Below are positions 1 to 37,595 of a stretch of DNA of 37,595 bases, piece after piece. Source of the DNA: a virus. The notes under the pieces were generated by a model. That model was not told the origin of the DNA, did no database searches, and saw nothing but the letters and a program-made list of their open reading frames with translations. Numbering within the stretch: position 1 is the first letter of the stretch; each line of letters opens with the position of its first letter. A program made the translations under genes and the position numbers. Location: UHGV virus genome UHGV-0051534. The stretch is one strand, 5' to 3'.

Positions 1-49
1 ATGTTTGCAGTTTCAAGGCATTTCCTTAAATCTGATGGTGATGCCCTGT

Positions 50-712
50 TCATGCTGCACGCTCCCGCCCCTGGTTGTCTGTTGGTGACAGCGGAGCATT
101 GCTGAATGCATTTGTTAATCTGGCAATATCCAACGCGTATCCAGGGTGTAGTTGCACTGCCGGGTCTTCGCACTGATTACCCCAAACATCGAAACCATGA
201 GACGACTGGCGGGCGAACAGTTCAATGCGAGAAACATCGCCTAACAATTGCACAAGTTTTTCACGAACGATATCTGGTTTTCTTGAATGCTCAAGCCGCG
301 GTGCGGTAAATGACTGAACGATCCCTGCATTAATGCGCGTAGGTAGTTTTCCCTTTACTGCAAACAGGCAATCTTCACTATTGGCGCGAGTCATGTGACC
401 CATACCCATAACCAGTTTATCTGGTTGTCGACTACCACATTTTATCCACGTGAATCCCTTCATGGTCATCAGACGGAATCCCCAGGCCTCAACAACTTTT
501 AGTGCTTCGAGTGGTTGTGTTGGCACCCACCACATGGCCAACAGACAGTTTTCATCGGCCAAATCCCACACAGGAAGGCGGCAGATATCCAGCACACTCA
601 TAACCGGATATTTAAAACCGGCACCGCGATTACCATCTGCGGCTTTGTCCCGGTATACCCAGGGTGGATCTGCATAGATTAGTGTGTATTTCTTAGTCAT
701 AAACCACCCCAC
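50..712 (-). CDS. DNA N6-adenine methyltransferase (orphan Dam-like, phage type)
   Basis: 220-aa ORF; N-terminus MTKKYTLIYADPPW carries the DPPW/DPPY motif of amino-methyltransferases; start is ATG at 700 or GTG at 712; overlaps the stop of the upstream small ORF. Confidence 0.8.
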   Translation of the reverse strand: MGWFMTKKYTLIYADPPWVYRDKAADGNRGAGFKYPVMSVLDICRLPVWDLADENCLLAMWWVPTQPLEALKVVEAWGFRLMTMKGFTWIKCGSRQPDKLVMGMGHMTRANSEDCLFAVKGKLPTRINAGIVQSFTAPRLEHSRKPDIVREKLVQLLGDVSRIELFARQSSHGFDVWGNQCEDPAVQLHPGYALDIARLTNAFSNAPLSPTDNQGRERAA

Positions 713-959
713 AACATCCTATGCCGCTATAGTCGCCACGGCGAAGGCCGTTACCTTTTGTGATACATTGGTCCCTGCGAACCGCGATCCTTGCACGCTC
801 AACATCACCAGAAGCAACATCCATACACTGAAGCCAAAGGTGAGCGGCAATGCGGAACTGCCCTTTTTTCTCTCTTTCAATCGCGCGTTTTTCGATCTCT
901 ATCGCCGCAGGAGTAACGGCGACAATCTTTGACGGACTGCGCATTGAAACCTTGTTCAT
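693..959 (-). CDS. hypothetical small protein
   Basis: ORF 693..992 in track; internal ATGs at 959 and 944 (the latter with AAGG upstream); 3' end overlaps methyltransferase start, suggesting coupling; no recognisable motif. Confidence 0.35.
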   Translation of the reverse strand: MNKVSMRSPSKIVAVTPAAIEIEKRAIEREKKGQFRIAAHLWLQCMDVASGDVERARIAVRRDQCITKGNGLRRGDYSGIGCCGVVYD

Positions 960-1101
960 GTGATATTTTTCAAGTCGGCTTAACTTTCTCACTTAATCCA
1001 ACCCTCTCTGAAAATTAATGCCAGCAGATAAAGCCATGCTGAAACAGAGGCCAGGAATAAGTACCATCCTGACCATTTGCTCCAGTGCCTTAGCAGCACA
1101 C

Positions 1102-1350
1102 TCATGCCGCGTTGCTCACGGGACGATATACACGTTGCTGAACAGGAGGTTTTTTACCCTGGAACTCTGCCGGGCTTGCTGCCTGACGTTCATCAAGCCA
1201 ACGCTCAACTTCATCACGGTTCCATGCGCAGCGTTTATCGGTGATATACCAGCGTTTAGGAAATTCCCCTGCGCGCTCCATACGGTCGATAGTGCTCCAT
1301 GACAGTGGAACCACCGCCAGGAGTTCCTTCTTACCTAATGCACCTTTCAT
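1102..1350 (-). CDS. AlpA-family phage transcriptional regulator / excisionase-like DNA-binding protein
   Basis: 82 aa; ELLAVVPLSWSTIDRMERAGEFPKRWYITDKRCAWNRDEVERWLDERQ matches the AlpA/Xis-like winged-helix pattern; GAGG RBS upstream of ATG 1350. Confidence 0.7.
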   Translation of the reverse strand: MKGALGKKELLAVVPLSWSTIDRMERAGEFPKRWYITDKRCAWNRDEVERWLDERQAASPAEFQGKKPPVQQRVYRPVSNAA

Positions 1351-1399
1351 AAATACCTCTCTTGGTTGCAGTGCGGCGCGCGTGGCGCCGCGGTGGTGG

Positions 1400-2341
1400 T
1401 TACATAGATGTTTCGTTTAATTCTTCCCGACGAACGCTGTAAACGTCGGTGGCTTTTGCCAGCAGTTCGTCATCATCTGAAAGTTTTTGTGCAATGTATT
1501 TGTAAGCCTTATCCAGTTCGGAGACAGTGCTGTAATTCATCGCTGCGCTGGTAAAGGCCATCAGCATTTCTTCTGGATCACGGCTGTCCGATTTACGCGT
1601 TTGCTCATCAGGCTTTTTCGCTGGTTTAGCGTTGATCAGACTGTTCATTCCCGCAGCAGTGGTCGTTTGCGGAGTAATGTCTCGCTCAACGCGCGGTGCC
1701 GTTTCCTGTAATTCGTCTGGGGTGTAGACGCCCATGATTACGTCAGGACAGTGCAGGCGAGACCAGCGTTTTGTCGCAAGGTATGCGAGTTGTTGTTTCG
1801 GATCACTGGCCCAAAGTGTGGAGTTTCTTACCTGTGCTTGAGACAGCATTAACTCAAGCACTCGAGGTTGATCCTCGCCCTTCATGGTTGCCCATACGCG
1901 AACACCGCAGCCTTCTTCGTCTTTTAGAGTCCAGCCTGGTGCGATATATGGATTGCCGTTTTTGGATGTTTTCTCAACAAACTTACCGATCACGCGTTCC
2001 CACGGCCCGAACCACTCGTAGTTGATGCGATCTTTTGTTGGCGACATCGTTGAGATAACTGCGTTTACTAATTGGGCTTCATAACCTAGCGTGCCGTTCA
2101 CAACATGGGTTTTCTGAGCCACGGCAAACGGGTTCATTCCCCACTGCGCAGCCTGCATTGCCACGGCCATGCAATCAGCTGGTTTCCCGGCGAGGTGCGC
2201 CGGTACCGTTACGCGGCTTTGCGCCATTACCTCGGCGAATTTCATCAGTTGGTTCAAGCCGTCTGGGCTGAAAATAGTTGCAGCAGTTCCAGCGATTGCT
2301 GTGTCTACTGGTGCGTTGATGTTTGCGATGTCGTTGCTCAT
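1400..2341 (-). CDS. RecT/Red-beta family single-strand annealing protein
   Basis: 313 aa from ATG 2341; start overlaps the exonuclease stop (ATGA coupling); C-terminal region with WSRLHCPDVI and ERDITP resembles RecT/Bet annealases; sits next to an exonuclease as in RecET/Red modules. Confidence 0.7.
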   Translation of the reverse strand: MSNDIANINAPVDTAIAGTAATIFSPDGLNQLMKFAEVMAQSRVTVPAHLAGKPADCMAVAMQAAQWGMNPFAVAQKTHVVNGTLGYEAQLVNAVISTMSPTKDRINYEWFGPWERVIGKFVEKTSKNGNPYIAPGWTLKDEEGCGVRVWATMKGEDQPRVLELMLSQAQVRNSTLWASDPKQQLAYLATKRWSRLHCPDVIMGVYTPDELQETAPRVERDITPQTTTAAGMNSLINAKPAKKPDEQTRKSDSRDPEEMLMAFTSAAMNYSTVSELDKAYKYIAQKLSDDDELLAKATDVYSVRREELNETSM

Positions 2342-3159
2342 ATGTACATATCCTGTTTGCGTGCCCACTCAGGGCGTTTAATGATTTCCACACCGCCCCA
2401 TTCATCATTGATGCGGCATTCGTGATAGGTATTCAGATCCCGGCGGAACAGAGCGTGCCCGGCATCGACATCCTGCGCATCCAGCTCGAACACGCGTACC
2501 GGATACCGACCACAATCAATGCTTTCGCTCACGGCAAGAAAGAAAAAACCATGCGGCTGACCAGTAACCCTCATTGCGCCTTCGCGGTACATTGCGTCCT
2601 GCACGTGGTAGCGGAATTCCTCGATGTGGCGTGCAAAACGGTCCATATCTGCAACCTTTTTCACGTCGACGATCACGTTGTGCTCGTTCAGCCATTTGTC
2701 TGGACGAATTCGGCACAACTCCCCCGTCTCTTCATCGTTCCAGTACATTGATGCTTCGCAGTAACCAGGTGCTTCCAGCATCCAGCGTGCCGCCGGGTGA
2801 GCCATTGCGCTATCACGCATCAGCTCCAGTTTCCGCCACTGCTCGTCATCAAGTACCGTAATCCCCATATCCGCCACATCACGAAGAAATTCCTCTTCGT
2901 CAGCTTTACCTTGTTTCGTCCGACGATCGAATTTCGGTGAAACAATGAAGCGTTTGTCGAACTCTCCAGGCTCCAGAAGCAGACAGTGCAATGCGGTTCC
3001 CATATCCAGTGCAGACTTTTTCTCTTCGTCTTCTGGTGCTGCCTGAACCCATTTAAGAAGCGCCGGATTCTTGGCAACCATGTCCAGTTGCGACTTACTC
3101 ACGCCGTCACCGGCGTGGTAGTCTTCGTTGCTGATGTCGAAATAAATTCCCGGTTTCAT
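2338..3159 (-). CDS. RecE-like PD-(D/E)XK exonuclease
   Basis: 273 aa; N-terminus MKPGIYFDISNEDYHAGDGVSKSQLD is typical of phage RecE-like exonucleases; GAGGGA RBS; coupled to the downstream annealase. Confidence 0.7.
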   Translation of the reverse strand: MKPGIYFDISNEDYHAGDGVSKSQLDMVAKNPALLKWVQAAPEDEEKKSALDMGTALHCLLLEPGEFDKRFIVSPKFDRRTKQGKADEEEFLRDVADMGITVLDDEQWRKLELMRDSAMAHPAARWMLEAPGYCEASMYWNDEETGELCRIRPDKWLNEHNVIVDVKKVADMDRFARHIEEFRYHVQDAMYREGAMRVTGQPHGFFFLAVSESIDCGRYPVRVFELDAQDVDAGHALFRRDLNTYHECRINDEWGGVEIIKRPEWARKQDMYI

Positions 3160-3455
3160 GCCGCGTCCCTCTGCCCATCAAGCTGATCAGCCAGATCCCA
3201 GCGGGCGATAATTGCCATTGCCTCGCGCCGGTAGGCATCCATTAGTTCTTCGAACTCAGGGCTGTCTTTAGCGGCCTCCAGTACTTCCTGGCGAACGCCT
3301 TTAACTGTTACAACGTCGAAAGTTGATGCCAGTTGATGAAGCCGGATACTCTCAATCAGTTCAACTTGTCGGTCATATAGCTGTTCTGACAGACGGTAGT
3401 CCTTGTCGAATGCCAGCATGATTTTTTGAAGATTTTTCTGCTGATTAACGTTCAT
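3156..3455 (-). CDS. hypothetical early protein
   Basis: 99 aa from ATG 3455 (MNVNQQKN...) with strong GGGAGGG RBS; stop overlaps exonuclease start. Confidence 0.5.
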   Translation of the reverse strand: MNVNQQKNLQKIMLAFDKDYRLSEQLYDRQVELIESIRLHQLASTFDVVTVKGVRQEVLEAAKDSPEFEELMDAYRREAMAIIARWDLADQLDGQRDAA

Positions 3456-3612
3456 TATCAGCCCTCCCATATCTCTCGTTATCGTTGGCCACATCGCGAG
3501 CTTCTTTGCTGACGAAAGCCCACTTAATGCCTTCCTGTAAGGTGCGGAACTTCCAGCTCATGAATCCGCATGCAGTAACGCAGTACCAACCGTTGATGAT
3601 TTTCCACTGCAT
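3445..3612 (-). CDS. small hypothetical protein, first ORF of leftward early transcript (55 aa)
   Basis: ATG 3612 with GAGG upstream; translates MQWKIINGWYCVTACGFMSWKFRTLQEGIKWAFVSKEARDVANDNERYGRADNER; stop overlaps the next start; below the 60-aa track threshold. Confidence 0.3.
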   Translation of the reverse strand: MQWKIINGWYCVTACGFMSWKFRTLQEGIKWAFVSKEARDVANDNERYGRADNER

Positions 3613-3618
3613 AACTTG

Positions 3619-3708
3619 TTACCTCGGTCTGTTACCGTTGAGGTAATAATTATGCGTATATGGTTTGATGTCAATAGATATGAGTTAAAAAAATTACCCG
3701 TTAGGTAA
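3619..3708 (-). promoter_or_regulatory. leftward early promoter region with operator-like inverted repeats
   Basis: Consensus -35 TTGACA on the minus strand (forward tgtcaa 3669-3674); flanked by TTACC-GTTGA-GGTAA (3632-3646), a TTACC half-site (3619-3623) and TTACC-CGTTA-GGTAA (3694-3708). Confidence 0.5.
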
Positions 3709-3720
3709 TCGAATAGGCAA

Positions 3721-3745
3721 TAAAAAAGCCGCCATAAGGCGGCTT
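3721..3745 (-). terminator. rho-independent terminator after repressor gene
   Basis: On the minus strand, hairpin AAGCCGCC-TTAT-GGCGGCTT followed by a T-run, about 20 nt after the repressor stop. Confidence 0.6.
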
Positions 3746-3765
3746 ACTTACTGAAAAATATGGTT

Positions 3766-4350
3766 TTATTTTTTGTTTTTTTCGTTCTGGTTGATGACAA
3801 ATTCAATGTAACTTTCGATCTTTGCTTTCTCGGTTTCGGGTAACAATGCGTAGCGCGAGCGATCATAGTTGATGGTCGCAGGGTCGTGCGGGTGAATCAG
3901 TAATTCATAGCCGTGACGCCCGAATGCGGATGCAACATTCTCCAGGGTGGAAATGGAAACGCTGACCTCATTGTTTAACAGGCGGCTGATTGTCACCTGG
4001 GCTACGCCGGATGCGCGGTGAAGTTTTCCCTGTGTTGAAAGGTCGCGGCTTTCGCTCATCCAGCGTTCCAGGTTGTGAGCCGCCAGCTGGCCAATGTCGC
4101 TTGGGCCGACAGGCTGAAAACCTTCCTGAGAAAGCGAGCGATCGATATCAAGCCAGTTACGGGGTTTATTGGCGGCAGCTTCAATTTTTCGTGCAACCTG
4201 GTCGCCGATAACCTTCTTGCCAAGAGCCCAGCGGTTTACCAGATTTGCCTGAGTTCCAAGTTTTTCAGCCATCCGCGTCTGAACACCATTGAATTCACGG
4301 TCGATCAAGTCGTTGAGATTTTGCCTGCGGACGTCCTGGATACTTTTCAT
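3766..4350 (-). CDS. immunity repressor (CI-like) with two HTH motifs and no S24 autocleavage domain
   Basis: 194 aa; HTH-like segments QTRMAEKLGTQANLVNRWALGKK and ASGVAQVTISRLLNNEVSVSISTLENVASAF; divergent from the Cro-like gene across an operator-rich gap; no peptidase-like C-terminal domain visible. Confidence 0.7.
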   Translation of the reverse strand: MKSIQDVRRQNLNDLIDREFNGVQTRMAEKLGTQANLVNRWALGKKVIGDQVARKIEAAANKPRNWLDIDRSLSQEGFQPVGPSDIGQLAAHNLERWMSESRDLSTQGKLHRASGVAQVTISRLLNNEVSVSISTLENVASAFGRHGYELLIHPHDPATINYDRSRYALLPETEKAKIESYIEFVINQNEKNKK

Positions 4351-4405
4351 TTTCTGGAAAATCGCCTCATATATGAATCAGTAGATGATTCAATTTAAAG
4401 CAATA

Positions 4406-4479
4406 TTACCCAACAGGTAAATGCACCCCACAGGTAACTATCCTTGATTTTTGTTACCTTATGGGTGAATATTTATTAT
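4406..4479. promoter_or_regulatory. tripartite operator region with candidate rightward promoter
   Basis: TTACC-CAACA-GGTAA (4406-4420), GCACC-CCACA-GGTAA (4423-4437), TTACC-TTATG-GGTGA (4454-4468); candidate promoter TTGTTA (4451-4456) -17 bp- TATTAT (4474-4479) overlaps the third site. Confidence 0.55.
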
Positions 4480-4504
4480 CTGAAATAAATATCAGGCAAT
4501 AGCT

Positions 4505-4735
4505 ATGAGCGATAACGGACATTTCGATTTCAAAAAGCACTGGCTTGCACTTACTCCGGATGAGCGTGAAGCCTTCGCACAGGAAGCCGGAACGACGAGT
4601 CACTATATCCAGACTCACTTAACAGGTAAGCGCAAAATGCCAGGTAAGGTATTGATGAATGGGCTTTTTAAAGCCTGTAAAACAAGACAATGGCTGCGCT
4701 CAAAAGCAGAATTGGCATACTTCTTCTACTCATGA
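4505..4735 (+). CDS. Cro-like HTH regulator
   Basis: 76 aa; LTPDEREAFAQEAGTTSHYIQTHLTGKRK is HTH-like; first rightward gene opposite the repressor. Confidence 0.6.
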   Translation: MSDNGHFDFKKHWLALTPDEREAFAQEAGTTSHYIQTHLTGKRKMPGKVLMNGLFKACKTRQWLRSKAELAYFFYS

Positions 4736-4756
4736 TATCCAGCCACAACCCTCTGT

Positions 4757-4780
4757 AGACCGCCATCCGGCGGTCTTTTC
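4757..4780 (+). terminator. rho-independent terminator after Cro-like gene
   Basis: Hairpin GACCGCC-ATCC-GGCGGTC followed by TTTT. Confidence 0.6.
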
Positions 4781-4790
4781 ATATCTATTC

Positions 4791-4805
4791 GTACCTCAAA
4801 GGTAA
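4791..4805. promoter_or_regulatory. operator-like inverted repeat GTACC-TCAAA-GGTAA
   Basis: Same 5-5-5 architecture as the immunity-region operators; lies between the terminator and the next gene. Confidence 0.4.
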
Positions 4806-4885
4806 TAAAAAACCAAATCTGGTTGATCTTTTTTTTGTGTCAGCACAAAATGACCGTAATCCCAATACTAATAACAGGGCTTACC

Positions 4886-5086
4886 ATGGAAATCATTACA
4901 CGTATTGATGCCGCAAAGCGCGGACTTAAACGCTACTACACCGGAAAAACATGTAAGCACGGACATGACAGTGAACGCTGGGTTTACAACGGACACTGTG
5001 TTGAGTGCACCATGGAATCAAACCGTCGTATCAGGGCAGAGATTAAGCAGATCATGATTAATTCCTCCCCACAACATTCAAGCTGA
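4886..5086 (+). CDS. small cysteine/histidine-rich (putative zinc-binding) protein
   Basis: 66 aa from ATG 4886; YTGKTCKHGHDSERWVYNGHCVEC has a C-x3-H ... C-x2-C spacing; ORF could start earlier at 4850 or 4823. Confidence 0.4.
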   Translation: MEIITRIDAAKRGLKRYYTGKTCKHGHDSERWVYNGHCVECTMESNRRIRAEIKQIMINSSPQHSS

Positions 5087-5101
5087 TAGCGGAGATTAAT
5101 C

Positions 5102-5917
5102 ATGAGCAGACATGCAACAGATTGGGCCTGGGAGACAGATCCAGGTAGCTCATCATTAAAGCTCATACTGCTCTCGATGGCTGACAGAGCCGATGAATAT
5201 AACCTCTGCTACCCCAGCATAGAACGCCTCGTTAAAGACACTTGCCTGAATAAAAAAACCGTGCAGGCCGGGCTTATATCGCTCATGAAAATGGGGCTTA
5301 TTTCAGATACCGGAGAGAGAAAGGGAGCGACAAAAAGAGTGCGGGTTTTCTCTCTTAATATAACCAAAAACGGGAACATTAAAGGCAACCGGGAGGGGGG
5401 CAATGAACCCGAAAACGGGAATATACCCGAAAACGGGAATATACCCAAAAACGGGATGTTGAATGATCCCAAAAACGGGATGTTGAATGATCCCAAAAAC
5501 GGGATCCAGAACCAGTCATATAACCAGTCATTTAACCAAGAGAGGGAGAGCAGGACAAAAAGCGGGGATTCTGTGCCTCATGACCCCGGAGCAAACAACG
5601 CCGTGATGAATAACTTTGTTCCTCCTGGTGGGCCAGGGCAATTAGGCAAATTTGTCATGCATGAACAATGGCAGCCATCAGATGACTTTCTTCGGAAAAG
5701 CTCATTGCAGGGGATCTACCTGGACAGTCTGCCAACGGCACAGGAACTTGCAGAGTTCAGAATTTACTGGATGGCTGAGGGTAAGGCATACCATCAGGCA
5801 CAGTGGGAGCAGAAGCTGGCAAGGCGGCTGCAGATTAGCAGACAGAAGCAATCAACATTACCTGATAACAACGTTCCGCACTGGAACAGCCCTGAAGCAT
5901 GGGAGGATTTCTTGTGA
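5102..5917 (+). CDS. replication initiator, lambda O-like
   Basis: 271 aa; GGAG RBS; N-terminal LKLILLSMADRADEYNLCYPSIERLVKDTCLNKKTVQAGLISLMKMGLIS resembles the O-protein DNA-binding domain; contains in-frame tandem repeats; directly precedes a lambda P homologue. Confidence 0.7.
   Translation: MSRHATDWAWETDPGSSSLKLILLSMADRADEYNLCYPSIERLVKDTCLNKKTVQAGLISLMKMGLISDTGERKGATKRVRVFSLNITKNGNIKGNREGGNEPENGNIPENGNIPKNGMLNDPKNGMLNDPKNGIQNQSYNQSFNQERESRTKSGDSVPHDPGANNAVMNNFVPPGGPGQLGKFVMHEQWQPSDDFLRKSSLQGIYLDSLPTAQELAEFRIYWMAEGKAYHQAQWEQKLARRLQISRQKQSTLPDNNVPHWNSPEAWEDFL
5363..5510 (+). repeat. iteron array inside the O-like gene, probable replication origin
   Basis: Direct repeats with core CCC(G/A)AAAACGGGA: 2 x 18 bp (5408-5425, 5426-5443), 2 x 24 bp (5444-5467, 5468-5491), degenerate copies at 5363-5380 and 5492-5510; encode PENGNI/PKNGMLND repeats; followed by a moderately AT-rich stretch. 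Confidence 0.65.
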
Positions 5918-6699
5918 ACAACGTTTTTACCGCGATACAAAACCGTGACGGAGAAGCCCTTTCTCGCATGTCAGGTTATGAGCATCAGTACGTCAACAAT
6001 GACAATGTGGTGAACATGTCAGCAGAGAGGCTTGTTGATGCCCTTTTTAAACAGCTGAAACAACTGTTTCCGGCGGCAGTGGTAACCAACCTGAAGACGC
6101 CAGAGCAGGAAGTTGCTGCAAAACAGCAGTGGATTGCTGCGTTTGCCGAAGGGGGGATCCGAACCCGTGAACAGGTTTCTGCTGGTATGCGCCACGCCCG
6201 CGCCAGTGAATCTCCGTTCTGGCCGTCTCCAGGGCAATTTATCAAGTGGTGCAAAGACAGCAAGATGGTTCTTGGCGTCACCATTGACGATGTGATGGCG
6301 GAGTTTCACCGGTACAGCAAGGAAAAAAGTTTATATCCTGGTGGTTCCGAAAGATTCCCGTGGCGACATCCGGTTATGTACTGGGTCGTATGTGATACCC
6401 GCCGTGCAATGTATCAGCGCCAGCTTAGCGAGATTGAGGTTGAGAAACACGCACGCAGGCTGCTCGATGATTGGGCGAAAAAGGTGGCTTCCGGACAGCA
6501 GATACCCGATCCGGTGATCAGCATACAGGCAAAGCCAGAGCCCATGAGTACGCCTCCGGACACAGGGAGAGACGTTTACCATCCACCAGGGCGAAGTTTC
6601 GGGTGCATGCCTAACGCCGCCACCCTTGGGGGAATAACACCGGCGCAGTGGCTGATGGAGGAATACAGGCGGGGAAAGGCGGCAGGATTTATCAAGTAA
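5899..6699 (+). CDS. P: replication protein P-like helicase loader
   Basis: EQVSAGMRHARASESPFWPSPGQFIKWCKD aligns with lambda P EQVNAGMRVARRQNRPFLPSPGQFVAWCRE (recalled from memory); start is ATG 5899 or GTG 5914 overlapping the O-like stop. Confidence 0.8.
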   Translation: MGGFLVNNVFTAIQNRDGEALSRMSGYEHQYVNNDNVVNMSAERLVDALFKQLKQLFPAAVVTNLKTPEQEVAAKQQWIAAFAEGGIRTREQVSAGMRHARASESPFWPSPGQFIKWCKDSKMVLGVTIDDVMAEFHRYSKEKSLYPGGSERFPWRHPVMYWVVCDTRRAMYQRQLSEIEVEKHARRLLDDWAKKVASGQQIPDPVISIQAKPEPMSTPPDTGRDVYHPPGRSFGCMPNAATLGGITPAQWLMEEYRRGKAAGFIK

Positions 6700-6704
6700 T
6701 ACCA

Positions 6705-6724
6705 GCGCGATAGCGCATTTTTTT
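6705..6724 (+). terminator. weak intrinsic terminator after P-like gene
   Basis: Short hairpin GCGC-GATA-GCGC followed by ATTTTTTT; stem is only 4 bp. Confidence 0.3.
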
Positions 6725-6736
6725 ACGCCTCGACAA

Positions 6737-6813
6737 TTACCTGTTAGGTAATAAAATATTCTAAAATCTATTGATTTCGTGTCTTATGTGGTTTTTAATT
6801 ACCTCAGAGGTAA
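6737..6813. promoter_or_regulatory. two operator-like inverted repeats upstream of the DUF1064-like gene
   Basis: TTACC-TGTTA-GGTAA (6737-6751) and TTACC-TCAGA-GGTAA (6799-6813); the second abuts the ATG at 6817. Confidence 0.45.
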
Positions 6814-6816
6814 ATC

Positions 6817-7161
6817 ATGAGAAAACAGATACAGGCTCTTGGTCGACTCAAAACAGGTCAGATGAACAAAACAGAATCTGCGTATTGCCAGCACCTTGAG
6901 CTGCGTAAACGTGCAGGAGAAATCGTCTGGTATCGATTTGAGGGTATCAAGCTGCGGTTAGCTGACAACACGTTCTATACGCCCGATTTTGCTGTGATGC
7001 TCGCCACCGGCGAGATGGAACTGCACGAAGTGAAAGGTTTCTGGACCGACGACGCCAGGGTGAAAACCAAAGTCGCCGCAGATCAGTATCCGTTCCGAAT
7101 CATCGGGGTAACGGTTAAGCCAAAGAAAGCAGGTGGTGGCTGGAACATCGAAGAGTTCTGA
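6817..7161 (+). CDS. DUF1064-like phage protein
   Basis: 114 aa; pattern FYTPDFAV...ELHEVKGFWTDDARVKTKVAADQYP recalled as DUF1064-like, a family common in lambdoid nin regions. Confidence 0.45.
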   Translation: MRKQIQALGRLKTGQMNKTESAYCQHLELRKRAGEIVWYRFEGIKLRLADNTFYTPDFAVMLATGEMELHEVKGFWTDDARVKTKVAADQYPFRIIGVTVKPKKAGGGWNIEEF

Positions 7162-7222
7162 ATCGACGATCTTTTTAGTTATCAATGTAATCAATAAGTT
7201 ATGTGGATAAACGAGGGTAAAG

Positions 7223-7840
7223 ATGGAAAGTAATATCAAAGGGTTAGTTGCCGCCGGGCATGAGATGGCTTCGGAACTGAAAGCTGAATGTGGTGCCGTT
7301 GATATGCGCAGTGTGGCAAAGCTGATCAGCGATTTGGCAACGCAACTGGAAGTGCAACTGGTGCGTGCTAATGCGCTTGCGGCGGAGAATGCGGGGCTTA
7401 AGGCCTTCAAAACCGCCGTTTATCAGCAGATGGGCGTCGGATGTGATGCTCCTGAATTCTCCATTACGGTAGGTTTGAGTAACTTACGTCGTTTTGCTGA
7501 CACACTCCACGCCATTGAGCGTGAGTTCTTTACCAAAGAGCTACCTGATGAAGAGCACGAAGGCGAAACATTCAATGAATGTCCACTTAGCTGGGGAATG
7601 AGCGTCGAACAGTACGTTTCCGAGTTTCGCAAATGCCTGGCTGAAGTACGTGCGCAGGGCGTGGATGCTGCTATAGAAGCTGCAAAAAATCTGGTGGCCC
7701 AAGAATATGAGTATAAGGATTTCAAAGCGGCGCAGAGTGATTGCTGTATGCACCCTGGTTCAGACCTGGTAGGGAAGGTTGAAATGACTGAGTGGTTAGT
7801 TGACTTTGCTGCCCAGCTTCGCAAAGGAGGCAACCAGTGA
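7223..7840 (+). CDS. hypothetical early accessory protein
   Basis: 205 aa with GAGGG RBS; no recognisable motif; stop overlaps next start. Confidence 0.5.
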   Translation: MESNIKGLVAAGHEMASELKAECGAVDMRSVAKLISDLATQLEVQLVRANALAAENAGLKAFKTAVYQQMGVGCDAPEFSITVGLSNLRRFADTLHAIEREFFTKELPDEEHEGETFNECPLSWGMSVEQYVSEFRKCLAEVRAQGVDAAIEAAKNLVAQEYEYKDFKAAQSDCCMHPGSDLVGKVEMTEWLVDFAAQLRKGGNQ

Positions 7841-8136
7841 CTGTATGTCTTATTGATAAACGTCGACGCGGGCAACAAATACCATCTGTTGAAATGCCGA
7901 ATCACACATGGTTTTGCGTACTTGATATCGATGGTATGGATACGTTGGTTGACACTCGTCATTACTGCGATACCGCAACAGCTACTCCGGCGAAAGCAAA
8001 GAAAATGGCTGCTCTGATAGAAAACTGGACTCCACCTGATGGTTGGTGCAATGGGAATGATCGAGATTGGCACGAAAAAATGAAGGGCTATATCTGCGAT
8101 TTTTTACGTAAATGCAACGGCTTCAGGGTGATGTGA
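7837..8136 (+). CDS. hypothetical early accessory protein
   Basis: 99 aa, Cys/Trp-rich; start overlaps previous stop. Confidence 0.45.
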   Translation: MTVCLIDKRRRGQQIPSVEMPNHTWFCVLDIDGMDTLVDTRHYCDTATATPAKAKKMAALIENWTPPDGWCNGNDRDWHEKMKGYICDFLRKCNGFRVM

Positions 8137-8137
8137 T

Positions 8138-8836
8138 ATGACCAAAATTAACTATCAGGCACTGCGTGAGGCGGCAGAACGTGCAATTCCGGCAATGGAA
8201 CGCCTGTTAATGTTGCCAGTTGATGATGATCTGATAAGCGAACAGGAACTTAAAGATTACGGTGTGGATATTGATGCGCTCAACGCCTTCAAATTTCTGG
8301 CCGGACCAGAAACCGTGCTGGCACTACTGGATGAACGGGAAAGAAACCAGCAATACATAAAACGCCGCGACCAGGAGAACGAGGATATTGCTCTTACGGT
8401 TGGGAAGCTGAGAGTTGAGCTTGAGGAGACAAAATCAAAACTCAACGAGCAGCGCGAGTATTACGAAGGTGTTCTCTCGGATGGAAGTAAGCGTATTGCT
8501 GAACTGGAGAAAAGCGAAGAGCAACTCATTAACGAGCGTGACCATGCTGAGTCTGCTTTAGCTGATATGTACTTTGCAGCAACCGGGGATAGGCCGGAGT
8601 GGAGTAACTGGTTCGGCTTTTCAGATGCCGTAGATGCCGTGGTTGACAGAATTGCTGATTTAGAAGCTAAACAGCCATCACCAGTAGTACCGGAAGGACT
8701 GGTTAAAGCCGTGCGCTTTTATGAACAGGTTAAGCGTGAGAATCCGCCAGTCGAAACCGGAGCATGGAAAGACGCGGTTGACTGGGTGCTCAAAGAGGCT
8801 TGCCAGGCTGTAAACATTGGCATCAAAGGAGACTGA
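8138..8836 (+). CDS. Ead/Ea22-like protein
   Basis: 232 aa; N-terminus MTKINYQALREAAERA and central coiled-coil (ELEETKSKLNEQREYYEG) resemble lambdoid Ea22-like proteins. Confidence 0.55.
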   Translation: MTKINYQALREAAERAIPAMERLLMLPVDDDLISEQELKDYGVDIDALNAFKFLAGPETVLALLDERERNQQYIKRRDQENEDIALTVGKLRVELEETKSKLNEQREYYEGVLSDGSKRIAELEKSEEQLINERDHAESALADMYFAATGDRPEWSNWFGFSDAVDAVVDRIADLEAKQPSPVVPEGLVKAVRFYEQVKRENPPVETGAWKDAVDWVLKEACQAVNIGIKGD

Positions 8837-8837
8837 T

Positions 8838-9047
8838 ATGGCTATTGCCGCAAGTTACACAATGCATCTCTATTGTGATTGTCGCCAGTGTACAAATGGT
8901 AAATATCAAACGCCAGACTTCGGTGAATATATCGGTACGTCATGGACTGGCTGTGCAAAAGAGGCGCGTAAGGATGGCTGGCGAATAAGCAAAGACAAAA
9001 CGCGTGCTTTTGCACCCGGGCATAAAGTTTTGAGGATTAATAAATGA
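8838..9047 (+). CDS. hypothetical small Cys-rich protein
   Basis: 69 aa from ATG 8838 with GGAG RBS; HLYCDCRQCTNGKYQ. Confidence 0.4.
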   Translation: MAIAASYTMHLYCDCRQCTNGKYQTPDFGEYIGTSWTGCAKEARKDGWRISKDKTRAFAPGHKVLRINK

Positions 9048-9631
9048 CCACTATAACCAAAGAGCGACTGCTGACAATCAAACAGTGGCGCGAAACATAC
9101 GGACCTGGTAGCAACGTTGTACTGCCAGCAGAAGAAGCGGAAGAACTGGCACGAATTGCTCTGGCATCGCTGGAAGCAGAGCCTGTAAACCAAACTTACA
9201 ACTTGGCAGAATTAATCGAAGGCATGGAAGTTTCCATTGATGTAAGCACTTGTGATGCTGATTTAGGTAATCGCTATTTCGGCACCGTCACTGAGGCGTT
9301 AGAACTTGATACGGCCAAGAATGGTTACATCCTCCTGGTTCAGGACGCAGAGCCAAACTTCGATGTAAATGGCAACTATCCGGTAACTCCGGATAGTTGG
9401 ATAAGCTGTAGTGAGCGAATGCCAGAAATGGGAGAGCGACAATGCTATGTGTTAGCTGCTGACTTTAAAAACAACTACCCACCAAGCATCCCCAACACTC
9501 AGGTCGGCGTATATGGCGACTGGTTTAATGATGGCAAGCCCACTTGGGATGACGGTGGTGGCGAAGACCTGTATCTCAAGGAGGTAACCCACTGGATGCC
9601 GCTGCCAGAACCGCCGCAGGAGGTGAAGTGA
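9044..9631 (+). CDS. DUF551-like protein
   Basis: 195 aa; C-terminal VTHWMPLPEPP is characteristic of DUF551; ATGA overlap with previous gene. Confidence 0.55.
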   Translation: MTTITKERLLTIKQWRETYGPGSNVVLPAEEAEELARIALASLEAEPVNQTYNLAELIEGMEVSIDVSTCDADLGNRYFGTVTEALELDTAKNGYILLVQDAEPNFDVNGNYPVTPDSWISCSERMPEMGERQCYVLAADFKNNYPPSIPNTQVGVYGDWFNDGKPTWDDGGGEDLYLKEVTHWMPLPEPPQEVK

Positions 9632-9981
9632 TGGACTATTCACAGTTAAGTGATTTTGAAATTAACAGAATGGTAGGAGACATAATTTTTAAAGGCCTTT
9701 GGGCGTGTAAACCGGAAACATCAGGGAATAACACCAACAAATGGTATTACGGAAATACTGATACAACTTTTGAGCCATTAAACCCTTTACCTGACTACTG
9801 CAATAATCCATCGGATGCATGGCCTATTATTGTTGATAATAAAATCAGTCTAACCTGCCACCAATCTCGCGGTGAGTGGTCAGCTGTTTTTAATGCCGAG
9901 AACATTTGCTTTCATGCGAATAATCCACTCCGAGCCGCCATGATTGTATTTCTCATGATGCAGGAAAATCAGAATGGCTAA
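9628..9981 (+). CDS. hypothetical protein
   Basis: 117 aa; ATGA overlap with upstream ORF; no recognised motif. Confidence 0.45.
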   Translation: MMDYSQLSDFEINRMVGDIIFKGLWACKPETSGNNTNKWYYGNTDTTFEPLNPLPDYCNNPSDAWPIIVDNKISLTCHQSRGEWSAVFNAENICFHANNPLRAAMIVFLMMQENQNG

Positions 9982-10312
9982 ATCAGCATCAGAGCGCAAA
10001 GCCGCTCAGAGAGCCAGACAAGCTGCATCTGGTGTGCGTAAGCTGGAAATTGTGCTTGATGCTCAGGAAATTGAAATGCTGGAGCGTAACTGTGCCACGC
10101 GTCGCCCCGGGCGTGCGCCTTACGAATTTGGGGAGTATATAGCGTTACTGATCCGCCAGGATGATGCACGCGTGCGCGGGCGTATAAAATCGATTAGCAG
10201 AAAACGTTGCGGTAAGTGCGGCGAGAAAGTTCCCGTTAATTCATGCCCGTGTAATGGTGACTCGCAATGCTGGGTGACTAAAGGCTGGCATGAAACTAAA
10301 TTAATAGTGTGA
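9974..10312 (+). CDS. putative DNA-binding protein with C-terminal Cys cluster; candidate late-gene regulator
   Basis: 112 aa; basic N-terminus (ERKAAQRARQAASGVRKLEIVLDAQEIEMLE) plus CGKCGEKVPVNSCPCNGDSQC; last gene before the terminator-guarded late operon; stop codon lies inside the 12-bp palindrome. Confidence 0.45.
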   Translation: MAKSASERKAAQRARQAASGVRKLEIVLDAQEIEMLERNCATRRPGRAPYEFGEYIALLIRQDDARVRGRIKSISRKRCGKCGEKVPVNSCPCNGDSQCWVTKGWHETKLIV

Positions 10313-10320
10313 CATGTCAC
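10309..10320. repeat. perfect 12-bp palindrome GTGACATGTCAC, copy 1
   Basis: Read directly; overlaps the TGA stop of the upstream gene; identical copy at 30539-30550. Confidence 0.8.
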
Positions 10321-10352
10321 GAGTAGATTATGCATGATGAATTTGATGGGTT

Positions 10353-10378
10353 TTGAATACTGCCGCCAACTATGGCGG
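10353..10378 (+). terminator. rho-independent terminator immediately upstream of terminase genes
   Basis: Hairpin GCCGCCA-ACT-TGGCGGC followed by TTTATTTT. Confidence 0.55.
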
Positions 10379-10398
10379 CTTTATTTTGCATGGTACTA

Positions 10399-10431
10399 TT
10401 ACCACAACGGTAACAATTACCACGGTGGTTA
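10399..10431. promoter_or_regulatory. two operator-like inverted repeats before terS
   Basis: TTACC-ACAAC-GGTAA (10399-10413) and TTACC-ACGGT-GGTTA (10417-10431); the second abuts the terS ATG. Confidence 0.4.
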
Positions 10432-11027
10432 TGATGCCTGCTGAACCTAAAACCTATAAACGCAAATCAACGCAATTTAAGCCACTAACCGCAATGCAGG
10501 AGGCTTATTGCCAGTCATACATCAAAACGCCTGAAAACCAGACTCAGGCAGCGATTAACGCAGGATTCTCCCCAAATACAGCGGCAGTTAAAGCCAGTGT
10601 CATGATGCGCGATGAACGCATTCAAAAACGGATTGCCGAGTTGATGGAGGAGCGCAACAAACGAATGCGCGTCAGTGCCGATTACGTTCTCATGCGCCTG
10701 GTGGAGATCGACCAGATGGACGTGATTGATATCCTCAACGACGATGGGAGCCTTAAGCCAATCCGCGAGTGGCCGAAAATCTGGCGCACTACGCTTAGTG
10801 GCTTTGATCTGTCATCGACCATCATGAACATGAACGAGGATTCGATAGAGACAATCCTCAAAAAAATTAAATGGCCTGACAAGGTGAAGAACCTCGAACT
10901 GATTGGTAAGCACGTCGACGTCAACGCATTCAAAGAACGCCTGGATGTTAATGTGAATGTGACAATTGCTGATCGCATAGCGGCAGCCAGGAAGCGACTC
11001 AAAGAACGTCAGGATGGTAATCAGTGA
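10431..11027 (+). CDS. terS: terminase small subunit
   Basis: 198 aa from ATG 10431; KSTQFKPLTAMQEAYCQSYIKTPENQTQAAINAGFSPNTAAVKAS matches the HTH-type small terminase pattern; directly precedes the large subunit. Confidence 0.8.
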   Translation: MMPAEPKTYKRKSTQFKPLTAMQEAYCQSYIKTPENQTQAAINAGFSPNTAAVKASVMMRDERIQKRIAELMEERNKRMRVSADYVLMRLVEIDQMDVIDILNDDGSLKPIREWPKIWRTTLSGFDLSSTIMNMNEDSIETILKKIKWPDKVKNLELIGKHVDVNAFKERLDVNVNVTIADRIAAARKRLKERQDGNQ

Positions 11028-12493
11028 CAGATACAGCGTTATCTCCTGAAGAGCAGTTGATCGAGGATATTGCAGGGTTCACTCACGATCCGCTTGGCTA
11101 TGCCCTCTATGCGTTCCCGTGGGGGGAAGAGGGGACTGAACTGGCACATGCTACCGGCCCACGTCAGTGGCAGGCTGATGCGTTCCGAGAGATACGTGAT
11201 CACCTGCAGAATCCAGAGACGCGCTATCAGCCGCTTATGCTGGCACGCGCTTCGGGTCACGGTATTGGTAAATCCGCATTCATCTCAATGCTGATCAACT
11301 GGGGCATGTCCACTTGCGAGGATTGTAAGGTCGTGGTGACCGCCAACACCGACAACCAGCTACGAACGAAGACCTGGCCGGAAATTATCAAGTGGTCGAA
11401 CCTTGCTATCACGAAAGACTGGTTTACCTGTACCGCTACCGCGATGTACAGCAATGACCCTGGGCACGACAAGCGGTGGCGAGCTGACGCAATCCCCTGG
11501 TCTGAGCACAACACTGAGGCATTCGCCGGACTACACAACGAGCGCAAACGCATCATCGTGGTATTCGACGAAGCATCCAACATTGCCGATCTGGTGTGGG
11601 AGGTAGCAGAGGGTGCGCTGACGGACGAAGACACTGAGATTATCTGGGTGGCATTCGGAAACCCTACACGTAACACCGGGCGTTTCCGCGAATGTTTCCG
11701 CAAATATAAACACCGCTGGAAAACTGCGCAGATTGACAGCCGGACGGTGGAAGGCACTAACAAACAGCAGTTGCAGAAATGGGTTGATGACTACGGGGAA
11801 GACAGCGACTTCGTTAAAATCCGTGTGCGCGGCATATTCCCTGATGCATCTGAATTGCAGTTTATCCCTACCGGTCTTACTGATGAGGCAATGAAACGGG
11901 TGGTAACCGCTGCGCAGGTGGCGCATGCTCCGGTGATAATCGGTGTTGACCCGGCATATTCAGGCGTTGATGACGCGGTGATATACCTGCGGCAGGGGCT
12001 ACACAGTAAGGTGCTGTGGACTGGCAACAAGACTACCGACGATCTGATTATGGCGAAGCGTATCGCTGACTTTGAAGACCAGTATCAGGCTGACGCGGTG
12101 TTCATCGACTTCGGTTACGGAACCGGTCTGAAGTCAATCGGTGACGGATGGGGTCGTACATGGCAACTTGTTCCGTTCGGTGGCGCGTCTACTGACCCGC
12201 AGATGCTCAACAAGCGTGGGGAGATGTTCAATTCATGCAAGACATGGCTGAGGCTGGGCGGCATGCTGGATGACCAGGAAACAGCAGACGACCTGTCGGC
12301 GGCAGAGTACAAAGTTCGAGTGGACGGTAAAATCGTTATCGAACCGAAGGAAGATATCAAGGAGCGGCTTGGGCGTTCGCCGGGTAAAGGCGATGCGCTA
12401 CTGCTGACGTTTGCGTTCCCGGTAGCCAAGAAAACTAATGACCCACGGCAGCAGCAGGGCAGGGCTATAACAGACTATGACCCATTTGAATGA
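11024..12493 (+). CDS. terL: terminase large subunit
   Basis: 489 aa, GTG start overlapping terS stop; Walker A-like ARASGHGIGKS; length and position typical of TerL. Confidence 0.85.
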   Translation: MTDTALSPEEQLIEDIAGFTHDPLGYALYAFPWGEEGTELAHATGPRQWQADAFREIRDHLQNPETRYQPLMLARASGHGIGKSAFISMLINWGMSTCEDCKVVVTANTDNQLRTKTWPEIIKWSNLAITKDWFTCTATAMYSNDPGHDKRWRADAIPWSEHNTEAFAGLHNERKRIIVVFDEASNIADLVWEVAEGALTDEDTEIIWVAFGNPTRNTGRFRECFRKYKHRWKTAQIDSRTVEGTNKQQLQKWVDDYGEDSDFVKIRVRGIFPDASELQFIPTGLTDEAMKRVVTAAQVAHAPVIIGVDPAYSGVDDAVIYLRQGLHSKVLWTGNKTTDDLIMAKRIADFEDQYQADAVFIDFGYGTGLKSIGDGWGRTWQLVPFGGASTDPQMLNKRGEMFNSCKTWLRLGGMLDDQETADDLSAAEYKVRVDGKIVIEPKEDIKERLGRSPGKGDALLLTFAFPVAKKTNDPRQQQGRAITDYDPFE

Positions 12494-12496
12494 TTT

Positions 12497-13345
12497 TTAC
12501 TTTTGTGTTTTTGATTTTCTTTGATGGGTGGAATTTAAACCACCATTTATATTTACTAGAGGATTATTCAATAATGTACTGATTTCTGGATTGTTAATTC
12601 CAGTAACGCCAAGTTTCTTTACGGACTCATTAAGGTCTTGTAATGATTTTAGACCTACAAACCCATTAGCAATTGTATTATTTGTTGCCAAAGGAATGTT
12701 TTTCTTATAGGACTCATATTCGTTTTTTAAATTTTTGTGGGCTTTTTCTAGATTTTCTAGTTTAGATGTTGTTTCATGAATAACCTTAGATAATTCTAAA
12801 ATACGAGCTTGTGCTGCGCGCAGTTCTGTCTCCCTCTCTTTCAATTCAGATGTGAGTTGTCCCATTCTGTCTTTTGAAAGAATTATTTCCTCTTTCATGT
12901 CTTGAATGTTTTTTTCAGCGCCTGTTTTTACTTTTTCGTAAGTAATGTCTTTTTTAGCCAGCAATCTCTGTAGCCGTGTTTCACGTTGTATTTTTCTTGC
13001 CTTCCGGTGATTTTCGATTGAGTCATTATTATCAAGAGGCTTTGCTTGCCATACGTTAATGATATTGTTTACCCATGGTAATAGGCAGCAGATAGTAATT
13101 ACAGATAAGCATGGATAAAACATAACAGTTTTCCATGTGCTGTTATCTGAGATGTATGAAATTTTATCTATTATATTTGATTTGCTAAAAAATAGATAAA
13201 GAAGTGATTTCCAGTTGAAGGCGCACCAGGACATAACAAAAGCACCTAGCACAGGGTTTTTAGCTCGATGCACGGCAGTATTGGCAGTAGATAAAAACAG
13301 CTCTTTGAACGATTCGAACATACTAATTACCTTAAAGTTTTTCAT
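12497..13345 (-). CDS. moron: membrane-anchored coiled-coil protein of unknown function (candidate exclusion/abortive-infection protein)
   Basis: About 33% GC against about 50% in flanks; opposite strand inside the late operon; two predicted TM helices (VLGAFVMSWCAFNWKSLLYLFF, VMFYPCLSVITICCLLPWVNNII) then a long coiled coil; start ATG 13345 or more likely ATG 13321 (AAGG RBS, 275 aa). Confidence 0.6.
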   Translation of the reverse strand: MKNFKVISMFESFKELFLSTANTAVHRAKNPVLGAFVMSWCAFNWKSLLYLFFSKSNIIDKISYISDNSTWKTVMFYPCLSVITICCLLPWVNNIINVWQAKPLDNNDSIENHRKARKIQRETRLQRLLAKKDITYEKVKTGAEKNIQDMKEEIILSKDRMGQLTSELKERETELRAAQARILELSKVIHETTSKLENLEKAHKNLKNEYESYKKNIPLATNNTIANGFVGLKSLQDLNESVKKLGVTGINNPEISTLLNNPLVNINGGLNSTHQRKSKTQK

Positions 13346-13346
13346 G

Positions 13347-13375
13347 ATTATACCTTTAAGGTAATTTGTGGTCAT
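13347..13375 (-). promoter_or_regulatory. candidate promoter of the moron with overlapping operator-like site
   Basis: Minus-strand consensus -10 TATAAT (forward 13347-13352) with ATGACC 17 bp upstream; ATACC-TTTAA-GGTAA (13350-13364) overlaps it. Confidence 0.4.
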
Positions 13376-13379
13376 CAGG

Positions 13380-13404
13380 CAAAAAAATGCCCGGCGAACC
13401 GGGC
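13380..13404 (-). terminator. rho-independent terminator between tRNA and moron
   Basis: Minus-strand hairpin GCCCGG-TTCG-CCGGGC followed by ATTTTTTT. Confidence 0.55.
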
Positions 13405-13482
13405 GAACTGGAAGCAATGAGTTATGCCTTCCGTGGCTGTACGGGTTTACAGCATGAAGTCATCGCAATGGCGTCCTGCTGT

Positions 13483-13524
13483 AAAAAGGGCGGTGATAGT
13501 CCTTCAAGGGAAACCATCACCGCC
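13483..13524 (-). terminator. candidate terminator 3' of tRNA-Arg
   Basis: Minus-strand 9-bp stem GGCGGTGAT/ATCACCGCC with an 18-nt loop followed by a T-run; about 45 nt after the tRNA 3' end. Confidence 0.4.
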
Positions 13525-13567
13525 AAGCCCCTGGAACTTCTGGCATCACGGTCCTTAGGCGTGATTC

Positions 13568-13644
13568 TGGCGCGGCATGCAGGATTCGAACCTGCGACCA
13601 ACCGCTTAGAAGGCGGTTGCTCTGTCCAACTGAGCTAATGCCAC
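13568..13644 (-). tRNA. tRNA-Arg (anticodon UCU)
   Basis: 77-nt cloverleaf folded by hand: acceptor GTGGCAT/ATGCCGC (one G-U pair), D-arm GCTC-AGTTGGACA-GAGC, anticodon arm ACCGC-CTTCTAA-GCGGT, T-arm GCAGG-TTCGAAT-CCTGC, discriminator G, encoded CCA. Confidence 0.85.
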
Positions 13645-13966
13645 AACGCTGAGAGCACTTAGCCTGTTAAGGCACCACACTTTGTCGCGGCTCCATAAAT
13701 GCTCTCATCGTTGCACCCTCGTCTCTTCCGAGGTGTCACACCGAATCGCCGGGATGGTGAATCCCCGTGCGCGGAATAAAACCGCTCGACTTGCACATTC
13801 CGGCTACCTGGTTCGTTTGCCCGAGCAAGGGAGGGTGCCCCTTAAACGTATCCAGACCGCTATCGGCGCATGTGCCATACACCGTACTGCTCAAAATAAA
13901 AGCTCACCCCGCCTGTTCAATTTAACGACAAGCCAGTCAGGTTAATAACCGGAATGAACTCTTTGC

Positions 13967-13981
13967 TTACCTGAAAGGTAA
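13967..13981. promoter_or_regulatory. operator-like inverted repeat TTACC-TGAAA-GGTAA
   Basis: Exact 5-5-5 motif in the AT-rich gap between the tRNA leader and the portal operon. Confidence 0.4.
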
Positions 13982-14071
13982 TAATTAGTGCGTTAAATGT
14001 CAAGTATCTACGATAAATAAATCACATGTGGTTAAATTGGTAATAATTTAATTGCGTACGGAGTCATTGAT

Positions 14072-14278
14072 ATGTGCATGGGTAGCTCACCATCAGTGCC
14101 TGCAACACCAGAAGTTCAGGCAGCACCACAGGAGCAGGATGCCGCCGTTGTTGATGCCCGCGACGAAGAAACTCGTCGCCGTCGCGCTGCTGCTGGTCGT
14201 AGTTCTACGCTGCTTACCGGTTCTCAGGGCGACACATCAACCGCTAATACCAGCGGTAAAACGCTGCTTGGTCAGTAA
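14072..14278 (+). CDS. hypothetical small protein upstream of portal
   Basis: 68 aa with GGAG RBS; low-complexity Ala/Arg/Thr-rich sequence. Confidence 0.45.
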   Translation: MCMGSSPSVPATPEVQAAPQEQDAAVVDARDEETRRRRAAAGRSSTLLTGSQGDTSTANTSGKTLLGQ

Positions 14279-14292
14279 CCGGAGTCATTGAA

Positions 14293-15972
14293 ATGGCGGA
14301 AACAACTAAAGAGCGATTGAACAAACAGTTCGCACAACTTGAAAGCGAGCGTCAGTCGTTCGAGCCGCACTGGCGCGAGTTGAGTGATTACATCAACCCG
14401 CGTGGTTCCCGCTTTCTGACTTCTGAGGTCAACCGTAACGATCGACGGAATACACGCATTATTGATTCGACCGGGACTATGGCGGCGCGCACTCTCGCCA
14501 GCGGCATGATGTCAGGCATCACAAGCCCCGCGCGTCCGTGGTTTCGCCTGGCTACGCCAGATCCTGAAATGATGGATTATGGCCCTGTTAAGTTGTGGCT
14601 TGAGGCGGTGCAGAACCGCATGAACGATATGTTCAATAAGTCGAATCTCTACCAGTCTCTTCCGCAGTTATACGGAAGCCTCGGCACATACAGCACTGGT
14701 GCAATGGCGGTGCTGGAGGATGACGAGGACATCATTCGCACAATGCCATTCCCGATAGGCAGTTACTACCTGGCTAACTCACCTCGTGGCAGTGTGGACA
14801 CCTGTTTTCGCAAGTTCTCTATGACTGTTCGTCAGCTTGTTCGGGAGTTCGGGCTAAATAACGTCAGCGAATCCGTAAAAAGCATGTGGGAAAGCGGCAC
14901 CTACGAGAAGTGGATTGAAGTGATGCATTCGGTTTACCCGAACATTGACCGCGATACATCGAAGCTGGATAGCAAGAACAAGCCATTCAAATCGGTTTAT
15001 TACGAGGTTGGTGGCGATAACGACAAGTTGTTGCGTGAGTCCGGATTCGATGAGTTTCCAATTATGGCTCCGCGCTGGGAAGTTAACGGCGAAGATGTTT
15101 ATGGATCATCATGCCCGGGTATGCTGGCGCTTGGACCTGTTAAGGCATTGCAGCTTCTCCAGAAGCGCAAGTCGCAGTTGATTGATAAAGCCACCAATCC
15201 GCCGATGGTTGCTCCGACTTCCCTCAAGAATCAGCGCGCCTCCCTTCTTCCTGGCGACATCACGTATATCGATCAGATTGCTGGTCAGGATGGTTTCAGG
15301 CCTGCTTATCTGGTTAACCCCAGTACAGCAGATCTGGTAGCAGACATTCAGGACACCCGCCAAATCATTAACAGCGCCTACTTTGTCGATCTGTTCATGA
15401 TGTTGCAGAACATCAATACCCGCTCGATGCCTGTTGAAGCGGTGATCGAAATGAAAGAAGAAAAACTTCTGATGTTGGGGCCGGTTCTGGAGCGTCTGAA
15501 CGACGAATGTCTTAATCCTCTCATTGACCGCGCTTTCTCGATGATGGTGCGTAAAAACATGCTGCCGCCACCGCCTGACGCGATGGAAGGTATGCCCCTG
15601 AAGGTCGAATACATTTCTGTCATGGCTCAGGCGCAGAAGTCTATCGGCCTGTCCAGTCTGGCGTCCACGGTTAACTTCATTGGTCAACTTGCGCAAGCGA
15701 AACCAGAAGCTCTCGACAAACTCAACGTTGATCAGGCGATCGATGCATTCGCTGATATGTCCGGAGTGTCTCCAACCGTCATTGTTCCGCAGGAACAGGT
15801 TGAGCAGGCTCGCCAGCAACGGGCACAGCAACAACAGCAGCAACAAATGATGGCGATGGGGATGGCGGCGGCACAGGGTGCCAAGACGCTAAGCGAAGCT
15901 AAAACTTCGGATCCGAGTGTTTTGTCAGCTATGGCGAATGCAGTTAGTGGTCAGGGTGGGCAATCACAATGA
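14293..15972 (+). CDS. portal (head-to-tail connector) protein, podovirus T7 gp8-like
   Basis: 559 aa; GGAG RBS; Gln/Ala/Met-rich C-terminus (QQQQQQQMMAMGMAAAQGA) resembles the T7-type portal C-terminus; sits after terminase. Confidence 0.8.
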   Translation: MAETTKERLNKQFAQLESERQSFEPHWRELSDYINPRGSRFLTSEVNRNDRRNTRIIDSTGTMAARTLASGMMSGITSPARPWFRLATPDPEMMDYGPVKLWLEAVQNRMNDMFNKSNLYQSLPQLYGSLGTYSTGAMAVLEDDEDIIRTMPFPIGSYYLANSPRGSVDTCFRKFSMTVRQLVREFGLNNVSESVKSMWESGTYEKWIEVMHSVYPNIDRDTSKLDSKNKPFKSVYYEVGGDNDKLLRESGFDEFPIMAPRWEVNGEDVYGSSCPGMLALGPVKALQLLQKRKSQLIDKATNPPMVAPTSLKNQRASLLPGDITYIDQIAGQDGFRPAYLVNPSTADLVADIQDTRQIINSAYFVDLFMMLQNINTRSMPVEAVIEMKEEKLLMLGPVLERLNDECLNPLIDRAFSMMVRKNMLPPPPDAMEGMPLKVEYISVMAQAQKSIGLSSLASTVNFIGQLAQAKPEALDKLNVDQAIDAFADMSGVSPTVIVPQEQVEQARQQRAQQQQQQQMMAMGMAAAQGAKTLSEAKTSDPSVLSAMANAVSGQGGQSQ

Positions 15973-16265
15973 CAGATTACGAAGATGATCAACTGAAAGA
16001 AGAAAACGCCAGTAAGCAACGTGACATGGCACAGCGTGAAATTGATGACATTCGCTTTGTCATGAGCAGTGAACAGGGGCGTCGCGTTGTCTGGTCTGTG
16101 CTGGAGAAAGGCCGGGTGTTTTCCGCTATCTCACCGATGGACGCTATGGCAATGGCATTTAATGAGGGGCAACGCAATCTGGCGCTGGAACTGTTTCAGC
16201 GCGTTATGGCGCATTGCCCTGAACAGTATTTGAAGATGGCCAAAGAGGCCAGTGAACAGGAGTGA
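15969..16265 (+). CDS. hypothetical head-assembly protein
   Basis: 98 aa acidic ORF coupled to the portal stop. Confidence 0.45.
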   Translation: MTDYEDDQLKEENASKQRDMAQREIDDIRFVMSSEQGRRVVWSVLEKGRVFSAISPMDAMAMAFNEGQRNLALELFQRVMAHCPEQYLKMAKEASEQE

Positions 16266-16267
16266 TC

Positions 16268-16963
16268 ATGAATTTATTTGAGCGTTTGCTGTATCGCCGT
16301 CTTTGCAATGAGCAACCAGTCGATGGTGGAGCAGCTCCGGCTGCGTCAGAACCGTCAGCGCCTGCAGGTGATAACCCTGCTCCAGTTGGTGATCCATCAC
16401 AACAGGAAGGTGATAAGCCACAACCTGTTGCTGATGGCGATAAACCTGCTGATGACAAAAAGCCTGAAAACGATAAGCAGGATGAAAAAAAGGACGGCGA
16501 TAAACCAGAGGGTGCGCCTGAGAAGTACGAGTTTCAGGCTGCCGAAGGCGTAGAGCTGGATACAGAAGCGTTGAAGGAGTTCGAGCCGGTGGCGCGAGAA
16601 CTTAACCTGACCAACGAGCAAGCGCAAAAGCTGGTTGATGCTTATCCGAAGATTCTGGCAGGTGTGCAGCAGCGCCAGGCAGAAGCCTGGCAGAAAACAA
16701 CCGAGCAGTGGGCTGCTGATGTAAAAGCTGACAAAGAAATCGGTGGCGACAAGTTGATTTCTAACCTTAGCGCCGCACAGCGTGCGCTTGACCAGTTCGG
16801 GACACCTGAACTCAAAGAATATCTGAACACCACCGGGCTGGGTAATCACCCTGATCTGGTCAAAACGTTCGTGAAAATCGGAAAGGCGATGTCTGAAGAT
16901 GGCATGGTCACCGGTGGTAATGAAGGCCAGCGTAGTGCGGCCGAAGTGCTCTATGGCAAATAA
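16268..16963 (+). CDS. putative scaffolding protein
   Basis: 231 aa from ATG 16268; acidic, Pro/Ala/Asp/Lys-rich low-complexity N-terminal half, helical C-terminal half; lies between portal and capsid genes. Confidence 0.55.
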   Translation: MNLFERLLYRRLCNEQPVDGGAAPAASEPSAPAGDNPAPVGDPSQQEGDKPQPVADGDKPADDKKPENDKQDEKKDGDKPEGAPEKYEFQAAEGVELDTEALKEFEPVARELNLTNEQAQKLVDAYPKILAGVQQRQAEAWQKTTEQWAADVKADKEIGGDKLISNLSAAQRALDQFGTPELKEYLNTTGLGNHPDLVKTFVKIGKAMSEDGMVTGGNEGQRSAAEVLYGK

Positions 16964-16977
16964 GAGAGGAAATGACA

Positions 16978-17964
16978 ATGGCTGTTAAAGGCTTAACTGC
17001 GCTAACGCTGGCTGACTGGGGTAAGCGCGTCGATCCAAACGGGAAAGTCGATAAGATTATCGAGCTTCTCGGTCAAACTAACCCGATCCTTCAGGATATG
17101 CCTTTTGTCGAAGGGAACCTTCCTACCGGACACCGAACCACCATTCGTTCTGGTTTACCTTCAGCTACCTGGCGTTTGCTGAACTATGGCGTACAGCCAA
17201 GCAAATCAACCACAGTGCAGGTAACCGATTACGTTGGCATGCTGGAAACCTATGCTGAAGTCGATAAGTCACTGGCTGATCTGAACGGCAATACCGCCGA
17301 ATTCCGCCTGTCTGAAGACCGCGCATTTATTGAAGCGATGAATCAGCAGATGGCGCAGACGCTGTTTTATGGTGATTCCAGCGTTAACCCTCAGCAGTTT
17401 ATGGGACTGTCCTCCCGCTATTCCAGCCTGTCTGCAGGTAATGCTCAGAACATCATTGATGCTGGTGGCACGGGTACAGATAACACCTCAATCTGGTTAG
17501 TGGTGTGGGGCGAAAACACCGTGCATGGCATCTTCCCGAAAGGGCAGAAGGCTGGCATTCAGATGGAAGATAAAGGCCAGGTGACACTGGAAGATGCTAA
17601 TGGCGGCAAGTACGAAGGCTACCGTACCCATTACAAATGGGACAACGGACTTGCTCTGCGTGACTGGCGTTATGTTGTTCGCATTGCAAACATCGATGTC
17701 AGCAATCTTTCAGAACCTTCCTCTGCCGCAAATATTGCGAAGTTGATGGTTAAAGCACTGCATCGCATTCCAAATCGTGGCATGGGTCGCCCGGTGTTCT
17801 ACATGAACCGCACTGTAGGCCAGGCTCTTGATCTGCAATCTCTGGAGAAAACATCTCTGGCGATCAGCGTAAAAGAGACAGAAGGCGAGTGGTGGACTTC
17901 ATTCCGTGGTGTACCAATCCGTGAAACTGATGCGCTTCTGGAAACAGAAGCCCGCGTGGTGTAA
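16978..17964 (+). CDS. major capsid protein
   Basis: 328 aa from ATG 16978 with AGGA RBS; size and position after scaffold; followed by a strong terminator two genes downstream. Confidence 0.75.
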   Translation: MAVKGLTALTLADWGKRVDPNGKVDKIIELLGQTNPILQDMPFVEGNLPTGHRTTIRSGLPSATWRLLNYGVQPSKSTTVQVTDYVGMLETYAEVDKSLADLNGNTAEFRLSEDRAFIEAMNQQMAQTLFYGDSSVNPQQFMGLSSRYSSLSAGNAQNIIDAGGTGTDNTSIWLVVWGENTVHGIFPKGQKAGIQMEDKGQVTLEDANGGKYEGYRTHYKWDNGLALRDWRYVVRIANIDVSNLSEPSSAANIAKLMVKALHRIPNRGMGRPVFYMNRTVGQALDLQSLEKTSLAISVKETEGEWWTSFRGVPIRETDALLETEARVV

Positions 17965-18015
17965 CGCCTGTTATTAACCTGTGGGTCGTAACAGACCCAC
18001 TAATGGAGAAAGAAG

Positions 18016-18453
18016 ATGATCACCGACAAACTGTTGATGTTCTCCGAAGCTCAGGCGGTTACGAATACCGCGGCTTCTACTGACGTAATCGATCTCGGTC
18101 CAATTGACGGAAAACGTCGTGATATTGGCGTTGGTTACCCGCTTGAGTTTTGGGTGCTGGTTAACGAAGCCGCCACGGCAAGTGGTGAGGCAACTGTAAA
18201 CATCCAGTTGCAGACGAGTGAGAATAACAGCTCTTGGACCACTATTTATGATAGTGGTGCGTTGGCAAAGGCCACCCTGACAGCAGGTAAGCGAGTTGTT
18301 TCTGCAAAGGTGCCAGCCGGTGTTCAGCGATATCTGCGTGTTAACTACTCCGTCGCAACTGGCCCACTAACGGCCGGCAAATTCACTGCGGGTATCAGTC
18401 TGGATGTTGATGCCAATACGCCGTATCCGATCCGCTCAAAAGTAACTGGTTAA
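18016..18453 (+). CDS. virion structural protein (possible capsid decoration protein)
   Basis: 145 aa; beta-rich composition; directly follows the capsid gene. Confidence 0.4.
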   Translation: MITDKLLMFSEAQAVTNTAASTDVIDLGPIDGKRRDIGVGYPLEFWVLVNEAATASGEATVNIQLQTSENNSSWTTIYDSGALAKATLTAGKRVVSAKVPAGVQRYLRVNYSVATGPLTAGKFTAGISLDVDANTPYPIRSKVTG

Positions 18454-18463
18454 GGTGATATCG

Positions 18464-18799
18464 ATGTCAGGTGAGAAACCAAGATACCGCGTTCTGCGCC
18501 TCTCTCATATCCATAACACTCTGTGGCCGGAGGGGGCAGAAATCGAATACGAAGGTGAGCCTGGTAGCGCACTGGAACCTGTTAACGATGCAGCCAGACA
18601 GGCAAAAGCAAAAGTTGCAGGAAAGGTGTCAATGGCAGCAACCAGCACCAAAATCATCAACGATGTGTCAGATGATGGTGAACTGGATAAGCTCCGTGAA
18701 GAGTACGAATTGCTCTTTAACGAGAAGCCACACCATAACGCTAAAGCCGAAACGCTCCGCGAGAAGATCGCAGATAAGCGTAAAGAACTGGGCGTGTAA
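18464..18799 (+). CDS. hypothetical protein
   Basis: 111 aa from ATG 18464; charged helical C-terminus. Confidence 0.4.
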   Translation: MSGEKPRYRVLRLSHIHNTLWPEGAEIEYEGEPGSALEPVNDAARQAKAKVAGKVSMAATSTKIINDVSDDGELDKLREEYELLFNEKPHHNAKAETLREKIADKRKELGV

Positions 18800-18815
18800 G
18801 CCTCGCGAATCAGAC

Positions 18816-18838
18816 AAGGGGCTTCGGCCCCTTTATTG
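18816..18838 (+). terminator. rho-independent terminator after head genes
   Basis: Hairpin AAGGGGC-TTCG-GCCCCTT followed by TATT. Confidence 0.6.
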
Positions 18839-18849
18839 CAGGAGTGTAT

Positions 18850-19173
18850 ATGGAACTCGTAAACCTTAAAACCGGCACTGACAGCTACCAGGATGAGAGC
18901 GGAGAAACCAGAACTCGCGATGAATACCCGTGGGGGCTGTGCATCACTCTTAATAACGACACATTGAATAAGCTGAAGGCGCAACCTCAGGGCGTCGGAA
19001 CAGAAGTGATGATAACGGCAAAGGCTGTTATTCGAGGCCTGTCTGCCAGAGAAACTGACGATGGTGTTAATCGCAGCGCCGATCTGCAGATCACTGATAT
19101 GGCGATCGCTCCTGTTTCCGGGGATGTAGAAAAATCAGCGGCTGAAACTCTGTACGGCAATGGGGGGGAGTAA
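18850..19173 (+). CDS. hypothetical virion protein
   Basis: 107 aa from ATG 18850 with GGAG RBS. Confidence 0.4.
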   Translation: MELVNLKTGTDSYQDESGETRTRDEYPWGLCITLNNDTLNKLKAQPQGVGTEVMITAKAVIRGLSARETDDGVNRSADLQITDMAIAPVSGDVEKSAAETLYGNGGE

Positions 19174-19778
19174 TGGCCTCTGTAGTAGAGATCTGCAATC
19201 GTGCGTTGTCCAATATTGGCAACAGCCGCAGCATTAACAGCCTGACGGAAGCCAGCAAGGAAGCGGGGGAATGTTCGCTGCACTTTGAGGCCTGCCGTGA
19301 TGCTGTTCTTTCTGATTTTGACTGGAACTTTGCTACCAAACGCGTGGCGCTTGCAGATACGAGCAATCCACCGCCTGACTGGGAATACGCGTACCAGTAC
19401 CCGTCAGATTGTCTGCGCATTACTGAAATTATGCTTCCTGGTGTACGCAATCCAACAGCAGCAATGCGCGTTCAGTACGAAGTTGGTGCAGACACCAACG
19501 GAACAGGAAAGTTGATCTACACAGACCAGCCTCAGGCATGGCTCAAGTATGTCTCTCGCGTTACAGATGTGAACATGTTTGATGCCATTTTTATGGAGGC
19601 GTTGGCCTGGCGTCTTGCGGCAGCCATTAACATGGCGCTGACTGGGAATGCAGACCTCGGTACGTTTGCCCTCAATATGTACAATCGCGTGATTCTTAGT
19701 GCTGGCTCGCATAGCCAGAATGAATCACAGGAACCACAGCCACCGGTTGACGAGTTTACCATTGCGAGGTTGTCCTGA
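19173..19778 (+). CDS. tail tubular protein A / adaptor (T7 gp11-like)
   Basis: 201 aa; N-terminus VVEICNRALSNIGNSRSINSL parallels T7 gp11 AVNDILASIGEPPVSTL (recalled); followed by a gp12-sized gene. Confidence 0.5.
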   Translation: MASVVEICNRALSNIGNSRSINSLTEASKEAGECSLHFEACRDAVLSDFDWNFATKRVALADTSNPPPDWEYAYQYPSDCLRITEIMLPGVRNPTAAMRVQYEVGADTNGTGKLIYTDQPQAWLKYVSRVTDVNMFDAIFMEALAWRLAAAINMALTGNADLGTFALNMYNRVILSAGSHSQNESQEPQPPVDEFTIARLS

Positions 19779-22249
19779 TGGCTATCAGTTGGATCCAGCC
19801 CAGCTTTGCCGGTGGTGAGATTGGACCGTCGTTGTACGGTCGTATCGACATGGCGAAGTACCAGGTGGCATTGCGCAAGTGCGATAACTTTATCGTGCGG
19901 CAGTATGGCGGCGTTGAGAATCGACCTGGTACGCGTTTTGTCGGTGCCGCCAAATACCCAAATCGGAAATGCCGCCTGATCCCGTTCCAGTTCTCGACGG
20001 TTCAGACCTATGCTCTGGAGTTCGGACACCAGTACATGCGCGTTATCAAAGATGGTGCGTTGGTGCTGAACAGCAGCAATGTTATTTATGAAATTGCCAC
20101 GCCATATACTGAAGCTGATCTGTTCCGAATTAAATTCACGCAAAGCGCCGACGTGCTTACGCTGGTTCACCCGGCATACCCGCCGAAAGAGTTGCGCCGA
20201 TATGCTCATGACAACTGGCAACTGGTTGATGTGGTAACGAAGAACGGGCCATTTGAAGATATCAATATTGACGAGTCAGTGACGGTTTATGCCAGCGCCA
20301 GCACCGGGACAATTACGTTAACGGCAAGCGCCTCTATTTTTGGCGCGGAGCAGGTAGGCAAATTGTTCTATCTGGAACAGCCTGCAGTGGATTCAGTGCC
20401 GGTATGGGAAACCAGTAAGAGTACGTCGATTGGCGATATTCGCCGTGCAGACAGTAACTACTATCGCGCCGTTACAGCAGGCAAAACAGGTACTTTGCGC
20501 CCTTCGCATACAGAAGGCACATCATGGGATGGCTGGGGCGGATCCGGTGATGATGATACTGGCATTGAGTGGGAATATCTGCACAGTGGTTTTGGCATTG
20601 CCCGTATCACTGCTGCAAATGGAACTACTGCAACTGCCGAGGTGATTTCCTATATCCCTTCGCAGGTAGTTGGCGAGGATAATGCCAGCTATAAATGGGC
20701 TAAATATGCCTGGAACAGTGTTAATGGTTATCCTGGCACTGTTGTTTATTATCAACAACGTCTTTACTTCGCCGCATCGACTGCGTTCCCTCAGACTATC
20801 TGGGCCAGCCGTACCGGGGATTATAAGGATTTTGGCAAAAGCAATCCTACGCAGGATGACGACAGAATTATCTACACCTATGCCGGGCGTCAGGTTAATG
20901 AGATCCGCCACCTGATTGATGTCGGTTCGCTGGTGGCACTGACTTCCGGAGGTGAGTACGTCATCACCGGCGACCAGAACAAAGTGTTAACCCCATCATC
21001 ATTTGCATTCAGCTCTCAGGGATCAAATGGCTCTAGCAATGTCCCACCAATTGCCGTGGCGAATATTGCTCTGTTCGTCCAGGAGAAAGGCAGTGTTGTC
21101 CGTGATCTGGCCTACTCATTCGATGTTGACGGCTATCAGGGGAACGACCTGACCATCCTTGCCAATCATCTTTTTCAGAAGCACAGCATTGTTGACTGGT
21201 GCTTCTCTATTGTCCCTTACTCCAGCGCCTTCTGCATTCGTGATGACGGTAAATTACTGGTGATGACCTATTTGCGTGATCAGCAGGTTTTTGCATGGGC
21301 ACCACAATCCAGTACCGGAAAATATGAAAGCACATGCAGTATCAGCGAAGGAAATGAAGATGCGGTGTATTTCGTCGTTAACCGAACCGTTAACGGGCAA
21401 ACAGTGAGATACATCGAGCGACTGTCCAGCCGTTTATTTACCAGCGATGAAGATGCTTTCTTTGTTGATTCTGGCCTTAGCTATGATGGAAGAAATACGT
21501 CTGACAGAACGATGACCATCACTGGTGGTTCTGGCGAATGGGATTACCGCGCGGAATATACAATCAGTATTTCTGGTGGTGCGTACTTCACCAGTAGTGA
21601 TGTCGGTGCGCAACTACAGTTCCCTTATACCGGAACTGATCCTGATACTGGCGATGAAGTGTCAAAAGAATTACGTTGCGACATTATTTCTGTAACCAGC
21701 AACACCGCTGTAGTGGTTCGTGCTAACAGGAACGTCCCGCCATCCCTCAGGAATGTGGCCACCACGAACTGGCAGATGGCGCGCCGGGCATTTGGCGGCT
21801 TGTCTCATCTTGAAGGTCAGACCGTAAACATCCTCTCTGATGCGAACGTGGAACCACAGAAAGTAGTTTCCGGAGGTGCCGTCACGCTGGAATCACCGGG
21901 GGCTGTAGTGCACATCGGCCTGCCAATAACTGCTGAATTCGAAACACTGGATATCAACATTAACGGACAGGAAACGCTGCTGGACAAAAAACAGGTGATC
22001 CCATCCGTTACTCTGGTTGTGAATGCCAGCCGCGGCATCTGGGCGACTACGCCCGGCGGTAAATGGTACGAATATCCACAGCGTGAATTCGAGTTCTACG
22101 ATGATCCTGTTGATGACGCTACCGGAAAAGTAGAAGTGAAACTGGACAGTAACTGGGGCAAAAACGGACGTGTAAGAATCCGTCAGCTTGACCCGTTGCC
22201 GCTGTCTGTTCTTGCCGTTATTCCTCGTCTTACTGTTGGGGGATTCTGA
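19778..22249 (+). CDS. tail tubular protein B / nozzle (T7 gp12-like)
   Basis: 823 aa; size and position match gp12; N-terminus MAISWIQPSFAGGEIGPSLYGR follows the gp12-like pattern. Confidence 0.5.
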   Translation: MAISWIQPSFAGGEIGPSLYGRIDMAKYQVALRKCDNFIVRQYGGVENRPGTRFVGAAKYPNRKCRLIPFQFSTVQTYALEFGHQYMRVIKDGALVLNSSNVIYEIATPYTEADLFRIKFTQSADVLTLVHPAYPPKELRRYAHDNWQLVDVVTKNGPFEDINIDESVTVYASASTGTITLTASASIFGAEQVGKLFYLEQPAVDSVPVWETSKSTSIGDIRRADSNYYRAVTAGKTGTLRPSHTEGTSWDGWGGSGDDDTGIEWEYLHSGFGIARITAANGTTATAEVISYIPSQVVGEDNASYKWAKYAWNSVNGYPGTVVYYQQRLYFAASTAFPQTIWASRTGDYKDFGKSNPTQDDDRIIYTYAGRQVNEIRHLIDVGSLVALTSGGEYVITGDQNKVLTPSSFAFSSQGSNGSSNVPPIAVANIALFVQEKGSVVRDLAYSFDVDGYQGNDLTILANHLFQKHSIVDWCFSIVPYSSAFCIRDDGKLLVMTYLRDQQVFAWAPQSSTGKYESTCSISEGNEDAVYFVVNRTVNGQTVRYIERLSSRLFTSDEDAFFVDSGLSYDGRNTSDRTMTITGGSGEWDYRAEYTISISGGAYFTSSDVGAQLQFPYTGTDPDTGDEVSKELRCDIISVTSNTAVVVRANRNVPPSLRNVATTNWQMARRAFGGLSHLEGQTVNILSDANVEPQKVVSGGAVTLESPGAVVHIGLPITAEFETLDININGQETLLDKKQVIPSVTLVVNASRGIWATTPGGKWYEYPQREFEFYDDPVDDATGKVEVKLDSNWGKNGRVRIRQLDPLPLSVLAVIPRLTVGGF

Positions 22250-22713
22250 TGATCGATGTTCAAATTATTCCCGCCACCGAAGAGCATCTTCAGATGATTT
22301 TGCCGGATGTTCGTCAGGCTGATATTGACGAACTGTATGCGGTATCGCTGATGACTACCGAAGATGCGCTGCGTGTTGGTCTTCGCACTGCGACTATGGC
22401 CTGGTCAGGATTTGCGAACGGAGAACTGGTAACCATGTTTGGCGTATCTCCGGCGTCAATGATCGGTGGCAATGGTACGCCCTGGCTGGTAGGAACCAGC
22501 CGTATTGAAAAATATCAGAAGACATTTCTGCGCCACTGCCGCCCTGTATTGCAGCAGATGCTGGCAGTTTATCCGCGCCTGGAAAACTACGTCGACGAGC
22601 GAAACCATGTTGCCAAAGCATGGCTGCACTGGCTTGGATTCAGGCTTGAAGAAGCCGCGCCTTATGGTGCTCTTGGTCTTAATTTCCACAGATTTCACAT
22701 GGAGAGAAAATAA
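22249..22713 (+). CDS. hypothetical virion-associated protein
   Basis: 154 aa, coupled to the upstream gene. Confidence 0.4.
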   Translation: MIDVQIIPATEEHLQMILPDVRQADIDELYAVSLMTTEDALRVGLRTATMAWSGFANGELVTMFGVSPASMIGGNGTPWLVGTSRIEKYQKTFLRHCRPVLQQMLAVYPRLENYVDERNHVAKAWLHWLGFRLEEAAPYGALGLNFHRFHMERK

Positions 22714-23258
22714 TGTGCGATCCGGTTATTGCTGGTGGCGCAATGCTCGCCATGAGTGGCATTCAGGCATACACCCAGTACCAACAGGGAAAGTATGCCT
22801 CGAAGGTTGCAGAAGCGAACGCAGATATAGCCACAGCTCAGGCAAATGATGCAATAAACAGAGGTAACGCTGAAGCTGAGCAACGGCGCAGAGAGACCCG
22901 ACAGCGGCTTGGTACACAGGCGGCGACAATGGGGGCTACCGGCGCTGATTTATCTACAGGTAACGCGCTGGATATATTTGGCGACACTGCCCAGTTTGGC
23001 GCTCTTGATTCTCTGACGACGGTGAATAACGCGCAACGCGAGGCTTACGGTTATCAGGTTCAGGCTGCCAACTATAAAGCAGAAGCCAGTTCAGCCCGTA
23101 AACAGGGGAATGTGGGAGCAGCAACAACATTGCTCACTGCGCCTCTGAAGGCATACGGTGCGTACCAGATGTTTGGTGGGACGTGGAGTCCGTTTACTCA
23201 AAGCACTCCTGCGCCAATCGGGGCAGCAGCAGGAACCAGATTACCCGGAGGATTATAA
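22713..23258 (+). CDS. internal virion protein (gp14-like)
   Basis: 181 aa, Ala/Gln-rich low complexity typical of podovirus internal core proteins. Confidence 0.45.
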   Translation: MCDPVIAGGAMLAMSGIQAYTQYQQGKYASKVAEANADIATAQANDAINRGNAEAEQRRRETRQRLGTQAATMGATGADLSTGNALDIFGDTAQFGALDSLTTVNNAQREAYGYQVQAANYKAEASSARKQGNVGAATTLLTAPLKAYGAYQMFGGTWSPFTQSTPAPIGAAAGTRLPGGL

Positions 23259-25771
23259 TGCCAGTCGTACCAACAGTATCCGGACGTCAGGTTGAGAGCC
23301 GTGTAGTTCAGTCAGCAGGCTTGCAGACGTTTTCTCAGTCAGGTATTGGTGATGCTTTTGTTCTGGCAGGGGCAGAGACTATTGATGTTTTTGGTCAGGC
23401 AAAACAGCGTGCCAATATCGCTCTGGCTCAGGAGGCATCTCTTAACCTCAGTCAGATAAGCAGCGATCTGCTGAATAACCCTGAAACAGGGTTGCTTAAC
23501 CTGAAAGGGAAAAATGCTATTGGAAAAGGCCATGAGTATACGCAGCAGTTTGATGCTCAGGTCGAACAACTGGCTATGTCGCTGCCGGATGAACAGGCTC
23601 GTAATGCTTTCATGCAGCAGGCGCAGCAGCAGCGCATTCAGTTCACTACGCAGGCCGGGCGACACGAGATAGGGCAAATTAATGCCTACGAAGAAGGCCA
23701 GTTTCAGGCGACACTGCTGAACAATGGTAAAAATGCCGCAGCATTGTATGGCGACAACGCCGCATACGTATTGGCTAACAAACAAACTTTCCAGCAAATT
23801 GAGGAGTACGGTGTTGCACATGGCTGGAGCAACGAGCAAATCCAGGCCAAGAAAATCGAGTTTAAAGAGAAGGTTGCTGATGCTGCATTGTCCCAGTGGT
23901 CGGCAAACAATGCGACCGCATTCATCCAAAGTAATGGCGAGTTAAGTGATACTGCTGCTGGAGCTCGCCGTGCTGTAGCAGATAGTGACTCTTCCGAGCG
24001 TGCCCGTGGCATACGCAACAATAACCCAGGAAATCTCGAATACAGCAAAACTAATCCGTGGGTAGGCCAGACCGGTGATGATGGTCGATTTGCTAAATTC
24101 GAAACACCTGAACACGGGATTCGTGCATTAGGGCGGAACCTGATGTCGTATCAGAGGCAGGGTATTGATACCGTCAGCGAGATAATTAATCGCTGGGCAC
24201 CGCCTGCTGATAAAAATGACACTATGTCGTATATCAAAGCAGTGTGCGAACAACTTGGCGTTTCTGCTGATGAGCCTCTCGATGCATCTAATCCTGATAC
24301 CCTGAAGGCGCTTTGTGCAGCCATTATCCATCATGAGAACGGTAGCCAGCCATACAGTGATCAGCAGTTAACTGCTGGTGTCAGTGCAGCACTTGGTTTA
24401 TCAACAATTCCAACCAACACCAAACGCTATACCGGTAATGCAGCATTCGATGCGGCATCTCCTGAGGCGCAGGCAAGTTTTATGCGACAGGCGGATCAAC
24501 TGCGTCGGCAGCAGCAGGCTGAATATAAAACGATGATTGACAGCCAGGTTCGCGATGCGACAGCTGCGTATATGCGTGGCGTTGAATTTCCTAACCCACC
24601 TGGTGAGGCTGATTTTATTGCAGCTTATGGAGTAAGAGAAGGAAACCTGCGATATACCGAGTTCAGAAATACGCAAATCGCCGGACAGTATATAGGCTCT
24701 TTCCGCAACATGCCGACAAGCAGCATTACAGCATATGTTGAGCAATTACGCCCGGATACTGGCGAGACAGGGGAGGGTTATGCGGCACGAGCCGCTCTTT
24801 ATGACAACGTTGTGTCGGCTGCAAGTCAGGTGATAAAGCAGCGACAGGCTGATCCTGTACAGTTCTCTCTTGCCGCCGGACAGACAAAGCCTATCGACAT
24901 GAGCAATAAGGATAACTTTGGACAGAGCGTTGCCTTGCGTGCTGCTCAGGTCAGTGACCTTGCTAAGTCATATGGCACTCCACTGACGTTCTTTTCCAAA
25001 GACGAGGCCAATCAGATCGGTGTTTTCTTTCGTGATGCGCCCGTTTCCCAACAGGCAGCATATCTCGATACCATCAGGCAGAGCACTGGTGGTGGGCAGG
25101 TGTATATGTCAGCACTACAGCAGATCAGTGCCAACGCTCCATCTGCTGCCGTTGCCGGGATACTGATGGATAAGCCAGGTGGTATTTTGGCAGAAAAAAA
25201 CTGGTTTAATCCGGATGTTTCCGTGTCTCCTGAAACCGCTGCGCAGACAATTCTTGCTGGCGCGGCGGCTCGTAAAGGTACTGATGATGCGAAAGGTATT
25301 CCGATGCCTAAAGATGCTGATCTTCGCCTTGAGTTTTCTGACATGGTGAAGGATGCATTTGCTGGTGACGCTCAGGGGGCATCAATGGCATACGAGATCG
25401 CAAAGGATTATTACGCTGGTGTGATGGCGAAAAAAGGCGTGGTATCAGGCGAAATTGACAATGATGTCTGGAAACAGGCTGTTAACGTAGCTACAGGTGG
25501 CGTGCATGACTATAACGGAATGGGGAATGTCCTTTTGCCGTGGGGAATGTCTGCAGAGCAATTCGATAAGCAGGTTAATCAGGCTTGGAATGAACAAGTT
25601 GTCGGCTCCGGGATAAAAACACCGCCTGGTCAGTATGGTTTGCAAAGTTACGGCGATAGTCAGTACCTGGTGAAACTTGGTACTGGTTATCTGCTGAAAG
25701 ACGATGGTTCTCCCGTTGTTCTTAATCTGACACAGAAGCGTCAGAGATTCTCCGGAGATATTCCTCAATGA
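23258..25771 (+). CDS. internal virion / ejection protein
   Basis: 837 aa from ATG 23258 with GGAGG RBS; Gln/Ala-rich; contains segment RNNNPGNLEYSKTNPWVGQ...INRWAPPADKNDT of unverified function. Confidence 0.55.
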   Translation: MPVVPTVSGRQVESRVVQSAGLQTFSQSGIGDAFVLAGAETIDVFGQAKQRANIALAQEASLNLSQISSDLLNNPETGLLNLKGKNAIGKGHEYTQQFDAQVEQLAMSLPDEQARNAFMQQAQQQRIQFTTQAGRHEIGQINAYEEGQFQATLLNNGKNAAALYGDNAAYVLANKQTFQQIEEYGVAHGWSNEQIQAKKIEFKEKVADAALSQWSANNATAFIQSNGELSDTAAGARRAVADSDSSERARGIRNNNPGNLEYSKTNPWVGQTGDDGRFAKFETPEHGIRALGRNLMSYQRQGIDTVSEIINRWAPPADKNDTMSYIKAVCEQLGVSADEPLDASNPDTLKALCAAIIHHENGSQPYSDQQLTAGVSAALGLSTIPTNTKRYTGNAAFDAASPEAQASFMRQADQLRRQQQAEYKTMIDSQVRDATAAYMRGVEFPNPPGEADFIAAYGVREGNLRYTEFRNTQIAGQYIGSFRNMPTSSITAYVEQLRPDTGETGEGYAARAALYDNVVSAASQVIKQRQADPVQFSLAAGQTKPIDMSNKDNFGQSVALRAAQVSDLAKSYGTPLTFFSKDEANQIGVFFRDAPVSQQAAYLDTIRQSTGGGQVYMSALQQISANAPSAAVAGILMDKPGGILAEKNWFNPDVSVSPETAAQTILAGAAARKGTDDAKGIPMPKDADLRLEFSDMVKDAFAGDAQGASMAYEIAKDYYAGVMAKKGVVSGEIDNDVWKQAVNVATGGVHDYNGMGNVLLPWGMSAEQFDKQVNQAWNEQVVGSGIKTPPGQYGLQSYGDSQYLVKLGTGYLLKDDGSPVVLNLTQKRQRFSGDIPQ

Positions 25772-27570
25772 GTTACTTTGGCCTTAATCCAGTAAACCAG
25801 AATCAGCAGCTTGACGAAGCAGCATCAAATCCAGCTGGCTTTAACAGCGATGTTGGTTTTTTCGACAATGCTGTAGGAGCGGCATTGTCTGGTTTGTACT
25901 CCGGGCTGGTGGCAAAGCCAGATCAGTTGCTATGGGCAGGGATGGATAAAATCGTATCCCCGATTGCTCAGTTTGTTAACGAAAACACCTCGCTCAATGA
26001 CACTTCAGTTTCATACATTGCTGAGCAGAGAAAACTAGCAGAGCAGCAGGTTAAGCGGCTGACGCCTGATGCCGCGACAACCGGAACCGCCGGGCAGGTT
26101 CTTTATGGGTTGTTCGATATGGGCGGGCAGGCTGTTGTCGGTACAACGCTCGGTGGTCCTGTCGGAGGTGCAGCGGCGGTAACTTCGCTACAGGGTTTTT
26201 CTGAGTTTGAACGGCTGACAGCACAGGGTGTTGATTTCAGGACGGCGCAGGAAGCGGGATTAGTGCAGGGCATTACTGCTGGTGCCGGAACACTGATCCC
26301 TATGAGCCTCGGGTTACGTGCTGGTGGTGCGCTGGCGGAAGGTGTGGCGGCTCAGCTTGCGCGGACGGGTGAGAGTTCAGTGCGACGCGCCGCAGCAACA
26401 GCAGTACGTGCAACGCCAGATATTGCCTATGCCGCAGGTACAAATATTGCGTTCGGTATGGCACAGCGTGGGCTTACTGCAAAAACGCTTCGTGATGGTG
26501 GCTATAGCGAAATGGCTAACCAGTATGATGTGTTGGATCGACAGGCAATTGCTATTGATGCTGTTCTTGGGGTGGCGTTTGGTGGTGTCGGCAGATTTAT
26601 TAACTCTCGCGGCGAGTCTACAAGCGCACCAAATTTTTCACCAGTTGATGTCGATGCTGCACTGGCGGCGAATGCCGCTCATCATGCTGAAATTGATATT
26701 GCTCCCGGCGTGCCGATCAACGTGCTTTCGCGCAATTCTCACATTCAGGCTCTGCGAAAAGCTATGTCTGATGTTAGCCAGGGGAGACCTGTAGACGTTG
26801 CCAGCATTGTTGAGTCTGCATCTTTCAGTGAAATTCCTGGGCGCAAGAATCTGCTGTCTCAGGCAGTTAATGAGGCTCTGTCATCTGTAGATGATGGAGT
26901 AACGGCGCGCGCTATCGAAAATCGGTTGCTTGAAGAACAGGCTGCGCAGCTTTTGCCGCGTGGCGATAGACAGGTTTACCAGTCTGAAATCGCTAATAGC
27001 CAACGAATTATCGACAATCTCACTGAACAGCGTGCACAAATTCTTGCAGAAGAGCCAACCGGTAGCGGTAAAGCTTTGTCTCGTGCTCGATCAGATAAAC
27101 AGGCCAGACTTCGCGATATTGATCAACGAATCCGGCAGGCACAAGAACGCCTGGAATTTTCCCGTAACGCGTTGGCGCCGCACGAGCCTGGAGGTCAGTT
27201 TTTTGAAGCTCGAGCAGAACTGGCACGGCGACAGCAGGCAGAAAGTGAACTTAATGCTCAGGCTGTTTCATTCTATAAAACAGCAGAGGTCAGGACGCCA
27301 GACGAAGTAGCTCCTTTTGAGCCCGGTAAGATATTGCAACAGACAGAACAAAAAATGATGGCAGATCCGGCAGGAGATATTGATCTGCGTATAGCTGAAG
27401 ACTCGCTGCTTGAATCTCCGGACATGATAATCACCGTGCTGGATGATGATGGTAATCCACAATCGCGCAGTGCGCGTGAAGTACTGGATGAAGCGAACAG
27501 GGAAAGTGAGCAGGCAATACAGGATTCCAGCCTGTTTGATGTTGCTGTGGCGTGTTTCTTGAGAGGTTAA
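25768..27570 (+). CDS. internal virion / ejection protein
   Basis: 600 aa; Gly/Ala-rich N-terminus and coiled-coil C-terminus; coupled to neighbours. Confidence 0.5.
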   Translation: MSYFGLNPVNQNQQLDEAASNPAGFNSDVGFFDNAVGAALSGLYSGLVAKPDQLLWAGMDKIVSPIAQFVNENTSLNDTSVSYIAEQRKLAEQQVKRLTPDAATTGTAGQVLYGLFDMGGQAVVGTTLGGPVGGAAAVTSLQGFSEFERLTAQGVDFRTAQEAGLVQGITAGAGTLIPMSLGLRAGGALAEGVAAQLARTGESSVRRAAATAVRATPDIAYAAGTNIAFGMAQRGLTAKTLRDGGYSEMANQYDVLDRQAIAIDAVLGVAFGGVGRFINSRGESTSAPNFSPVDVDAALAANAAHHAEIDIAPGVPINVLSRNSHIQALRKAMSDVSQGRPVDVASIVESASFSEIPGRKNLLSQAVNEALSSVDDGVTARAIENRLLEEQAAQLLPRGDRQVYQSEIANSQRIIDNLTEQRAQILAEEPTGSGKALSRARSDKQARLRDIDQRIRQAQERLEFSRNALAPHEPGGQFFEARAELARRQQAESELNAQAVSFYKTAEVRTPDEVAPFEPGKILQQTEQKMMADPAGDIDLRIAEDSLLESPDMIITVLDDDGNPQSRSAREVLDEANRESEQAIQDSSLFDVAVACFLRG

Positions 27571-27575
27571 ATTAA

Positions 27576-30050
27576 ATGAGACAGGAATGTATACAAGCGG
27601 TCCAGCAGGCGGCGCAGCGCACGTTAACGGCGCGAGAAATACAGAACATTGAAGACCGCATTTATCGAAATATGCGCTCCATTGCTCGTGATGACCCGAT
27701 GTCGTGGCGACAACTTTCCGAATCAGAACGGTTGTATCGTGCAGCACAATTGGCATCTGAAGAATTACAGCGAGAAGCGGCATTAAAGAAACGTCGTGTG
27801 GCCCTCACTATAGCCGCACGTCAGAGATTGGATAAATTTATCAATAGCTATCAAGGGGCTGATGGGAAACTTGGCGCTCTTAACCGTACTATTGCTTTTA
27901 ATGCAGACGGTAAATCGAATTTCCTCTCTGTTGAATCCAGAACAAAAGCCACTCGTGATTATGCATTGAGTCAATTGCAGGAGGCATTTGAAGCAGTTGA
28001 TCCTCGCTTTTTTGGCCTGTTTGAAGATGAAGCGGGCGTGCGTGACCTGGTATATGAAATGCGAGGGCAAAATACTGGCAATGCTAAAGCAAGAAAAGGT
28101 GCTAAGGCGTGGAGAGAAGTGACAGATCTACTGCGCCGCCGGTTTAATGATGCTGGTGGGGACATTGGCTATCTCGAAAACTGGGGGATCCCTCAACATC
28201 ATTCTATGGAAAAGGTTGGGGCGGTATCAAAAGATAAATGGGTTAGCGATGTTATAGGTAAGCTGGATCGCAAATATTATACCCGAGCCGATGGACAACT
28301 GATGAACGATGCCGAGTTGTCTGCATTTCTTGGAGAGGCTTATAACACGATCGCTACTGGTGGGCTGAATAAGCTTACTGATACCGGAATGCGAATTTCC
28401 GGCGTACGTGCTAACCGTGGTAATGCATCACGACAGATACATTTCAAAGATGCAGATTCCTATCTGCAATATCAGCAACTTTATGGCGATCGCTCTCTAT
28501 GGGAAATCATGGTCGGTCACCTGGAAGGTATCAGTAAAGATATTGCGCTGGTGGAAACATATGGCCCAAACCCCGATCATGTTTTCCGCTCTCTTCTTGA
28601 TCAGGTTAAGGCAGAAACGGCAACAGCTAACCCGAGTAAAACCGGTAGCGTCGAGCGTCTGGCGAACAAAACAGAGAACTTGTACAACTTTATTTCCGGA
28701 AAAACACAGCCTGTAGCGAATCCGCACATCGCGCGATGGTCTGACAATATCCGCAACTGGCTGGTTGCCAGCAGACTCGGATCCGCGTTGCTGTCATCGT
28801 TCTCTGATCTTGGAACCATGTATCTGTCTGCGAAGGTTACCAACCTTCCAATGAACCAGCTATTTCGCAACCAGCTTGAAGCTATGGACCCAACGAACCG
28901 TACTGAGCTTGCGCGGGCGCGCCGCGCTGGCCTGGCGATGGAATCTCTACTTGGCAGCGTTAACCGCTGGGCGATGGATAATATGGGGCCGTCTGTGTCT
29001 CGTTGGGCGGCAACGGCGGTAATGCGTGCCAGTGGGCTTACAGCATGGTCAGATGCGCACAAGCGCGCCTATGGCGTAACCATGATGGGAAGCCTGGGAG
29101 AAGTAGTGTCACGGACACCAGACCTTCGTAGCCTCGATGACTCTGATTTTCGTATCCTGAAAAGTAAAGGGATTACTGACACAGACTGGAGCGTATGGAA
29201 GCTGGCGCAACAGGAGGACTGGGGGAACGGTAATAATACGATGCTGACACCGGAAAGCATTATGCGTATCCCTGATTCAGCAGTTAAACATCTTGGTGAG
29301 CCTGAACGCGTGAAATTTGAGGCAATGCGTAAACTGCTCGGTGCCGTAACTGAAGAAGTTGATATGGCTGTTATTACACCGGGAGCACGTGAGCAACTGA
29401 TAACCGGTTCTGGTATTCAGCGTGGAACATGGAAAGGTGAATTAACGAGAAGTGTTTTCCTGTTTAAATCGTTCCCTATCTCGGTTGTTATGCGTCACTG
29501 GTCACGCGCTATGGGTATGCCGTCTGCTGGTGGGCGTGCGGCATATATTGCGACGTTTATTGCCAGTACGACCATTCTTGGCGCTTTGTCGCAGCAACTT
29601 AACGACCTTGCGTCTGGTCGTAATCCTCGAGAGATGACAGGAGAAGATGCCGCAAAATTCTGGCTTGGTGCTCTACTGAAAGGTGGTGGTCTTGGCCTTT
29701 ACGGTGACTTTTTATTGTCAGATCACACTAGGTACGGAAGCGGCGCGCTGGCGTCGATGCTTGGCCCGGTAGCTGGTCTGGTTGATGACGTAGTGAAGAT
29801 TGCTCAGGGCATACCGTTAAATGCTGTGGAAGGGAAGAGTGAGCAGACTGGTGGTGATCTGGTGAAGCTGGGGAAAGGTTTGATGCCTGGTGCGAATCTC
29901 TGGTACTTGAAGGCGGCTCTCGATCACATGATCTTTAACCAGATGCAGGAGTATTTTTCACCAGGCTATTTGCGTAAAATGGAGCAACGTTCGAAGAAAG
30001 AGTTTAACCAGACATACTGGTGGCGACCTCAGGATGTCACTCCGCAATAA
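27576..30050 (+). CDS. large internal virion / ejection protein (gp16-like)
   Basis: 824 aa; last large gene of the ejection-protein block. Confidence 0.5.
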   Translation: MRQECIQAVQQAAQRTLTAREIQNIEDRIYRNMRSIARDDPMSWRQLSESERLYRAAQLASEELQREAALKKRRVALTIAARQRLDKFINSYQGADGKLGALNRTIAFNADGKSNFLSVESRTKATRDYALSQLQEAFEAVDPRFFGLFEDEAGVRDLVYEMRGQNTGNAKARKGAKAWREVTDLLRRRFNDAGGDIGYLENWGIPQHHSMEKVGAVSKDKWVSDVIGKLDRKYYTRADGQLMNDAELSAFLGEAYNTIATGGLNKLTDTGMRISGVRANRGNASRQIHFKDADSYLQYQQLYGDRSLWEIMVGHLEGISKDIALVETYGPNPDHVFRSLLDQVKAETATANPSKTGSVERLANKTENLYNFISGKTQPVANPHIARWSDNIRNWLVASRLGSALLSSFSDLGTMYLSAKVTNLPMNQLFRNQLEAMDPTNRTELARARRAGLAMESLLGSVNRWAMDNMGPSVSRWAATAVMRASGLTAWSDAHKRAYGVTMMGSLGEVVSRTPDLRSLDDSDFRILKSKGITDTDWSVWKLAQQEDWGNGNNTMLTPESIMRIPDSAVKHLGEPERVKFEAMRKLLGAVTEEVDMAVITPGAREQLITGSGIQRGTWKGELTRSVFLFKSFPISVVMRHWSRAMGMPSAGGRAAYIATFIASTTILGALSQQLNDLASGRNPREMTGEDAAKFWLGALLKGGGLGLYGDFLLSDHTRYGSGALASMLGPVAGLVDDVVKIAQGIPLNAVEGKSEQTGGDLVKLGKGLMPGANLWYLKAALDHMIFNQMQEYFSPGYLRKMEQRSKKEFNQTYWWRPQDVTPQ

Positions 30051-30059
30051 GGAAGTGTT

Positions 30060-30233
30060 GTGTTTTTAATTATTTTGAGTGTGATAATTTCTGGTGGATT
30101 GTTATTTATTGACCGCTACAAATATTTTCTTAACCCTCAGACTCAAGCTATTTGCTGGTTCATCTTTGTTGTGCAGGGAGTAGTTCTTGTTGCAAGCCTT
30201 ATTGAGGGGAGGCCTCTTATTTTTACTGGGTAA
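30060..30233 (+). CDS. small hydrophobic protein (58 aa, putative membrane protein)
   Basis: GTG 30060 with AGGAAG RBS 5 nt upstream; translates VFLIILSVIISGGLLFIDRYKYFLNPQTQAICWFIFVVQGVVLVASLIEGRPLIFTG (two hydrophobic segments); AT-rich; below track threshold. Confidence 0.3.
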   Translation: MFLIILSVIISGGLLFIDRYKYFLNPQTQAICWFIFVVQGVVLVASLIEGRPLIFTG

Positions 30234-30245
30234 ATAGGTGACTAC

Positions 30246-30542
30246 ATGCAAGCTATAGGATTCATTGTTTATATCGTCGTTGGTCTTTTTCAGTTGGCAG
30301 CAATTATGGCTGGGCTTGAATCATGGTGGGGATTGCACTGGATAATTGCAGCCCCCATTGCTTTCATCGTGAGCTATATTCCATTTGTTGGAGCGATTGT
30401 TGGTATGGTTGGCGCTGTGGATGTATGGCGGTGGGAGTGGTGGCAGGCTGGCCTTCTCTTCTTTGGTGGGATCATCTTTGCTATTGTCTGCGGTGGAATG
30501 TCATCATTTTTCGAATGGCTATCATTCAGAAAAAGAGCGTGA
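30246..30542 (+). CDS. small integral membrane protein (98 aa)
   Basis: AGGTGA RBS; three to four hydrophobic segments, Trp-rich; stop codon lies inside palindrome copy 2. Confidence 0.5.
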   Translation: MQAIGFIVYIVVGLFQLAAIMAGLESWWGLHWIIAAPIAFIVSYIPFVGAIVGMVGAVDVWRWEWWQAGLLFFGGIIFAIVCGGMSSFFEWLSFRKRA

Positions 30543-30550
30543 CATGTCAC
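30539..30550. repeat. perfect 12-bp palindrome GTGACATGTCAC, copy 2
   Basis: Identical to 10309-10320; overlaps an upstream TGA stop in the same register and is directly followed by a terminator. Confidence 0.8.
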
Positions 30551-30576
30551 AGGCCGCTTTCGCGGCCTTGTTTTTA
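30551..30576 (+). terminator. rho-independent terminator
   Basis: Hairpin AGGCCGC-TTTC-GCGGCCT followed by TGTTTTT. Confidence 0.6.
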
Positions 30577-30735
30577 ACGAATGCCACCGCCGCCCGGGCG
30601 GGAATCCGCAGAACGCCCACCGCAGCGGGAGCCGTCAGCAGCAGTATCGCTGTCGTGCTGACAGCGACCGGCAAAGGCCTGAGTTGAAGCTACCAGAGAC
30701 AACAAAACGAACAGTGCAGCAAATGCTTTTTTCAT
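30574..30735 (-). CDS. small secreted peptide (53 aa) with Sec-type signal peptide
   Basis: ATG 30735; MKKAFAALFVLLSLVASTQA-FAG has n-region, hydrophobic core and AxA-like cleavage site; mature part about 32 aa with two Cys; plausible promoter TTGACG -17- TATAGA upstream. Confidence 0.4.
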   Translation of the reverse strand: MKKAFAALFVLLSLVASTQAFAGRCQHDSDTAADGSRCGGRSADSRPGGGGIR

Positions 30736-30805
30736 TGTGAAATTTCCATCTATAAGCCACCTCAATGTGGCGTCAATGAGTGTAGCACTGACTTTTGTTT
30801 CGTCC

Positions 30806-30829
30806 ACAAAAAAGCCCGCGCTGCGGGCT
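30806..30829 (-). terminator. rho-independent terminator after moron 2
   Basis: Minus-strand hairpin AGCCCGC-AGC-GCGGGCT followed by TTTTTT. Confidence 0.6.
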
Positions 30830-31353
30830 TACCAAAACTTGTACCACGGGGATTTATCCTTCAATGGACAATCCTTCCATCGTGTGGCCAACCATTCATA
30901 TTCTTTAAAATATGTGTTTATGTTTTCTTTTTCTCTAATAGCTTGTATAAGAGGTAGCGCAATCTGATAGTTATTTACAACGGAGCTGTAAAATACTTCC
31001 TTAATCATGGTCTCATCATAAGTTTTCCGCTTCACGCTCACAGCCATGCGTTCGTAGAAACCTAGACAGTAAATTATTTCTCTCTTCTCTATCTTTTCTT
31101 CATCCGTAAGATCAGCCTGCCCATTGCTTGGATACATATAAGAGCGGAATGATTTGTTCGACTCGTGAATGCGGCGCATAGTAGATAGGCCTTTCTTATA
31201 ATCTACATCAAACCTGCTTTCACCAAGGAATACTGAAGTGTGTACTTTTCTCGCTGTATTTACATTATAAATAATAGTAGCGATAGCTATGAACAAGCCA
31301 AGCGAAACCGCGACTGCACTTACGATTTGAGCCACAGCCATGGCAAATTGCAT
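30829..31353 (-). CDS. moron 2: N-terminally membrane-anchored protein of unknown function
   Basis: 174 aa from ATG 31353 (GTG 31368 possible); N-terminal TM helix AMAVAQIVSAVAVSLGLFIAIATIIY then soluble domain; about 37% GC; opposite strand to structural genes. Confidence 0.5.
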   Translation of the reverse strand: MQFAMAVAQIVSAVAVSLGLFIAIATIIYNVNTARKVHTSVFLGESRFDVDYKKGLSTMRRIHESNKSFRSYMYPSNGQADLTDEEKIEKREIIYCLGFYERMAVSVKRKTYDETMIKEVFYSSVVNNYQIALPLIQAIREKENINTYFKEYEWLATRWKDCPLKDKSPWYKFW

Positions 31354-31385
31354 TTCTTCACTTAACACAAACTGTCTCCAGACAT

Positions 31386-31409
31386 GAAAACGGGGCCTGA
31401 TGGCCCCGT
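31386..31409 (-). terminator. candidate terminator/attenuator upstream of moron 2
   Basis: Minus-strand hairpin ACGGGGCC-ATCA-GGCCCCGT followed by TTTT. Confidence 0.4.
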
Positions 31410-31497
31410 CATTAAACTATCCGAATGTTAAACGCCTTCGTACTCGTCAAATTTTCTCATGTGGGCTCCTCCTGTATCGGTGCCTAATCGCTATGGA

Positions 31498-31512
31498 TCA
31501 CCCGTAAGGTAA
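31498..31512. promoter_or_regulatory. operator-like inverted repeat TCACC-CGTAA-GGTAA
   Basis: 5-5-5 motif between the antirepressor and moron 2. Confidence 0.35.
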
Positions 31513-31583
31513 TAGTACTCTATTCACCCCCCGGTCTGCAATCGTACAGGATTATTTAAAGGCACATCCCTGTGCCGCCGCCG

Positions 31584-32279
31584 TCAGAAGAACCCTGCCT
31601 TGTCGTTGATGTACTCCGCGTGCGTCTGGATATCACGCAGGCATTTGCTCACACCAACGATGTAACAGAACATGGTGGTCAGCTCCGCCGCCGCGCCCGA
31701 TACATCGTGCCCGTCTTCCTGCAACTGGTTTAGCAGATTCATCAGCAGTGAGTTCTCCGTCAGGCCGAGAACACCTGACGGCGAATGAATCAGACTGCGG
31801 TAGCCGGGCTTCAGTGGGGCGCTGTAGGTTTTGTTCTCTATCTTCATTGCTTGCATTACTGCTGACGCCGTGGCGTTGGCTACCTGGTCGGCAACCATCT
31901 TTATGCGTTCTTCCTGCGGGAGCGAGTTTTTAATGTAACTTCCGGTGCGGCGGATCTGAGGAAGAACCTCACCTGTAACCCATTTACGAAAGCGGTAGGG
32001 GATAGTGCCTGGTGTCACCGCATCGCGGCAGCGGAGGATCAGTGTGTAGAGGCCTGACTCGGAGATGATGATCGATTCTTGCTCACCGCCAGGGGTGTCG
32101 GTTGAAGCGACGCCCTTCTCATCATCATCAAGTTTTCGAACAGCATCTCGATGGTTTGCTATGCCTATAGCCCGACAAACATCTGAAGCGATAAACCATG
32201 GCTCACCATTAATGACGATTACTCGTATATCGGCTTGGGATTCGAAAGAAAAAATGGACGTGCTTTTTGTAGCTGTCAT
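31584..32279 (-). CDS. ant: antirepressor, Bro-N domain family
   Basis: 231 aa; N-terminal FSFESQADIRVIVINGEPWFIASDVCRAIGIANHRDAVRKL is a Bro-N/Ant-like motif; C-terminal domain is paralogous to the upstream small protein. Confidence 0.75.
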   Translation of the reverse strand: MTATKSTSIFSFESQADIRVIVINGEPWFIASDVCRAIGIANHRDAVRKLDDDEKGVASTDTPGGEQESIIISESGLYTLILRCRDAVTPGTIPYRFRKWVTGEVLPQIRRTGSYIKNSLPQEERIKMVADQVANATASAVMQAMKIENKTYSAPLKPGYRSLIHSPSGVLGLTENSLLMNLLNQLQEDGHDVSGAAAELTTMFCYIVGVSKCLRDIQTHAEYINDKAGFF

Positions 32280-32435
32280 AGTGGTTACCTTTTAGTCTGG
32301 TTAATCACCACTACCGACGCCAATCGGTTGGTGGTGAACTGTGCAGGGTTGGCGTAACCGGCTAAAAGGACCCGGCGCACCTTTCGGTGCCCCCACACAG
32401 CCCACCATAATACGAATGTGGCCGTGCTATACGCA

Positions 32436-32456
32436 TAAAAAAACCGCTTGCGCGGT
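32436..32456 (-). terminator. intrinsic terminator/attenuator in the antirepressor leader
   Basis: Minus-strand hairpin ACCGC-GCAA-GCGGT followed by TTTTTTT. Confidence 0.45.
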
Positions 32457-32548
32457 GAATGCGCCTTTTAGTAATCCGGGACGCCAATCCCGGCACTGGA
32501 TTTTGCCAGTGCCTGATTACTATGGCACAAGAGGAGTGCGATGTAAAT

Positions 32549-32563
32549 TTACCGCAAAGGTAA
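32549..32563. promoter_or_regulatory. operator-like inverted repeat TTACC-GCAAA-GGTAA
   Basis: Exact motif in the 316-bp leader upstream of the antirepressor. Confidence 0.4.
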
Positions 32564-32594
32564 ATATAAGCACTCCGCTTGGTAATTGCAAACC

Positions 32595-32852
32595 TTATCT
32601 GGTTTGCTTTCGTAATTGTTCGGCACAATAGTCGAGATGTGTTTGCAGATCCTGCATAGACATCTGTGAGCTGGTGACGTAGTTAATCAGTGCAGTCAGT
32701 TCGGCAAGTGGGCCATCGACATTAAATCCATCCTTATCGAGATCCCGGAGTAATTTCATCAAGTGCGATCCCTCCACCAGTGATCTGACGCCTCCCGGCG
32801 TGTGAATCCTTTCGGTAAATCCGTCTTCCAGTGGATAGTGATACTGCTGCAT
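32595..32852 (-). CDS. small protein paralogous to the antirepressor C-terminal domain; candidate SOS-induced antirepressor
   Basis: 85 aa from ATG 32852 with GGAG RBS; YPLEDGFTERIHTPGGVRSLVEGSHLMKLLRDLDKDGFNVDGPLAELT aligns by eye with Ant APLKPGYRSLIHSPSGVLGLTENSLLMNLLNQLQEDGHDVSGAAAELT; LexA box just upstream. Confidence 0.55.
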   Translation of the reverse strand: MQQYHYPLEDGFTERIHTPGGVRSLVEGSHLMKLLRDLDKDGFNVDGPLAELTALINYVTSSQMSMQDLQTHLDYCAEQLRKQTR

Positions 32853-32871
32853 CTTATCTTCTCCATGCAAT

Positions 32872-32891
32872 AACTGTATATTTATACAGTA
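32872..32891 (-). promoter_or_regulatory. LexA (SOS) box
   Basis: AACTGTATATTTATACAGTA matches the consensus TACTGTATATATATACAGTA (CTGT-N8-ACAG at 32874-32889); about 20 nt upstream of the small-protein ATG. Confidence 0.7.
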
Positions 32892-32928
32892 TCAAATAAT
32901 TTGTTTGCTATCCAGCACGTTTTGCAAA

Positions 32929-32943
32929 TTACCCGAAAGGTAA
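32929..32943. promoter_or_regulatory. operator-like inverted repeat TTACC-CGAAA-GGTAA
   Basis: Exact motif about 40 bp upstream of the LexA box and about 100 bp upstream of the tailspike start. Confidence 0.4.
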
Positions 32944-33047
32944 TATCTATTGGTATTTATAGTCTTTCTATCCATATGTGGTTTTTCAGGTAATAGAATA
33001 ACCAGATATGCGGCGCAACGGGTGCTGCGACTATCTGGAGATTTAAC

Positions 33048-35237
33048 ATGACGGTCTCAACCGAAGTTGACCACAACGAATACACTGGTAACGGAGCTAC
33101 GACATCATTTCCGTATACCTTCCGTATTTTCAAAAAAACCGACCTGGTTGTTCAGGTGTCTGACCTGAACGGGAACGTAACAGAATTGGTTCTGGATACC
33201 GGTTATAAGGTAACTGGAGCGGGCACTTATAGTGGCGGTGAAGTGGTTCTCCCGTCGCCGCTTGCTGCTGGCTGGCGAATTACGATAGAGCGTGTGCTTG
33301 ATGTGGTGCAGGAGACTGATCTTCGCAATCAGGGAAAATTTTTCCCCGAAGTTCATGAAGATGCATTTGACTACCTGACGATGCTGATCCAGCGATGTTT
33401 TGGGTGGTTCAGACGTGCATTGATGAAACCATCTTTGCTTGCAAAATATTACGATGCAAAGCAAAACAAAATTTCTAACCTTGCAGATCCATCATTTGAG
33501 CAGGACGCTGTAAATAATCGCTCAATGCGTAATTATGTCGATGCTGCAATCGCCGGGGTTGTTGGTGGTTTTGGTTGGTTTATACCGTCAGGAAGCGGGG
33601 CAAGACAACGAACATTTCAAAGCAAAATGAGGGATATAATTTCTCCTTGTGATTACGAAGATAATATTTTTATGATTAAGGAGTTGATATCCAAAGGCAA
33701 AAATGCCGCTGTTTTTAACTCATATTATACTTTTGTTATTACTGTTGGCGAATGGGGTGATTACCCTACACTCAAAGATGCAATCATTGCAGCCCAGTCA
33801 ATGAGACCTATGTGGGATGGTGGTAATGCTTTCTGCGAAATAAGAATTAAGACCGGGCATATTATCAACTATCAAATTGAATTCAGTTCAGGTGTTGATT
33901 TGTCTTGGATTAAAATAACATCAGAAGACTCAGTGGTTTTCTCTGACACTCGTTTGTTTACTAAAATCGTTAGAACGTATTACGAATACAAGTATTTATT
34001 TTACATTTGCGATGCAGCAAAAAGTCCTGTATTTGCTATTCAGATCGAAGAAAATAGAGATGATAGCGATGTTTGTGCATTTATTGTAACTCAAAAAGCT
34101 GAACTTAATTTCTATCCGTATTCAGGTGCTCGAAAGTTCTACGTTGGAATTCATGGTAGTTTTGGTGCAAAAATTAGTGCATATCATACCGGATGTGCTC
34201 CTGATGAGGAAAGTGTTGCTGCATATATGCCAGAAGGGTATTACGTATGTGATTTTTCTTATAGCAGATACTCTTCCCTGCAACTGGTAAATAATGTCAA
34301 GGCATCAATGCCTGTAAGCAAGTTTGAACGGTGCACAGAGAGTACGGTTGCGTCAGTTAATTGTATTTATAATGTTAAAGCAGATTTTCAGGGGTCAAGT
34401 GCAAGCTATTGTTATATAGGATGGAATGTAAGAGATGGTTCAAATGTTAATATACGCGACCATAAAACTATACATTGCTCATATCGTGGATTAACCTGCA
34501 TTCATACAGCATATGTTGATGCAAGACGACATGACGTTGAAGAAAGTGATGCAGAAACAAGTGGTAAAGTCCTTGAACCAAATATTGAAAAAGGTTTTTA
34601 TGGATGTGCACTTGGTGTGCGTATTGATGGTGCGGGTTGCGTTGATGTTGCTGGTAATGATATGCGCAATTGTGGAACAGCCGTTAATGCAGACACTGGT
34701 GCTGTTATTTCAGGAAAGGCTGTAGATATCTCAGGGGCTGAGCTGGGATTTGATTGCCATGCAGGAGCATCTGTTAATTTTCCAAGGCTATGGGGTACAG
34801 ATATAAAAAAATTAATGCACCTCCAAGATGGTGTAAGGTTTAACTCTAATATTTGTCATGTATTTGGTGCAAATCCCACAAAAGATATTAGATGGATTGA
34901 TGTAGAGAGATCTGAAGCTTCTTTTATGAATGCAACGCTGGATGCAGATTCAGGATTTATTGCCGACTGTGGTAGTAGGATAACCATTGAAGGAAGTAAA
35001 GTTAAAAACCAAACAATAAGAAGTTTTTTTGGATCATATGTGGCTATAAATAATACTGTTGCTGACAGAACTTATTCAGATATAGCCGATGTTCCGCAGT
35101 TGACTATTAGTGGAGGATCTTTTATTTCTGCTACAGGATATTCTAATTCTGACTCCAGCCCTCTGAGGTTGAGCACAACACGAAATACACTTGGCGTTGG
35201 AGGAGCCATATTTTCAACCAATGGGGAAGTTTCATGA
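33048..35237 (+). CDS. tailspike / tail fibre protein with low-GC receptor-binding part
   Basis: 729 aa; GGAG RBS; N-terminus MTVSTEVDHNEYTGNGATTSFPYTFRIFKKTDLVVQV typical of podovirus tailspike particle-binding domains; GC falls to about 38% after about 33600; C-terminal part Gly/Ser/Asn/Cys-rich as in beta-helix depolymerase domains. Confidence 0.75.
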   Translation: MTVSTEVDHNEYTGNGATTSFPYTFRIFKKTDLVVQVSDLNGNVTELVLDTGYKVTGAGTYSGGEVVLPSPLAAGWRITIERVLDVVQETDLRNQGKFFPEVHEDAFDYLTMLIQRCFGWFRRALMKPSLLAKYYDAKQNKISNLADPSFEQDAVNNRSMRNYVDAAIAGVVGGFGWFIPSGSGARQRTFQSKMRDIISPCDYEDNIFMIKELISKGKNAAVFNSYYTFVITVGEWGDYPTLKDAIIAAQSMRPMWDGGNAFCEIRIKTGHIINYQIEFSSGVDLSWIKITSEDSVVFSDTRLFTKIVRTYYEYKYLFYICDAAKSPVFAIQIEENRDDSDVCAFIVTQKAELNFYPYSGARKFYVGIHGSFGAKISAYHTGCAPDEESVAAYMPEGYYVCDFSYSRYSSLQLVNNVKASMPVSKFERCTESTVASVNCIYNVKADFQGSSASYCYIGWNVRDGSNVNIRDHKTIHCSYRGLTCIHTAYVDARRHDVEESDAETSGKVLEPNIEKGFYGCALGVRIDGAGCVDVAGNDMRNCGTAVNADTGAVISGKAVDISGAELGFDCHAGASVNFPRLWGTDIKKLMHLQDGVRFNSNICHVFGANPTKDIRWIDVERSEASFMNATLDADSGFIADCGSRITIEGSKVKNQTIRSFFGSYVAINNTVADRTYSDIADVPQLTISGGSFISATGYSNSDSSPLRLSTTRNTLGVGGAIFSTNGEVS

Positions 35238-35530
35238 TTAAGAGCATTGATGTCACTCCATTTCTTCACTCGCTTTGCGCTTTTGCGGCTCAGGTACTGG
35301 TTGGTATTTTTACCGGAAACTGGGCTTACGGTGCGATAGCCGGTTGTACGTTCTTCATTGCGCGTGAACACACCCAGGCAGAATATCGCTGGATAGAAAA
35401 GTTTGGGAAAGGGAAACGTATCAACATGCCGTGGTGGGGAGGTTTTGATCCACGCGTGTGGGATGTGGGAAGTCTGTTGGATTTTGCTGTTCCTGTTGTT
35501 TTTTGTTTTTGTGTTTATTTCTCTATTTGA
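35234..35530 (+). CDS. small membrane protein of unknown function
   Basis: 98 aa; ATGA-coupled to the tailspike stop with GGGGAAG RBS; two or three hydrophobic segments; 3' end runs into a T-rich tract where an alternative frame (35403..35720) is also open. Confidence 0.4.
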   Translation: MIKSIDVTPFLHSLCAFAAQVLVGIFTGNWAYGAIAGCTFFIAREHTQAEYRWIEKFGKGKRINMPWWGGFDPRVWDVGSLLDFAVPVVFCFCVYFSI

Positions 35531-35732
35531 CTGCTACCGCGCCATTAAATGGTGCGGTATTCAACCTGCTCTTCACTGTTTGTTTCTTCAGAGTCATGTA
35601 AAAGGTGAGCTTTATTCTCGGCATGAAAAACAGGGAATTGACGATGTTAAAGTAACAAAAAACCATAAATGGTTTATTATGCGTAATGCTTTACTGTTCA
35701 GGAGGTTGTTATGCATATAAACGGTGGAAAAC

Positions 35733-36137
35733 ATGTCAGCTCAACTAACCAGTGAAACTTTAAATCAGTGGCTTAGCATGAGTTCTCTGGCGGCGGTGAT
35801 AGCAGGAGTTCCTCCTGAGGTTGCTTTGGGTGCTTTGGCTGGAGCGGTAATTTTTGTTACCTCTGCAGTAGAGTACCCCATCCGTCGCCGGGTGCTCCTG
35901 TCGATGCTCAGCTTTCTTTGCGGCCTTCTCTTTTACAAACCAGCAGCATCAATTCTTATCGGCATAGCCAGCCTGATCCCTACCATCACGCAGGACTCTT
36001 TTGAAAAAGGGATTGTTTTCTCTGCAGGCGCATTCGTGTCAGCAATTGTCGCTGTGCGTATTGGTATATGGCTCTATCACCGTTCCGATAATCCACGCGA
36101 GTTAATTCCGGGGAGAAAAGACGATGGTAACGCATGA
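35733..36137 (+). CDS. putative holin / multi-TM lysis membrane protein
   Basis: 135 aa from ATG 35733; three to four hydrophobic helices and charged C-terminus; immediately upstream of holin-like and endolysin genes. Confidence 0.45.
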   Translation: MSAQLTSETLNQWLSMSSLAAVIAGVPPEVALGALAGAVIFVTSAVEYPIRRRVLLSMLSFLCGLLFYKPAASILIGIASLIPTITQDSFEKGIVFSAGAFVSAIVAVRIGIWLYHRSDNPRELIPGRKDDGNA

Positions 36138-36432
36138 GTTTTTTTTGCTTATCACCAATGCAGTTATTTGCACTGGCATAGCAATTCGCGTTGTCACATT
36201 CCGGCGTAACGGCTCTCAACACCGAAGGTGGGGAGGATGGCTTGCTTATTTCCTGATTGTTGCTGCGGCCAGTATTCCTGTTCGTGTCGCCTATGCAATC
36301 TGGTTACGTACGCCAATGGCTGTGGATTTATCTGAGGTCATTATCAACGCTGTCATGCTGGCTGCGGTTATTAAAACGCGCGGTAACGTCGTTCAAATTT
36401 TTAAAGTATCGAGGTCTAAACATGGAGATTAA
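36124..36432 (+). CDS. putative holin (two TM)
   Basis: 102 aa with GGAGAAAAG RBS; two hydrophobic helices and basic C-terminus; overlaps the endolysin start. Confidence 0.5.
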
Positions 36433-37051
36433 ACAATTCCAGCGAGCTGCTGGTATCAGCGAGGCACTGGCCGCACGCTGGTTCTCGCATATAACTTCTG
36501 CGATGAAAGAGTTTGGTATCAGCAAAGCAGAAGATCAGGCAATGTTTATTGCTCAAGTCGGGCATGAGTCTGGGAGCTTCACCAGGTTGCAGGAGAATTT
36601 CAACTACAGTGTCAGCGGACTGGCTAACTTCGTTCGGGCTGGGCGTCTCACTCAGGGGCAGGCTAATGCACTGGGGCGCCGTGCTGGTGAAGCACCATTG
36701 CCACTTGAGCGCCAGCGCGCGATCGCAAATCTGGTATACAGCAAACGCATGGGGAACAATGCCCCTGGTGATGGCTGGAATTACCGAGGGCGCGGACTTA
36801 TCCAGATTACCGGTTTGAATAACTATCGTGATTGCGGAAACGGTCTGAAGGTTGACCTGCTGGAGAGCCCTGAACTGCTGGCGCAAGACGAATATGCGGC
36901 TCGTAGCGCGGCGTGGTTCTTCGTCAGCAAAGGCTGCATGAAGTATACCGGCGATATTGTACGTGTAACTCTGATTATCAATGGTGGCAGAAACGGTATC
37001 GACGACCGGCGTGCGCGGTACATCACAGCAAGTAAGGTACTGGCGGTATGA
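36422..37051 (+). CDS. endolysin, glycoside hydrolase family 19 (chitinase-like lysozyme)
   Basis: 209 aa from ATG 36422 with GAGG RBS; [10 protein letters not shown] and [14 protein letters not shown] match GH19 signatures. Confidence 0.8.
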
Positions 37052-37545
37052 TCTGGGCATTTGTAAAAGCATACCGTAAACAGTTACTTATCGTGGCGAT
37101 GCTTGCTGTTCTGGTCATATCAGGAGTTGTTGCCTGGAATGTGCACGGCATCCGTCAGTACGATGCCGGGTATGCGCAGGCGAAGGAAGATCAGAAACAG
37201 GCTGATGATAAGTTAAGGTCACAGCGTGAGCAGGAGAAAACACAAATTGAACGTGAAGCACAATCCCGTATCGATGCGGCGCGTGCTGATGCTGAGTATG
37301 CTAATTCCGCTGCTGACAGCATGCGCGCCGAGCTTGACAAAACCAGGCGGCTCGCCGAACACTATACCGGATCTTTCCCCCCTGGCACGCCAGCCAGCAA
37401 GGTCATCGGTGTGCTCGCCGACATGCTTGAAGAAAGCAACCGAGTTTACAACGCAACAGCAGCTGAGGCTGAAAAGTATCGTATCGCAGGGGAATTCTGC
37501 GAGCAGCAATACGATTCACTGAAGAAGCAAAAATCGTGGCACTGA
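37048..37545 (+). CDS. Rz: Rz-like inner-membrane spanin
   Basis: 165 aa; ATGA-coupled to the endolysin stop; N-terminal TM helix [18 protein letters not shown] then charged coiled-coil periplasmic domain. Confidence 0.75.
37274..37522 (+). CDS. Rz1: Rz1-like outer-membrane lipoprotein spanin, embedded in Rz in the +1 frame
   Basis: ATG 37274 (or 37289/37298); [17 protein letters not shown] carries a lipobox (LLTAC); Pro-rich mature part; wholly embedded in Rz. Confidence 0.55.
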   Translation: MRRVLMLSMLIPLLTACAPSLTKPGGSPNTIPDLSPLARQPARSSVCSPTCLKKATEFTTQQQLRLKSIVSQGNSASSNTIH

Positions 37546-37595
37546 TTTCCGGTGACGGTATATAAAACGGTACGGTGAAAATCAGGTTACAGAAA

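Follow-up and report, generated by a model that had tools for sequence, protein, structure and literature searches.

A probably LexA-controlled small antirepressor gene in tandem with a putatively C4 RNA-controlled paralogue in an epsilon15/phiV10-like Escherichia coli prophage

Layout of the locus

The DNA analysed here (the window) is a stretch of 37,595 nt of the virus genome UHGV-0051534. Between positions 31584 and 32944 it carries a LexA box, a gene for a small antirepressor of 85 amino acids (ant, 32595..32852), an isrK-type sRNA (32437-32512), a C4 antisense RNA (32327-32412) and a gene for a second antirepressor, a 231-amino-acid Bro-N protein (ant2, 31584..32279). All features of this module are on the minus strand, and 315 nt separate the two protein genes. 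The list of open reading frames holds no other conserved frame from 31380 to 33047. Two frames of 37 and 88 amino acids that overlie the RNA genes were considered, and neither gave a Pfam or NCBIfam match. A PADLOC search with Ant, Ant2 and the neighbouring small genes returned zero defence-system matches.

On one side of the module is a virion structural gene (27576..30050, phrog_684), separated from it by approximately 1.3 kb of small accessory genes (30246..31368). On the other side is a tail fibre/tailspike gene (33048..35237). A preliminary description of this DNA had placed the module between the ejection protein genes and the tailspike gene and likened it to P22 immI. The position holds, with the accessory genes intervening, but a P22-type immI was rejected: arc and mnt are missing from the list of open reading frames, and Rfam gave no sar match, either at the gathering score or at E ≤ 1.

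The repressor and operator-like palindromes

The presumed target of both antirepressors is the immunity repressor Rep, a protein of 194 amino acids (3766..4350, minus strand). Over residues 1-190 it matches chain A ('Repressor') of PDB entry 5D50 with an E value of 4e-42. This entry is the Rep-Ant complex of Salmonella phage SPC32H, and 5D4Z belongs to the same system. Pfam detects HTH domains only in Rep, with no Peptidase_S24 match at E ≤ 0.1. By these comparisons Rep is a homologue of SPC32H Rep that lacks the S24 autocleavage domain.

Operator palindromes are present on both sides of rep, at 3631, 3693 and 4405. The window has 15 copies of the operator-like palindrome at two mismatches or fewer, compared with 1.2 expected. 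In SPC32H, rep is flanked by three copies on either side, and a further copy has the same position upstream of ant. An alignment of five phages shows conserved arms around a spacer that varies freely. A perfect copy, ATTACC-N5-GGTAAT (32928..32944), lies in the interval from ant to the tailspike gene, upstream of the candidate promoter of ant, and keeps a fixed position in seven of eight species genomes. Another copy, TTTACC-N5-GGTAAA (32548..32564), abuts the −35 hexamer of the isrK promoter described below. In eight of nine composites of phages with an SPC32H-type Rep it is fixed at −52 to −36 (−49 to −33 in phiV10); the isrK promoters of PA28, 2851, APSE-2, SfV and yong2 do not have it. Centred near −44, this palindrome could either repress or activate the promoter. 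A copy with one mismatch, ATTACC-N5-GGTGAT (31497..31513, minus strand), is downstream of ant2 at the far edge of the cassette.

The small antirepressor and its LexA box

The small open reading frame begins with an ATG at 32852, ends with the stop codon at 32595-32597 and is preceded by a GGAG Shine-Dalgarno sequence (32861-32864). Its product matches chain E ('Anti-repressor protein') of 5D50 over residues 2-84 (E 4e-47) and is 88% identical (tblastn) to the annotated SPC32H ant gene. As judged from these matches, it is an orthologue of SPC32H Ant. The same chain E matches residues 150-226 of Ant2 (E 1e-13), and with E values of this size the homology of both proteins to the Ant of 5D50 is regarded as settled. 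PHROG 450 also matches both. A BLASTP alignment of Ant with residues 150-223 of Ant2 is gapless and shows 31 of 74 identities (42%; E 8e-16). No Pfam or NCBIfam model matches the small antirepressor, and its RefSeq name is still 'hypothetical protein'.

The LexA box, TACTGTATAAATATACAGTT (32872..32891), ends 19 nt ahead of the ATG. It departs from the 20-nt consensus TACTGTATATATATACAGTA at two positions, and the 37.6 kb contain no other match at three mismatches or fewer; none was found in 100 shuffles. The shorter core CTGT-N8-ACAG occurs three times in the window (0.47 expected), and the spacers of the two other cores are GC-rich. The box overlaps TATAAA (32881-32886), a candidate −10 hexamer of the ant promoter, for which TAGCAA (32905-32910) is the candidate −35. 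Both hexamers are by-eye readings below the threshold of the promoter scan. A predicted LexA box overlapping a candidate ant promoter is the arrangement of the SPC32H type.

The box is conserved in relatives, and five phages can be aligned over it, SPC32H included. SPC32H and SPC32N differ by only 2 nt in the 5.2-kb locus that was compared, and one of these differences is a C to A change in the ACAG half of the LexA box. Among species-representative enterobacterial genomes, all eight found have a LexA-like box 24-36 nt upstream of the small gene; five have the canonical CTGT-N8-ACAG core and three have ATGT-N8-ACAG. The box is also present in 77 of 80 close viral contigs.

The core of the preliminary description was right, yet already known, as Ant and Rep are homologous to the SPC32H proteins whose complex is 5D50. 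Its repressor without an autocleavage domain is borne out by the HTH-only Pfam result and by homology to SPC32H Rep, and its near-consensus LexA box directly upstream of the 85-amino-acid frame is confirmed as unique in the window and aligned with that of SPC32H. The identity of about 40% that it had estimated by eye between the small protein and the C-terminal domain of the Bro-N protein is close to the BLASTP value. It had also proposed that the small protein is an SOS-released effector and the shared domain the repressor-binding module, both in agreement with published work on the homologous phage. According to two reviews (PMC7380047; PMC9638917), SPC32H Ant is produced following LexA self-cleavage, and two Rep dimers are bound by its tetramer. 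These two proposals gain further support because close relatives have a second protein in which the N-terminal domain is swapped and the C-terminal half is constant.

The isrK and C4 RNAs

The segment downstream of ant matches the isrK family (Rfam RF01394) with 77.9 bits against a gathering score of 50. The sRNA ends in an intrinsic terminator, ACCGCGCAAGCGG followed by T7 (32437..32456), detected in a terminator scan; the same scan found no terminator from the ant stop codon to isrK. A predicted sigma-70 promoter, PisrK, with the hexamers TTTACA-17 nt-CATAGT (32519..32547), has 9 of 12 matches in the promoter scan and a TG ahead of the −10. It ends 6 nt before the 5′ end of isrK and is conserved in relatives. 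Both this promoter and that of ant rest on consensus matches and conservation. The attributes of an isrK locus are present together: a covariance model match with two 5′ hairpins, an intrinsic terminator and a promoter directly upstream. In addition, isrK contains the motifs b1, UUGGCGU (32481-32487), and a1, CUAAAAGG (32464-32471), which are the upstream target-site copies of a P1-type immI. The Rfam family RF03163 (c4-a1b1) overlaps isrK with 43.6 bits, under its gathering score of 46.7, which it passes in phage PA28.

The C4 RNA matches Rfam RF01695 at full length, with 77.7 bits against a gathering score of 45. The MFE structure of the downstream segment reproduces the canonical C4 fold, with a long closing stem and two inner hairpins. 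The RNA contains a′, CCUUUUAG (32362-32369), and b′, ACGCCAA (32349-32355). In the ant2 mRNA, b2, UUGGCGU (32317-32323), is in a hairpin loop, and a2, CUAAAAGG (32288-32295), covers the AAGG Shine-Dalgarno sequence and ends 8 nt before the AUG. The a′ and b′ motifs are perfectly complementary both to a1 and b1 of IsrK and to a2 and b2 at the ant2 RBS, by 8-nt and 7-nt matches, respectively. The small upstream coupling frame of P1-type immI loci (icd/orf45) is missing, and a2 covers the ant2 Shine-Dalgarno sequence directly. A frame of 35 amino acids in C4 (32301..32408) was considered as an icd/orf45 equivalent and rejected; in the Tyrion sequence, read by eye, it stops after about 15 codons. 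At least one GenBank record lists the C4 RNA gene as protein-coding, under the name 'ash family protein'.

The three-way complementarity co-varies and is cognate-specific in 13 loci from 11 other phages or prophages, including phages without a LexA box or small gene upstream. The a′ loop varies between phages and both targets change along with it; cognate complementary runs are 6-10 nt long and non-cognate runs 3-8 nt. Four variants of b′ have matching b1 and b2 sequences, except for one mismatch in SfV b2. Covariation was scored on complementary runs of the loops only, not on whole-segment energies. When whole C4 core segments are paired with the targets in RNAduplex, the energies show only a weak cognate preference, as shared GC stems dominate. 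A scan of viral contigs with the small protein gave relatives that are at least 99% identical, which are useless for covariation and informative on domain swapping. In the predicted MFE structure of the full read-through RNA, a1 and b1 pair with a′ and b′ in cis and a2 is open; because of this, a simple picture in which C4 always blocks may be wrong for uncleaved transcripts.

As read from its predicted parts, the isrK-C4-ant2 arrangement is the P1 immI/Gifsy-1 isrK design. In Gifsy-1, the promoter directly upstream of isrK drives the downstream antirepressor gene; in isrK-orf45-anrP, read-through from this promoter transcribes the antirepressor gene and IsrK in trans turns on its translation (PMC4825925). 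The preliminary description had spoken of a terminator-containing leader. The terminator exists, but the spacer is not a plain leader: it consists of the isrK and C4 RNA genes, which are served by a separate predicted promoter. The view that the Bro-N antirepressor is simply SOS-wired has to be given up, because the C4 RNA is complementary to its Shine-Dalgarno region, which points to antisense control of the P1 immI type.

The second antirepressor, Ant2

Ant2 begins with a Bro-N domain at residues 17-107 (Pfam PF02498, 76.7 bits with a cut-off of 25.6), which is followed by a linker and then by a C-terminal domain (residues ∼148-229) paralogous to the small Ant. It retains the motifs conserved in small Ants, IHxPxGV, LMxLL, DGxxVxGxxAEL and QTHxxY. 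The Ant-like domains of Ant2 proteins form a clade of their own, approximately 40% identical to the small Ants, which argues that the duplication is old. In close relatives the C-terminal half is constant and the N-terminal domain is swapped in at least five ways. Three loci among these relatives have a wholly different cargo of 168 amino acids after C4. Where the cassette is found downstream of a small Ant, the cargo always keeps the Ant-like domain (five species genomes and three phages examined); in phiV10 this domain has a frameshift.

Ant2 is identical over all 231 residues to ORF4 of phage ZX5. Overexpression of ORF4, as a GST fusion, reduced lysogens from 10^9 to 10^6, a pro-lytic effect, and lowered the transcript of the phage's own repressor (ZX5 paper).

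A proposed two-tier mechanism

This is probably where an epsilon15/phiV10-like (Uetakevirus) E. coli prophage keeps its secondary-immunity (antirepressor) functions, and two described induction devices have been joined in tandem there. The first is a small antirepressor of the SPC32H type under LexA; the second, downstream, is a related antirepressor under a P1-style antisense RNA. This identification and the two-tier explanation given here, including the coupling between the tiers, are together held with good confidence.

The first tier is modelled on a homologous system that has been tested. The host LexA would sit on the box overlapping the promoter of the 85-amino-acid Ant; DNA damage would remove LexA and Ant would be made. 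Ant would then bind the non-cleavable Rep and free the operators; in SPC32H this is the work of the Ant tetramer. In the second tier, a separate promoter would make the IsrK sRNA, 82 nt downstream of ant, with transcripts stopping at its own terminator. Read-through past isrK would give the C4 antisense RNA and the ant2 mRNA. The a′ and b′ motifs of C4 would pair with a2 and b2, cover the Shine-Dalgarno sequence and block translation of Ant2, as in P1/P7 immI, and IsrK, by offering its a1/b1 decoys to C4 for pairing, would lift the block as it does in Gifsy-1. The RNA anatomy of this tier can be read in the DNA; its function is inferred from these phages.

Transcripts from the LexA promoter are predicted to reach isrK, and the SOS response would also supply RNA that carries a1 and b1, since no terminator is found between this promoter and isrK. 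Similarly, loss of Rep should change transcription of isrK-C4-ant2, because a Rep-operator-like site abuts PisrK. Ant2 would reinforce or extend the inactivation of Rep after induction has started, or it would act at infection before C4 accumulates.

A more elaborate version, in which the tandem is a wired two-stage feed-forward commitment circuit of protein and RNA for prophage induction, is put forward tentatively and is somewhat doubtful. SOS derepression of the small Ant would remove Rep, and LexA-promoter transcripts ending at the isrK terminator would supply the a1/b1 decoy. Rep loss would alter the output of the isrK promoter via the Rep-type operator, the IsrK:C4 balance would tip and the second, modular antirepressor would be translated. 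Its exchangeable N-terminal domain would widen the response; repressors of co-resident prophages and host targets are examples of what it might reach. The second tier is dispensable: SPC32H, epsilon15 and three of the eight species genomes are without it, and C4 is missing from 11 of the 80 close relatives.

Other explanations are less probable. The locus might form one SOS operon without RNA regulators, in which transcription starting at the LexA promoter passes the small gene and a passive leader with an attenuating terminator before it reaches the Bro-N gene. The two genes are indeed on the same strand, 315 nt apart, and LexA-promoter transcripts would enter the spacer, as no terminator intervenes between the small gene and that of isrK. 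The spacer, however, matches two curated RNA families with ∼78 bits each, has a conserved predicted promoter of its own and co-varies with the downstream RBS in the 13 other loci, some of them without a LexA box or small gene, and a single operon is extremely unlikely. It is also very unlikely that Ant2 is a modulator of the small Ant rather than an antirepressor, damping or sharpening induction by forming mixed oligomers through the shared domain. The tetrameric SPC32H Ant (PMC9638917) and the small-Ant motifs kept in Ant2 would suit such a role, but the pro-lytic effect of ZX5 ORF4 overexpression does not.

An unlikely reading, though less so than these, takes isrK-C4-ant2 as a self-contained, P1/P22-like anti-immunity unit that acts at infection or superinfection and is independent of the SOS-controlled Ant. 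The N-terminal domain of Ant2 would then aim elsewhere, at repressors of co-resident prophages or at a host protein, and the Ant-like domain might serve oligomerization only. Stx phages, APSE, SfV and a Hafnia phage have a cassette of this design without LexA control or a small Ant, close relatives differ in carrying the cassette, and the swapped N-terminal domains, the 168-amino-acid cargo in three loci and the separate clade of Ant2 domains, a sign of an old duplication, all fit autonomy. Yet cargo placed after a small Ant keeps the Ant-like domain in all the species genomes and phages examined, the Rep-type operator at the isrK promoter is confined to this lineage, and overexpressed ZX5 ORF4 cut the lysogeny and repressor transcript of its own phage. 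The two-tier explanation remains the preferred one.

Distribution and significance

The Stx2-converting phage TL-2011b carries the module, and so do 235 of 5,426 complete E. coli genomes in which at least 80% of it is covered. Instances of the composite were seen in E. coli, Enterobacter, Klebsiella, Citrobacter, Superficieibacter, Scandinavium and Kluyvera. Recognition of an SPC32H-type Ant would account for the response to DNA damage in these prophages, which have no self-cleaving repressor. The one experimental paper found on these E. coli phages, on ZX5, treated the Bro-N protein as 'the' antirepressor in its tests. It mentions neither the LexA box nor the small Ant nor the two RNAs, and its switch model is therefore incomplete. 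The locus appears to be a compact natural pair of paralogous antirepressors under two logics, a host transcription factor on the one hand and a phage antisense RNA with its decoy on the other, which makes the division of labour between Ant and Ant2 directly testable.

Comparison with known systems

The Rep-Ant-LexA antirepression system of Salmonella phage SPC32H was reportedly described by Kim and Ryu in 2013 (J Virol 87:11775) and by Kim et al. in 2016 (PNAS 113:E2480). The present locus shares with it an Ant that is 88% identical, a homologous Rep without S24 and the same family of operator palindromes. In both, a LexA box overlaps the promoter of ant (a candidate promoter here) at positions that align, and ant is divergent from the tailspike gene in the same place. 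Rep is more diverged than Ant. In SPC32H the small ant is followed by a terminator, with no isrK, C4 or second Ant-domain gene.

The immI region of P22 comprises mnt, arc, ant and the sar RNA, and this antirepressor region is between the genes for internal (ejection) proteins and the tailspike gene. The likeness is one of position only, in a short-tailed temperate phage. The orientation here is opposite to that of the tailspike gene, and control is by LexA and C4 instead.

The P1/P7 immI operon, known from the work of Citron and Schuster in 1990, consists of the c4 antisense RNA, icd and ant, with the a1/b1 and a2/b2 target sites. This work is cited in PMC7313666. The C4 RNAs are in the same Rfam family, with specificity in short loops that differ between phages, and in both cases decoys are upstream of C4 and targets downstream over the antirepressor RBS. 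Here, however, there is no conserved icd-like coupling frame, and a1 and b1 belong to an sRNA with its own terminator (IsrK). No relationship links the antirepressor to P1 Ant; it has an SPC32H-Ant-like domain, and a LexA-controlled paralogue is found upstream.

The Gifsy-1 isrK-orf45-anrP-isrJ locus (Hershko-Shalev et al., 2016; PMC4825925) likewise has an isrK with its own promoter, a leaky terminator and read-through to an antirepressor-like mRNA. A processed RNA, STnc1160, downstream of isrK is complementary to IsrK (PMC4825925). Activation there occurs via translation of orf45, which is not conserved here, and the output is the antiterminator AntQ. An Rfam scan at E ≤ 1 found no isrJ-like RNA downstream of ant2, and PMC4825925 describes no LexA-controlled paralogue upstream of the Gifsy-1 locus.

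Tum of phage 186 and GfoA/GfhA of Gifsy (Lemire et al., 2011; PMC3121763) follow the same logic as the small Ant, in that a LexA-repressed small protein inactivates a non-cleavable repressor. The searches performed here detected no sequence similarity to them, and the SPC32H-type Ant is a distinct family. Each part of the module is of an ordinary and known kind; it is the tandem combination alone that seems undescribed.

A small antirepressor gene with a LexA box

The antirepressor module lies entirely on the minus strand. In 5′ to 3′ order, it begins with a perfect copy of the palindrome ATTACC-N5-GGTAAT (32928-32944), followed by a LexA box, TACTGTATAAATATACAGTT (32872-32891), and an 85-aa open reading frame, small ant, which is preceded by a GGAG Shine-Dalgarno sequence and runs from an ATG at 32852 to a stop codon at 32595-32597. 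Identity across the module is 95-98% with the E. coli Uetakevirus phages ZX5, TL-2011b (a Stx2 phage) and phiV10 and with the O157 typing phages.

The preliminary description, made from the sequence alone, had linked this LexA box to a small relative of the adjacent Bro-N antirepressor and to a repressor with no autocleavage domain. These observations are confirmed. The box has two mismatches to the 20-nt consensus and is the sole site with three or fewer mismatches in the 37.6-kb window; the same search of 100 shuffles gave no match. The 85-aa protein, small Ant, gives a gap-free alignment with residues 150-223 of the 231-aa Bro-N protein (31/74 identities, E 8e-16), whose Bro-N domain is clear (76.7 bits), and a single PHROG family, phrog_450, matches both. 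Pfam gives only helix-turn-helix domains in the repressor, Rep (3766..4350, minus strand), and no Pfam or NCBIfam model was found for small Ant.

Small Ant matches chain E of PDB 5D50, 'Anti-repressor protein' (E 4e-47), and the repressor matches chain A, 'Repressor' (E 4e-42). Both chains come from Salmonella phage SPC32H, E being its Ant and A its Rep; the SPC32H GenBank record gives the name ant to the homologue of the small gene (88% identity), which occupies the same place adjoining the tailspike gene. The SOS response reportedly leaves Rep uncleaved, Ant is said to be repressed by LexA, and a one-base change in the LexA site of the SPC32N variant reportedly makes Ant constitutive. An Ant tetramer is said to associate with two Rep dimers and to remove the Rep tetramer from DNA. 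In the 5.2-kb locus compared, SPC32H and SPC32N differ by two bases only, one being a C→A change in the ACAG half of the LexA box; the SPC32H box aligns column for column with that of the window. A LexA-like box is present 24-36 nt 5′ of small ant in all eight other enterobacterial species found (core CTGT-N8-ACAG in five, ATGT-N8-ACAG in three), as well as in 77 of 80 close viral contigs. Reviews describe Ant synthesis as following LexA self-cleavage (PMC7380047) and the Rep tetramer as broken by the Ant tetramer (PMC9638917). Because of the 5D50 homologies, the SPC32H/SPC32N difference, the conservation of the box and these reviews, the proposal that a non-cleavable repressor is countered by a small effector set free in the SOS response is correct; it had already been published for the homologue, SPC32H Ant.

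The isrK and C4 RNA genes

The 315 nt originally taken for a terminator-containing leader are really two RNA genes, each far above gathering score in an Rfam scan: isrK (32512-32437; RF01394, 77.9 bits), which ends in the intrinsic terminator noticed initially, and the C4 antisense RNA gene (32412-32327; RF01695, 77.7 bits). A match to RF03163 ('a1, b1 targets of C4') that overlaps isrK scores 43.6 bits, slightly under the threshold of 46.7. The predicted isrK promoter, TTTACA-17 nt-CATAGT, is at 32547-32519. A 47-nt spacer separates C4 from ant2 (32279-31584), the gene of the 231-aa Bro-N protein (Ant2).

The pairing segments of C4 are a′, the loop of its second hairpin (CCUUUUAG), and b′, the single-stranded segment after this hairpin (ACGCCAA). 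IsrK carries decoy copies of the target sites, b1 (UUGGCGU) and a1 (CUAAAAGG), which are perfect complements of b′ and a′, as are the ant2 mRNA target sites b2 and a2, situated 3′ of C4. The AAGG Shine-Dalgarno sequence of ant2 is covered by a2, which ends 8 nt before the AUG. The full read-through RNA is predicted to fold with a1/b1 paired to a′/b′ in cis and with a2 open; for the segment without isrK, the prediction is canonical C4.

The sites were compared with those of 13 further loci, which belong to 11 other phages and prophages. The phages comprise phiV10, Tyrion, Klebsiella ST11-OXA245phi3.2, Hafnia yong2, the Stx-type PA28 and 2851, APSE-2 and SfV, and the prophages are those of Citrobacter werkmanii, Superficieibacter, Scandinavium, Kluyvera and K. 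pneumoniae ATCC 13883. The last of these repeats the RNA genes of the Klebsiella ST11 phage, and the phiV10 and Kluyvera sites repeat those of the window. Across the compared loci, the a′ loop has at least eight different sequences, and a1 and a2 change along with it; complementary runs are 6-10 nt in cognate pairs versus 3-8 nt in non-cognate pairs. There are four b′ variants, each matched by b1 and b2 save for one mismatch in SfV b2.

Protein annotations overlie these RNA genes in several phages. A 37-aa 'ash family protein' CDS in the ZX5 GenBank record, base-for-base window 32285..32398 (minus), falls wholly within the C4 gene and the b2/a2 sites and is therefore probably a protein call on an RNA gene; its peptide has no Pfam or NCBIfam match. 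CDS annotations also cover the isrK-C4 pairs of yong2 ('Ash family protein') and SfV ('orf37 immunity region').

Putative operators and possible coupling of the two antirepressors

The 17-nt palindrome ATTACC-N5-GGTAAT has 15 copies with two or fewer mismatches in the window, versus 1.2 expected. Listed sites start at 3631, 3693, 4405, 4790, 6736, 6798, 10398, 10416, 13349, 13966, 31497, 32548 and 32928. By position most copies are intergenic, including those on both sides of rep, a pattern also seen in SPC32H, where three copies flank rep on each side. In this group of phages the palindrome probably serves as the operator for Rep and/or Cro. A tRNA gene at 13571..13644 (minus; Rfam tRNA, 69.4 bits) has operator-like palindromes on either side, at 13349 and 13966; in SPC32H, a tRNA-Arg is annotated at the corresponding place, between its terminase and portal genes.

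Within the module, a palindrome copy lies at a fixed distance 5′ of the LexA box in seven of the eight species, and a third copy follows ant2 (31497-31513). The second copy (32548-32564) abuts the isrK promoter. Such a copy adjoins the -35 element, at -52 to -36 (-49 to -33 in phiV10), in eight of nine composites (small ant and isrK-C4-ant2 in tandem) with a Rep-type repressor, and is absent from the isrK promoters of PA28, 2851, APSE-2, SfV and yong2, whose repressors are of other types. This distribution makes it appear that the isrK promoter has been wired to the resident repressor. Centred near -44, the putative operator could either occlude or activate the promoter.

No terminator was found between the small ant stop codon and isrK, so SOS-driven transcripts must enter isrK. 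Those terminating there would bear the a1/b1 decoys, and the others would continue past isrK. Together with the operator and the predicted folds, this suggests that Ant2 translation may depend on the IsrK:C4 balance, which the SOS response and loss of Rep would both shift. In the K. pneumoniae ATCC 13883 prophage (locus L098, 2753..3690), ∼850 bp are inserted between small ant and isrK, with an extra operator-like palindrome at 2873.

The second antirepressor and neighboring genes

Residues 150-226 of Ant2 match SPC32H Ant (5D50 chain E, E 1e-13), and the protein is identical to ORF4 of phage ZX5 (231/231). Overexpression of ORF4 as a GST fusion lowered lysogens from 10^9 to 10^6 and the repressor transcript by 75%, in a paper that does not mention LexA, small Ant or the RNAs (PMC9782041).

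Among the 80 viral contigs, sampled for small Ant at least 99% identical, C4 is present in 69 and missing from 11. In 66 of the 69, the gene following C4 encodes a protein whose C-terminal half (linker and Ant-like domain) hardly varies, a few of these proteins being shortened by contig ends. Their N-terminal domains are of at least five types, unrelated or diverged: four are Bro-N variants and one is AntA-like. This N-terminal shuffling around a constant half independently supports the proposal that the domain common to both antirepressors is the part fitted to the resident repressor. In the other three (IMG/VR contigs L002, L016 and L050), an unrelated 168-aa protein (MPGQKISNDDLYWLISNS...) replaces the antirepressor, so genes other than that of an antirepressor can be driven by the RNA cassette. 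The fusions' Ant-like domains group apart from the small Ants, to which they are ∼40% identical; the duplication is therefore an old one.

In phiV10 (L001, 3813..4492), the second antirepressor gene is frameshifted within the Ant-like domain and annotated as p23 (194 aa) and p22 (29 aa); this phage is therefore probably without functional Ant2. Stx phage 2851 (L087) has an antirepressor, AntA, with a different N-terminal domain after its own isrK-C4 pair. Its residues 196-236 weakly resemble the Ant domain of the SPC32H type (32-37% over 41 aa, E ∼1e-5), so this domain may be wider spread among phage antirepressors (cf. phrog_1760).

Small Ant occurs alone in SPC32H, epsilon15, SPN1S and three of the eight species genomes. 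The composite is found in E. coli, Enterobacter (Tyrion), Klebsiella, C. werkmanii, Superficieibacter, Scandinavium and Kluyvera. Of 5,426 complete E. coli genomes, 235 contain the module with a coverage of 80% or more, and the small gene is there labelled 'hypothetical protein'.

Immediately 3′ of ant2 (31387..31460, minus), a strong Shine-Dalgarno sequence precedes a 10-aa open reading frame, MRKFDEYEGV, and a terminator-like hairpin (GACGGGGCC...GGCCCCGTTTT) comes after it; the Rfam search at E≤1 gave neither isrJ nor any other family here. Between a virion structural gene and the module (30246..31368) are accessory genes with no SPC32H counterpart, encoding a 98-aa membrane-type protein (phrog_3075), a 77-aa product (phrog_3117, also phrog_14503, 'membrane associated protein', moron category) and a 179-aa DUF4760 protein. 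They have no PADLOC match and may be morons or exclusion genes.

Comparison with known systems

The immI region of P1/P7 has the same anatomy of C4 with a1/b1 and a2/b2 sites as the window locus. The APSE paper summarizes the P1/P7 arrangement. The Gifsy-1 isrK-orf45-anrP locus is likewise similar to isrK-C4-ant2; there, the isrK promoter drives the antirepressor gene through terminator read-through, and IsrK in trans turns on antirepressor translation (PMC4825925). Unlike P1 and Gifsy-1, whose short upstream coupling open reading frames are icd and orf45, the window locus has no conserved counterpart, and a2 lies directly on the ant2 ribosome-binding site. A 35-aa frame inside C4 is interrupted in Tyrion, as read by eye. 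The analogy with P22 immI drawn earlier holds for position and for nothing beyond it.

No description was found in the literature of the tandem composite, in which a small Ant under probable LexA control occurs together with a paralogous fusion probably gated by RNA and with a putative Rep operator at the isrK promoter. There is a modest chance that the tiers are wired together as a feed-forward circuit for induction, a prospect worth testing. The composite is a combination of known parts in which the second tier is accessory. The first tier belongs to the SPC32H Ant/Rep/LexA system, with every feature of it that is testable in silico present, and the second, in its RNA features though not in a coupling open reading frame, to the C4/isrK class of P1 immI and Gifsy-1.

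Follow-up and report, generated by a model that had tools for sequence, protein, structure and literature searches.

What occupies the short untranslated interval between two antirepressor genes of the virus genome UHGV-0051534, and how might it act on the gene that follows? The window, by which we mean the whole 37,595-nt stretch of DNA analysed, has this gap at positions 32280-32594, between a small antirepressor gene and a Bro-N antirepressor gene (ant; Table 1). A preliminary description had placed a 316-bp structured leader here, between an SOS-controlled gene and the antirepressor; the gap is there, with a true length of 315 bp. Judged from its sequence, the gap forms an RNA immunity module of the P1 immI type, which comprises IsrK and C4 genes, with C4 target sites on the ribosome-binding site (RBS) of the downstream antirepressor. 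Its host element is a phiV10/epsilon15-like E. coli prophage, a podovirus of the Uetakevirus group. Read along the minus strand, the gap contains an operator/promoter region, isrK, the C4 gene and the short 5'UTR of the Bro-N ant gene, in that order. To call this a "leader" is incomplete: besides two RNA genes and a decoy/target array, the gap includes a promoter-like site and an operator of its own.

Table 1 Features of the gap and its flanks, listed by position in the window.
Feature	Sequence or size	Position	Strand	Basis
Bro-N antirepressor gene (ant), the regulated gene	231 aa	31584..32279	-	Pfam Bro-N, E 2.3e-21; PHROG anti-repressor Ant, E 3.7e-63
b2, second C4 target; overlaps Shine-Dalgarno (SD) sequence AAAGG, 8 nt upstream of ant AUG	CUAAAAGG	32288..32295	-	Complementary to b'
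Alternative helix enclosing a2	UCACCAC (32337..32331, 3' strand of C4 closing stem) with GUGGUGA (32311..32305)	32305..32337	-	Covariation
a2, first C4 target; small hairpin loop in ant 5'UTR	UUGGCGU	32317..32323	-	a':a2 covariation
C4 antisense RNA gene		32327..32412	-	Rfam RF01695 match, 32412..32327
a', single-stranded, C4 hairpin 2 to closing stem; predicted to recognise a1 and a2	ACGCCAA	32349..32355	-	Complementarity and covariation
b', loop of C4 hairpin 2; predicted to recognise b1 and b2	CCUUUUAG	32362..32369	-	Complementarity
IsrK-type sRNA gene (same element as c4-a1b1)	76 nt	32437..32512	-	Rfam RF01394 match
IsrK intrinsic terminator	ACCGC-GCAA-GCGGU, then U7	32437..32456	-	Terminator scan; fits terminator stem of isrK model
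b1, single-stranded, hairpin 2 to terminator; putative decoy copy of b2	CUAAAAGG	32464..32471	-	100% complementary to b'
a1, loop of IsrK hairpin 2; putative decoy copy of a2	UUGGCGU	32481..32487	-	Complementary to a'
Candidate IsrK promoter	-35 TTTACA (32547..32542), 17-nt spacer, extended -10 TG-C-CATAGT (32524..32519)	32519..32547	-	Promoter scan
Operator-like inverted repeat	TTACC-GCAAA-GGTAA, TTACCGCAAAGGTAA	32549..32563		One of 14 TTACC-N5-GGTAA copies
Upstream small antirepressor gene	85 aa from ATG	32595..32852	-	88% identical to SPC32H Ant
LexA box, promoter of small antirepressor gene	CTGTATATTTATACAG	32874..32889		Sequence
Second operator copy	TTACC-CGAAA-GGTAA	32929..32943		Upstream of LexA-box promoter; same placement in SPC32H

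The upstream gene, previously called SOS-controlled, does have a LexA box in its promoter and itself encodes an antirepressor. The C-terminal domain of the Bro-N protein (residues 150-223) is homologous to this small Ant (42% identity, E 1e-19). No minus-strand terminator was detected by the terminator scan between the small antirepressor gene and isrK (32595..32513).

The gap had been said to hold no credible ORF, and this was upheld. Among the five gap ORFs of 34-96 aa, the four other than one opened by an AUG inside C4 had no PHROG matches, and the 35- and 37-aa ORFs had no Pfam matches; all that the 35-aa ORF gave was a weak match, 20 residues long, to a family whose function is unknown. 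The AUG inside C4 (position 32408) is invariant in all C4 homologues and opens a 35-aa ORF ending 21 nt before the ant AUG. Across homologous loci this ORF ranges from 8 to 57 aa and is conserved neither in length nor in frame. It halts after 14-15 codons, inside the b' loop and 83-90 nt before the gene, in 12 of 26 C4 variants, including those of P1 and of L027 and L045, the closest relatives with a different b specificity. Conservation of the AUG is explained by the RNA, since the codon belongs to the conserved closing stem. A protein-coding explanation of the gap was ruled out by the absent Pfam and PHROG support, bar the one weak partial match, and by this unconserved ORF.

Upstream in the direction of transcription lies isrK, matched by the full-length Rfam covariance model with 77.9 bits (cut-off 50, E 3e-15). 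The narrower, overlapping c4-a1b1 model (RF03163) fell slightly short of its cut-off (46.7), with 43.6 bits on 32525..32473, and P1's own a1/b1 region scored 51 with the same model. IsrK begins with hairpin 1 (32512..32493), followed by hairpin 2 (32493..32476), from which a single-stranded linker leads to the intrinsic terminator. All the GC-rich hairpins reported earlier were located on the minus strand, far beyond chance: GCACTGG-N6-CCAGTGC (32493-32512) is IsrK hairpin 1, with compensatory changes at 5 of 6 pairs (18 loci), CCGGGA-N6-TCCCGG (32476-32493) is IsrK hairpin 2, and GGCACC-GAAA-GGUGC (32376-32391, minus-strand reading) is hairpin 1 of C4. The intrinsic terminator was likewise recovered, as a minus-strand CCGC-GCAA-GCGG stem followed by U7 (32456..32437). 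A further helix between GCGCAU before the terminator and AUGCGU after the U-tract was paired in 72% of cells, and controls slid by +/-2 were almost equal. Within IsrK, a1 falls in a 10-nt exact direct repeat shared with 32316-32325 and b1 in a 9-nt exact direct repeat shared with 32288-32296.

The candidate promoter before isrK is a 9/12 consensus match with TG, scored in the promoter scan on consensus match alone, and the start predicted from it, at about 32512, is also where the Rfam isrK model begins (position 1). Its sequence is conserved in the relatives L027, L045 and L087-L089. With a terminator and a promoter-like site at fitting distances, both conserved in relatives, IsrK is a candidate independent transcript. 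The operator-like site noted before proved to belong to a family of inverted repeats, TTACC-N5-GGTAA, that has 14 members in the window where 0.71 would be expected, with the consensus ATTACC-N5-GGTAAT. Four members of this family flank a two-HTH repressor-like ORF (3766..4350, a 194-aa HTH protein), and the half-sites are kept while the spacer varies in Klebsiella and E. coli relatives. The motif is likely the phage repressor site, to which the repressor would bind. The copy in the gap precedes the -35 of the IsrK promoter by 1 bp, and it also overlaps with the -10 of another promoter-like site, which lies further upstream. Its centre is near -44, a position compatible with activation as well as with repression.

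The Rfam covariance search aligned the C4 gene with the whole family model (positions 1-87 of 87) at 77.7 bits, above a cut-off of 45 (E 1e-13). Alignment with the annotated 77-nt P1 C4 (L097, 4344-4420; P1 site coordinates were taken from the GenBank annotation) predicts a mature C4 of 77 nt at 32406..32330, whose 3' end lies 50 nt upstream of the ant AUG on the same strand. In the fold of this RNA, a closing stem of 16 bp surrounds two hairpins and leaves a 3' ACC tail, with the stem resembling that of a tRNA, and 12 of its 25 consensus pairs show compensatory changes on both sides (19 loci including P1). The 236-nt minus-strand RNA that spans the elements has a fold of -101.8 kcal/mol, compared with -77.5 +/- 5.25 kcal/mol for shuffled sequences (z = -4.63; 0 of 200 shuffles equally stable). 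RNA folding and covariance over homologous loci, the check named in the preliminary description, came out in favour of structured RNA, through this z-score and the compensatory changes in C4 and IsrK stems. According to Hartmann 1995, as cited in PMC11143913, the C4 precursor is processed by RNase P. The C4 of the window may be cut likewise into a stable trans repressor of about 77 nt, as its predicted length, tRNA-like stem and 3' ACC would suggest.

The recognition words of C4 occur in duplicate around it. The composite word TTGGCGT-N(5-35)-CTAAAAGG has 3 occurrences in the 37.6-kb window, all within the gap, where 0.01 is expected, and no further C4 targets were found elsewhere in the window. 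Complementarity was maintained by covariation: a1:a' was paired in 95.5% of cells with 5 of 7 pairs compensatory over 19 loci, and a':a2 in 97.7%, again with 5 of 7 compensatory, while slid controls of the latter gave 25-36%; none of 500 shuffles was as good in either case. The alternative helix that encloses a2 was paired in 99.2% of cells with 3 compensatory pairs, and is present in the minimum free energy (MFE) fold of the unprocessed transcript. Since MAFFT loses the register of the variable-length b' loop and of b1/b2, the b sites were assessed by an alignment-free test of self versus non-self complementarity in place of column-wise covariation. Among 26 distinct modules, drawn from 97 related loci plus the window and including P1, the module's own C4 fitted both targets in 24, compared with 19 of 650 non-self combinations, and b' made at least 6 perfect pairs with its own b2 in 92% of the modules (non-self, 12%). 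The 26 distinct C4 cores contain 10 a-variants and 17 b-variants, counted by eye; the L027-type b, for example, is CUACAAAGG. Local duplex energies were -9.2 kcal/mol for b'/b2 and -10.3 kcal/mol for a'/a2; loop-loop complexes were not predicted by duplexfold/cofold of whole C4 with the ant leader or with IsrK. What the present analysis establishes is that the two RNAs belong to their families, how they are structured, that the three elements are complementary and covary, that b2 overlaps the SD, and that the operator is one of a family.

The module is widespread. A C4 homologue was found by nhmmer in all 97 fetched loci, and a scan of 20 diverse loci showed the isrK-C4 tandem ahead of an antirepressor-type gene in 18, the two exceptions being P1, with an a1/b1 element instead of an isrK match, and L096, with C4 alone. 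An 851-bp query around the gap had matches in 999 of 5426 complete E. coli genomes, and 391 matches span at least 80% of the query.

We estimate a probability of roughly 0.85 that this P1-immI-type module holds the Bro-N antirepressor in check during lysogeny. P1 and Gifsy-1 serve here as models for the direction in which regulation would run, for processing, for IsrK as a decoy and for the protein that would bind the operator. Transcription would start at about 32512 on the minus strand, at the promoter beside the phage-repressor operator, and the intrinsic terminator would stop most transcripts, giving the 76-nt IsrK sRNA, with a read-through minority that would carry C4 and the ant mRNA. 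From this message C4 would be excised as a stable, tRNA-like 77-nt RNA, as is done by RNase P in P1, and its b' and a' would pair with b2 and a2 in the ant 5'UTR. Because b2 covers the SD sequence, its pairing would shut ribosomes out and no Ant would be made. In P1, Rho terminates the untranslated message after the C4 block. C4 would work in cis or in trans, and so may also silence an incoming phage of the same a/b specificity. When IsrK is in excess over C4, the a1/b1 decoy would occupy a' and b', free the ant RBS and allow Ant to be made, and the prophage repressor would be inactivated. Expression, processing and the decoy role in this prophage are thus predicted by analogy. That the preliminary description had thought of antisense-RNA control as in P1 c4 agrees with these findings, C4 being a family RNA with loops complementary to the ant RBS.

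A close experimental parallel is the isrK-orf45(STnc1160)-anrP region of Salmonella Gifsy-1 (Hershko-Shalev et al. 2016, PMC4825925), which shares with the window an IsrK with a terminator, partial read-through into an antirepressor gene and a C4-family element at the orf45/STnc1160 position. There, IsrK binds Hfq and activates antirepressor translation in trans, with a lift of anrP translation of about 140-fold; G28A and G31A abolish the effect, and C162U and C159U compensate (PMC4825925). Numbered by us from 32512, G28/G31 fall in a1 and C162/C159 in a', so that the mutated pairs G28:C162 and G31:C159 are a1:a' positions of the window. The IsrK of the window would be a counterpart by analogy. 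A processed RNA of about 80 nt, STnc1160, also arises from the C4 position; the authors nevertheless attributed activation to the upstream orf45, which overlaps C4 and is coupled to anrP, and not to a processed, trans-acting C4, and constitutive STnc1160 did not counteract IsrK toxicity (PMC4825925).

Transferred to the window, that scheme would have the IsrK sequence pair in cis with the C4 region and so keep the long transcript translationally inactive, IsrK supplied in trans open the RBS of the ORF starting at the C4 AUG, and translational coupling switch ant on, leaving processed C4 without a role. The MFE fold of the 236-nt transcript does pair a1:a' and b1:b' in cis, like "structure A" of PMC4825925, and the invariant AUG and its 35-aa ORF would suit it. 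We nonetheless regard it as improbable: the ORF is unconserved and stops early in almost half of the C4 variants, the closing stem accounts for the conserved AUG, and b2 lies directly on the ant SD, which makes a coupling ORF unnecessary. In Gifsy-1 the orf45 stop overlaps the anrP AUG (AUGA), and coupling was shown; the corresponding ORF of the window ends 21 nt before the ant AUG. Another difference from Gifsy-1 is the setting of the window module, immediately after the small antirepressor gene under LexA control and in a podovirus genome.

Attenuation had been suggested in the preliminary description. In a simple transcriptional scheme of this kind, no RNA would act in trans, and the terminator in a structured leader would limit how far transcripts from the SOS promoter run on into ant; the scheme gains from the good minus-strand terminator, which SOS transcripts must meet given that no terminator stands between the small antirepressor gene and isrK. 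Part of the suggestion survives, as the terminator ends IsrK and only read-through reaches C4 and ant, as for Gifsy-1 (PMC4825925). As the whole mechanism it is very unlikely, and it leaves unexplained the C4 family RNA downstream of the terminator, the duplicated target words with their three-way covariation with the C4 loops, and the separate promoter and operator before IsrK. The P22 sar model, also raised earlier, in which a plus-strand small RNA of the gap would pair with the ant message, has a negligible chance: it draws on a general analogy alone, that of an antirepressor gene following an untranslated region next to a tailspike gene as in P22 immI, whereas no plus-strand promoter-like site was seen in the gap by promoter scan, the one terminator-like match there on the plus strand has a weak stem of 5 bp and overlaps the IsrK terminator, no Rfam sar match appeared even at E <= 10, and every covarying structure is on the minus strand. 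P22 shares post-transcriptional antirepressor control and an immI region beside the tailspike gene, but its sar is an antisense RNA encoded in cis on the strand opposite to ant, and nothing alike was detectable in the gap.

The reading preferred here, a C4-based immunity module, has a parallel in immI of P1 and P7 (Oc4/Op51, P51a/b, a1 b1, c4, a2 b2, icd, ant1/2), which has the same element order as the window. In both, a repressor operator (putative in the window) lies at the promoter, a1 is in a hairpin loop, b' is in the loop of hairpin 2, a' is single-stranded, b2 is on an SD, and the controlled gene is an antirepressor; both also have a 77-nt C4 (predicted in the window) with a tRNA-like stem and 3' ACC. 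Spacings are almost the same: a1-b1 is 9 nt in the window and 7 nt in P1, and a2-b2 is 21 or 22 nt. The recognition sequences of P1 differ (a = UUGACAG, b = GUUAGUG), for which reason the window would be heteroimmune. P1-type immI has icd, a cell-division inhibitor gene translationally coupled to ant, between c4 and ant; in the window ant follows C4 directly, b2 falls on ant's own SD, and the 50 nt from C4 to the ant AUG contain no icd-like ORF. The a1/b1 element of the window has an intrinsic terminator of its own, as expected of an independent sRNA, and none was seen in P1; the operator, TTACC-N5-GGTAA, would be that of a different repressor, compared with the C1 site in P1; and the Ant of the window is a Bro-N fusion, unlike that of P1. 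The window would therefore work like immI, yet its gene content is not that of the P1 operon type.

Two other systems are related in part. APSE phages of Hamiltonella (PMC7313666; L082) have c4 and isrK upstream of a Bro-N protein gene, and their a'/b' regions match the upstream non-coding region of the BRO-N gene (PMC7313666); they differ in specificity (a = UUCGCAU, b = CUAAACAGG) and in site, between the DNA polymerase and roi genes. The CI RNA of satellite phage P4, with seqA/seqC, is also a leader-derived RNA that pairs with sites on both sides of itself and turns downstream genes off, and was named a structural analogue by the Gifsy-1 authors (PMC4825925), but belongs to another RNA family and acts through transcription termination.

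The module is real but ordinary, of a known RNA immunity kind common to phage P1 and Salmonella Gifsy-1, and it brings no new mechanism. It does account for a stretch of DNA on which the public records inspected offer no explanation: at this place the phiV10 record has a "terminator" and a similarity note only, and the best RefSeq E. coli matches to the gap region have no RNA feature annotated beneath the match. In several lambdoid phages, annotated CDSs run across both RNA genes.

The one modest point is the tandem placement of the module behind a LexA-controlled small antirepressor gene. As no terminator precedes isrK, SOS-driven transcripts would carry extra a1/b1 decoy and some C4. We tentatively consider, as a possibility rather than an expectation, that in phiV10-like prophages the module forms a second stage of SOS induction, in which the transcripts of the small antirepressor gene would titrate C4 with their surplus decoy and unlock the larger antirepressor, in whose C-terminal domain the fold of the small Ant recurs. 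Both promoters have the same putative repressor operator, and the whole would be a feed-forward switch that reinforces itself.

By our own reading of the loci, at least 7 different a/b combinations exist among close relatives that share the promoter. This suggests that the recognition loops a and b are shuffled independently as RNA "immunity barcodes", far more widely than in the P1/P7 pair. For such prophages we predict an RNA-based secondary immunity, with the specificity a = UUGGCGU and b = CUAAAAGG in the present case, and this a/b specificity should decide which related phages escape repression in the lysogen.

All the elements that the preliminary description had listed in the gap between the two antirepressor genes, namely three hairpins, an intrinsic terminator and an operator-like inverted repeat, are present, and the gap itself measures 315 bp and not 316 bp. 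The computed fold of the minus strand from 32512 to 32277 (-101.8 kcal/mol) was more stable than that of dinucleotide shuffles (-77.5 ± 5.25 kcal/mol, z = -4.63), and the features of the gap are beyond chance. An Rfam scan of the whole window at curated thresholds returned two matches, isrK and the C4 antisense RNA, both within the gap and on the strand of the surrounding genes, all of which lie on the minus strand. From their positions, the first two hairpins and the terminator constitute the IsrK sRNA, and C4 has the third as its hairpin 1. A permissive scan run in addition placed the c4-a1b1 motif (RF03163, described in Rfam as 'a1, b1 targets of C4 antisense RNA') at 32525..32473, overlapping isrK, with 43.6 bits, just under the cut-off of 46.7.

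Features of the gap and its surroundings in the window
Feature	Position	Strand	Details
LexA box	32874-32889		CTGTATATTTATACAG, perfect; precedes small antirepressor gene
Small antirepressor gene	32852..32595	-	ORF listed as 91 aa from TTG; 85 aa from ATG with GGAG ahead
Gap	32594..32280		
Operator-like inverted repeat	32549-32563		TTACCGCAAAGGTAA
isrK (RF01394)	32512..32437	-	77.9 bits, cut-off 50
Hairpin GCACTGG-N6-CCAGTGC	32493-32512		
Hairpin CCGGGA-N6-TCCCGG	32476-32493		
a1	32487..32481	-	same word as a2; loop of IsrK hairpin 2
b1	32471..32464	-	same word as b2; single-stranded IsrK linker
Intrinsic terminator	32456..32437	-	ACCGC-GCAA-GCGGU + U7
C4 antisense RNA (RF01695)	32412..32327	-	77.7 bits, cut-off 45
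Hairpin GGCACC-GAAA-GGUGC	32376-32391	-	
b'	32369..32362	-	CCUUUUAG; loop of C4 hairpin 2
a'	32355..32349	-	ACGCCAA; single-stranded, ahead of C4 closing stem
a2	32323..32317	-	UUGGCGU; small hairpin loop downstream of C4
b2	32295..32288	-	CUAAAAGG; overlaps Shine-Dalgarno AAAGG, 8 nt before ant AUG
Bro-N antirepressor gene (ant)	32279..31584	-	231 aa; Pfam Bro-N E 2.3e-21
Operator-like copies, 15 bp each	3632, 3694, 4406, 4454, 4791, 6737, 6799, 10399, 10417, 13350, 13967, 31498, 32549, 32929		

The predicted mature C4 (32406..32330), exactly 77 nt when aligned with that of P1, folds into a 16-bp stem and two hairpins with a free 3' ACC. Its recognition words a' and b' are matched by complementary words in IsrK (a1, b1) and in the ant 5'UTR (a2, b2). 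Independently, a repeat finder recovered the exact direct repeats GACGCCAATC (32316-25 and 32480-89) and CCTTTTAGT (32288-96 and 32464-72), as well as exact inverted repeats between the target words and C4. For the composite word TTGGCGT-N(5-35)-CTAAAAGG, 37.6 kb contained three occurrences where 0.01 would be expected; a1-b1 and a2-b2 account for two of them and the complement of a'-b' for the third, so that C4 has no further target in the window. A conserved alternative helix joins the 3' strand of the C4 closing stem (32331-32337) with the downstream GUGGUGA (32305-32311) on the minus strand (99.2% paired, three compensatory pairs), placing a2 in a hairpin loop; in the unprocessed transcript it would compete with formation of mature C4.

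Related loci comprised 79 viral contigs found via the Ant protein, 16 diverse phage records found by DNA similarity (including Stx phages, phiP27, cdtI, Klebsiella, Enterobacter, Hafnia, Yersinia and Actinobacillus phages and APSE-3), phiV10 and P1. C4 was present in 97/97 loci by profile search. Of 20 diverse loci scanned with Rfam, 18 gave the isrK and C4 tandem, and the other two were P1 (c4-a1b1 and C4) and a Salmonella houtenae contig (L096, C4 alone). In the latter, C4 (1182-1266) has fitting a and b words on both sides; an isrK match above threshold was not found, the upstream element apparently lacks a typical terminator, and the annotation shows no gene of antirepressor type downstream. 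Compensatory changes affected 12 of the 25 consensus pairs of C4 and five of the six pairs of IsrK hairpin 1.

The 26 distinct C4 cores, compared together with their own targets, carry 10 a-words and 17 b-words (counted by eye), and in nearly every case IsrK and the 5'UTR of the gene that follows repeat the word of their C4. With at least six perfect pairs required to both a2 and b2, C4 fitted the targets of its own module in 24/26 cases, against 19/650 foreign combinations, most of these 19 being between modules of one specificity. In a 19-sequence alignment, a1:a' and a':a2 were 95.5% and 97.7% paired, respectively, each with compensatory changes in 5/7 pairs and equalled by 0/500 shuffles; slid controls gave 23-52%. 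The words of IsrK, C4 and the ant 5'UTR therefore change together. Close relatives of the window, which share its promoter and Ant family, differ from it in their a/b combinations, for example with UUUGCAC (L032) or UUGGUCU (L065) as a, and CUACAAAGG (L027) or CUAAGUGG (L045) as b.

The module would work like the immI region of P1 and belongs to the C4 and IsrK RNA families. The GenBank annotation of immI gives the same layout of elements, with the operator Oc4, two promoters, 'putative a1' and 'b1', a 77-nt c4 RNA, a2 and b2 ('repression of icd ant translation'), icd and ant. Spacings are 9 nt (window) and 7 nt (P1) for a1-b1, and 21 and 22 nt for a2-b2, and Oc4/Op51 is paralleled by the operator-like site at the candidate IsrK promoter. 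The window has no icd, and in gene content its module thus differs from the P1-type operon. In P1, the C4 precursor is processed from the operon transcript by RNase P (Hartmann et al. 1995, as cited in PMC11143913) and C4 pairs with a2/b2 and blocks translation (Citron and Schuster 1990, as cited in PMC12197685), the role that the GenBank annotation likewise assigns. In the Salmonella prophage Gifsy-1, IsrK is an sRNA of 77 nt, and some transcripts pass its terminator and extend into orf45-anrP. When supplied in trans, IsrK increases translation of anrP ~140-fold; G28A and G31A abolish activation and are compensated by C162U and C159U. The orf45 region also yields STnc1160, a processed RNA of ~80 nt (PMC4825925). 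Numbered from 32512, G28 and G31 fall within a1 and C162 and C159 within a', so that the published 'helix b-I' is the a1:a' pairing. As in the window, APSE phages carry an isrK/C4 pair ahead of a Bro-N protein (PMC7313666); the module was not annotated before, and its RNA families and Bro-N pairing were already known. The sRNA-Xcc1 family, reported adjoining the module in some APSE phages, gave an Rfam match just downstream of the antirepressor gene of phiSTEC1589-Stx1c (2167-2257, 68.6 bits, cut-off 53).

The structural and comparative steps of the resulting model are observed; the direction of control, processing and the decoy role are taken from P1 and Gifsy-1. By this analogy, C4 would most likely occlude the ribosome-binding site of the Bro-N antirepressor gene and thereby silence it, IsrK in excess would act as a target mimic lifting the block, and the IsrK terminator would set the ratio of decoy to C4 and ant. 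The Gifsy-1 authors' own model, in which translation of orf45 drives activation, is improbable here, as neither length nor frame of such an ORF is kept in the window's clade, where coupling of this type is not conserved. The AUG at 32408 lies within the C4 stem, which accounts for its invariance among C4 homologues; the ORF that it opens has 35 aa in the window and 8-57 aa elsewhere, in other loci often ending inside the b' loop or continuing in frame into the next gene. The claim that the gap contains no credible ORF holds up, its ORFs being without meaningful family support. Annotated CDS ('transcriptional regulator', 'antirepressor Ant', 'hypothetical protein') overrun isrK and/or C4 in cdtI (825-1973), phiP27 (1131-1790), Stx1_699 (957-1979) and VT2-Sakai (1263-1436), and in the first three the AUG within C4 shares its reading frame with the gene that follows; wrongly placed starts or spurious ORFs in the annotation are the probable cause.

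The window is a phiV10/epsilon15-like (Uetakevirus) E. coli prophage, with 95.9% identity to phiV10 and up to 99.3% to E. coli chromosomes over an 851-bp stretch around the gap that is matched in 999 of 5426 complete genomes. At up to one mismatch, the window contains 14 copies of TTACC-N5-GGTAA where 0.71 would be expected, with the consensus ATTACC-N5-GGTAAT. Four copies bracket a gene for a 194-aa two-HTH repressor-like protein (3766..4350, minus strand), others precede several early and late gene blocks, and that at 31498 lies between ant and the DUF4760 gene; two (13350, 13967) flank a tRNA-Arg gene (anticodon TCT; 13568-13644, minus strand) within the prophage. The copy at 32929-32943 is upstream of the LexA-box promoter, and Salmonella phage SPC32H has one at the equivalent position. 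The site in the gap ends 1 bp ahead of the -35 (TTTACA) of a promoter-like site with an extended -10, from which transcription is predicted to start at IsrK position 1. The gap site also overlaps the -10 of a second, more upstream promoter-like site; the E. coli and Klebsiella relatives retain the half-sites and the promoter and differ in the spacer. The 14 repeats probably serve the phage repressor as operators, and at the gap site its effect may be repression or activation. A 12-nt inverted repeat (92%; 32528-32539 with 32570-32581) encloses the operator and the -35 of the IsrK promoter. The -10..+4 region (32509-32522) is complementary over 14 nt to the IsrK a1-b1 linker (32469-32482), a pairing possible only in transcripts from the LexA-controlled promoter, where it would refold the decoy.

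Two antirepressors stand in tandem, one LexA-controlled (32595-32852) and one with predicted control by C4 (31584-32279), both on the minus strand. The product of the former is 88% identical to SPC32H Ant. The Bro-N protein matches the PHROG family 'anti-repressor Ant' (E 3.7e-63), and its C-terminal domain (residues 150-223) reuses the small-Ant fold (42% identity, E 1e-19). The isrK-C4-ant cassette is absent from the corresponding site of SPC32H and epsilon15, where a small membrane-protein gene directly adjoins the small ant gene (SPC32H locus, 1311-1761). The window has ~2 kb extra here (about 30800-32550), comprising isrK, C4, Bro-N ant and the DUF4760 gene (30829..31368), which has the appearance of a cassette that was inserted. 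A terminator scan found none between the SOS gene and isrK. It is this context, behind a LexA-controlled antirepressor, that makes the module modestly unusual, and the tandem antirepressors, their common fold and the lack of a terminator before isrK raise the tentative, rather unlikely possibility that the SOS response might feed forward into the RNA switch.
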